Source: Pelagibacteraceae bacterium AG-422-B15 (GTDB lineage: Bacteria; Pseudomonadota; Alphaproteobacteria; Pelagibacterales; AG-422-B15). From it: a stretch of 45,023 nucleotides of DNA. Positions within the stretch are counted from its first letter, which is position 1. Every line of letters begins with the position of its first letter. Below are positions 1 to 45,023 of the stretch, in pieces. Made by a program: the position numbers and the translations under genes. The notes under the pieces are model-generated. The model ran no database searches. It was not told the origin of the DNA and saw only the letters and a list, made by a program, of their open reading frames with translations. The DNA is taken from assembly GCA_905182445.1 (NCBI GenBank), contig CAJJBM010000012.1, positions 1-45,023 on the forward strand, given 5' to 3'.

Positions 1-84
1 TTCTACTGCTGGAGCTTCTGCTTCTACTGCTGGAGCTTCTGCTTCTGCTGCTGGAACTTCTGCTTCTACTGCTGGAGCTTCTGC
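1..84. repeat. 21-bp tandem repeat, 4 visible copies (ttctactgctggagcttctgc), encoding AEAPAVE in the S16 tail
   Basis: Copies at 1-21, 22-42, 43-63 (2 substitutions) and 64-84. Truncated by the window start. Confidence 0.93.
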
Positions 85-438
85 TTCTGCTACCGCAGCT
101 TCTTCAGCTTCTTTTAATGCCGCTAGGCGCTCTTGTGCTTTTTTCTTAGGTAAAGCTTTTTTAGGGTTATTTTTTTGTACAGGCATTGGCACAACATTTG
201 CTTCGCCTAAAAATCTTTCTAATTTTTCTGTTGGCTTAGCCCCTTTACCAATCCATTCTTTAATTTTTTCTAGATCTAACTTTAATCTATCTGGATTATC
301 TTTTGGTAAAAGTGGGTTGAAATGTCCTACTTTTTCAATGAATCTTCCATCTCTTGGACTTCTTGAATCCGCTATTACAACTTTGTAAAAAGGTCTTTTT
401 TTAGAGCCTCCTCTTGATAGTCTTATTTTTAGTGCCAT
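1..438 (-). CDS. rpsP: 30S ribosomal protein S16 with long Ala/Glu/Pro-rich C-terminal tail (runs off window edge; not in ORF track)
   Basis: Manual translation from ATG at 438: [55 protein letters not shown] upstream. Directly downstream of ffh, the conserved order. Confidence 0.97.
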
Positions 439-460
439 TTTATTTTCTCCTTTTATTTAA

Positions 461-1831
461 TTATTTTTTTAAAAATTCTGGTGGTATCTGATTATTAAAG
501 TCTTGTGGCAAGCCCAGATCTTGCAAACCACTCATTCCTTTCTTAGAAATTTTTTTCATCATATCAGCCATCTTACGATGCTGTTTTAAAATTCTATTTA
601 CTTCTGAAACTACAGTACCTGATCCTTTGGCTATTCTTTGTTTCCTTGAGCTGTTTATCATTTTTGGTTTTCGTCTCTCCAATTTTGTCATTGATAAGAT
701 GATTGCCTCTTGTTTTTTAACTGCATCGTCACTTGCATCATTAGCTTTATCACCTAATTTTTTCATTCCAGGTATAAATTTTAGCATGCTTGATATCCCA
801 CCCATTTTTTTCATTTGATTTATTTGAGACAACAAATCATTTAAATCAAACTCGCCTTGCTGCAATCTTGCGGCCATTTTTTCAGCATCTAATTGATCAA
901 TATTTTCAGCAGCTTTTTCGACTAAAGTAATTACATCTCCCATATCTAAAATACGATTTGCAATTCTGTCTGGATGAAAAATTTCTATATCGTCTATTTT
1001 TTCACCGTTACCAATAAACTTAATTGGACATCCAGTTGACATTTTTAAACTTAAAGCGGCACCTCCACGTGCATCACCATCAACTCTGGTTAAAATTGAA
1101 CCTGTTATATTAATTTTTTCCGAGAAATTTTTAGCAACATTAATTGCATCTTGTCCCGTCATACTGTCGAGTGTTAAAAGTGTTTCTATAGGATTAACTA
1201 TTTTTTCTATATCTTTTAGCTCTTGCATTAAATTATCATCTATACTTGTTCTTCCAGCTGTATCAAAAAGAATTAAATCGATATTATTTATCTCAGCTAC
1301 GGCAATTGCCCTCTTAGCTATATTCTTAGAGGTTTGATTTTCAACTTTTGGAAGTATTTCAACATTTATATTATTTGCTAATATTTGAAGTTGCTCAAAT
1401 GCTGCTGGACGATTAACATCTAGTGATACTAGAAGAATATTTTTATTAAATTTAATTTTAATAAAATTAGCTAACTTGGCAATTGAAGTTGTTTTACCAG
1501 ATCCTTGTAATCCCACCAACATTAATGATGAAGGTTTTTCCCCGTCAATATTAATAGTAGCAGTATCATTTCCAAGAATATTTACTAACTCATCATTAAC
1601 GAGTTTAATTATCATTTGACTTGGCGATATAGACTGGATAATTTCCTGGCCTATAGCTTTTTGCTTAACCTCTACAATAAACTTTTTAACAATATCAAGT
1701 GAAACATCCGCCTCTAATAATGCCCGTCGAATATCGCGCATAGCTGCGTCTAAAGCAACCTCATCAATTGAGCCTGTCTTCTTTAAACCACTAAATACGG
1801 CCTGAAGCCTATTACTTAAATTTTCAAACAT
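461..1831 (-). CDS. ffh: signal recognition particle protein Ffh
   Basis: ALLEADV, GLQGSGKTT, DTAGR, DGDARGGAALS, RILDMGD motifs and a Met-rich M domain. Confidence 0.98.
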   Translation of the reverse strand: MFENLSNRLQAVFSGLKKTGSIDEVALDAAMRDIRRALLEADVSLDIVKKFIVEVKQKAIGQEIIQSISPSQMIIKLVNDELVNILGNDTATINIDGEKPSSLMLVGLQGSGKTTSIAKLANFIKIKFNKNILLVSLDVNRPAAFEQLQILANNINVEILPKVENQTSKNIAKRAIAVAEINNIDLILFDTAGRTSIDDNLMQELKDIEKIVNPIETLLTLDSMTGQDAINVAKNFSEKINITGSILTRVDGDARGGAALSLKMSTGCPIKFIGNGEKIDDIEIFHPDRIANRILDMGDVITLVEKAAENIDQLDAEKMAARLQQGEFDLNDLLSQINQMKKMGGISSMLKFIPGMKKLGDKANDASDDAVKKQEAIILSMTKLERRKPKMINSSRKQRIAKGSGTVVSEVNRILKQHRKMADMMKKISKKGMSGLQDLGLPQDFNNQIPPEFLKK

Positions 1832-1861
1832 ATTTTATTCACTGTGTGCTCCAAACAACAA

Positions 1862-1942
1862 GTATTGCACCAGTGGGCGAAACTCGCTGACTGATGTCGA
1901 CACCCTTTTTCAAGGGTACCGCAGAATACTATTCTTGCGGAA
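1862..1942 (-). ncRNA. ffh 5' leader cis-regulatory RNA (alphaproteobacterial ffh motif)
   Basis: GC-rich patch in the ffh 5' UTR with three hairpins on the minus strand: ccgca-agaat/attct-gcgg (1919-1940), accctt/aagggt (1902-1917), and catcagt..gcga-gtt-tcgc..actggtg (1868-1896). Position and the gtcagcgagtttcgccc core match my recollection of the described ffh motif. Confidence 0.8.
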
Positions 1943-1951
1943 AACTGCTGA

Positions 1952-1980
1952 AAATTAGTCTTAGAGATCAAATATGTCAA
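1952..1980 (-). promoter_or_regulatory. sigma70-type promoter for the ffh leader-ffh-rpsP transcript
   Basis: Minus strand TTGACA (1980-1975), 17 bp spacer, TAATTT (1957-1952). The predicted start lies just before the first leader hairpin. Confidence 0.7.
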
Positions 1981-2041
1981 GGTGAATTTTCAAATACTAA
2001 TTAAACTGGTAAATTTAAGTAGCTAAAACTATAAGAATATT

Positions 2042-2860
2042 ATGAAGAAATTTGATTTTATTAAAATGCATGGTCTTGGTAATGATTTTGTTATTATTGA
2101 TGAAAGAAATACTAAGGTAAGCTTGTCTCACGCAGAAATAGTCTCTGTTGCGAATAGACATACTGGAATTGGCTGTGATCAACTAATTACAATTAATAAA
2201 GACAATATATCAGATATTTTAATTCGTTTTTTTAATTCGAATGGGGAAGAAATATCAGCTTGTGGCAATGGGTCAAGATGCGTCGCAAGACTTCTTATGG
2301 AAGAAGACAAGACATCTGCCATATCAATAAAAACACATGCAGGCTTATTAGATTGTAAAAAGATTTCTAAAAATATTATAAGTGTTAATTTAGGAACTCC
2401 AAAATTAAGTTGGAATGAAATACCGCTTGATAAAGAATATGATACAAATTCAATTATATTTAACATAAACAATTTTTCAATTTCCAATCCAAAATTTGTA
2501 AACGTAGGAAATCCTCATGCAATTTTCTTTGTAGATAATTTAGATAATTTTGATATAGAGGATTTTGGACCTCTAATTGAAAATGATAAAATGTTTCCTG
2601 AAAAATGTAACGTTACTATTGCCCAGGTAATATCACTAACACATATTAAGATTAATGTATGGGAGCGAGGTGCCGGAAAAACACTTGCATGTGGAACTGC
2701 TGCATGTGCAACTGCTGTTGCTGCATATATTAATAAATTAAGTAGTAATAAAATAGTTGTTTCTTTACCCGGTGGGAATTTAGATATTGAATATAATTCA
2801 AATATAATAATGTCTGGTGCTACGGAAATAAGCTTCAAAAGTAGTTTTGAAATAAGTTAA
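2042..2860 (+). CDS. dapF: diaminopimelate epimerase
   Basis: KMHGLGNDF, GIGCDQL, CGNGSRC, GNPH, ERGAGKTLACGT. Confidence 0.98.
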   Translation: MKKFDFIKMHGLGNDFVIIDERNTKVSLSHAEIVSVANRHTGIGCDQLITINKDNISDILIRFFNSNGEEISACGNGSRCVARLLMEEDKTSAISIKTHAGLLDCKKISKNIISVNLGTPKLSWNEIPLDKEYDTNSIIFNINNFSISNPKFVNVGNPHAIFFVDNLDNFDIEDFGPLIENDKMFPEKCNVTIAQVISLTHIKINVWERGAGKTLACGTAACATAVAAYINKLSSNKIVVSLPGGNLDIEYNSNIIMSGATEISFKSSFEIS

Positions 2861-2864
2861 TATA

Positions 2865-3737
2865 TTGTTTAAAAATTTTACAAATAGATTAGGAAATATA
2901 TTTTCTTCTAAAAAAATTGATGAAAATTCTCTTCTTGAATTAGAAGAGCTCCTTTTAATTTCAGATATTGGAATTGAAACTACAGATAAGATAATTAATA
3001 AACTTAGAAATGAAAAATTTTCACCAAGCTTTGATACAATTGAAGTAAAGTCAAAGCTTGCTGAAATAATATTAAATATTATTGAACCATTTCAAGAAGA
3101 GTTTCCAAAACTAAGCAAGAGTAAGCCCACTATCATTATTTGTATTGGTGTAAATGGATCGGGGAAGACGACTACTGTGGCAAAGCTAGCCCACCACTAT
3201 AAAGAAATGAATTGTAGTATAGTTCTTGGAGCTGCAGATACTTTTAGAGCTGCGGCTACAGAGCAGTTGTCTTTATGGGGTAAAGAAATGAATTTAGATA
3301 TAATTTCTGGAAATCAAAACTCTGATCCTGCCAGCATTGCCTTTAAATGTGTTGAAAGCACTTTAAACAATGAATTTGATCTCGGTATAATTGACACAGC
3401 TGGCAGGCTACAAAATAGAACTGACTTAATGGAACAGCTAAAAAAAATTGATAAAGTAGTAAAAACTAAAAACAACTTATTAAATCAAAAAACTATAATG
3501 ATCATTGATGGAACAACTGGCCAAAGCTCTATTAAGCAAGTTGAAGAATTTTCAAAATATATAAATATTGATGGCTTAATTATATCTAAACTTGACGGCT
3601 CTGCAATTGGAGGAACAATTGTAAGTATTATTGACCACTTAAAAGTTCCAGTATTAGGACTAGGAGTGGGTGAAAATAAGTCTGACTTAGAGGAATTCAA
3701 TGCTAAAAAATTTGTTAATAGAATTTTAGATAATTAG
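2865..3737 (+). CDS. ftsY: SRP receptor FtsY (NG domain only, TTG start)
   Basis: GVNGSGKTTT, AADTFRAAATEQL, DTAGRLQ, DGTTGQ, GVGE. No acidic A domain. Confidence 0.96.
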   Translation: MFKNFTNRLGNIFSSKKIDENSLLELEELLLISDIGIETTDKIINKLRNEKFSPSFDTIEVKSKLAEIILNIIEPFQEEFPKLSKSKPTIIICIGVNGSGKTTTVAKLAHHYKEMNCSIVLGAADTFRAAATEQLSLWGKEMNLDIISGNQNSDPASIAFKCVESTLNNEFDLGIIDTAGRLQNRTDLMEQLKKIDKVVKTKNNLLNQKTIMIIDGTTGQSSIKQVEEFSKYINIDGLIISKLDGSAIGGTIVSIIDHLKVPVLGLGVGENKSDLEEFNAKKFVNRILDN

Positions 3738-3746
3738 AATTTATTA

Positions 3747-4922
3747 TCAGTTGGACATTTCAAGATGTAGCTTATCCTCGTGGTAAGGATATTTATCTAA
3801 TTTATCTTCATTAATTTCAATTCCTAGACCAGGTTTGTCTGACGGAATAACGTAACCCGCTTCCCACTTAAGTGGATCTTTTACTAGCGATGAGTCAAAG
3901 CCTGACCATGTCTCGATACCTTCAATAATTAAGAAATTAGAAATGCAAGTTGCAACCTGCACATTGGCTGCTGCAATTATGGGTCCACAATACATGTGGG
4001 GTGCTACTTGGGCATATGACGCTTCAGCAATACTTGCAATTTTTTTTGCCTCTAATATTCCACCAACCCTTCCAAGGTTCATTTGAATAATTGATGCCGC
4101 TTCTTCTTTTAATATCGCATTGAATTCATATTTTGTTGTAAGTCTTTCGCCTGTTGCTATTGGTATACTAGTTTTTCTAGCTATAGATGCCATCGCTTGA
4201 ATGTTTGCAGGTGGTGTCGGTTCCTCTAACCACATGGGATCGAATTTTTCAATTCTTTTAGCAAGCCTGATTGCACTCGCAGGAGTCATCTGTCCATGTG
4301 TTCCAAATAAAATATCACATTTTTTTCCAACAGCTGTTCTTATGGCGCGAACAAAGTTTTCTGCATGATCTAACTCTTCTAGTGTTAATTCACGTGGATC
4401 ATTGTCTCTATACGTGCTGATAGGATCAAATTTTACAGCAGTGAAACCAAGTTTTTGATATTCTAAAGCTCTTTCTGCTGCTAGATCAGCATCCTGGTAG
4501 ACATTACTTTTATCTCCTGGTTTTGGATAAAGATAAGTATATGTGCGTAATTTTTCATTAACCTTACCACCAAGTAAATTAAAGATTGGTTGATTCAATT
4601 CTTTGCCAACAATATCCCACATGGCAATTTCGATTGCACTCAAGACTCCAGAAACTGAAATATCTGGCCTTTGAGTGTAACCACTTGAATAAATTTTTCT
4701 CCATAACTTTTCTATTTGAAATGGACTCTCACCAACGACATAACGTTCACAGACATCTTCAATCATTTTTGTAGCTACGTTTGGATGAAATGGAATGGCG
4801 TAAGCTTCACCGAAACCCACTATACCTGTATTAGTAGTTAATTTTAAAAAAATCCAATATTTGCCACCAAAGGAGGGAGGAGGGTTTCCAATAATATATG
4901 TTTTGAAATCTATAATTTTCAT
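3747..4922 (-). CDS. mandelate racemase/muconate lactonizing enzyme family protein (enolase superfamily, dehydratase-like)
   Basis: SAIEIAMWDIVGK, LLGG, WLEEP, PIATGERL, GGILEAKKIA, APH, PGLGIE. Confidence 0.9.
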   Translation of the reverse strand: MKIIDFKTYIIGNPPPSFGGKYWIFLKLTTNTGIVGFGEAYAIPFHPNVATKMIEDVCERYVVGESPFQIEKLWRKIYSSGYTQRPDISVSGVLSAIEIAMWDIVGKELNQPIFNLLGGKVNEKLRTYTYLYPKPGDKSNVYQDADLAAERALEYQKLGFTAVKFDPISTYRDNDPRELTLEELDHAENFVRAIRTAVGKKCDILFGTHGQMTPASAIRLAKRIEKFDPMWLEEPTPPANIQAMASIARKTSIPIATGERLTTKYEFNAILKEEAASIIQMNLGRVGGILEAKKIASIAEASYAQVAPHMYCGPIIAAANVQVATCISNFLIIEGIETWSGFDSSLVKDPLKWEAGYVIPSDKPGLGIEINEDKLDKYPYHEDKLHLEMSN

Positions 4923-4943
4923 TATTAAGATTTTTTAAAATAA

Positions 4944-5444
4944 TTAAAATACTCTTATAAAAGAAATAACCATACTTTCTACACCTGGATTGCGATCTCC
5001 AAGGCTGGCATTAGAAATATGGTTTAAACTTATTGCAACTCGATTCATACTTTCTAATTGATAAGACAGTTCGAACTGACTTCTAAACTCTAAATCATAG
5101 CCTAACTCTTTACTCTTTCCTTGATCATAATAGCCAAAAGCAAAGCTTGGAGTTAAATATATATTATTACTTAAACTAATATCTTTTCTTAAGCCCGTAT
5201 AAATATATTTACCATCATCTCCATTTAACATGGCTCCATAAAATGGCTTTAGAGATAAATTTCCTGGCGATAGCATACTAATTTCACCTGCTAAAAATTC
5301 AATTCTGTACTCAGATGAATCTTTATTATCGTTAATATCAAATTGACCAATTGATAGCGATACATAGTCTTGATTATCATTTGCCTGTGCAAATCCGGCT
5401 ATAAAAGCAAGTAAAGCTAAACTATATAAAAAACGAATCTTCAT
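4944..5444 (-). CDS. acyloxyacyl hydrolase / PagL-type lipid A 3-O-deacylase family outer-membrane protein
   Basis: Signal peptide, KELG..LEFRS, catalytic-region motif HISNASLGDRNPGVE, terminal Phe. Confidence 0.85.
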   Translation of the reverse strand: MKIRFLYSLALLAFIAGFAQANDNQDYVSLSIGQFDINDNKDSSEYRIEFLAGEISMLSPGNLSLKPFYGAMLNGDDGKYIYTGLRKDISLSNNIYLTPSFAFGYYDQGKSKELGYDLEFRSQFELSYQLESMNRVAISLNHISNASLGDRNPGVESMVISFIRVF

Positions 5445-5467
5445 GATATTAAATAGAATATATTATT

Positions 5468-5749
5468 TTAACACCATGTCGCGAAGTTTTCGCTAGAAGT
5501 AGATGAAGGATCGTTAACAAATTTATCTGTTCCGTATGTCACATAACAATTTGGATCTTTTACTTCAGACAAATCCTGATATTCAATAATATCTTCTCTT
5601 GTTGTTAAATTAGTATCTCCTATAGCCATTTCTAAAGCTTGCTGCTCACTAATTTCTTCAGGCCCACTATCTTCTTCAATACCGCCAGCAAATGCAAATG
5701 AGCAAAGCAATGTTAAGAAAAATATTATTTTACCGAATGATGGTCTCAT
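5468..5749 (-). CDS. small secreted acidic hypothetical protein
   Basis: GAGGT SD upstream. Signal peptide ending AFA, Asp/Glu-rich mature part with two Cys, ending WC. Fills the gap in a co-oriented run. Confidence 0.75.
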   Translation of the reverse strand: MRPSFGKIIFFLTLLCSFAFAGGIEEDSGPEEISEQQALEMAIGDTNLTTREDIIEYQDLSEVKDPNCYVTYGTDKFVNDPSSTSSENFATWC

Positions 5750-5770
5750 TATTCTACCTCTTGTTTTTAA

Positions 5771-6304
5771 TTATTCAGGGTTATTAAATACTTTGAAAGT
5801 GTCTAAATTTTGTCTTTCTTTAAAGTTATTTAATGCCCATTTTACACTAGGAAAAGCTATGCTGTCCCAATATATTTCATTCCATTCAAATAAGCCCACT
5901 TCTAAAGATTCAATCCCAGGCTTGATTTCTGGGTCAATTAATTCTGAATGAAATAGGATTTGTACCTGATTTACGTGTTGCAATGTATATACCGCCAGCA
6001 GGCTATTAATCTTTATTTTAGCAAAAGCTTCTTCGTATGCCTCTCTAATTGCACCCTCTTCAACTGACTCATTATTTTCTAAATAACCAGCAGGTAGAGT
6101 CCATAGTCCTTTTTGAGGATCTATTGCACGCTTACACATTAAAAATTTATTTTCGAAAGTGCAAACTGAGCCAACAATTATTTTTGGGTTTTCATAGATA
6201 ATAAAATTGCAAGATGAGCATACTTTTCTAAAGTGTGTATCCCCATCTGGTTTTTCTTCTTTAATACTTTCACTGCCACAATCAGGACAAAATATATTTT
6301 TCAA
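5771..6304 (-). CDS. NUDIX hydrolase with N-terminal zinc ribbon
   Basis: FCPDCG..RKVCSSC..YENPK and Nudix box GYLENNESVEEGAIREAYEEA. Confidence 0.93.
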   Translation of the reverse strand: MKNIFCPDCGSESIKEEKPDGDTHFRKVCSSCNFIIYENPKIIVGSVCTFENKFLMCKRAIDPQKGLWTLPAGYLENNESVEEGAIREAYEEAFAKIKINSLLAVYTLQHVNQVQILFHSELIDPEIKPGIESLEVGLFEWNEIYWDSIAFPSVKWALNNFKERQNLDTFKVFNNPE

Positions 6305-6314
6305 ACTATTTACC

Positions 6315-6698
6315 TTAATTATTTTTTTTAGAAATGTATTTAAACATAAAAAAAATACCTAACAACAAAAAAACGAATGGGCTAAACCATAAGATTATAT
6401 TTGTTTTAGATAAAGATGGTGTCATTAATATCCACTCACCATAATTATTAACTAACTGAGCTTTGATCTCATAATCAGTTTTACCTGAAATAATTTCTTC
6501 TTGAATATATAGCTTCAAATCTGAAGCTAGTTCTGAATTAGAATCATAGATAGTTTGGCTTTGACAAACCAAGCACCTAGTTTCTTTAAATAAGTCTATA
6601 GCGCGATTATTTTGTTCTTGTGTCATTTGCAAGTCAGCATTTGAAACATTTGAAAAAAAGATGAAAATTATAATTAATGATGAGTATTTTATTTTCAC
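6315..6698 (-). CDS. ccmH: cytochrome c biogenesis protein CcmH (N-terminal domain only)
   Basis: RCLVCQSQTIYDSN, YGEWIL, C-terminal TM helix, operon position. Confidence 0.93.
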   Translation of the reverse strand: MKIKYSSLIIIFIFFSNVSNADLQMTQEQNNRAIDLFKETRCLVCQSQTIYDSNSELASDLKLYIQEEIISGKTDYEIKAQLVNNYGEWILMTPSLSKTNIILWFSPFVFLLLGIFFMFKYISKKNN

Positions 6699-7228
6699 AA
6701 TATATCGCCAAGAATTGGTAATATTATTTCCTCTAATTCATTCATATGAATTGGGCCAATATGCTTATATATCACAGTGCCTTTATGAACTATAAATGTT
6801 TCAGGTACTCCATAAACTCCCCAAACCATCGATGATCTTCCATTTCGATCGACGCCTATTTTTTTAAAAGGATTGCCTAGTGTTTTAATAAAATTTAAAG
6901 CACTCTCATTTTTATCTTTATAATTAATACCATAAAGATCTAAACCTTCCATCCTAGACAGTAACATCAATATTTCATGCTCCGATCTACAGGGAATACA
7001 CCATGAGGCCCAGATATTTACTAAAGCCACATCAGATTTTAGAATATCACTTGTACTAAATGACTGATCCTCTTCAAGTAAAGTTGACATATTAAAAGTA
7101 GGAACAGGTTTTTCAATTAATTGTGAAGATAATTTAGTCACATCTTTATTTAAGAGCTGATAGAAAAATACTAAAAGTACAATTGTAATAATGACTGGTA
7201 AAAAATGTTTAAACTTTAATTGTTTCAT
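6695..7228 (-). CDS. ccmG: thiol:disulfide interchange protein CcmG/DsbE
   Basis: NIWASWCIPCRSEH, GINYKD, LGNPF, GVYGVPETF. Confidence 0.95.
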   Translation of the reverse strand: MKQLKFKHFLPVIITIVLLVFFYQLLNKDVTKLSSQLIEKPVPTFNMSTLLEEDQSFSTSDILKSDVALVNIWASWCIPCRSEHEILMLLSRMEGLDLYGINYKDKNESALNFIKTLGNPFKKIGVDRNGRSSMVWGVYGVPETFIVHKGTVIYKHIGPIHMNELEEIILPILGDIL

Positions 7229-9108
7229 CTTTTTAATCTAACTCTAAATACTATTGCAGAGACGCCGCCAAGTGTCATTAAAATGATACTAAACCAGATG
7301 AATGACATTAATGGTTTTATATGAATCCTTACATTTACAAAATCTGAATTTTCTGGAATGTTCATTACTACATATATATCAGCTAAAAATTTTCTAACGA
7401 TACTTGTTTCTGAAGTGACAGTTGGTGGATTACTATAAACTCTAATCTCTGGCTTAAAAGTTTCTAATATTGTTTTATTATCCATTAAATAAAAAATTGC
7501 TTTTATAGAGTTATAATTTTTACCCTTAGTCTGTTCTACACTTTTAAATTTAAATTTATGGTTGTCTAATATTAATATATCATTAACTTTAGCTTGAAAT
7601 ATTTTTTCTTGTGCAAAAGTAGCGTTGCCAACAACTGATAATATTAATAAACCGAAACCAATATGTGCTAAAGATTTTCCAAGTGAAGGTTTAATTATAG
7701 TGTAGCTGTTCTTAATTCTTAATCCATTTTTTATACTAACCAGTATTAAAGTTAAGCTTAAGGTTAACAAAGTAATTTGAGTTAACTGCAGTTCGATAAA
7801 GTAAATACTAAAGCCAAATATTATTGCTAAACTTAATATGAATAATTTACTGATAGAAAATATTATTTCAGTAATTTTATCATTTTGCCATTTAGCATTA
7901 GGTCCAATAATCATAATAAATAGTAAAAGAACTGTGATTGGAAGTAGGGATAAAATGTAATAATTTGGCCCCACTGAAATACTTTTTTGTAAGAATAAGT
8001 CAGTCCCTAATGGGTAAAGCGTGCCTAAAAAAACAACAAATAAAGTTGATAAAAGTAACCAATTATTAGCCAGAATACTGGATTCTTTACTTACTAAGTT
8101 TATTTCACTTTTATTATCTAATAGAGGCCCCTTAAAAGCATAAAGTGTAAAGCTAATAACTAGTATGATAGCTAGAAATATTAAAATGAATAACCCTCTA
8201 GTTGGATCAGAGGCAAATGTATGCACAGAATTAAGAATTCCAGATCTAACAAGAAAGGTTCCTATTAAACTTAGAGAAAATGTCAGAATTGATAAAAGAA
8301 TAGTCCATGACTGTAATATATTTTTCTTCTCTAAAATAATTACACAATGAAATAGTGCGGTACCCGCGAGCCATGGCATTAGTGATGCATTTTCAACTGG
8401 ATCCCAAAACCAATATCCGCCCCAACCCAACTCATAGTATGCCCAAAAAGAACCAAGGCCTATACCTAGTGTTAAAAAAATCCAAGCAGTGAGTACCCAC
8501 GGGTGCAACCATCCAGCCCACTCCTTGTCTACCTTATTTGATAACATGCCACCAACAGCAAAACTTAGCACAAGAGAATATCCTACATAACCAATATATA
8601 ATATTGGCGGATGAATTGCTAAAAGTAAATCTTGTAGTACCGGATTTAAACCCAACCCTTCATTTACAATTGACTCTGATTGTATGAAGGGGTTTGAAGT
8701 AAAAAATAAAAATAGCGTGAAACCAAATATTATAAAACTTTGAAATGAGATTACATTTTTTTTAAAATCTAGATTTTTAATCTTAGAGTAAGAGAATATA
8801 AAATTAAAGATTGTTAAAACTAATATCCATAAAAGCAGGCTTCCTTCATGATTTCCCCAAGCACCTGCAATCTTATAAATAAGCGGTTTTTCCGAATGTG
8901 AGTTATTAACAACTAGTTGATAATTAAAATTAGAATCAACAAAAATATAAATTAATAAAATAAATGCAAATAAGCTAAAAAAAAATGGAATTCTGCTAAA
9001 AATTTTGTAGTTAATATCTATTTTCTTTGGTAGCAAATATAAGGATTGAATCAAAGATGCCGATAAACAAACTAGCAATAATATATTTCCAAAATTTCCT
9101 AAATTCAT
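7225..9108 (-). CDS. ccmF: heme lyase CcmF
   Basis: WGNHEGSLLLW, GLNPVLQ, IHPP, WAYYELGWGGYWFWDPVENASLMPW, SVHTFA. Confidence 0.98.
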   Translation of the reverse strand: MNLGNFGNILLLVCLSASLIQSLYLLPKKIDINYKIFSRIPFFFSLFAFILLIYIFVDSNFNYQLVVNNSHSEKPLIYKIAGAWGNHEGSLLLWILVLTIFNFIFSYSKIKNLDFKKNVISFQSFIIFGFTLFLFFTSNPFIQSESIVNEGLGLNPVLQDLLLAIHPPILYIGYVGYSLVLSFAVGGMLSNKVDKEWAGWLHPWVLTAWIFLTLGIGLGSFWAYYELGWGGYWFWDPVENASLMPWLAGTALFHCVIILEKKNILQSWTILLSILTFSLSLIGTFLVRSGILNSVHTFASDPTRGLFILIFLAIILVISFTLYAFKGPLLDNKSEINLVSKESSILANNWLLLSTLFVVFLGTLYPLGTDLFLQKSISVGPNYYILSLLPITVLLLFIMIIGPNAKWQNDKITEIIFSISKLFILSLAIIFGFSIYFIELQLTQITLLTLSLTLILVSIKNGLRIKNSYTIIKPSLGKSLAHIGFGLLILSVVGNATFAQEKIFQAKVNDILILDNHKFKFKSVEQTKGKNYNSIKAIFYLMDNKTILETFKPEIRVYSNPPTVTSETSIVRKFLADIYVVMNIPENSDFVNVRIHIKPLMSFIWFSIILMTLGGVSAIVFRVRLKR

Positions 9109-9111
9109 ATT

Positions 9112-9552
9112 TTATTCTTCTTGCCATTGGCCTTCTTTTTTTAAGGCCTCTATTACCTCAGGAGGCATATAATTTTCATCATGTTTTGCTAAAACTTTTA
9201 TAGCTGTAATACTTGCCTTATCAATTGCCAAGCCTTCAACCACAACACCTTTGTTTTCAGCAAATAAATTCGGCATTATACCAACAAAGCTAACGTCAAC
9301 TTCGTTAGATCTATCAGTAATTATAAAACTATATATCTTGGTTTTATCATCATATTTATAACTATCTTCTTTTACTAACCCACCAACTCTAATAATGTTT
9401 TTTTTATCAATATTGGTAAGTTGAAGCTCTGTTGGGCTGTAAAAATAAATAATATTGTCTCTTAAATTCATAGTAATTAACAAAGTAGCAATTATTAATA
9501 CCAGTGCACTCAGTAAGATTATTATCAATCTTTTCTTAACTTTATTGCTCAT
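9112..9552 (-). CDS. ccmE: heme chaperone CcmE
   Basis: IRVGGLV, PNLFAENKGVVVEG, heme-binding LAKHDENYMPPEV. Confidence 0.97.
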   Translation of the reverse strand: MSNKVKKRLIIILLSALVLIIATLLITMNLRDNIIYFYSPTELQLTNIDKKNIIRVGGLVKEDSYKYDDKTKIYSFIITDRSNEVDVSFVGIMPNLFAENKGVVVEGLAIDKASITAIKVLAKHDENYMPPEVIEALKKEGQWQEE

Positions 9553-9700
9553 TCTTACCTTGCAAATTTTCTAATTTTTTCTCTTTTTTTAATAAACTTA
9601 AATAATTATATAAAAATAAAACTATTAAACTTATCAAGGTGAAACTGTATGCTAACCATACGTATTCCCCATAACCATTCATATAAAATATTTCACTCAT
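9542..9700 (-). CDS. ccmD: heme exporter protein CcmD, 52 aa (not in ORF track)
   Basis: Manual translation MSEIFYMNGYGEYVWLAYSFTLISLIVLFLYNYLSLLKKEKKLENLQGKNEQ. GY..YVW.AY motif, one TM helix, basic tail. TAATG overlap with the ccmC stop; also overlaps the ccmE start. Confidence 0.92.
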   Translation of the reverse strand: MSEIFYMNGYGEYVWLAYSFTLISLIVLFLYNYLSLLKKEKKLENLQGKNEQ

Positions 9701-10401
9701 TACTTGCTTACTCTCAGAATTTTTTGATCCAAGGTTTCAATTTTATATCTCATCAAAAATACAGTTACTAAAAATAATATATAAGCAAATGTCATCAGCA
9801 TTAATGGAGTGAGCATTGAGATATGAATACTTGGTGCAGAAAGTTTAGAAATAGTTGCAGGTTGATGAAGAGTATTCCACCAATCAACCGAAAATTTTAT
9901 TATTGGAATATTTATAAAACCAATAATACCCAGTGCTGCTGATATTTTTGCAGCAAGATCCTTATTTGCAATTGTTTGCCATGTCATTATATACGCCACA
10001 TAAAGAAAAAATAAAATTAACATAGATGTTAACCTTGCATCCCATGCCCACCATGTTCCCCAAGTTGGCTTTCCCCAAATACTGCCTGTCACTAATGCAA
10101 TTAATGTAAACAGTGCTCCAATTGGTGCAATTGACTTCGCAAACAAATTAAAAATTGGATTTCTAAAAATAAACCAGGCGATACAAGAAAGTGCTAAAAA
10201 AGAATAAGAGCTAAGAGCCAACCAGGCCGCTGGTACATGTACGTACATAATTCGCATAGAATCACCTTGCAAATAATCTGGTGGAGAATTCAAAATGGCA
10301 TAATATAAACCAAGTATGAAGGCTATTAATGTGGCGATATTAAAAATTGGCAATCTCCTTCTGAGTGAATCAATTATTCCATTGGGTAACTTGATATACA
10401 T
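9700..10401 (-). CDS. ccmC: heme ABC transporter permease CcmC
   Basis: RIMYVHVP, WGKPTWGTWWAWDARLTS (WWD domain), WWNTLHQ. Confidence 0.98.
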   Translation of the reverse strand: MYIKLPNGIIDSLRRRLPIFNIATLIAFILGLYYAILNSPPDYLQGDSMRIMYVHVPAAWLALSSYSFLALSCIAWFIFRNPIFNLFAKSIAPIGALFTLIALVTGSIWGKPTWGTWWAWDARLTSMLILFFLYVAYIMTWQTIANKDLAAKISAALGIIGFINIPIIKFSVDWWNTLHQPATISKLSAPSIHISMLTPLMLMTFAYILFLVTVFLMRYKIETLDQKILRVSK

Positions 10402-10432
10402 ATAAATTTTCTATCAGCTTATATTAAAATTA

Positions 10433-11068
10433 CTACTCAGCATAAAGACGCAGACTATAAGTGCTCGTAAATAGTGAGAAAATAAAGGCAATTAGTGATA
10501 AACCTAATAGAACTAAGCCAGATTCCTGATTGGCGCCAAATATAATAAATGGAATATATAATGGAATAATAATAATAGTTTTATATATATCAGCTCTTTT
10601 GCTTCCTAAGGTTAACGCACTAATAGCTGCTCCAATAAAAACCATACCTGGTGAACCAGCAAATACATTTATTATAATGTTTAGTATATCTTGCATATTT
10701 ACTTCGAATAATAACCCTGCAATCGGAATAACCATAATTATAGGAATGCAGTTTGCGATCCAATGTGAAATGAATTTACAGCAGACAATTAACTCTAGTG
10801 GTTGCTGAGTTAGAATAATTGTATCTAAATTTCCATCTTCATAATCAGATGTAAATACTCTATCAAGAGTTAATAAAATTGATAGAGCGATTGAAATCCA
10901 AATAAAACCTGTAAATAGAATTGAGAATTCACTTATATTTGTTCCAAATACAAATGGTATTAAAATTAAGATTAAGATTAAAAAGCTAGCGGCAAATAGA
11001 AAATTTGTATTTGAATAAAATGCTAGTTTAAGATCTCTACTGATTAAATTATAAAACTGCATAATCAT
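10433..11068 (-). CDS. ccmB: heme exporter permease CcmB (start may be 11062)
   Basis: LDRVFTSDYEDGNLD, polytopic membrane protein, operon position. Confidence 0.93.
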   Translation of the reverse strand: MIMQFYNLISRDLKLAFYSNTNFLFAASFLILILILIPFVFGTNISEFSILFTGFIWISIALSILLTLDRVFTSDYEDGNLDTIILTQQPLELIVCCKFISHWIANCIPIIMVIPIAGLLFEVNMQDILNIIINVFAGSPGMVFIGAAISALTLGSKRADIYKTIIIIPLYIPFIIFGANQESGLVLLGLSLIAFIFSLFTSTYSLRLYAE

Positions 11069-11669
11069 CCATATTTATTAAGAGATCATATTTTAAATCA
11101 ATATCGTTGTTTGAAGAGTAAAGAGTAATTCCTTCACTTTGATTATGTTGCAAAATTATATTCTCTAATAATTTTATCTTATTTGTATCAAGAAAAACAA
11201 GTGGCTCATCTAATAGCCACACTTTAGCTTTTGATATTAATAGTCTAAATAAAGAGATAAGTTTTTTTTGACCATCCGATAATGAATCAATATCTTTATT
11301 TAATAGCATTTTAATATCTAATAAGTCTAATATTTCACTTACATTATTTTTTGTATGATAAATCAATTGCCACAGCTCTATATTTTGTTGAACTGTTAAG
11401 TTTTCTTTTAAAGAATTTTTTTGACCAACAAATCTAAAGTCAGATAATAGTTCTGTATTTACTTGCAAATCATTATCATTAAATAAGATGCTACCATTAT
11501 ACTTACTTATATATCCCGCTATCGTTCTCAATAAGCTAGTTTTACCTGAGCCATTTTTACCACGGATAAGCATTGTTTGATTTGATTCAACATCACATGA
11601 AAGTCTTTTAAAAATTATTTTATCTTCTCTGACACATTCTAAGTTCTGGATTATTAGTTTATTACTCAT
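11049..11669 (-). CDS. ccmA: heme ABC exporter ATPase CcmA (ATG at 11669 preferred over TTG at 11681)
   Basis: Walker A GKNGSGKT, LSDGQ signature, WLLDEP. First gene of the ccm operon. Confidence 0.92.
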   Translation of the reverse strand: MSNKLIIQNLECVREDKIIFKRLSCDVESNQTMLIRGKNGSGKTSLLRTIAGYISKYNGSILFNDNDLQVNTELLSDFRFVGQKNSLKENLTVQQNIELWQLIYHTKNNVSEILDLLDIKMLLNKDIDSLSDGQKKLISLFRLLISKAKVWLLDEPLVFLDTNKIKLLENIILQHNQSEGITLYSSNNDIDLKYDLLINMDDYAVL

Positions 11670-11750
11670 ATTATTGGTCAAATAAGTTTAATATTTTTTT
11701 CATTGATTGCAGGTCAAATTAGTCCTATTAATACAACGAGTAAAGGATGT

Positions 11751-14444
11751 ATGCACGATAGTTATAAAACAAAAAAAACCCTTAAAATTGGCAAAAAAAC
11801 GTATGTTTTTAATAGCCTTAAATTAGCTGAAAAAAATGGTCTTAAGAATATATCCTCTCTACCTTTTTCTATAAAAATTCTACTTGAAAATCTAATAAGA
11901 AATGAAGATGGGGTTACAGTTACATCTAAAGATATAAAAACATTTAGCAAATGGAAAAAAGATAAGAGGATAGATCTTGAAATAAACTTTCGCCCAGCAA
12001 GAGTTTTAATGCAAGATTTTACAGGTGTTCCAGCTGTAGTTGACTTAGCAGCCATGCGAGCTGCAATGAGAGTTTTAAAAAGTGATCCAAAGAAAATTAA
12101 TCCCTTAACGCCCGTTGATCTGGTTATAGATCATTCGGTAATGGTAGATAAAGCAGGTAATGCTGGAGCATATAAGGCTAACGTTGAATTAGAATATAAA
12201 AGAAATATAGAGCGTTATGAATTTTTAAGATGGGGACAAAAATCATTTGATAATTTTAGAGTTGTTCCACCCGGTATAGGCATATGTCATCAAGTGAACT
12301 TAGAAAATTTAGCCCGAACAGTTTGGTCTGATAAAAAAAAGATTGATGGTAGAGTAGTCAATTTAGCTTATCCAGATACTGTTGTTGGAACTGATAGTCA
12401 TACGACTATGATCAATGGTTTGTCAGTTTTAGGCTGGGGTGTTGGAGGAATTGAAGCTGAAGCTGCAATGTTAGGACAGCCAATATCAATGGTAGTACCT
12501 GAAGTTGTTGGATTTGAAATTGTTGGAAAACTAAAGGAAGGCACAACAGCGACTGACTTGGTCTTAACCATTACGGAAATTTTAAGAAAAAAAGGTGTTG
12601 TAAGTAAGTTTATTGAATTCTTTGGTAGCGGTTTAAAAGATTTGCCAGTTGCTGATAGAGCTACTATTGCAAACATGGCACCAGAATATGGAGCAACTTG
12701 TGGAATATTTCCAATTGATAAGGAAACTATTAAGTTTTTAGAATCGACTGGACGACCTAAGGATGAAATTGCTCTAACCAAAAAGTATGCAATGGAACAG
12801 GGTATGTGGGAAACTCATACTAAAAAAAATACAATAATTTATACAACAAAAATAAAATTAGATTTATCTACAATTGTTCCTTGTTTGTCTGGACCAAAAA
12901 GACCTCAAGATAAAATTGAATTGCCAGATGTTGCTAAGTCTTTTGATAATAGTCTTGATGTTGATTTTCAAACAGCATCTAAATCTAAGATAAGTAAAGT
13001 TAAAAATAAAAACTACAGCATAGATCATGGCCATGTTGCTATTGCCGCAATTACTAGCTGTACAAATACTTCCAATCCAAGTGTCATGATAGGTGCAGGA
13101 TTATTGGCTAAAAAAGCATATAAATTAGGTCTTCGAAAAAAACCATGGGTTAAAACATCTCTGGCTCCAGGCTCAAAAGTAGTAACTGATTATCTAGTTA
13201 AATCAGGAACACAGAAATATTTAAATTATTTAGGCTTTCAGCTTGTTGGTTTTGGCTGCACAACTTGTATTGGTAATTCTGGTCCACTTGATGAGGATAT
13301 TTCTAAAACAATTTCAGCAAACGATCTTATTGTAAGTGGAGTATTGTCTGGAAATAGAAATTTTGAAGGTCGAATTAATCCACATGTTAAAGCAAACTAC
13401 CTAGCATCACCTCCATTGGTCGTAGCTTATGCATTGGCCGGAAGTACAAAGATAAATATTACTAAAGATCCTATTGGTGAAAATAAAAATGGCAAAAAAA
13501 TATACTTAAAAGACATCTGGCCAACATCAAAAGAAATAAAAGAAATGATGAGTAAAACTATTAACTCTAAACTTTATATTAATAGATATAAAAATGTTTT
13601 TGCAGGAGATGCTAAATGGAAAAATGTTAAAGCATCAACTGGTCTTACATATAAATGGAATAAAAAATCTACTTATGTTCAACACCCTCCATATTTTGAA
13701 AATATGCAACTTGAAGGTGGGAATATTAAAAATGTTATAGATGCAAATATCTTGGGTGTTTTTGGAGATTCTGTAACTACGGATCATATTAGTCCAGCAG
13801 GTTCAATTAAGGCAGATGGCCCAGCTGGTGATTACTTAAGAAGTAAATCTGTTAAAGTTCATGAATTCAATTCATTTGGTGCGCGCCGTGGTAATCACGA
13901 AATTATGATGCGTGGAACTTTCTCTAATATTCGTATTAAAAATGAAATGCTTGATGGAATAGAGGGTGGATACACTTGTCATTACCCTTCTAAAAAACAA
14001 ATGTCTATTTTTGATGCTTCAATGAAATATCAAAAAGCTAAAAAGTCTCTAGTTATATTTTCCGGCAAAGATTATGGAATGGGTTCTTCAAGAGATTGGG
14101 CTGCAAAAGGGACAAATCTTCTTGGTGTAAAAGCAGTTATAGCAGAATCTTATGAACGAATTCATAGATCAAATCTTGTTGGAATGGGTGTATTACCATT
14201 GCAGTTTATTAAGGGAGAAGACCGAAAAAGCTTGAAGCTAACAGGTGCTGAAATTGTTTCTATTACTGGCTTAGATGGGGACATATCTCCAAATATGCAA
14301 CTACCAATGTCTATCAAGTATGCTTCAGGTAAAACTGTCCTAACTAAAGTGAATTGTCTAATTAAGACAGTAAACGAAGTTGAATATTTACAAACTGGTG
14401 GAATACTTCAGTACGTTCTAAAAAATTTAGCTGAGTCTGCTTAA
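11751..14444 (+). CDS. acnA: aconitate hydratase A (start corrected to ATG 11751)
   Basis: MQDFTGVP, DLVIDHS, GICHQVNLE, DSHTT, SCTNTSNP, GCTTCIGNSG, GSSRDWAAKG. AAAGGA SD before 11751. Confidence 0.98.
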   Translation: MHDSYKTKKTLKIGKKTYVFNSLKLAEKNGLKNISSLPFSIKILLENLIRNEDGVTVTSKDIKTFSKWKKDKRIDLEINFRPARVLMQDFTGVPAVVDLAAMRAAMRVLKSDPKKINPLTPVDLVIDHSVMVDKAGNAGAYKANVELEYKRNIERYEFLRWGQKSFDNFRVVPPGIGICHQVNLENLARTVWSDKKKIDGRVVNLAYPDTVVGTDSHTTMINGLSVLGWGVGGIEAEAAMLGQPISMVVPEVVGFEIVGKLKEGTTATDLVLTITEILRKKGVVSKFIEFFGSGLKDLPVADRATIANMAPEYGATCGIFPIDKETIKFLESTGRPKDEIALTKKYAMEQGMWETHTKKNTIIYTTKIKLDLSTIVPCLSGPKRPQDKIELPDVAKSFDNSLDVDFQTASKSKISKVKNKNYSIDHGHVAIAAITSCTNTSNPSVMIGAGLLAKKAYKLGLRKKPWVKTSLAPGSKVVTDYLVKSGTQKYLNYLGFQLVGFGCTTCIGNSGPLDEDISKTISANDLIVSGVLSGNRNFEGRINPHVKANYLASPPLVVAYALAGSTKINITKDPIGENKNGKKIYLKDIWPTSKEIKEMMSKTINSKLYINRYKNVFAGDAKWKNVKASTGLTYKWNKKSTYVQHPPYFENMQLEGGNIKNVIDANILGVFGDSVTTDHISPAGSIKADGPAGDYLRSKSVKVHEFNSFGARRGNHEIMMRGTFSNIRIKNEMLDGIEGGYTCHYPSKKQMSIFDASMKYQKAKKSLVIFSGKDYGMGSSRDWAAKGTNLLGVKAVIAESYERIHRSNLVGMGVLPLQFIKGEDRKSLKLTGAEIVSITGLDGDISPNMQLPMSIKYASGKTVLTKVNCLIKTVNEVEYLQTGGILQYVLKNLAESA

Positions 14445-14446
14445 AT

Positions 14447-16333
14447 TTAACTAATCGAAGCAGAGATAGTATCAATCAATTTCTTAGAAAAGCTAACTGG
14501 ATCAGATGGTTTTTCTCCATCAAGTATCATAGATTGTTCATATAAAAGAATACCTATATTTTCAATATCACCAATAGAAGCTTTATCTTTAGACATCTTA
14601 GCTAACTTTTTAATCAGTTTATGATCAGGATTAATTTCTAATATCTTTAGAGATGCACCTTGCTGAAGCTGATTATGTTGTTGCAATATTTTCTCTAACT
14701 GTGGATCCATTGCAGACTCATCTACGACTAAACATACAGGACTTTCTGTAAGTCTTGAAGAAGTTCTTACATCCTTAACTTTATCTTTTAATTTATCTTT
14801 TAGTAAAATGATTAGTGGCTCTAGCGACTTATCTTCTTTTTTATCTTTGTCGTCAGTTTTTTTCTTACTAATTGAGTCAAGATCATCAACACCTTTTGTA
14901 ACTGATTTAATATTTTTTTCCTTATAATTTGGAGTTGAAGATGTCCAAAAACTATCAACAGCATCATCAAGGATTAAAACATTAACGCCTCTAGATTTGT
15001 AGCCTTCTAAACTAGGATTATTGATAACATTGTCATACTTATCTCCTGTTATGAAATAGATATCTTTTTGTTTCTTACCCATTGTTTCAATATATTCATC
15101 TAATGTAATAAGTTTTGTAGAATTAGAATTTTTAAATAAAGCTATCTCTAGTAATGTATCTTTTTTTTCAGCATCTTCATAAATACCCTCTTTAATTACA
15201 GGACCAAAATTGGACCAAAACTCTTCATATGCCGATCTATCGTTTGCTAATTTTTTCTTTAAGTCACCAATGGTTCGTCTAACAAGAGCATTCCTAATTT
15301 TTTTAACAACTGGATTATTTTGAAGCATTTCACGACTAATATTTAGTGGTAGGTCCTCAGAATCAATTACCCCTCTCAAAAATCTTAAGTATGGAGGAAT
15401 TAGCTCAGGACAATTATCGGTAATAAAAACTTTTTTTACATACAATTTAAGTCTATTTTCACGCGCAGGGTCGTATAGATCAAAGGGCTTGGTAGATGGA
15501 ATAAAGTTTAAAACTGTATATTCAATTTGGCCTTCAGCTTTATAGTGAGACGTTAACCATGGATCATCATACATTTGACCTACATGATTATAAAACTCCT
15601 TGTATTGTTCTTTAGTAATTTTATTTTTTGGACGTGTCCAAAGTGCTAAAGCAGAATTAATTGCTTCAGGCTTTTCATCTACTTTATCTTTAATGTCTCT
15701 AACAAATATAGGAATGCTAATATGATCAGAATATTTTCTAATAATTTCTTCAATTCTTATTTTCTCTAGGTATTCTTTACCCTCTTTAGTAATTGATAGA
15801 ATAACTTTTGTACCTCGGTTGGAATTAAGTAGCTCTAAATCATCCGACTCTTCAATTGTAAAATTACTTTCTCCATCAGATTTCCATATCCATATTTTTT
15901 TGTCGCCGGCTTTTCGAGTAATTACTTTTAAGTCAGAAGCCACCATAAATGCTGAATAAAAACCAACACCAAATTGTCCTATTAGTGAAAGGTCTTTAGT
16001 TTCAGTTGCTTCTTTAATAAATTGTGCAGTTCCTGATCTTGCAATAGTTCCCAAGTTATTAACAAGGTCATCTCTATCCATTCCAATGCCATTATCAGTA
16101 ATTGTTATTAGACTTTCTTTTTTATCGATTTCAATTTGAATTTTTAAATCCGGATCAGATTGTAAAAGTTTTTCTTTTGTAGTTGCTAGATATCGCAACT
16201 TATCACATGCATCAGATGCATTTGATACAAGCTCTCTAACAAATACTTCTTTTTCTGAGTATACTGAATTAATCATCAACTTTAAGAGTTGACTGACTTC
16301 AGTTTGAAATTCTAATTTTTCTGATTTTGCCAT
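14447..16333 (-). CDS. htpG: chaperone HtpG (Hsp90)
   Basis: RELVSNASDA, DNGIGM, NLGTIARSGT, IGQFGVGFYSAF, LPLNISREMLQ. Confidence 0.98.
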   Translation of the reverse strand: MAKSEKLEFQTEVSQLLKLMINSVYSEKEVFVRELVSNASDACDKLRYLATTKEKLLQSDPDLKIQIEIDKKESLITITDNGIGMDRDDLVNNLGTIARSGTAQFIKEATETKDLSLIGQFGVGFYSAFMVASDLKVITRKAGDKKIWIWKSDGESNFTIEESDDLELLNSNRGTKVILSITKEGKEYLEKIRIEEIIRKYSDHISIPIFVRDIKDKVDEKPEAINSALALWTRPKNKITKEQYKEFYNHVGQMYDDPWLTSHYKAEGQIEYTVLNFIPSTKPFDLYDPARENRLKLYVKKVFITDNCPELIPPYLRFLRGVIDSEDLPLNISREMLQNNPVVKKIRNALVRRTIGDLKKKLANDRSAYEEFWSNFGPVIKEGIYEDAEKKDTLLEIALFKNSNSTKLITLDEYIETMGKKQKDIYFITGDKYDNVINNPSLEGYKSRGVNVLILDDAVDSFWTSSTPNYKEKNIKSVTKGVDDLDSISKKKTDDKDKKEDKSLEPLIILLKDKLKDKVKDVRTSSRLTESPVCLVVDESAMDPQLEKILQQHNQLQQGASLKILEINPDHKLIKKLAKMSKDKASIGDIENIGILLYEQSMILDGEKPSDPVSFSKKLIDTISASIS

Positions 16334-16358
16334 AGTTATTATTTAAATGTTAAATTGA

Positions 16359-16387
16359 TATATTGGAATTATTACTAATATTTCAAG
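16359..16387 (-). promoter_or_regulatory. RpoH (sigma32)-type heat-shock promoter upstream of htpG
   Basis: Minus strand CTTGAA, 15 bp spacer, CCAATAT. Close to the RpoH consensus and upstream of a classical heat-shock gene. Confidence 0.65.
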
Positions 16388-16463
16388 TCTTTTATCATAA
16401 AAAAAATACATTAATCACTATTTTTACTATTTTTTTTGAGCAAATATTAGTTATTATAAAAAC

Positions 16464-16838
16464 ATGGTAGTTAGATATTTAGATAATCAAATTAATAACC
16501 CTCAAGCTAATCATAATTCAAATCAAACATTTGTTTCTCAAACATTTTTTAATAGAAGTGAGCTAAATCAGATTTTATCTATATATGGCAAAAAAGTGAG
16601 TGAAGGTAAATGGAAAGATTACGCGATTGACCATCTAGAAAATTCTGCAATTTTTTCTTTTTTTAGAAATACATTTGAAAGTGCTGCCCTGAAGATTATT
16701 AAACACAAACGTACTTCAAAATCTAAATTAAAATATCATTTAGTGAGCGCATCTGGCTCAGACATAAAGCGCAGTAATGAGATAGATTTAATTATTAAAT
16801 ATCTAAATAATTCAAATCTAGAGGTCATAAAGAAATAG
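16464..16838 (+). CDS. DUF2794 family protein
   Basis: FNRSELNQILSIYGKKVSEGKWKDYAID..AIFS.FR. This family usually lies near acnA and BI-1 in alphaproteobacteria. Confidence 0.88.
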   Translation: MVVRYLDNQINNPQANHNSNQTFVSQTFFNRSELNQILSIYGKKVSEGKWKDYAIDHLENSAIFSFFRNTFESAALKIIKHKRTSKSKLKYHLVSASGSDIKRSNEIDLIIKYLNNSNLEVIKK

Positions 16839-16864
16839 AGCCTCTTAAAAAAAGAGACTCTATT
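16834..16864 (-). terminator. hairpin terminator between convergent DUF2794 and BI-1 genes
   Basis: aatagag-c-ctctt / aagag-a-ctctatt. The C/A mismatch becomes a U-G pair on the minus-strand RNA, which favours termination of the BI-1 transcript. Confidence 0.65.
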
Positions 16865-16882
16865 AGAAATTATTTTTTTTGA

Positions 16883-17623
16883 TTATCTTCTTTGACCAAA
16901 AAGTCTTAGTAACATTATAAATAGATTTATAAAATCTAAGTACAATGTTAATGCGCCCATGATTGCTTTCTTTGAAGAAGATTCAGCGCTATCATAAGCG
17001 TTATACATATTCTTAATTTTCTGCGTATCATAAGCTGTTAAGCCTACAAAAATTAGTACACCTAAAATTGAGATTGCAAAATATAGAGCTGGAGATTGCA
17101 TAAACATATTTACAATAGATGCAATTATAATTCCAATTAGACCCATCATTAAAAATGAACCCATTCCAGTTAAATCTCTTTTAGTTGTATATCCATAAAT
17201 ACTCATGGCACCAAAAGTTGATGCTGTAATAAAAAATACTCTAGCAATACTTGCGCCAGTATATTGTAAGAAAATTGTTGAAAGTGACAGTCCCATTAAA
17301 ACTGCAAACACCCAAAAAAGTGTTTGTGCTCTCGATGCTGACATATTTCTAATACCAAAGCTCATATACAAGACAACTCCTAATGGAGCAAACATAAGCA
17401 AAAATATGATTGGCGACTGATATATAGCACTGCCTGCCATTGTTGCCATTACATTTAAATTACCTGAGTAATCATAAACTGCGGTATAGCTAAAGAGCAT
17501 ATAAGAAATTAAACCTGTTACTCCTAAGCCGCCTGCCATAAAGTTATAAACTCTAAGCATATAATCTCTAAGTCCAGCATCTACAGTTGATGTGGCTTGA
17601 GCACTTTTATTTTGATATTCCAT
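16883..17623 (-). CDS. Bax inhibitor-1/YccA family membrane protein
   Basis: DAGLRDYMLRVYNFM, YGYTTKRDL, AYDTQKIK, ALTLYLDFINLF. Confidence 0.95.
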   Translation of the reverse strand: MEYQNKSAQATSTVDAGLRDYMLRVYNFMAGGLGVTGLISYMLFSYTAVYDYSGNLNVMATMAGSAIYQSPIIFLLMFAPLGVVLYMSFGIRNMSASRAQTLFWVFAVLMGLSLSTIFLQYTGASIARVFFITASTFGAMSIYGYTTKRDLTGMGSFLMMGLIGIIIASIVNMFMQSPALYFAISILGVLIFVGLTAYDTQKIKNMYNAYDSAESSSKKAIMGALTLYLDFINLFIMLLRLFGQRR

Positions 17624-17749
17624 TTAATACAGTTCCTCTTTGAATTTTTTACTATAATAATACATAATGTTTAATTAGATCAATACAAGTCGTCTGCATT
17701 AAACATTTTAAATATTAAATATATATATATCAGTAAGTTAGGGTGAATT

Positions 17750-18775
17750 ATGGATAAGGTTTTAGTTACAGGAGCTTCGGGATACATTGCACTTCATTGC
17801 ATTCTGGAGTTACTAAAAAATGGGTTTGCTGTTCGAGGTTCATTAAGAACGCCAAATAGAGAAACTCAAGTTAGAGATGCAATAGCAGCAGAAATAGATG
17901 CTAAAAATAATTTAGAATTTTGTCAGCTAGATTTACTTAAAGATGAGGGCTGGGAAGAGGCTATGATTGGTTGCAAGTACGTACTACACATTGCGTCACC
18001 TTTCCCTTTTAATGAGCCTAAAGATGAAAATGATTTAATTGTTCCTGCAAGAGAAGGAACCTTAAGAGCTCTTAAAGCAGCAAAAAAAAATGGAGTTAAA
18101 AGAGTGGTGTTAACATCCTCTGTAGCTGCAATTGCTTATGGTCATGGAACTTATGACAATAAACTTGGAGCTGATGATTGGACGGATATTAATGGACCTG
18201 GAATAACTCCTTATATTAAAAGTAAAACGATTGCTGAAAAAGCTGCCTGGGATTTTATTAATAACCAAGAAGGTGATTTATTAGAAATGTCGGTTATTAA
18301 CCCTGCATTTGTAATGGGCCCCTCACTCAGTAATGATATTGAAGGCACTTCAACGGATACATTTGTGAAGTTATTAACTAATCAAATTCCTGCGTGTCCA
18401 AATGTATACTTTAATTATGTTGATGTAAGAGATGTTGCAAGAAATCATGTTGCTGCAATGACGAATAAAGATGCAAATGGAAAACGATTTCCATGTACGT
18501 CAAATGAATCTGTGCATATGGTTGAGTTTGCTAAGATATTAAATAAAAATGGGTATCCTAAAGTTACTACAAAAACACTACCTGATATTATTGTAAAATT
18601 TCTAGCGTTATTCAGTTCAGAAATGAAATCTATAAAATCTTTTTTAAATAAAAAAACTCTATTGGATAATAGTCAAACGAAAGAAGTTTTATTGTGGCAA
18701 CCAATTCCAATGGAGCAAACTGTAATTGAAATGGGGCAGTCTATTAAAAATTATCTTAACCAAAGAAAGAAGTAG
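17750..18775 (+). CDS. extended SDR aldehyde reductase (NAD-dependent epimerase/dehydratase, dihydroflavonol-reductase-like)
   Basis: VTGASGYIA, VLHIASP, TSSVAA, YIKSKTIAEKAAW, VDVRDVA. Confidence 0.9.
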   Translation: MDKVLVTGASGYIALHCILELLKNGFAVRGSLRTPNRETQVRDAIAAEIDAKNNLEFCQLDLLKDEGWEEAMIGCKYVLHIASPFPFNEPKDENDLIVPAREGTLRALKAAKKNGVKRVVLTSSVAAIAYGHGTYDNKLGADDWTDINGPGITPYIKSKTIAEKAAWDFINNQEGDLLEMSVINPAFVMGPSLSNDIEGTSTDTFVKLLTNQIPACPNVYFNYVDVRDVARNHVAAMTNKDANGKRFPCTSNESVHMVEFAKILNKNGYPKVTTKTLPDIIVKFLALFSSEMKSIKSFLNKKTLLDNSQTKEVLLWQPIPMEQTVIEMGQSIKNYLNQRKK

Positions 18776-18777
18776 AA

Positions 18778-19836
18778 ATGGAATATAGAAAATTAGGAAG
18801 AACTGACGTCAAGGTAAGCTCTATTTGTCTTGGCACTATGACATGGGGAGAACAAAATACGGAAGCTGAGGCACATGAGCAACTAGACTACTCTATAGAA
18901 AACGGTGTTAATTTTATTGATACTGCAGAATTATATGCCGTGCCAACAAAGGCAGAAACTCAAGGTTTAACTGAAGAACATATTGGCACTTGGTTTCAAG
19001 CAAGAAAAAATAGGGATAAGGTAATTTTAGCCTCAAAAGTTGCAGGTCGATCTGGCTTAAACTATCTGCGCGAGACCAAAGAAATGACACGGCTTAGCAA
19101 AGAACATATCCTTTATGCTGTCGATAAAAGTTTGCAACGGCTTAAAACTGATTACATAGACTTATATCAAGTACATTGGCCAGATCGTCCCTTTGGTGCT
19201 TTTAGTGGCAGACTTGAATATAGATATAATCCGGTTCCAGAGGATACTATTGATATTGAAGTCACATTAGAGGCCTTAGGAGAGCTTGTTAAGGCTGGAA
19301 AAATTAGACATATCGGTCTTTCCAACGAAACCCCTTGGGGCACAATGAAGTATCTAGAACTTTCTAAGTCTCATTCCTTACCGCGTGTAGTATCAATACA
19401 AAATGCATATAATTTAGTAAATAGGGCTTTTGAAGTTGGTTTATCAGAAATTACTAATCACGAAGATGTAGGCCTTTTGTCTTACTCACCACTAGGTCAA
19501 GGTATTTTAACTGGTAAATACTTGAATGGACAAATGCCCGAAGGTTCGCGCATGGCTCTTTTTGGCGATGGTCCTTTGGCATATAGATATAAAAGTGAAA
19601 GAACGAAACGTGCAACTGAAATGTATGTAGATATTGCAAAAAAATATGAAATAGATCCAGCACAAATGGCTATTCGTTTTTGTGACATTCAGCCTTTTAT
19701 GACTTCTACAATTATCGGCGCTACTAAAATGGATCAATTGAAAGCTTGTATTGATAGTGTCAATCTTGATTTAACCAAAGAAATTTTAAAAGAGATTGAT
19801 GCAGTCCATAGAGAGCTGCCCCATCCTGCACCATAA
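18778..19836 (+). CDS. NADP(H)-dependent aldo/keto reductase, Tas-like
   Basis: [41 protein letters not shown]. Confidence 0.93.
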
Positions 19837-20117
19837 TGAATAAAAAATTGTCCATTACTGATCGAAATGCTGCACTTATAAAATTAAAAGATTGGAAATT
19901 AGTAAAAGGTAGAAATGCTATAACTAAAACTTTTCAATTTAAAAACTTTAATGCTGCTTTTAGTTGGATGACAGCTATGGCGTTACATGCTGAAAAATTA
20001 GATCATCACCCGGAATGGTTCAATGTTTATAATAAAGTTATTGTAACTTTATCTACACATGATGTGGAAGGTATATCTAAGCTAGATATTAAACTTGCAA
20101 CAATAATGAATAAATAA
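19836..20117 (+). CDS. phhB: 4a-hydroxytetrahydrobiopterin (pterin-4a-carbinolamine) dehydratase
   Basis: [25 protein letters not shown]. Confidence 0.95.
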
Positions 20118-20123
20118 AATTAT

Positions 20124-21053
20124 TTATTCAACAGCAAAAGTTACAAGTGGTCGTTCAATAAATACTGCACATGAATATGTAAGATTATCAGAGGAATCAT
20201 TATATTTCAACCACTTTGCTGCAACTGCATTAGTAACATCAAAAGTCATTTTCACAGTTGGATTAACATCTGTAGTTTTAGTATAAGTCTCATTCAGTCT
20301 ATAGATTAACGCAAAAGTTGAAGCATCTGCATCAATTCCACTTTGCCATATTAGTGGTGCTATGGGTGTTGAATAATTATTCGTGAATGTATAGTGCGTG
20401 CCTTTTTGCAAACCTAAATCATCAAAAAACTTAATGTTCAAATTAACTTCTGATCCACCTAAGGTAGTATTTGGTAAGTTGGCAGGGTTTGTTATATTAT
20501 TAACAAACGTATCGTTGCCAGGTCCTTGAGGCAAAGTAAATGCTTGTGAACTTGACGTGCTTGAAACTGCTCCTGCAACAAAATATATACTAGTATTAGA
20601 ACCAGTTCTAGTTGAGCAAGTTCGGTTTCCTGCAGTTATTTCATTAATGCCACTACCAATATTTGCTGCAGTTGTAGCTGTTACTGAAGCATTAAGATTT
20701 ATAGTGTTTGACATTGTTACTCTCATATATTTGTAACCAATATTCTTAGTTATTCCAGCTGAGGTATTTGAATAGCTACAGGCATTGGTGTTTGCTGAAG
20801 CTGTTGCGGCAATATCACAACCACCAGTCATAGTTTTGTTAAATGTATAGTCATTACTACCTGTACAAATACCTGTTGCCGGATTGAAATCTTCACACAT
20901 CTGCATACTTTGTACATCGAACTCCATTTGAGTCGGCGTTCCATAAACAACATAAGGACTATCCAAAGGCAGAATTCTAAGATAAGCCTCCGCAAATACA
21001 TTTGATGAAGTTAAAGTAAATATTGCAATTAAAATAATTTGAATTTTTTTCAT
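20124..21053 (-). CDS. secreted Thr/Asn/Ser-rich hypothetical protein with 6 Cys; putative partner of the adjacent inverse autotransporter barrel
   Basis: Signal peptide MKKIQIILIAIFTLTSSNVFA, beta-strand-like alternation. Starts 2 bp after the barrel gene's stop, with AGAGGA SD inside the barrel's last codons. Confidence 0.85.
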   Translation of the reverse strand: MKKIQIILIAIFTLTSSNVFAEAYLRILPLDSPYVVYGTPTQMEFDVQSMQMCEDFNPATGICTGSNDYTFNKTMTGGCDIAATASANTNACSYSNTSAGITKNIGYKYMRVTMSNTINLNASVTATTAANIGSGINEITAGNRTCSTRTGSNTSIYFVAGAVSSTSSSQAFTLPQGPGNDTFVNNITNPANLPNTTLGGSEVNLNIKFFDDLGLQKGTHYTFTNNYSTPIAPLIWQSGIDADASTFALIYRLNETYTKTTDVNPTVKMTFDVTNAVAAKWLKYNDSSDNLTYSCAVFIERPLVTFAVE

Positions 21054-21055
21054 GA

Positions 21056-21976
21056 TTAAGATCCTCTTACTATTACTGCACCGCCAGGTTGAGCAACTTT
21101 TTCAGTGACAATTTTGTTTGTTCTTCTTACTTTATGTAACATTTGACCTGACATATTTTTCTCTGGGAACATATGTTCAGTAATTGTGTGTGTAACAATT
21201 GTTTGTTTAAATTCGTTTGCAGGCCATCTTAAAGTAAGTTTCCAAAAATCTTCTTTACTACCTACATCTGGATCACTTTGACCTACTTCAAGAATCATAT
21301 TTCTTAATACTTGTGCTTCTAAGCTATAGCGTTTTCCCTTAGTATCAGTGCTAGTACCTGACCAAGCATAGTTATTATAAACCACTTTACCCCATGGCAT
21401 ATAAGGTAATTGACCAACAATATTAATATCATGGCCATTTAATACAGTCTCTGTAGTTGTACCATATTTAGATGTGTCACCTAATCTTTGATATTTATTT
21501 GCATAAATTTCAAAAGCACTTGTTAAATATTCAATTCCTAGACTTGCTCTTTGATGCTCTTGTTCAAACTCATGGTCATAGAATAAATTAATACCTAGGA
21601 TTGAATTATTATTTTGGGCCAGAGTTCTAAAGCCTAACCCAACATTTAACAGTGTTCTTTGATCACCATTTGCATACGGCTCATGATTTGCTAATCGAAG
21701 CTGAGTAAAATACAAATGTTTATTAGAAATTTTTGAATATGGATTCATTGCTAGCGGGCGAACAGCCAAGATAGAATACCTTAAGTCGTAATTATCTTGT
21801 GAATGAATAGTGATTTCAGTATCACCTTTACCAGGCAATGCTGATGTAATCGTCTCACCTAATTTATTAAGTGTATGATTTATACCGTCTTGTAATACAT
21901 CTTCTGCATTAACTACGTAGAGCGAAGATAATATTAAGGTTATTGAAATAAAAGTAATTTTTAATTTTTTAAACAT
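21056..21976 (-). CDS. stand-alone inverse autotransporter (intimin/invasin-type) beta-barrel domain protein
   Basis: Signal peptide; LNVGLGFR, ILGINLFYD, HQRASLGIEY, YANKYQRL, LNG.DI...GQLPY.PW, and linker KVRRTNKIVTEK (compare invasin-type V.R.N.IVLE). The protein ends 13 residues after the linker. Confidence 0.87.
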   Translation of the reverse strand: MFKKLKITFISITLILSSLYVVNAEDVLQDGINHTLNKLGETITSALPGKGDTEITIHSQDNYDLRYSILAVRPLAMNPYSKISNKHLYFTQLRLANHEPYANGDQRTLLNVGLGFRTLAQNNNSILGINLFYDHEFEQEHQRASLGIEYLTSAFEIYANKYQRLGDTSKYGTTTETVLNGHDINIVGQLPYMPWGKVVYNNYAWSGTSTDTKGKRYSLEAQVLRNMILEVGQSDPDVGSKEDFWKLTLRWPANEFKQTIVTHTITEHMFPEKNMSGQMLHKVRRTNKIVTEKVAQPGGAVIVRGS

Positions 21977-22013
21977 AATAAAATAATGAGATTGATTGAT
22001 TTTTATAATCGTG

Positions 22014-22041
22014 AAACTAGATGATTAACTTAGATTGTCAA
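22014..22041 (-). promoter_or_regulatory. putative sigma70 promoter of the barrel-partner operon
   Basis: Minus strand TTGACA (22041-22036), 16 bp spacer, TAGTTT (22019-22014). Confidence 0.5.
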
Positions 22042-22074
22042 ACACTTGATTATTTAAAAATTAATTAATAATTT

Positions 22075-23268
22075 TTAGTTCTTTCTGAGTCTTAGGGCAT
22101 TTAATTTAATAAAGCCTTCAGCATCTTGTTGACTATAAATATTGTCATCATCCTCAAATGTAGCTAAGCCATTGTTATATAGTGAAAAAGGCGATTCTCT
22201 ACCAGTGACCATTACATTGCCTTTATAAATTTTAATACGGACCCTTCCAGATACATTGCTTTGTGTCTGATCTATCATAGCTTGCAACATATCTCGCTCA
22301 GGTGAAAACCATAAACCATTATAAATTAATTTAGCGTATCTAGGGGCGATGTCATCTTTGGTGTGAGTCACTTCTTTGTCTAACGTTATACTCTCTATTG
22401 CTCTATGCGCGTGATATAGAATTGTTCCACCTGGCGTTTCGTAAACTCCTCGAGATTTCATTCCAATAAATCTATTTTCGACCAAGTCAATCCGACCTAC
22501 GCCATGCTTGCCACCAATAATATTTAATTTTTCAAGCAAGTTATAAGGGGACAAAGACTCATTGTTGATTGCACAAGCATCACCAGATTTAAAATCTATA
22601 ACTATTTCTTCAGGTTCATTTGGTGCATCAATTGGAGAAACTGATCTTGTATAAACATATTCAGGTGCTTCAACAAATGGATCCTCTAAAACTTTACCCT
22701 CAGCAGAAGAATGTAAAACATTAGCATCGATACTAAAAGGTTGCTCACCACGTTTATCTTTAGAAATTTCAATATTATGTTGATCGGCATATTTAACTAA
22801 TGCCGCTCTAGAATTCATATCCCAAATTCTCCAAGGACTTATGATTTCAATATCTGACTGATGATAATAATAACCAAGTTCAAATCTAATTTGATCATTA
22901 CCTTTGCCAGTAGCGCCATGCGCTACTGCATCAGCTTTAACTTGCTGAGCAATCTCAATTTGTTTTTTAGCAATTAGTGGTCTGGCAATGGCAGTTCCAA
23001 GTAGATAGTAACCCTCATACAATGCGTTGGCTCTAAACATTGGGAAGACATAGTCTTTTACAAACTCTTCTTTTAAATCTTCAATAAAAATTTCTGAGGT
23101 ACCTTGTTGTTTTGCTTTAGTTTTAACTGCCTCAAAATCTTCCTCTTGACCTAAATCTGCTGTAAACGTTACTACTTCACATTGATAGTTTTCTTTTAGC
23201 CATTTTAATATTACCGAAGTATCTAAACCGCCAGAATAAGCTAAAACAACTTTATTTACTTTCTTCAT
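22075..23268 (-). CDS. argG: argininosuccinate synthase
   Basis: [36 protein letters not shown]. Confidence 0.98.
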
Positions 23269-24362
23269 ACTTGTAATCTACTTATACTTTTTCTAATTTT
23301 GATACTATCAGATTTGAGTTGGCCACATGCCGCCATGATATCTTGTCCTCTAGTTTTCCTTACAGGACTTGAGTAACCTGCATCATTTATAAAGTCACCA
23401 AATTTTTTAATTTGATTATTACTAGAACATTCATAAGGAGAATCTGGCCAGGGATTAAATGGAATAAGATTAATTTTTGCTGGTATGCCTTCGATTAAAT
23501 CAACTAGCGCTTGTGCATCCTCTAAACTGTCATTTACACCTTTTAACATAACATACTCGAAGGTTATTCTGCGTGAATTTCTAGATCTAGGATAATCACG
23601 ACACGCTTTTATAAGCTCTTTTAGTGGGTATTTTTTATTTATAGGAACAATTTCATTGCGCAATTCATCATTAGTTGCATGTAAAGAAATGGCAAGCACT
23701 GTATCTACCTCTTTACCCCATTCTAATATTTGAGGAACAATACCTGAGGTACTCAATGTGATTCTTTTTGTAGAAAGTTTAATACCTTCTTGATCTGAAA
23801 ATATTTCAACTGATTTTTTTACTGCATCGTAATTATATAAAGGCTCACCCATGCCCATGAAAACAATATTAGAAATTTTTCTATTTTCATTTGCTGGCCA
23901 ATCTTTTAGTTGATCGCGTGCTATCATTAATTGTGAAACTATCTCTTCAGTAGATAAATTCTTTACTAACTTTTGCGTACCGGTATGACAAAACTTACAA
24001 TTAAGGGTGCAGCCTACTTGTGATGAAACACATAAAGTACCTCGACTATCTTCTGGTATGTAAACAGTCTCAACTAAATTTCCATCTTCTAATTTTATTA
24101 ACCATTTAATTGTACCATCAGTTGAACATTGCTCTTTATCAAGTTCTGGTCTTTTCAATGTGAAAACTGTTTTTAAATCTTCTCTTAGATCAATAGATAT
24201 TGATGTCATATCATCAATATTTGTTACACCATGAAAATAAAGCCAATGCCAAATTTGCTTAACTCTAAAATTTTCATTTAGCTTAATTAAATCAGCATCA
24301 ATAAGAACTGATTTAATTTGATCTCTACTAAGACCAATAATATTTGTCTTAAGATTTGTCAT
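23265..24362 (-). CDS. rlmN: dual-specificity RNA methyltransferase RlmN
   Basis: [13 protein letters not shown] radical SAM motif, FMGMGEP, AACGQL. Confidence 0.98.
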
Positions 24363-24374
24363 TTAATTTTATAT

Positions 24375-24896
24375 TTATGAGCAAGCTTTATTGATTGCTT
24401 CAAGTGCTTTAGTAAAACCAATTAATGAATAGGTATCTGTGATCTTAGTATTTCTTGTTGAAATACTTTTAACTTTTACTCTAGAACCTTTTCTCATTTG
24501 CTGAATAATTTTTTTTTCTAATTTTGTCTCTTCAACCCAAGCACCTTCTCCTGCTGTAAAAAGTTTATGAGCTGAATCTCCAATAATCATTGTTGCATTA
24601 GACCCCAATTTAAATGGGAACCCTGCTTGTACACTTGGCTCATTAAATACTTTTTCATTTGGCATATTGGTAATCATTAAGGCCGCTGAGCCACGATTTA
24701 AATTATCTGGTGAAGTGGAGATTGGATTCGATGACATAAAACATATTTTTTGATCTCCATTTTCAGAAACTCTAGCCATCCAAGCCTTACCAGATCCGTA
24801 CTCTCCAATTAGTTTAGAATCAACAATACCAAAGGCATTCACAGAAGTTGCTAGTAGAAATATTGCAATTAGTTTAGTATAAAATCTCATATTCAA
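24375..24896 (-). CDS. invasion-associated locus B (IalB) family periplasmic protein (start may be 24890)
   Basis: Signal peptide, W......KICF, MRKG, DTYSL.GFTKA....KAC. Conserved position upstream of rlmN. Confidence 0.85.
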   Translation of the reverse strand: MNMRFYTKLIAIFLLATSVNAFGIVDSKLIGEYGSGKAWMARVSENGDQKICFMSSNPISTSPDNLNRGSAALMITNMPNEKVFNEPSVQAGFPFKLGSNATMIIGDSAHKLFTAGEGAWVEETKLEKKIIQQMRKGSRVKVKSISTRNTKITDTYSLIGFTKALEAINKACS

Positions 24897-24922
24897 TAAT
24901 TTATATATCGGGAATTAACATA

Positions 24923-25939
24923 ATGAAAGCAATAGTTTGTAAAGAATTTGGACCTCCAAGTGCCCTTGTTTTAGAGGATATGGAGCCACTTTCTCCTAAG
25001 AAAAATGAAATATTAATAAATATTCATGCAGCTGGAGTTAATTTTCCTGACACTTTAATTATTAAAGACATGTATCAATTTAAACCAACATTACCATTCA
25101 CCCCTGGTAATGAAATTGCAGGTGTAATTAGTGAAATTGGTGAGGGTGTTACAGCTTACAAGGTAGGTGATGAGGTTTTGGCTATGCCAACGTTTGGTGG
25201 GTATGCCGAGCAAATTATTGTCTCACCAAATCAAGTTTACAAAAAACCTTCTAATATGGACTTTGCCACAGCCGCTTGTTTTACAACTACATACGGAACA
25301 TCGCACTACGGATTAAAAGACAAAGCTCAATTAAAGCAAGGTGAAATTGTTTTAATTTTAGGGGCCTCCGGTGGTGTGGGTATTTCAGCAATTGAAATAG
25401 CTAAAGCAATGGGTGCAAAAGTTATTGCCGCGGCTTCTACTGATAAGAAGCTTGCGGTCTGCAAAGAATATGGTGCAGATGAATTAATAAATTATGGTGA
25501 TTATGATTTATCAGATAGAGATCAGGTTAAATTATTTAGAGCAGATATTGCAAAAGCTTCTGGAGGAAAAGGTCCAGATATAATCTACGATCCATTGGGA
25601 GATAAATTTAGTGAGCCCGCGCTTAGAAGTATTGCATGGGGCGGAAGGCATCTTGTAATTGGCTTTGCTGCTGGTGAAATTCCAAAGATTCCATTAAATT
25701 TATATTTAGTTAAGGGCTGTTCTATGGTGGGAGTTTTTTGGGGTGCCTTTGCAATGCGTGAACCTCAAAATCATTTAGCTAATATGGAACAATTAACAAA
25801 ATGGCATGAAGAAGGTAAAATCAAAGCACCAATTACGCAAATGTTTCCATTAGAAAAAGCTGCTGATGCTCTTGACCATATTCTAGCAAGAAAAGCTGTG
25901 GGTAAAATTGCTCTCACAACTTCTTTTTATAAAAAATAA
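24923..25939 (+). CDS. NADPH:quinone oxidoreductase family (zinc-independent MDR)
   Basis: AAGVNFPD, PFTPGNEIAG, LGASGGVG, IGFAAGEIP, GVFWG. Confidence 0.92.
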   Translation: MKAIVCKEFGPPSALVLEDMEPLSPKKNEILINIHAAGVNFPDTLIIKDMYQFKPTLPFTPGNEIAGVISEIGEGVTAYKVGDEVLAMPTFGGYAEQIIVSPNQVYKKPSNMDFATAACFTTTYGTSHYGLKDKAQLKQGEIVLILGASGGVGISAIEIAKAMGAKVIAAASTDKKLAVCKEYGADELINYGDYDLSDRDQVKLFRADIAKASGGKGPDIIYDPLGDKFSEPALRSIAWGGRHLVIGFAAGEIPKIPLNLYLVKGCSMVGVFWGAFAMREPQNHLANMEQLTKWHEEGKIKAPITQMFPLEKAADALDHILARKAVGKIALTTSFYKK

Positions 25940-25941
25940 AT

Positions 25942-26835
25942 TTATATTTTAGAAATTTTTTGTCTAAAGGCCGCTTGAACCGTGTTTCTTAATAAACAGG
26001 CAATAGTCATTGGCCCTACTCCACCCGGAACTGGTGTAATTGCTGAAGCAACACTCATTGCATTAACATAATCAACATCTCCAACTAACATAGTTTTTGA
26101 GGTATCGGATGGGTTTTCTACTCTATTTATACCTACATCAATAACAACTGCTCCAGGTTTAATCCAATCTGCTTTAACCATTAATGGTCTACCTACAGCA
26201 GCAACTAATATATCCGCTTGACGTGTAATAGTTTCAATGTCTTTTGTTTTTGAATGTACCGTTGTAACAGTACATGACTCTTCTAATAGTAGTTGTGCCA
26301 TAGGCTTACCAACAATATTCGATCTTCCAATAATTACTGCATGCATTCCTGCTAAATTTGGAATATTTTTTTTAAGCATCAAATAGCAACCTAATGGTGT
26401 GCAGGGGACAAATGATTTTTTTAATAAATCACCACCAATTGAGTTACGCCCAACATTTAAAGCATGAAAGCCATCAGCATCTTTTATAGGGTCTATAGCA
26501 TCAATAATTACTCTTGAGTCAATATGTTCTGGTAAAGGTAATTGTACTAAAATTCCATTAACTTTTTTATCATTATTTAGTTGAGCTATTAGATCAATTA
26601 AATCTTTTTCAGAAATATCTTTATCTTTAATATGGTCTTCAATATCCATACCAATTTCTTTAGCCATTTTAGATTTTGTTCTTACATATACCTGGCTTGC
26701 TGGATTTTCACCAACTAAGACTACTGCTAAGCACGGATTAGTATTATATAAACTAACAAATTTTTCCACTTCTACTTTTGCTTCTGCACGTACTTCTGCT
26801 GCAATAATTTTTCCGTCTATAATAGTTGCTGTCAT
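25942..26835 (-). CDS. folD: methylenetetrahydrofolate dehydrogenase/cyclohydrolase
   Basis: [41 protein letters not shown]. Confidence 0.98.
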
Positions 26836-26843
26836 GAGTTTCC

Positions 26844-27125
26844 TTAAATATATAAATTAAATCGAATATAATCTTGTATAAATAATAAACATAAAACAAG
26901 AATAATAGGTGAAATATCAATGCCACCAAGATTGGGGATAATACGCCGTACAGGATTTAAGAGCGGGTCTGTTAATCTGCTTGTCGCATATAGAACTGTT
27001 ACCACGATCTTGTTCTGTGTATTAACAATATTAAATGCAATCAACCAACTCAAGACAATATTAATAATTAATATATAAAAATATATATCAATGACTCGGT
27101 ATAAAAGTAGTAAAATAGGTTCCAT
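26844..27125 (-). CDS. YggT family membrane protein
   Basis: [29 protein letters not shown]. Confidence 0.93.
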
Positions 27126-27128
27126 GTT

Positions 27129-27821
27129 TTATATTTTCAATAAATAATTATCAAGAAAGTGATCTAACCACAAATTTATTTTTTTTCCATGTTTTAATCT
27201 TAAATTGAGCTGTTTTATTTGTGTTTGTGCGCCTGTTTCTTTTAACATATATCCAGCAAAATATAGCCATGCTAAATGCATTCTCAAATTTACTTCAGGA
27301 TGAAATTGAATACCATATGCATTTTGATACTGAAATGCTTGCTGATGAAATTTCGTGCCATGAGCTAAAATCTTACACGAATTGGGAACCGTGAAGCCTT
27401 CATTGTGCCACTGGAAAAAAGTTTTTTGTTGTTGAAAAATTTTTAATCCCTCTAAATTTGGAATAATCTCAAAAAAACCAATTTCGTGTGATCTATCGGT
27501 AGCTCTTTGCACAGTACCTCCTAAATTATTTGCCAACATTTGAGCCCCAAGACAGATTCCTAAAAAAGGTTTATTGGCCTCAAGGGCTACATTGATCCAG
27601 TCAGTTTCATATTTAATTGTAGTATTATTATCATTGGCGCTCATGGGCCCACCATAGATAATGGCTACATCATGATGATCCATATTATCGGGTAATTTCT
27701 CACCTAGCGAAGGCTTCCTTACATCAATCCTATAACCACGTTTTTTAAGTTTAAGGCCCACATCACCTATTGATGATCGTCTTTGATGTAAAATAATTAA
27801 GGCAGTTTTTTCTTTATTCAT
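27129..27821 (-). CDS. class I glutamine amidotransferase-like protein
   Basis: GGPMSAND, GICLGAQ, QWH.EGF, QFHPE (Cys-His-Glu triad). Confidence 0.9.
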   Translation of the reverse strand: MNKEKTALIILHQRRSSIGDVGLKLKKRGYRIDVRKPSLGEKLPDNMDHHDVAIIYGGPMSANDNNTTIKYETDWINVALEANKPFLGICLGAQMLANNLGGTVQRATDRSHEIGFFEIIPNLEGLKIFQQQKTFFQWHNEGFTVPNSCKILAHGTKFHQQAFQYQNAYGIQFHPEVNLRMHLAWLYFAGYMLKETGAQTQIKQLNLRLKHGKKINLWLDHFLDNYLLKI

Positions 27822-27841
27822 AACTTTAACTTAGCTTAAAG

Positions 27842-28612
27842 CTACATTGCACTAAGGCCACCATCAAGGACGATTTCAGCGCCTGTCATAAATTTTGATT
27901 CCTCTGATGCAAGATATAAAACCGCATAAGCAACATCATCCGTATCTCCAATTTTTTTGATTGGAATTTGGCGTGAAAGTTTTTCAATTGCACCTTCATC
28001 ACCAAAAGCTTGTTTCATAGGATCTAAAATTGGTGTATCTACAAAAGCGGGATGAATAGAATTACATCTTACATCTATATCCTTTTTGCCACAATATAGA
28101 GCAATTGATTTACTTAAATGTCTTACACCTGCTTTTGATGAATTATAAGCAGCAGTGTTCCATCCAGCAACAATGCCTGAAATTGAAGAAATATTAATAA
28201 TCGATCCAATCCCACTTATAGCCATATGAGGTAGTGCGTACTTGCAACCTAAAAAAACACCATCTAAATTGACAGCGTGTACTTTTTTCCAAACTTCAAA
28301 AGAAGTTGAAGCAATGTCTGCACCTAAGGATATACCTGCGCTATTAAGTAAAATATTAATACCGTTATATTCCTCCATAACTTCTGTTAATACAGTTTTC
28401 CAATTATTTTCATTAGTTACATCTAGCTCTTTAAAGCTATATGAGCCTTGATACTTTTTATCTATAAGTTGAGGAATTTGGTCTAGTGCTTTGTGGTTAA
28501 TGTCAGTAAATACAACTTTCGCACCTTCTTCCAATAGTAGCTTACCACTTGCCAACCCTAGCCCAGAAGCACCACCTGTTACTAGAGCGATTTTATTTTT
28601 TACTCGATCCAT
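27842..28612 (-). CDS. classical SDR oxidoreductase, 3-beta-hydroxysteroid/cyclopentanol dehydrogenase-like
   Basis: TGGASGLG, NSAG, NISS, YNSSK, VRCNSIHP, TGAEIVLDGG. Confidence 0.88.
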   Translation of the reverse strand: MDRVKNKIALVTGGASGLGLASGKLLLEEGAKVVFTDINHKALDQIPQLIDKKYQGSYSFKELDVTNENNWKTVLTEVMEEYNGINILLNSAGISLGADIASTSFEVWKKVHAVNLDGVFLGCKYALPHMAISGIGSIINISSISGIVAGWNTAAYNSSKAGVRHLSKSIALYCGKKDIDVRCNSIHPAFVDTPILDPMKQAFGDEGAIEKLSRQIPIKKIGDTDDVAYAVLYLASEESKFMTGAEIVLDGGLSAM

Positions 28613-28620
28613 AAAAAAAA

Positions 28621-29643
28621 TTAATTTAGCTTAGAAGAAATCCAAGTATTAGTATTGGAATTTTGCATAGAACTTGCATAACACTCTTGCATACTGTGTG
28701 TGCGTAAACCGTTTTGTCCTATAATAAGAAGATTATCATTTTCTCCTTCAACTATTGCATTGTTACCAAGTCTATCTTGTCGAACACATGTTGTAATATC
28801 TTTACTATCGTTAAAATCTATAACTGAAATAACGCCACCAAGACCGGCTATTGCAACTTTACCGTTAGATAAATTGATTGCACTTGTTAGAGTATTTTTT
28901 ACACCATTAAAATAATTTTTAAATTTAAATTTATTACCATCAATTAGGCTAGCGGTAATAATATTACCTGACATACCAATCAAAATTAATTCATTCTTAG
29001 AAATTAATAATGAAGACCAGAGAGAGCCTATGTACCCAGTTTCAAATATTGACCAGTTAAGTCCTTGATCTGAAGAGTGATAAAATAAACCTAATTCTCC
29101 GGTAACGTAAGCATCTTGATCATTAACCAAAACATTGTTTAAATGTGGTTGAAATTCATCTTCTGTCACAAAAAAATCTTGCCATGTATCCCCGCCATCA
29201 TTTGTAATTAATGATTTAGCGAAAGCACCTACTGCTATGCCAGAATTCTCATTAAACATAGAAATCGATAATAATGGAGCGTCAAAAATTTCATCTTGAT
29301 ATTGAATTGTCCAGCTTTGACCTTGGTCGGTAGTTTTCAAAATATAGGCATCATGGCCAGTAGCCCAACAAACATTTTTATTTACACAATCAATATCAGT
29401 TAATGTTTTAGTAGTTGGCACAATTGCTTGTTCCCAATTAACACCCAGATCATCTGAATAAATTATAATTCCATGAATGCCTACACCGATAATTCTATTA
29501 TCTGCTTTGTCAACAGCATTGATTAAGGTTTTATTATATTTACTGGAAACAGCCGCAAAGCCTGTATCTAAATTAAAATTAGAAGCAGATGCAATCGATA
29601 ATGTTACAAAGAAACTTATTAATGTTAATATTAGATATCTCAT
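28621..29643 (-). CDS. YCF48/BNR-repeat beta-propeller periplasmic protein (ATG 29643 preferred)
   Basis: Asp-box repeats SDDLGVNW, TTDQGQSW, TNDGGDTW, SSDQGLNW; W.Q..VPT...LT, GHD..IL and PHLN motifs typical of DUF1329-linked members; signal peptide. Confidence 0.88.
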   Translation of the reverse strand: MRYLILTLISFFVTLSIASASNFNLDTGFAAVSSKYNKTLINAVDKADNRIIGVGIHGIIIYSDDLGVNWEQAIVPTTKTLTDIDCVNKNVCWATGHDAYILKTTDQGQSWTIQYQDEIFDAPLLSISMFNENSGIAVGAFAKSLITNDGGDTWQDFFVTEDEFQPHLNNVLVNDQDAYVTGELGLFYHSSDQGLNWSIFETGYIGSLWSSLLISKNELILIGMSGNIITASLIDGNKFKFKNYFNGVKNTLTSAINLSNGKVAIAGLGGVISVIDFNDSKDITTCVRQDRLGNNAIVEGENDNLLIIGQNGLRTHSMQECYASSMQNSNTNTWISSKLN

Positions 29644-29704
29644 AAATATAGAAACCAAATTGATTAGAAGCGCAGTCTACTTTACTTTATTTATATTGAA
29701 AATA

Positions 29705-29736
29705 AAAAAAAGGCCTGATTATTCAGGCCTTTTTTT
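29705..29736. terminator. strong intrinsic terminator after DUF1329 (bidirectional architecture)
   Basis: aaaaaaa-ggcctga-ttat-tcaggcc-ttttttt, a perfect 14-bp inverted repeat. Confidence 0.92.
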
Positions 29737-29753
29737 ATTATATGCGTAGATAC

Positions 29754-30968
29754 TTATCTAGCAAATCGTCTTAGACCATCTGGAGAATAAAAATTCATTC
29801 CCATATTGACCGTATCATATTCAAGTTCAAGATCATCATGACCTGCACCTAAAGTATTCTGGATCACAAAAGCTCTTGTTGCAAAATCCATAGTTTGCTC
29901 ACCATTGAATTGACAATTTCCTGCAGCAACGTCCAATCCACGCGAACCAAGTTGATGTTTAGCTAAATTACCTTGACCATCATAATGATCTCTAACCATA
30001 ATTGCATTATGTTCGTCAGTGCTTACATACATCATTTGTCTTGGAAATATATGTCGAGAACCTTCTTTTAAAGTTGCTTCAACAATTGCTACTTCACGCT
30101 CTTCATATCTGTATAGACTAGGATCAACAAAGTTTCTGCTTGAAGTAATTTTTTCAGCCGCACCAACATCTCCCAATCTTGAATTATTATGAGGAATTAA
30201 CATCATTTTTTTACCAACTAAATTCCAATCAAAACGATCTTGGGCACCAGTAAACATATTGTATGAATCAATAGTTGCTAAACCGCCTGTTTGATCAACG
30301 AAAGAATCATATGATACATCAGGTGCTCTTCGCACTCGACGTGTTGCTGGACTATACTGCCATGCTTTACGTTGCTCAACTGCGCTATCATATGGATCAT
30401 GTAACATAGTTAATGTACCGGCAATTCTTGCAGGTGACATATTCTTAACCATGTATAGAGCATAAATGTTTTCATCGACTAAACCTCTTAAAGGAGAATT
30501 TAAAGCGCCAGGAAATTCGATATAATTATCGCCCTTACCAACTGATGTCGTGCCATCATTTTTAACAATGTATGCTGTTAAAGTTCTATGAATACTAGCA
30601 TTGTAATGTGGAGCCGATCTATGGTTCCAAATATAATGCTGGGCTTCGGTTGGATTTGGAAAAGGCTTTCCGCCTATTGTGTTCCACTCAATACCCTCAT
30701 TACCATTAACCATTTTAGAATTACTACCACTTACTGCTCTTACAGCGTCAGGTATTCTACATTCAGCAGATGTTGCATAAACGTCAATTCTATAGTCTGC
30801 ATAGCTTTCGAATGCCTTCATCTGACCTTCTGTTAACTTATCAGCATGCTGCATATAGTTTGAACTATCTACAGAATACGATGGGCTTTCTGCCGAAGCA
30901 ATAACTACACTCATTAAAGAGGCTATAGTTACGAAAGTAACCGATTTTATTAGTTTAATTATTTTCAT
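29754..30968 (-). CDS. DUF1329 family periplasmic protein (LolA-like fold reported for the family)
   Basis: Signal peptide, PFP.P, RKAWQYSPATRRVRRAP, MFTGAQDRFDWNLVGKK..LIP.N, FYSPDGLRR. AAGGAG SD upstream. Confidence 0.92.
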   Translation of the reverse strand: MKIIKLIKSVTFVTIASLMSVVIASAESPSYSVDSSNYMQHADKLTEGQMKAFESYADYRIDVYATSAECRIPDAVRAVSGSNSKMVNGNEGIEWNTIGGKPFPNPTEAQHYIWNHRSAPHYNASIHRTLTAYIVKNDGTTSVGKGDNYIEFPGALNSPLRGLVDENIYALYMVKNMSPARIAGTLTMLHDPYDSAVEQRKAWQYSPATRRVRRAPDVSYDSFVDQTGGLATIDSYNMFTGAQDRFDWNLVGKKMMLIPHNNSRLGDVGAAEKITSSRNFVDPSLYRYEEREVAIVEATLKEGSRHIFPRQMMYVSTDEHNAIMVRDHYDGQGNLAKHQLGSRGLDVAAGNCQFNGEQTMDFATRAFVIQNTLGAGHDDLELEYDTVNMGMNFYSPDGLRRFAR

Positions 30969-30986
30969 GTTCTATTTCTCCTTAAA

Positions 30987-33900
30987 TTAAAATGCGTATG
31001 AGACAGATGCCGATAACGTATCTTTATCTATAGATATATTACTTTCAGCGTCACCTAATTGATTAACATACGATAATGAAGCGCTTACTGCACCTTTAGT
31101 AGCACCTAGGCCTAATGCAAGTGACATTCTACCTTCAACAAAACCACCTAAAGACGACGGTCCGTATCCATAAGGATCATGTGACCATGCAAAATTAGGT
31201 CTTACACTCCATTGCGTATTTGCAAAGTTATTGTATGTTGCTGCTCCTATTAATCTATATGACAATGAAGTTGTTCCGGCACCTGGATTATCTTCACAGT
31301 AACCACCGTTACCGAACAAGCCATCAGTTTGTGACGACCCAATTGCAGTAACAGATTTAGTGGCTGTATAAACATTGGATGTACCAAAAGCACCTTTACA
31401 CTTTTCCGATGAATCTCCACTTTCAGAAAAACCTCCACGAGCAACATAACCACTAGAATTATCTAGATCGGCGATTGTAACCATAGCTAATTCAGTTAGG
31501 AACACAACACTATCAGCGCCAAGTCCGACAGTAATCGGGTGAGAAGCATTGAATGCAGAAGTTGTTCCAATATCAGCTGACCACACATCATACTCTATAA
31601 ATGGAGTAGAATAATAGTCTCCTGCAATTACTGTAGCTGTAGAGATTGCTGGTAATGATGAACGCTTAAAGTCACGCAGTGCCGTAGTATAGGCTGCAGT
31701 GCTTTGAGTTGTATAAGCACCTGTTGCACCAAGTACCTGATAACCAAGGGCCATTTGTAGACCATCACCTAATGATGTGCTACCAGCACCAAGTGCATCA
31801 GCATCAGTAGCCGCTGTACGTCCTAAACCATCAAGTTGGTTAAAAGCTACCCAGTTTAATGTTTGAGTTGCACCAGAAGCATCTGCTAATTGGTTAACCT
31901 GACTGCCACCTGGCGTTGCCAGTGGGAAATCCGGTCTATAACTTAATTCCCCTTGAACCACAGTACCGTCAACAACGGTGCTGAAACTAGTTCCAAAGAT
32001 TTGATTATCTTCGGGAAAGATAAAGTCATATTCAAAGTAATTCATAGGAGTAATTGCCGCACCAATGATTGCACCAGTTCCCATTATTGCTAAATGAGTA
32101 TCTTTAGCACCACCAGTTTTATCTGTTCCTGATGCACTACCAAATGCTGAAACACCTCCAGCAGCATGTCTTGTGTCTGAAGTTGTATTAGCTGCTGTTG
32201 CAAACCCACCACATTTATTTGGATCATGCGCTTTACTTTTAACTCCAGTAATTGCAGTAGACATCATAGCATTTGCCCATGCTGCACGCTCTTGTACTGA
32301 CGTAGTGAATTTGTTACCTGTTGCACCACCACTATAAATAGCTGTAAAAGCTTTACCTAATGCGGCATTACAGATCGCTGAACTATAAGCAATTTCTTGG
32401 ATCCCTTTAACAATATTTTGTCCAAAAGTGTTGCCTGTAAAAGCTGTGTTGTAAGCACCACCAGATTTAAATGCAGCCAGTGCACTAAAGTTGTTATCCA
32501 TTTGGTCATAGACTGCTGCGTTAAACAATCCGTATAGATCGCCAGCGAATAATCCTTTTTGACCCTTAACTCTTAAGTAAGGTACTTTACTGTGATAGTT
32601 AGAATAGTAGAACGATAAATCAATTCCGCCCGCTGTATCAATGTAACTTGTAAGTTTAAGTCCAAACTGACCATCACTTCTAGCATGCTTAAATTTACCA
32701 TCATCAGCAACAGAAATTTGCACGCCACCGATACGTTCAGTAGGTCTAACTGTATGAGAGCCAGCAAGTGTCATTGCTTCTAAAAAGCCAGCCGTAGTAT
32801 TTTGATAAAATGCGCTACCCGCTGTTGTTGCTGTTGTTAAATCTGCAACAGTTTTACCCGATGGTAAACCAGTAGTTAAAGTTGAAAATGTATTTTGTGC
32901 TAAGCTAGCTGACCCAAATACTTTAGTAGTTGTAATTCCTTGACCAATTGCAGTAGCAGTTTGCGAAGCTGAAGATCCAGCTGCCAAATCAAATGCGGCA
33001 TCTAAGAAGGTATCAGCTGAATAAGCTCCAGTACTAGCAGTAGCATAAATTGCATCAGTACAATTTGCAGTGCTTGCTGCATAAGTTAACTGATATGGAC
33101 AAGTATTAGAATTTTCATCTTGGAAAGAACCGCCAGCAATTAAGCCTGCTTCACCCGTACCAACAACTTCACTACCAAAAAATGATCCCGCAACATCTAG
33201 CTGAACCATGTCAGTTTGAAATTGGTAATATCCTTCAATACCAATACCATCAATATTAGATGCTAAAACAATTTGTTCTACTGGCATTAGTGCTTCTTTA
33301 ATAGAAGAACCAGGTGCTCTTAATTTTGTTAAATCTAAAGCGCCGGTTACTAAACCGTTAGCAGTAACTGGAATAAAAGTTGCTTCACCCCAACTAATTA
33401 CTGATCGCCCGATAGTTGCATCAATAAAGTTGTTACCAGTATCAAATTCAGTAGTGATATAGGCATTCAATAAAGATAAGTTTTGCTCTTGTTGCTCTAA
33501 AGCGTCTGATTTTAATGTTTTAAAGAGTGGTGCATTAATATCATTCACTGGATTTACGTGTCCAGTTAATGAAAGGTTTATGCCAACCCCATTAGTGTTA
33601 CCGATAATTTCAGTATAAAATTTTTGTGTAGCATTAACAATATCACCATTGTCAAAGTTTAAATTGCCATCATCAGAATTAGGGTTACTGCCGGCGATGT
33701 TTATATATTCAGTTGAGGTGTTGCCATAAGCATCAGTTCTATATCCTGAACATCCTGCTCCATTTTGTGAATAAATTGAACCCCATGCACCTACCACACT
33801 AGTATGTTGATAGCCAAAATTTACACTACAATCTCTTTCTGAAGCTCTCATTGTGAATCCAGAAGATAAAGTAGTATTGATTGTTCCGGAAAAATTTTCA

Positions 33901-33995
33901 GTATTAATCTCTTGTGCAGAGACTACTGACAAAGAAGTTACAGTAAAAATTAAAACCGTAATTAATTTTACTATTTGTGATTGTATTGTGTGCAT
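30987..33995 (-). CDS. DUF1302 family outer-membrane beta-barrel, unusually large (1002 aa)
   Basis: NSDDGNLNF, GR..ISWGEATF, D..KLRAPG..IKE, GQFG, YYSNYHSKVP, FPED..IFGTSFST, GELSYRP, C-terminal SVSYAF. Adjacent to DUF1329. Confidence 0.9.
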   Translation of the reverse strand: MHTIQSQIVKLITVLIFTVTSLSVVSAQEINTENFSGTINTTLSSGFTMRASERDCSVNFGYQHTSVVGAWGSIYSQNGAGCSGYRTDAYGNTSTEYINIAGSNPNSDDGNLNFDNGDIVNATQKFYTEIIGNTNGVGINLSLTGHVNPVNDINAPLFKTLKSDALEQQEQNLSLLNAYITTEFDTGNNFIDATIGRSVISWGEATFIPVTANGLVTGALDLTKLRAPGSSIKEALMPVEQIVLASNIDGIGIEGYYQFQTDMVQLDVAGSFFGSEVVGTGEAGLIAGGSFQDENSNTCPYQLTYAASTANCTDAIYATASTGAYSADTFLDAAFDLAAGSSASQTATAIGQGITTTKVFGSASLAQNTFSTLTTGLPSGKTVADLTTATTAGSAFYQNTTAGFLEAMTLAGSHTVRPTERIGGVQISVADDGKFKHARSDGQFGLKLTSYIDTAGGIDLSFYYSNYHSKVPYLRVKGQKGLFAGDLYGLFNAAVYDQMDNNFSALAAFKSGGAYNTAFTGNTFGQNIVKGIQEIAYSSAICNAALGKAFTAIYSGGATGNKFTTSVQERAAWANAMMSTAITGVKSKAHDPNKCGGFATAANTTSDTRHAAGGVSAFGSASGTDKTGGAKDTHLAIMGTGAIIGAAITPMNYFEYDFIFPEDNQIFGTSFSTVVDGTVVQGELSYRPDFPLATPGGSQVNQLADASGATQTLNWVAFNQLDGLGRTAATDADALGAGSTSLGDGLQMALGYQVLGATGAYTTQSTAAYTTALRDFKRSSLPAISTATVIAGDYYSTPFIEYDVWSADIGTTSAFNASHPITVGLGADSVVFLTELAMVTIADLDNSSGYVARGGFSESGDSSEKCKGAFGTSNVYTATKSVTAIGSSQTDGLFGNGGYCEDNPGAGTTSLSYRLIGAATYNNFANTQWSVRPNFAWSHDPYGYGPSSLGGFVEGRMSLALGLGATKGAVSASLSYVNQLGDAESNISIDKDTLSASVSYAF

Positions 33996-34069
33996 GTTTT
34001 ATTCCCCAATTAACATATTAAATTTGTACGAGTAATAGCTTTTTTTATAGATCCCACTCGATTGCGATC

Positions 34070-34098
34070 ATTACACGAAAAAACTAAAGAATAGTCAA
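34070..34098 (-). promoter_or_regulatory. putative promoter of the DUF1302-DUF1329 operon
   Basis: Minus strand TTGACT (34098-34093), 17 bp spacer, TGTAAT (34075-34070). Confidence 0.45.
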
Positions 34099-34278
34099 GA
34101 ATTATATATAATAATTAAGCTTATCAATTAACTGTTTTAAATAGTTACATTATATATGTATTCAAATTACATATTTAATTATGCAAATTAGACTTTGTGT
34201 ATCCGAAAATTAGAGTATTTTGGCTTAATTCAAACTATTTAATGATTTTTAGGATAAATTCATCACATATTACATAAA

Positions 34279-35004
34279 TTAAAGTCTATTTGAAGCATGG
34301 GCTTTCTTAATAGATTTAACTAGAGCTGTTTGGTTGGGTTTTCTAGCAATATAAATATATTTAAATTTATATTGCCTAAGTGGCTTTGCAGCACGCTCAC
34401 TAATACTATACGTGTTTATTTTCTTAACATCTGATAAAATCTTATACTTCGATACAAGGTTTAAAAAAGTATCTACAGACAATAATGAATAGAAAACAAT
34501 ACCTCTAACTTTATTTAGTTTTAAATTATTAATTATGTGTTTTGATAATTTTTTCGAAGGAAGTGTCTTATAAATTGTTTTTTTTTGAATATTTAATTTA
34601 TTTTTTTTGGCTTTGATAAAAAAATCTTTATTTATAATATTGCTACCAAAGTAAATAAAATTAACTTTTGAATTTATTTGGGTATTTAAAATTTTTATCA
34701 ACGAGTCGCCGTCTTCAGATACCGCCAATACCCTCTTACAACCTAACTTAATTAGAGCTTGTTTTACTTTTTTTCCAATAGCAAATATATTTGCATTTTT
34801 AAATTTATAAATTTGTTTACTATTGATCAAGCTTTTAACAGAATGAATACTTGGAAAAATATAGTAATTATTTTTATCATAAGCAATTTTATTTTTATGA
34901 TATTTAAAGCTGTATAAACTTTCTTGACAGGTTTCATAGCCCTTAGAAGTAAGTAATAATTCTAAATCTTTTGATTGTTCTTTAGGGCGAGTAATTAAAA
35001 TCAT
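34279..35004 (-). CDS. hemD: uroporphyrinogen-III synthase
   Basis: MILITRP, FAIG, YKT, FYS, SISER, ARKPNQ. Overlaps the end of hemC. Confidence 0.88.
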   Translation of the reverse strand: MILITRPKEQSKDLELLLTSKGYETCQESLYSFKYHKNKIAYDKNNYYIFPSIHSVKSLINSKQIYKFKNANIFAIGKKVKQALIKLGCKRVLAVSEDGDSLIKILNTQINSKVNFIYFGSNIINKDFFIKAKKNKLNIQKKTIYKTLPSKKLSKHIINNLKLNKVRGIVFYSLLSVDTFLNLVSKYKILSDVKKINTYSISERAAKPLRQYKFKYIYIARKPNQTALVKSIKKAHASNRL

Positions 35005-35950
35005 TTTTTAAGTTATCCAATTCTTTGATAAAGCCTAGACCAACTTCATCAATAATTATATTACCTACTTTATTAGCAAGGTTGATTGACTCTTCTAATT
35101 TCCCAGATGCTTTTGCAACATATTTTTCTAGACCATTGTGACTGAATAACTCAGCTTTAATAGTAAAAAAATTTTTGTTATCGATGAATGCAAAAACACC
35201 AATAGGGCTATTACAATTAACTTGTAAAATTTCTAAAACTTTTCTTTCTGCTGTTCCTATGATTGATGAGCTTTTATGATTAGTATTAGAAATTAAATTT
35301 ATTAATTCACTATCACCATCTAATGTTTGTACACCTATAGATGCCTGACAAGCTGGAGGTAAAATTTCACTAGTTGAAAATACCTGAGTAGCTCGATTTT
35401 CAAGTCCTAATCTTTTGATACCACCATACCCAAGGATCAATGCATTATACTGTCCCTGATCAAGCTTTTGAATTCTAGTATCAACATTGCCTCTAATTAA
35501 TTTGATACATAAATCACTTCGCAAATTCAACACTTGCGATCTTCTTCTTATTGAGCTGGTTCCAATTACAGAATTAGGTTTAAGTTGCATAATTGTTTGG
35601 TTTTGATCACCAATTAAAACTTCTCTCTCATCGCCTCTTGATAGCCAGGCAGTAATTTTAAGTCCTGGAGTCAATATTGTAGGCATATCTTTCATCGAAT
35701 GAACTGCTACATCAATTTCTTTATCAAGAAGCATTTGCTCTATTTCTTTTACAAATAAACCCTTGCCACCTATTAGATCTAAACGATCTTTTTGATTAAT
35801 ATCGCCTGAAGTTATAATGGGCTTAATTTGAATATTTTCTCTATTAAAATCAGAATTTTCTTTTAAAAAAGCTTCTATGAACTCATTAGTTTGAGCCAGC
35901 GCCATTCTACTGTTTCTTGATCCAACGATTAATTTTTTTTCAGAATTCAT
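34982..35950 (-). CDS. hemC: hydroxymethylbilane synthase
   Basis: GSR.SRMALAQ, GGKGLFVKEIE, AVHSMKDMP, GTSSIRR, RGNVDTR, C.SPIG. Confidence 0.97.
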   Translation of the reverse strand: MNSEKKLIVGSRNSRMALAQTNEFIEAFLKENSDFNRENIQIKPIITSGDINQKDRLDLIGGKGLFVKEIEQMLLDKEIDVAVHSMKDMPTILTPGLKITAWLSRGDEREVLIGDQNQTIMQLKPNSVIGTSSIRRRSQVLNLRSDLCIKLIRGNVDTRIQKLDQGQYNALILGYGGIKRLGLENRATQVFSTSEILPPACQASIGVQTLDGDSELINLISNTNHKSSSIIGTAERKVLEILQVNCNSPIGVFAFIDNKNFFTIKAELFSHNGLEKYVAKASGKLEESINLANKVGNIIIDEVGLGFIKELDNLKNDFNYSP

Positions 35951-36076
35951 TAGTATTTAGTATAAATAATTTTTAAACTTATTGGATTAGTTTTTTTAAG
36001 GTTATCTGTGTATATTTCTTTATACTTTTAGCAGGGAATTTAAATAAATATCGAGTTTTTTTAAATAAAATTAAAT

Positions 36077-37156
36077 ATGAATCAAAAAAGAGTAGTTTTA
36101 GGAATAGAGTCAAGTTGTGATGAAACCTCTGTCTCAATTGTAAGAGAGAAATCAGCTAGTGATCAGGAAATTCTATCTAATATAGTTAATTCACAAATTA
36201 AACTGCATGAGAAAAGTGGCGGAGTCATTCCTGAAATAGCAGCTAGATCTCATTCAATGGTAATTGATAAATTAATTAGTGAGGCTCTATCAAAAGCAAA
36301 AATTAAATTAAGCCAGATAGATGCTGTTGCAGCAACTGCCGGACCTGGATTATTGGGTGGCTTAATTGTAGGCGTTGTTGCCGCTAAGACATTAGCTTCA
36401 GTTATAGGTAAGCCTTTTATTGCTATTAATCATCTTGAAGGTCATGCACTTTCAGCAAAACTCGAACATGAAATAGAATATCCATATTTATTATTATTAG
36501 TTTCAGGTGGTCATACTGAATTTACAATAATAAATAATTTTAATAATTATAGTAGAATTGGAACAACCTTGGATGATGCTTTAGGTGAAGCATTTGATAA
36601 AAGTGCAAGAGTATTAGGTTTAAAATATCCTGGTGGCCCTGAGATTGAAAAGTATGCACTACAAGGTGATGAAGAAAAATATATCTTCCCTAAACCTATC
36701 ATAAGCCAAAAAAACTGTCATTTTTCTTTCTCAGGTTTAAAAACTGCCGTGGCACAAAAAGTGGCCATGACTAAGATTAAAAATAAGAAATTTAAATATG
36801 ATGTTGCTGCTTCTTTTCAAAAAACTATATGTGACATATTAGAAGTAAAAACTAAAAATGCGATCAATGAATTCAAGAAAATTTATCCAAATAAGAAAGT
36901 TTCTATAGTAGTTGCTGGTGGAGTAGCTGCAAATAAGAAAATTAGAAAAATATTTTTTAATATTGGAGAAAAAAATAACTATAATATTTTTTTTCCTTCA
37001 CTTTATTTATGTACTGATAATGCCGCAATGATCGCCTACGCTGGTCTCGAAAGACTTAAAAGAAAGAAAACTAATAGTCTTACTTTTAAGCCTAAACCAA
37101 GATGGCCACTGGACAAAAAAGCAATCTTCTTAAAAGGGAAAAGAGTAGATGCATAA
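36077..37156 (+). CDS. tsaD: tRNA N6-adenosine threonylcarbamoyltransferase
   Basis: GIESSCDET, GGVIPEIAARSH, NHLEGH, VSGGHT, GEAFDK, CTDNAAMIA. Confidence 0.98.
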   Translation: MNQKRVVLGIESSCDETSVSIVREKSASDQEILSNIVNSQIKLHEKSGGVIPEIAARSHSMVIDKLISEALSKAKIKLSQIDAVAATAGPGLLGGLIVGVVAAKTLASVIGKPFIAINHLEGHALSAKLEHEIEYPYLLLLVSGGHTEFTIINNFNNYSRIGTTLDDALGEAFDKSARVLGLKYPGGPEIEKYALQGDEEKYIFPKPIISQKNCHFSFSGLKTAVAQKVAMTKIKNKKFKYDVAASFQKTICDILEVKTKNAINEFKKIYPNKKVSIVVAGGVAANKKIRKIFFNIGEKNNYNIFFPSLYLCTDNAAMIAYAGLERLKRKKTNSLTFKPKPRWPLDKKAIFLKGKRVDA

Positions 37157-38147
37157 AAATCCAGTTATTGGAATTATCGGTGCTGGTGCATGGGGCACTA
37201 CTATTGCTAAATTATTAAGTGATAAAAATTCCAATGTATTGTTGTGGGCAAAAGAAATACAGGTAAAAAAAGATATTGAAAAGTTTAGAATTAATAAATC
37301 TTTTTTAAATAAAATTAAACTTAAGAAATCATTAAAGATAACTAATGATCTAGATGATTTAAGAAATTTAGATTTTCTTTTTATTGTTGTTCCTACTCAG
37401 TATATTCAAATGACATTAAGGCCTTTAAAAAAGATAATTAAAAAAGATTGTATGCTAATAAATTGTTCAAAAGGAATAGATATAAAATCAACTTCATTAA
37501 TAAGTGAAGTGATAGGCAAATTACTTCCTCACAATAAAATAGCAGTTATGTCAGGCCCAAATTTTGCTCTTGAAATTGCTCTTGGTAAACCAACAGCTTC
37601 TTTAATTGCAGCAAAAAAATTATCTGACGCTAAACAAATAGCAGACTTAATAAGTTCTAAAACATTTAGACCATATTTATCAACTGATATTATTGGTGCT
37701 CAAATCTGTGGTGCTATGAAAAATGTTTATGCAATCGGCTGTGGCATCATAGTTGGAAAAAAATTTGGTGAAAATGCAGTAGCTTCTGTAATTGCGAGAA
37801 GTTTTGCAGAAATAAAATCTGTTGGTAAAAAACTAAATGTGCAATCAGAAACACTATCGGGTTTGTCAGGTCTGGGTGATTTATTTCTTACTTGCTCGTC
37901 AAAAAAATCTAGAAACTTTTCTCTTGGTTTTGATTTAGCTAAAGGAAAAAAACTAGGCAATATTTTAGAAAATAAAAAAACTATAGCTGAAGGTGCTTAT
38001 ACAGTTACGGCAATAAAAAAGTTAGGAACAAAACTAAAATTATCCCTACCACTTAATGACGCTATATATAAAATTTTGTATCAAGAAAAAAACATTAATA
38101 AGACTATAAGTGAATTATTAAATAGACCAATAGTTAAGGAGAATTAA
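37149..38147 (+). CDS. gpsA: NAD(P)H-dependent glycerol-3-phosphate dehydrogenase
   Basis: GAGAWGT, SKGI, SGPNFA, KNVYAI, GLSGLGDL.LTC...SRN. Confidence 0.97.
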   Translation: MHKNPVIGIIGAGAWGTTIAKLLSDKNSNVLLWAKEIQVKKDIEKFRINKSFLNKIKLKKSLKITNDLDDLRNLDFLFIVVPTQYIQMTLRPLKKIIKKDCMLINCSKGIDIKSTSLISEVIGKLLPHNKIAVMSGPNFALEIALGKPTASLIAAKKLSDAKQIADLISSKTFRPYLSTDIIGAQICGAMKNVYAIGCGIIVGKKFGENAVASVIARSFAEIKSVGKKLNVQSETLSGLSGLGDLFLTCSSKKSRNFSLGFDLAKGKKLGNILENKKTIAEGAYTVTAIKKLGTKLKLSLPLNDAIYKILYQEKNINKTISELLNRPIVKEN

Positions 38148-38148
38148 A

Positions 38149-38562
38149 ATGGAATACTGGTTAATGAAATCTGAACCAAGTACGTGGTCTTGGGAACAAC
38201 AAGTTAAAGTTGGGTCTAAAGGCGAAGGCTGGGATGGTGTAAGAAATTATCAAGCATCTAATAACATGAAGAAAATGAAAAAAGGCGACTTATGTTTCTT
38301 TTATCACTCTGTAAAAGAACGGGACATTATCGGCATAGTTAAAGTAAAGAAAGAATATCATCCTGATCCAACGGATAAAAGTGAGCGATTTGGAATGGTC
38401 ACTGTGGTAGCGGTAAAACCCCTAAAAAATACAGTCAACCTTGATCAGATAAAAAATGATGAGAGGCTTATTCATTTGGCACTGGTAAAACAATCAAGAC
38501 TCTCTGTTATGCCTATAGATGCTAAGTCATGGAAGATTATTTGCAATTTAGGTGGGATTTAA
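38149..38562 (+). CDS. EVE domain protein
   Basis: [29 protein letters not shown]. Confidence 0.95.
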
Positions 38563-38575
38563 TAAGATATTTTCC

Positions 38576-40516
38576 ATGTCAGACAATAAGATTTTTAAAG
38601 TAAGTGAAGAATGGTCAAAAAATACTTTAATTAATGCAGACCAATATGAATCTGATTACTTAAAATCTTTTAATAATAATGAAGAATTTTGGAAAGAGCA
38701 GGGTAACCGTATTGATTGGGTTACTCCGTATACCAAAGTCAAAGATGTTTCATATCAACAAAAAGATTTCAAAATAAAATGGTATTATGATGGTGAGTTA
38801 AATGCCTCAACAAACTGTATTGATAGACACCTAGCTACTAAAGCAAACCAAACAGCAATTATTTGGGAAAGCGATGATCCATCTCAATCAAAATATATTA
38901 CTTATAAAGAATTACATGAAGAAGTTTGTAAGTTAGCTAATGGTCTAAAATCACTTGATGTTAAAAAAGGAGATCGCGTAACAATTTATATGCCTATGAT
39001 TCCAGAGGCAGCTTATGCAATGTTAGCCTGTGCACGAATTGGTGCAATTCATTCAGTTGTATTTGGTGGTTTTTCACCTGATGCACTTGCCGGTCGAATA
39101 AGTGACTGTAAATCTGATATTATAATAACTTCCGATGAAGGTGTTAGAGGAAATAAAGCTATTCCATTAAAAGCAAATACTGATGCTGCAATGAATATTG
39201 CAGGTAATGTTAGGCACTGTATTGTTGTAAAACGAACTGGTAATAAAATTGATTGGGAGGAAGGAAGAGATATTTGGTATGAAGATTTAACCAGTCAATC
39301 TGCATCTGATTGTGAACCAGAAGTGATGTCTGCTGAAGACCCTCTATTTATTCTTTATACCTCTGGCTCAACTGGAAAACCAAAAGGTGTTCTACACACG
39401 ACTGGTGGTTACATGGTTTATGCATCAATGACACATGAGTATGTTTTCGATTATAAGCCTGGAGACATCTATTGGTGTACTGCAGATGTGGGCTGGGTAA
39501 CTGGTCATAGCTATATTGTTTATGGACCGCTTGCAAATGGTGCCACTACTTTAATGTTTGAGGGTGTACCAAATTATCCTGATGCCTCAAGATTTTGGCA
39601 AGTAGTTGATAAACATAAAGTAAACATTTTTTATACAGCGCCAACCGCATTGCGCGCTCTTATGCGTGAGGGTGATGGTCCAGTTAAAAAAACAGATCGT
39701 TCAAGTTTGAAGTTATTAGGTTCAGTAGGTGAGCCTATTAATCCTGAAGCTTGGATGTGGTATTATAACGTTATTGGTGAAAAAAAATGTCCCATTGTTG
39801 ATACTTGGTGGCAAACCGAAACAGGTGGAATTTTAATATCTGCTTTACCAGGTGCAATTGATCAAAAACCTGGTTCAGCCACAAAACCATTTTTTGGAAT
39901 TAAACCAGAAATTGTTGATGCAGAAGGTAATGTTCTTGATGGTCCGTGTGAAGGATCATTATGTTTAGCAGACTCATGGCCAGGGCAAATGCGATCACTT
40001 TATGGTGATCATGAAAGATTTATAACTACTTATTTTTCTCAGTTTGAGGGTAAATATTTTACAGGTGATGGATGCCGAAGAGATGAAGATGGTTATTACT
40101 GGATTACAGGCAGAGTCGATGATGTAATAAATGTATCTGGACATCGAATGGGTACCGCAGAAGTAGAGTCAGCTTTAGTTGCGCATCCTAAAGTTAGTGA
40201 GGCTGCAGTTGTAGGCTATCCTCATGATATTAAGGGACAAGGAATTTATGCCTATGTAACTCTTAACGCTAACGCGCCAAGTTCTGAAGAATTATACAAA
40301 GAATTGATTGCATGGGTAAGAAAAGAAATTGGACCGATTGCTTCACCAGATTTAATTCAGTGGGCTCCTGGATTGCCAAAAACTAGATCAGGTAAAATTA
40401 TGCGGAGGATTTTAAGAAAAATTGCAGAAAACGATTTCAGTAATCTTGGCGATACATCGACCCTAGCTGATCCTTCGGTCGTAGCTGATCTAATCAATAA
40501 TCGGATGAATAAATAA
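38576..40516 (+). CDS. acs: acetyl-CoA synthetase (ATG 38576 preferred over GTG 38552)
   Basis: [46 protein letters not shown]. Confidence 0.98.
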
Positions 40517-40675
40517 TTAAAAGTCTGAAGTAATTCCTTTTTTTTCCCAATCACCAAATCTTGTTGGCTCAGGACCGTCTTGTCCACCAATCTCTTTTTT
40601 GAGATTTTTTTTCTTAGTGGAATCTACTTCAGTTTTTTCTGATTTTAGATCTTTATTTAAATCATCAACTTCCAT
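40517..40675 (-). CDS. DUF1674 family protein (SDHAF4/Sdh8-like), 52 aa (not in ORF track)
   Basis: Manual translation MEVDDLNKDLKSEKTEVDSTKKKNLKKEIGGQDGPEPTRFGDWEKKGITSDF, with hallmark EIGG..GPEPTR.GDWE.KG..SDF. GGAG SD upstream. Overlaps the pseudoazurin stop. Confidence 0.93.
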   Translation of the reverse strand: MEVDDLNKDLKSEKTEVDSTKKKNLKKEIGGQDGPEPTRFGDWEKKGITSDF

Positions 40676-41108
40676 TTTTAATTTGCTCCAATAGTACCTT
40701 GGCTAGCTTTTTTGATTTACCAGGATATTTAATTTTAGCAACTTGATCGAAGTTTGACAAATCATTATCTACAATCACAAATGCAATCATACCTAAACCA
40801 TAGTGCGGCGTACAATTGTATGCATATATACCAGCAGTATTAAAGGTATACTCAGCGTCAGAATTAAGCTTCGACTTATAAAGCTCAACACCATCTGGAA
40901 CACCTTTTTTAGTAAAAGCAACATTGTGCCCCTTATCTGCGGCAATCCATTTAACGGTATCACCAGAATTAACATAGATAATACTTGGGTTATAAAGGTT
41001 ACGCTCTTTTTCGAGTTTATTAAGCATTTGCACCTCATAAGTCTCCGCAAATGCAGAAGAGATTAAAAATAGGGTAAATGCAATAATGTATAGTGTTATA
41101 TTTTTCAT
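40665..41108 (-). CDS. pseudoazurin (type 1 blue copper protein)
   Basis: Signal peptide, EVQMLN, GDTVKW..DKGHNV, Y.CTPHYGLGM (His, Cys, His, Met ligands), C-terminal helices. Confidence 0.92.
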   Translation of the reverse strand: MKNITLYIIAFTLFLISSAFAETYEVQMLNKLEKERNLYNPSIIYVNSGDTVKWIAADKGHNVAFTKKGVPDGVELYKSKLNSDAEYTFNTAGIYAYNCTPHYGLGMIAFVIVDNDLSNFDQVAKIKYPGKSKKLAKVLLEQIKNGS

Positions 41109-41150
41109 AAGTGTCTATATAATTCTAATTTATTAACCGTCAACAATACA

Positions 41151-42431
41151 ATGTCTTTATTAAACGATCAACGAACTGTAACACTGGAAATTGCCAATGA
41201 ATTCACGTGTGGCAAAACGCCACTCAATGAAGTCATCGAACACTTTTATAATAATAAAGTAGCTAGAGAGATAAAAAACAAAAGATCAGAAACCAAATTT
41301 ATTTTATCTGTACTATGTAGGAAGCTTTTTGAAATCGACAATATCATTGATCAACTAACTGATAAAAATATATCTCCACGTAATATCATGGTTAGAAACT
41401 GTATTCGCATTGCACTTATTGAACTTATTGATTTAGAACGACCTGCTTATGCCGTGATTAACTCTTGGGTAGAAATTGCAAAAAATAAAAAGCGTTTAAT
41501 GCACTTTAGTAAATTAATTAATGCCGTACTTAGAAAATTTTTAAAAAATAATACTCAATCCACCTTAGATGAATCAAAAAGAATTCCTGGTTGGCTTTGG
41601 GATTCTTGGTCAAAAACTTATGGCAAAACTGAAACTATAAAAATAATAAATGCTTCATTATCAGAACCTCCATTAGATATTAGCTATGTTGATCAAGAGA
41701 ATAATTTTCTTGAATTACAAAATACGTTACCAGGAAGTTATAGGTTAAATAATCCAGGTAAAATAATTGAAATTGATGGTTTTAAGGAAGGCAAGTGGTG
41801 GGTGCAAGATGTCGGTGCAACCATACCTGCTAATATTTTAGGGAATATAAAAAATAAAAATGTACTTGATTTATGCTCAGCTCCAGGTGGTAAAGCTATG
41901 CAATTAGTTGCAATGGGTGCAAATGTAACATGTGTAGAAATATCAAGGAAAAGAATTGATACTATGAAAGATAATTTTCAACGCACTGGTTTGAAACCTG
42001 AAGTTATTTGTGCCGATGTTTTAAAATGGCAACCAGAAAAAAAATATGACTTTATTTTACTGGACGCTCCTTGTTCAGCAACTGGTACAATTCGTAAAAA
42101 CCCTGATTTAATTCATATAAAAGATCAACAAGATATAAAATCTAATATCAAATTACAAAAAATGCTTTTAGAACAATCAGTTGAATTTTTAAATAATGAC
42201 GGTGTTCTAGTTTATTGTGTCTGTTCATTAGAATATGAAGAAGGCGAAGGTCAGATTGAAGCTTTTCTTAAAGATAATACCTCAATTTCTAGTATGCCAA
42301 TTAATAAAGATGACTTTCCTGAATACCAAGCCTTCATTTCACCTAAAGGTTATTTGAACACACTACCACATTTGCAAGAAGAAGGTGGCATTGACGGTTT
42401 TTTTATCTCTAAATTATATAAAAAGTTTTAA
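41151..42431 (+). CDS. rsmB: RsmB/Sun-type rRNA m5C methyltransferase with NusB-like N-terminus
   Basis: INAVLR, WWVQD, LDLCSAPGGK, LLDAPCSATGTIRKNP, YCVCSL, DGFF. Confidence 0.92.
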   Translation: MSLLNDQRTVTLEIANEFTCGKTPLNEVIEHFYNNKVAREIKNKRSETKFILSVLCRKLFEIDNIIDQLTDKNISPRNIMVRNCIRIALIELIDLERPAYAVINSWVEIAKNKKRLMHFSKLINAVLRKFLKNNTQSTLDESKRIPGWLWDSWSKTYGKTETIKIINASLSEPPLDISYVDQENNFLELQNTLPGSYRLNNPGKIIEIDGFKEGKWWVQDVGATIPANILGNIKNKNVLDLCSAPGGKAMQLVAMGANVTCVEISRKRIDTMKDNFQRTGLKPEVICADVLKWQPEKKYDFILLDAPCSATGTIRKNPDLIHIKDQQDIKSNIKLQKMLLEQSVEFLNNDGVLVYCVCSLEYEEGEGQIEAFLKDNTSISSMPINKDDFPEYQAFISPKGYLNTLPHLQEEGGIDGFFISKLYKKF

Positions 42432-42466
42432 TCTCTAGAGGCTTTTGATATAAGAAAGATAGCTCC

Positions 42467-43126
42467 ATGACAAATAAGATTAAAGTTTCACCATCAATTT
42501 TAGCATCAGATTTTTCTAAACTTGGTGAGGAAGTTGCTGCTCTTGCAAAAGCAGGAGCTGACTATATTCATGTAGATGTAATGGATGGTCATTTTGTTCC
42601 AAACATTTCCATGGGACCAAGTATTGTAAAATCAGTAAGAGATCGAACCTCAATTCCATTTGATGTTCATTTAATGATTGACCCTATAGAGCCGTACATA
42701 GAAGAATTTATAAAAGCTGGTGCTAACATCATATCCATTCATCCTGAGGCAAATGATGATATTGATAAATGTATTGATAAAATTAAATCACATAATGTTA
42801 AAGCAGGCTTAGCAATTAATCCTGATACTGAATGGGAAGTGGTATTACCCTTCTTAGACAAGCTTGATATAATTGTAGTAATGAGTGTGCATCCAGGTTT
42901 TGGTGGACAAAAATTTATTCCAGCAGCATTAGAAAAATTAAAATTATTAAGAAAAAAAATTGATGATTCTCATCCTCATATCGAACTTGAAATAGATGGT
43001 GGGGTTAATTTTGAAAATATCGAATCTATTCTTGAAGCTGGTGCCGATGTTATTGTTGCTGGTACGACAACATTTACAGGTGGTGAAAAAGAATATGCAA
43101 ACAATATATCTAGATTAAGAGGTTAA
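42467..43126 (+). CDS. rpe: ribulose-phosphate 3-epimerase
   Basis: SPSILASDF, HVDVMDGHFVPN, DVHLM, MSVHPGFGGQKF, EIDGG. Confidence 0.98.
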   Translation: MTNKIKVSPSILASDFSKLGEEVAALAKAGADYIHVDVMDGHFVPNISMGPSIVKSVRDRTSIPFDVHLMIDPIEPYIEEFIKAGANIISIHPEANDDIDKCIDKIKSHNVKAGLAINPDTEWEVVLPFLDKLDIIVVMSVHPGFGGQKFIPAALEKLKLLRKKIDDSHPHIELEIDGGVNFENIESILEAGADVIVAGTTTFTGGEKEYANNISRLRG

Positions 43127-43131
43127 TAGTC

Positions 43132-44706
43132 TTGGATATAAAAATTAAGACTGCTTTAATATCTGTCTCAGATAAATCAGGTTTAGATCTAGTCATTAAA
43201 AAACTACATGAAGAAAAAGTCAAACTTATATCTACAGGAGGTACTGCTCAATTCATAAGAGATATGAATATACCAGTAACTGATGTGAGTGATGTTACAA
43301 ATTTTCCTGAAATGATGGATGGTCGTATCAAAACATTACATCCAAATGTTCACGGTGGGTTACTGGCAGTTAGAAATAATCAAAGTCATAAAGAATCCCA
43401 AGAAAAGTATAATATTGAAAATATAGATCTACTGATTGTTAATTTATATCCATTTGAAAATACAGTAAATGCAGAGGTTAAAGATGAAATTTGTGTTGAA
43501 AATATTGATATTGGAGGACCCGCAATGCTTCGCTCTGCGTCAAAAAACCATAAGTATGTTTGTGTAGTTAGTGATATTTCTGATTATAGTGGCTTGATAG
43601 ATGAATTAAGTAAGAATACGGGCAAGACTTCTATAAATTTTAGAACTAAGTGTGCAGCTGTAACATTTGAGCGGACAGCTCACTATGATGGAATTATCAG
43701 TAACTGGTTTAAAAGAAATAGCAATGACCTTAAAGAAAATTTTATTGCACCTGCTACGCTCAGTAAAAAACTTCGCTATGGTGAAAATCCACATCAAGAT
43801 GCTGGTATCTACAAAAACTCAGTTCATAGTTCCGGCATACCAAGTGCTAATTTAATTCAAGGAAAGGAACTTAGTTATAATAATTTAAATGATGCAGATG
43901 CTGCTCTTCAGTTAATTAAAGAATTCGATCCTAGCAATGATTGTACAGTTGCAATAATTAAACACGCTAATCCATGTGGAGTTGCATCTGGAATTAATTT
44001 GTTGGATGCTTATGAAAAAGCTTTTGCATGTGATCCTTCAAGTGCCTTTGGTGGAATTATAGCTTTAAATCAAATATTAGATGAAGAAACTGCAAAAAAA
44101 ATAATTGAAGTGTTTACTGAGGTAATTATTGCACCGGCAATAACAGATGATGCAAAAAAAATTATTGCCTCAAAGAAAAATTTAAGACTACTCATTCTAG
44201 AAAATATGTTTGAAAATACTATTTCACATAATTTTAAAAGTATAGAAGGTGGGGTTTTATTTCAGTCTAATGACAACCACAAACTATCAATTTTAGATTT
44301 AAATATAGTAACTAAAGTGAAACCTACTACCCACCAAACTGCAGATATGCTGTTTGCTTTCAAAGTTTGTAAACACGTAAAATCTAATGCCATAGTTTAT
44401 GTTAAAAATAATAAGACTATTGGCATTGGTGCAGGACAAATGAGTCGGATAAATAGTGCAAGCGTTGCCGTAATAAAAAATAATGAAATGAAAGATTATC
44501 AATTAGATGAAAATTCACTTAAAGAATGTACAGTTGCATCGGATGCTTTTTTTCCTTTTCCAGATGGACTCCTTGTGGCAATAAAATCTGGTGCCACTTC
44601 AGTAATTCAGCCTGGTGGCTCAATGAATGATCAAGATGTGATTAAAGCGGCTGATGATGCAGGGATTACAATGGCTTTTACAGGTGTGCGCCACTTTAAA
44701 CACTAA
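43132..44706 (+). CDS. purH: bifunctional AICAR transformylase/IMP cyclohydrolase
   Basis: ALISVSDK, KTLHP, NIDIGGP, LRYGENPHQ, KHANPCG, ASDAFFPF, RHFKH. Confidence 0.98.
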   Translation: MDIKIKTALISVSDKSGLDLVIKKLHEEKVKLISTGGTAQFIRDMNIPVTDVSDVTNFPEMMDGRIKTLHPNVHGGLLAVRNNQSHKESQEKYNIENIDLLIVNLYPFENTVNAEVKDEICVENIDIGGPAMLRSASKNHKYVCVVSDISDYSGLIDELSKNTGKTSINFRTKCAAVTFERTAHYDGIISNWFKRNSNDLKENFIAPATLSKKLRYGENPHQDAGIYKNSVHSSGIPSANLIQGKELSYNNLNDADAALQLIKEFDPSNDCTVAIIKHANPCGVASGINLLDAYEKAFACDPSSAFGGIIALNQILDEETAKKIIEVFTEVIIAPAITDDAKKIIASKKNLRLLILENMFENTISHNFKSIEGGVLFQSNDNHKLSILDLNIVTKVKPTTHQTADMLFAFKVCKHVKSNAIVYVKNNKTIGIGAGQMSRINSASVAVIKNNEMKDYQLDENSLKECTVASDAFFPFPDGLLVAIKSGATSVIQPGGSMNDQDVIKAADDAGITMAFTGVRHFKH

Positions 44707-44753
44707 TAATTGATTGTAGTAATTAGCTATATTTTAATAGCTAGTAAAAGTTA

Positions 44754-45023
44754 CTAAGTTTTATTTTTTTGATAATTAATTATACCATAAATTATTAAGC
44801 AGATTAATCCAAAAATAGTAATCCATTTGAATGAGGTAATAGTGCTTGCTATCATTACCTGTGTTTCATCTAAATTTAAATAGTTTAAGTTCATATAAAC
44901 GATATTAATATTTTCAATTATATCTAATAGAAATGCTGTAGCCGGGATAAATAAAATCAGATTATTATTTTTAAACAACTTAACATAAGCTCCCAAAATC
45001 AAAGATGTATATAAAATTGGGTA
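44754..45023 (-). CDS. hypothetical membrane protein, 3' part (true start lies beyond the window end)
   Basis: Frame stays open to the window edge (YPILYTSLILGAY...). Hydrophobic helices with YP..Y, D..EN and AS..T..KW pattern. Confidence 0.7.
   Translation of the reverse strand, partial: YPILYTSLILGAYVKLFKNNNLILFIPATAFLLDIIENINIVYMNLNYLNLDETQVMIASTITSFKWITIFGLICLIIYGIINYQKNKT

Follow-up and report, generated by a model that had tools for sequence, protein, structure and literature searches.

Two adjacent genes on the minus strand of the window, that is, of the whole 45,023-nucleotide stretch of DNA analyzed here, encode a true inverse autotransporter (IAT_beta) barrel without a passenger and, as the second product, a separately exported partner protein, and the two constitute a conserved module that is co-inherited and strictly linked in both directions. 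The reading that explains the pair best, and that we consider somewhat probable on balance, is a split type Ve system in which the barrel anchors its partner by donor-strand complementation.

The passenger-less type Ve β-barrel gene (21056..21976, 306 amino acids) and the partner gene (20124..21053, 309 amino acids) are both present as open reading frames of the minus strand, as an earlier note on this DNA had described them, and its account of the junction is borne out as well: the two genes are separated by 2 nt (TAA-TC-ATG), and a Shine-Dalgarno-like hexamer, AGAGGA (21062..21067, minus strand), lies inside barrel codons 304 and 305, 8 nt 5′ of the partner ATG. The housekeeping neighbors it had named, argG and phhB, are recognized by matches to PF00764 and PF20979 and to PF01329 (pterin-4a-carbinolamine dehydratase), respectively. 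Its candidate promoter for the pair, by contrast, is not supported, because the promoter scan lists no sigma-70-like site in the spacer between argG and the barrel gene (21977..22074, minus strand), the presumed promoter region. By eye, a perfect TTGACA is found at 22041–22036, with no −10 hexamer 16 to 18 nt from it and with the nearest TATAAA 28 nt downstream, which is a non-canonical spacing. The scan for a terminator downstream of the module found none. Contigs from the RNA (metatranscriptome) libraries of three studies bridge the barrel/partner junction, the longest covering 20064–21897, bearing in mind that RNA libraries can contain DNA and that bridging contigs do not prove a single transcript; an RNA-library contig extends to 21984 in the spacer, and most of 21985–22340 on the argG side is without such a contig, where missing cover proves nothing.

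The search of 21056–21976 against the IAT_beta profile, a check proposed in the earlier note, gave a match to PF11924 with an E-value of 2.1e-33 and 116.5 bits (cut-off, 22.3), which spans profile positions 23–279 of 279 and residues 25–287 of the protein (21116..21904, minus strand), and this is the sole PF11924 match in the 722-kb assembly. The AlphaFold2 (AF2) model of the barrel (pLDDT 80.9) resembles invasin (4e1t, E 2.9e-14, TM 0.79) and intimin (4e1s, E 1.4e-12, TM 0.78) in Foldseek, and phmmer relates the sequence itself to 4e1t at 7e-10. Residues 1–24, ending in LYVVNA before ED (21905..21976, minus strand), were read by eye as a signal peptide. The pore-linker motif KVRRTNKIVTEK at residues 282–293 (21098..21133, minus strand) is conserved across 26 aligned barrels, with R285 and N287 invariant and K282, V283, R284, and I289 nearly invariant, and the model places a strand at residues 291–295 at the end of the linker. 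The protein ends with KVRRTNKIVTEK followed by VAQPGGAVIVRGS, that is, with a stop 13 residues past the motif. A profile match above the cut-off, a predicted intimin/invasin-like fold, and the conserved linker are therefore all present, whereas the Ig-like or lectin passenger that a complete intimin/invasin-type adhesin needs on the same chain is absent: no Ig-like or Big family was found on the barrel or the partner at E ≤ 1 in Pfam or NCBIfam, and no LysM or other periplasmic domain was found on the window's barrel. The passenger-less inverse autotransporter barrel proposed earlier is thus confirmed. Its best NCBIfam match, NF007556 (YchO/YchP-type) with an E-value of 6.5e-12, falls far short of the cut-off of that family. 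The same short form is found among relatives, since 101 full-length clusters with more than 49% identity (of 113 barrel clusters) have lengths of 296–326 amino acids. In all barrel subfamilies the tail consists of Gly followed by a stretch of 5–7 residues rich in hydrophobic ones.

The pairing of the two genes lies far beyond chance, because at all 59 short-barrel loci of other genomes, from Pelagibacteraceae, SUP05/Thioglobus, and other marine bacteria, a partner homolog is encoded directly downstream (58 found by a script and one, L051 in the cultured SAR11 strain HTCC8051, by inspection). All of these barrels are passenger-less and 279–327 amino acids long, except one that is cut at a contig start. 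The downstream ORFs are 234–331 amino acids long, begin −4 to +12 nt from the barrel gene, all have a hydrophobic N terminus, and fall into one BLAST cluster that includes the window's partner. In the reverse direction, a metagenome scan with a subfamily alignment of the partner gave 12 loci, of which three were untestable under the requirement of at least 360 nt of upstream sequence; in all nine testable ones a barrel gene lies upstream and ends 5–8 nt before the partner. The whole-family partner alignment contains no stretch conserved enough for such a scan. The neighborhood survey suggested in the earlier note hence came out in favor of consistent linkage. Nothing else about the neighborhood is constant: the window's flanking genes recur at only one of 73 loci, and no third gene is common to the 59 loci, the next most frequent neighbor being present in 18 of them. 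Tandem modules, seen in seven of the 59 loci, are always arranged barrel-partner-barrel-partner. Each barrel subfamily has a tail type of its own, and the subfamilies of barrels correspond to those of partners; the pairwise identities of barrels and partners correlate with a Spearman coefficient of 0.83 (55 modules, 1485 pairs). Within the window's family, 43 of 60 genomes, 1.2–1.3 Mb in size, possess the module in one to three copies.

The two genes are inherited together, and both are under purifying selection overall. Evolution is faster in the partner than in the barrel, and recombination brings the two into new combinations. The dN/dS values are 0.04–0.26 for the barrel and 0.20–1.02 for the partner (0.36–1.02 in pairs with partner dS below 0.2). 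The dS values of the two genes of the same pair of loci are discordant, being 0.83 for the barrel and 0.12 for the partner between loci L076 and L078, and 0.73 and 1.88, respectively, between the window and L078. The partner occurs as two divergent allele types.

The partner itself belongs to an unnamed family. Its N terminus, MKKIQIILIAIFTLTSSNVFA followed by EA, was read by eye as a Sec signal peptide of residues 1–21 that would be cleaved between SNVFA and EA (20991..21053, minus strand); a lipoprotein was considered and dropped, as the cleavage site has no Cys. A profile search collected 1217 clusters (50% identity) at E ≤ 1e-3 with no Pfam name, and neither Pfam nor NCBIfam gave more than chance-level rows at E ≤ 1 for the partner and 15 relatives. 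The best 150 relatives are 108–376 amino acids long, and no form fused to a barrel was found among proteins of 581–2000 amino acids searched with the partner alignment, which is weak evidence; a single fused ORF in relatives, which would have spoken against a genuine two-gene system, was thus not encountered. The AF2 model of the partner is mostly β, with a pLDDT of 64.3 and residues 177–234 below 50. Comparison with the PDB by Foldseek gave a best E-value of 0.47, that is, no clear structural relative, and comparison with BFVD gave 0.2; the VIA-wide search reached a best Z of 3.6, its matches being a phage neck protein, a PRMT β domain, and a Bacteroides fimbrial protein (Z 2.8). These comparisons assigned no fold to the partner. 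The ESM Atlas returned only clusters of hypothetical proteins, with DUF3060 and DUF4382 as weak leads. An IgSF (Big/FN3) fold is accordingly indicated neither by a Pfam match in the 16 members nor clearly by the β-sandwich model of mediocre confidence. Given this pLDDT and the want of a clear structural relative, an “incomplete Ig-like fold” of the partner would be hypothetical.

The contact between the two proteins was addressed by predicting their complex from unpaired, self-made alignments. The ipSAE values were 0.78, 0.82, and 0.77 in three runs, versus 0.36 for the best of three controls; the mark used for ipSAE is reached by 116 of 157 solved complexes and by two of 215 mismatched pairs, counts that hold only roughly with our own alignments. 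The runs have at least 91% of contacts in common, and the partner pLDDT is at least 66 in them. In the predicted complex, the barrel contacts the partner solely through its C-terminal tail QPGGAVIVRGS (residues 296–306; 21059..21091, minus strand), the predicted donor strand, which is unplaced (pLDDT below 50) in the model of the barrel without its partner. Tail residues 300–303 are set against partner residues 91–95 and 266–271, with expected errors of 0.5–0.9 Å for the best pairs, the least-error ones being 302:269, 302:270, and 301:269. The walls of the putative groove are formed by partner residues 86–99, which include the invariant ANTNAC (20757..20798, minus strand), and, opposite, by residues 262–274, DVNPTVKMTFDVT, which include invariant residues (20232..20270, minus strand). 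As a prediction only, the terminal strand is inserted between two acceptor strands, as donor-strand complementation demands. The earlier note had supposed that the tail captures the partner by strand complementation and had asked for such a model with a view of the C terminus; placing the tail as the only barrel contact, between two conserved partner segments, and at 0.78 versus 0.36, the model supports that idea. The control at 0.36, in which an unrelated protein replaced the barrel, still had 215 contacts, a sign that the prediction readily docks the partner onto other proteins as well. Within the partner's subfamily, 21 of 35 interface residues are invariant versus 81 of 232 elsewhere (Fisher p 0.008, indicative only because the sequences are related), and across the whole family there is a slight excess of conservation at the interface (0.41 versus 0.34 for the rest).

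The mechanism that we favor can be put as follows. The first gene encodes a barrel of the intimin/invasin type, with 12 strands and the pore linker but without a passenger; past the linker just 11–13 residues follow, with Gly-Gly and then the short hydrophobic strand AVIVR. The product of the second gene, probably translationally coupled to the first, would be a Sec-exported β-sandwich whose conserved cysteines probably form disulfide bonds. The barrel tail, acting as a donor strand, would enter between partner segments at about 91–95 and 266–271 and complete or extend the partner sheet, which would tether the partner to the barrel non-covalently. If the partner is tethered in this way on the cell surface, its fast evolution and its swapping by recombination would resemble those of surface antigens. 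We infer that the partner sits on the surface, because the intimin/invasin chain exits the pore on the outer face; its arrival there, and a role of the barrel as its exporter, are suggested by the type Ve topology of intimin and invasin and by the fast evolution of the partner. The partner might cross the outer membrane while the barrel is being assembled, passing through it or through a BAM-barrel hybrid and dragged by its pairing with the tail, or it might take another route. It is not obvious, however, how a 290-residue, probably disulfide-bonded protein could pass a barrel of 12 strands in which the linker already occupies the pore.

An alternative that we regard as unlikely is that the complex is periplasmic: the linker and tail would not be threaded outward, or the tail would be bound by the partner before threading, and the partner would serve a small outer-membrane channel as an accessory, as a plug, or in assembly instead of being displayed on the surface. 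An export route would then no longer be needed, the conserved cysteines fit a disulfide-bonded periplasmic protein as well as a secreted one, and an inverted topology, with the C-terminal part in the periplasm, is among the proposals of Heinz et al. (2016) for two-partner inverse autotransporters. However, the linker and barrel show the same conservation as those of intimin and invasin, and the solved β-domains of these two proteins are the best structural matches. According to PMC13078405, the C-terminal strand of the intimin linker makes up a small sheet where the barrel opens to the outside, and the stability of the protein depends on this strand. A periplasmic housekeeping factor would, moreover, be unusual in having the high dN/dS, the two divergent allele types, and the recombination seen in the partner.

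A second alternative, which we consider rather improbable, is secretion in the manner of ZirT/ZirS, where the barrel would translocate the partner for release into sea water and the tail contact would be a transient recognition or hand-over. ZirTS has the same gene order and a Sec-dependent downstream protein, and the secretion of ZirS is described as requiring ZirT (PMC2270342; PMC4943183). In addition, the secretin PF00263 was not found in the IAT-bearing genomes of the window's family with a completeness of at least 94%, namely G010, G040, G052, and G057 (94–100%), which makes a type II route unlikely in those four. Type II secretion was set aside as the route of the partner on these grounds; a genome of a sister family, G065, has both the IAT domain and a secretin, and the route may therefore exist elsewhere. 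The predicted contact is, however, a tight strand insertion, with the small expected errors given above, rather than a loose docking, a free protein would be lost from a planktonic oligotroph by dilution, the 1:1 occurrence of cognate pairs in tandem modules fits a stoichiometric complex, and the pore is taken up by the linker of the barrel itself. That a classical inverse autotransporter has been split by a stop codon or frameshift, or that the two genes are unrelated neighbors, is highly improbable. Long fused relatives do occur, with open frames between 583 and more than 1707 amino acids, in Bathymodiolus symbionts, Ruthturnera, and Thiodubiliella. The partner, however, carries a start codon and a signal peptide of its own, and none of the 16 members scanned has a Big/Ig match at E ≤ 1. 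Purifying selection acts overall on each of the two genes, the prediction of the complex stands up to its controls, and the split form at 59 of 59 loci across Alpha- and Gammaproteobacteria effectively refutes decay.

By definition, a type V secretion system unites barrel and cargo in a single polypeptide. Intimin and invasin share with the window's barrel the N-terminal signal peptide, the 12-stranded IAT_beta barrel, and the conserved linker, but they carry several Ig-like and lectin domains past the linker, where the window's barrel has only 11–13 residues, and their cargo is part of the same chain, while the candidate cargo in the window is a separate gene product. The YchO/YchP-type short invasins of Enterobacteria are, like the window's barrel, short members of the IAT family, and one of them is E. 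coli K-12 P39165 (b1220), which we take to be YchO. P39165 keeps one fibronectin-III-like module, at residues 352–449 according to Table S7 of Heinz et al. (PMC4943183), and the window's barrel has none. Two-partner inverse autotransporters were proposed in that work (Heinz et al., 2016), namely ZirT/ZirS(/ZirU), SinH/SinI, and Yfr4, of which ZirTS was described by Gal-Mor (2008, PMC2270342). They have the same layout as the module, an IAT barrel gene followed by one or more co-oriented genes for Sec-exported proteins without a barrel. Under the inverted topology of Heinz et al., the tail contact would come to lie in the periplasm. The ZirT/ZirS-type translocators, as described there (PMC4943183), keep IgSF domains that their substrates resemble, whereas the window's barrel has no folded extracellular domain, its partner is of a different, unnamed family with no detectable Big/FN3 signature, and the predicted contact is the insertion of a tail strand rather than a contact between domains. 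Tables S5 and S6 of the same study list the barrel of “Candidatus Pelagibacter” HTCC7211 with its downstream gene as well as the marine fosmid EB0_35D03 (PMC4943183). The statement in the earlier note that no characterized example is known from streamlined marine bacteria therefore needs qualification: an operon from HTCC7211 had been listed, although the main text does not take up the pair (PMC4943183). An mdRNA-Seq study from the Red Sea in which genes of HTCC7211 are listed does not mention the three locus tags of that operon. Literature searches found no paper on inverse autotransporters in Pelagibacter, nothing on this topic by title or abstract for SAR11 and invasin, and, for inverse autotransporters joined with donor strands, only reviews that hold both terms.

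In chaperone-usher and type V pilins, a terminal strand with alternating hydrophobic residues is placed between two strands of an acceptor β-sandwich, and the model of the module works alike. The principle of donor-strand complementation is described for FimA in PMC6615685. The module is nevertheless not a member of the chaperone-usher systems, which have a chaperone, an usher, and a polymer; there is neither a chaperone nor an usher in the neighborhood of the module, a polymer is likewise missing, and the donor strand comes from the tail of an outer-membrane barrel. The acceptor is not recognizably of a pilin or Ig fold, its best fimbrial match having the Z of 2.8 given above.

As to novelty, both the two-partner idea and the listing of a Pelagibacter operon are already in Heinz et al. 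(2016), and the module is for this reason a new variant rather than a new kind; what is added here is a barrel reduced to a tail and a predicted contact. In ZirT and SinH, the split cases described so far, the barrel retains Ig-like domains, while here the split is complete. Because the barrel has only a tail and the predicted contact is testable, two small genes suffice to address directly how the partner is held or moved in a two-partner inverse autotransporter. It is conceivable, and we put it forward tentatively, that the module represents a previously unrecognized mode of surface building, in which a type V barrel without a passenger presents a tail of 11 residues, and this tail completes the fold of a separately exported protein by donor-strand complementation. 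SAR11, SUP05, and other abundant marine bacteria would thereby possess a surface protein that is modular and exchangeable, and whose alleles recombine freely against a conserved anchor. The module is common in the most abundant marine heterotrophs, and the evolution of the partner is antigen-like; together with its presence in metatranscriptomes, this makes the partner a candidate major surface protein, as yet without a name, in SAR11 and SUP05. The module is thereby a candidate determinant of phage or grazer interactions and, if the proposed mode of surface building is true, the partner alleles may be a main protein target of pelagiphages or grazers.

The open reading frame at 21056-21976 on the minus strand encodes a 306-residue protein that matches Pfam IAT_beta (PF11924) with an E value of 2.1e-33, from profile position 23 to position 279, the last, and the inverse autotransporter barrel proposed in the earlier note is thus borne out. 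The absence of a passenger from this barrel holds as well, the chain terminating 13 residues past KVRRTNKIVTEK. Its NCBIfam matches are all inverse autotransporters and all score far under the full-length cut-offs, as expected of a barrel alone when the cut-offs are set for full length. The best PDB matches of an AlphaFold2 model made with an alignment of 26 relatives (pLDDT 80.9) are headed by the invasin beta-domain 4e1t (E 2.9e-14, TM 0.79); the intimin beta-domain 4e1s also matches (E 1.4e-12), the two outrank other barrels by a wide margin, and phmmer with the barrel likewise recovers both. Residues 291-295, at the linker end, form a strand in the model, and the final nine residues have pLDDT <50. 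In intimin, deletion of the C-terminal strand of the linker abolishes the protein (PMC13078405), and the TEKVA strand of the window's barrel is likely the equivalent. Beyond TEKVA, the tail QPGGAVIVRGS (residues 296-306) occupies the place where the first Ig-like domain of intimin would start. Relatives of the barrel form 113 clusters, in which the full-length members above 49% identity are all 296-326 aa long.

Directly downstream, at 20124-21053 on the same strand, lies the gene for the 309-residue partner, whose hydrophobic N-terminus reads as the signal peptide that had been assigned to it. The junction is TAA-TC-ATG, and AGAGGA is located within the last codons of the barrel gene. The two genes are flanked by argG and rlmN on one side and by genes for pterin-4a-carbinolamine dehydratase and an aldo-keto reductase on the other. 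A promoter of their own, also proposed for the pair, was not recovered, as a promoter scan found none in the 98-nt spacer, and the TTGACA seen by eye at 22041-22036 lacks a -10 element at a suitable spacing. Past rlmN and argG, two genes upstream of the barrel, 24375-24896 (minus strand) encodes a protein of 173 aa whose N-terminus resembles a signal peptide and which matches Pfam IalB, "invasion associated locus B" (E 1.2e-13). The window, whose closest relatives are named Pelagibacteraceae in public records, belongs to a 722-kb, 62% complete assembly and has a G+C content of 32%; against a background of ~0.32, G+C climbs to 0.40-0.42 and then falls to 0.24 (31001-33000 and 34001-35000). Its only Rfam match is an ffh sRNA (RF01793, 54.8 bits) at 1860-1911 on the minus strand, and no tRNA genes were found in it.

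Neither Pfam nor NCBIfam contains a match to the partner at E<=1. Searched against 1.84 billion representatives, a profile built from 39 partners retrieved 1217 clusters at E<=1e-3, of which 560 reach E<=1e-10. The best 150 relatives range from 108 to 376 aa, which means that none carries a fused barrel, and a restricted, weakly informative search among longer proteins found no fused partner. C53, C63, C146, and T148 are invariant in the family, which has conserved strands at both ends. In an AlphaFold2 model of moderate confidence (pLDDT 64.3), the partner folds as a beta-sandwich in which residues 177-234 form a disordered insert. No relative stands out in structure searches with this model, and the partner is therefore not assigned to the Ig-like domains.

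Scanning a single genome for each species yielded 73 barrel loci, among which 59 hold short barrels of 279-327 aa (one cut at the contig start). The remaining 14 were set aside: long fused proteins or frames that extend past the contig (from Bathymodiolus symbionts, Ruthturnera, Thiodubiliella, and Thioglobus), together with two fragments, a locus where the script found no ORF (L054), and a short barrel whose locus lies at the end of a contig (L014). The supposition that passenger-less barrels consistently precede a partner agrees with all 59 loci: each short barrel is followed, at -4 to +12 nt, by an ORF of 234-331 aa with a hydrophobic N-terminus (58 found by script, and that of Ca. Pelagibacter ubique HTCC8051 by inspection), and these ORFs form one single-linkage BLAST cluster with the window's partner. 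The module, that is, barrel plus partner, occurs in Pelagibacteraceae, unclassified Alphaproteobacteria, SUP05/Thioglobus, other Gammaproteobacteria, and one Burkholderiales MAG. In the reverse direction, a search of metagenome contigs with the partner subfamily gave 12 loci; three were too short upstream for testing, and in all nine with at least 360 nt upstream a barrel ends 5-8 nt before the partner. The window's neighbours are common to only 1 of the 73 loci, and every gene family other than barrel and partner is present in at most 18 of the 59. The genomic setting of the module is not conserved; the linkage of the two genes is strict and independent of position, and they are co-inherited. 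Each barrel subfamily has a characteristic tail (GGAVIVRGS, FSVKAGGF, LTVIGF, VVITRLN, ITMSRTD, and ATISRLD, for example), the barrel subfamilies correspond to partner subfamilies, and pairwise identities of barrels and partners are correlated (Spearman 0.83 over 55 modules, five with cut or broken members being left out). Within the window's family, IAT_beta is matched in 43 of 60 genomes and in 9 of the 13 that are at least 90% complete, one to three times per genome and nearly always in open frames of ~300 aa.

Tandem modules were observed in 7 of the 59 loci, always ordered barrel-partner-barrel-partner and with two modules of different subfamilies, so that a single streamlined genome holds paralogous modules side by side. 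In Bathymodiolus symbionts, Ruthturnera, and Thiodubiliella, the barrel has long fused relatives with open frames of 583 to >1707 aa, at four loci and also at three more; in free-living SUP05/Thioglobus, the form is short and split. The tail ends in …KAGGF in the main Pelagibacteraceae class and in …VIGF in another, a C-terminal Phe reminiscent of the outer-membrane protein beta-signal; this residue is not universal, other classes ending in …RGS, …RLN, …RTD, or …TKK.

Structure prediction of the complex, from barrel residues 25-306 and partner residues 22-309, each with its own unpaired alignment, supports binding of the partner. The three runs gave ipSAE values of 0.78, 0.82, and 0.77, and the controls 0.00, 0.00, and 0.36, the last with a foreign protein in the barrel's place; of 157 solved complexes 116 reach the score mark, as do 2 of 215 mismatched pairs, counts that are only approximate with custom alignments. 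The runs have at least 91% of contacts in common, with partner pLDDT of at least 66. The whole confident interface of the barrel consists of residues 296-306, the tail, which the earlier note had suggested as a strand that could capture the partner. The expected error is least for tail residues 300-303 against partner residues 91-95 and 266-271, which places the tail strand between two partner segments, and the subfamily-invariant motifs ANTNAC and P..KMTFDVT lie within these segments. Invariant partner residues make up 21 of 35 interface positions and 81 of the other 232 (p 0.008, indicative only because the sequences are related); over the whole partner family the difference is small (conservation 0.41 at the interface, 0.34 in the rest).

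The partner evolves faster than the barrel and is mosaic. By Nei-Gojobori estimates, dN/dS is 0.04-0.26 for the barrel and 0.20-1.02 for the partner (0.36-1.02 for pairs with partner dS <0.2). Two types of partner allele occur in the window's clade, one of 309 aa and the other of 299 aa, ~50% identical to each other, and their distribution among the window's pair (20124-21976) and five related loci (L075, L076, L078, L081, and L082) is discordant with the barrel tree. Between L076 and L078, dS is 0.83 for the barrel and 0.12 for the partner; the window differs from L078 by 0.73 and 1.88, and from L075 by 0.33 (C-terminal 121 codons only) and 0.03, respectively. Such discordance between adjacent genes suggests that recombination has occurred at the junction or close to it, and either allele type could fit the same tail because the interface motifs are common to both. 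Much of the stretch is present in six metatranscriptome runs, and RNA contigs from three studies bridge the junction (20064-21897, 20673-21757, and 20272-21238), which establishes presence in RNA libraries, short of proof of a single transcript.

A split arrangement has a precedent in ZirT, on which secretion of ZirS depends (Gal-Mor et al. 2008, PMC2270342). Two-partner inverse autotransporters were proposed by Heinz et al. 2016, whose Tables S5/S6 include a barrel and downstream gene of Ca. Pelagibacter sp. HTCC7211, and also a marine fosmid with a seemingly tandem module; the main text never names Pelagibacter, and Table S7, on models of C-terminal extensions, omits the Pelagibacter and fosmid proteins (PMC4943183), so the arrangement was catalogued earlier without analysis. 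In the literature searched, we found no published account of a barrel that wholly lacks passenger domains, of a partner family of this size (which has no name), of subfamilies paired one to one, of modules in tandem, of a tail predicted to dock in a groove of the partner, or of partner alleles that recombine. The module is not a chaperone-usher system, and the likeness lies only in the predicted mode of strand binding.

If the tail strand inserts into the partner as predicted, the location of the complex depends on the topology of the barrel. By analogy with intimin and invasin, the tail would be outside the cell, and a bound partner would then be on the surface. The main rival is a complex that sits in the periplasm, as would follow if the alternative topology of Heinz et al. 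applied. In the window's family, the partner is unlikely to be exported by type II secretion, because no secretin was found in the four searched IAT-bearing family genomes that are at least 94% complete. IAT_beta and secretin may be inversely distributed in this small sample (G001-G067): in one genus of the family, secretins occur in 2 of 3 genomes and IAT_beta in 0 of 6, and three other genera have IAT_beta and no secretin among the genomes searched; one sister-family genome has both secretin and barrel. For a surface-bound partner, the path across the outer membrane is a matter of speculation. The pore of the barrel is filled by the linker, and the partner may travel through the barrel, or a BAM-barrel hybrid, during barrel assembly, in which case its pairing with the tail would stand in for the covalent hairpin of classical type Ve secretion. 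From the evolutionary pattern of the partner, we infer that it is under selection from phages, grazers, or other cells.
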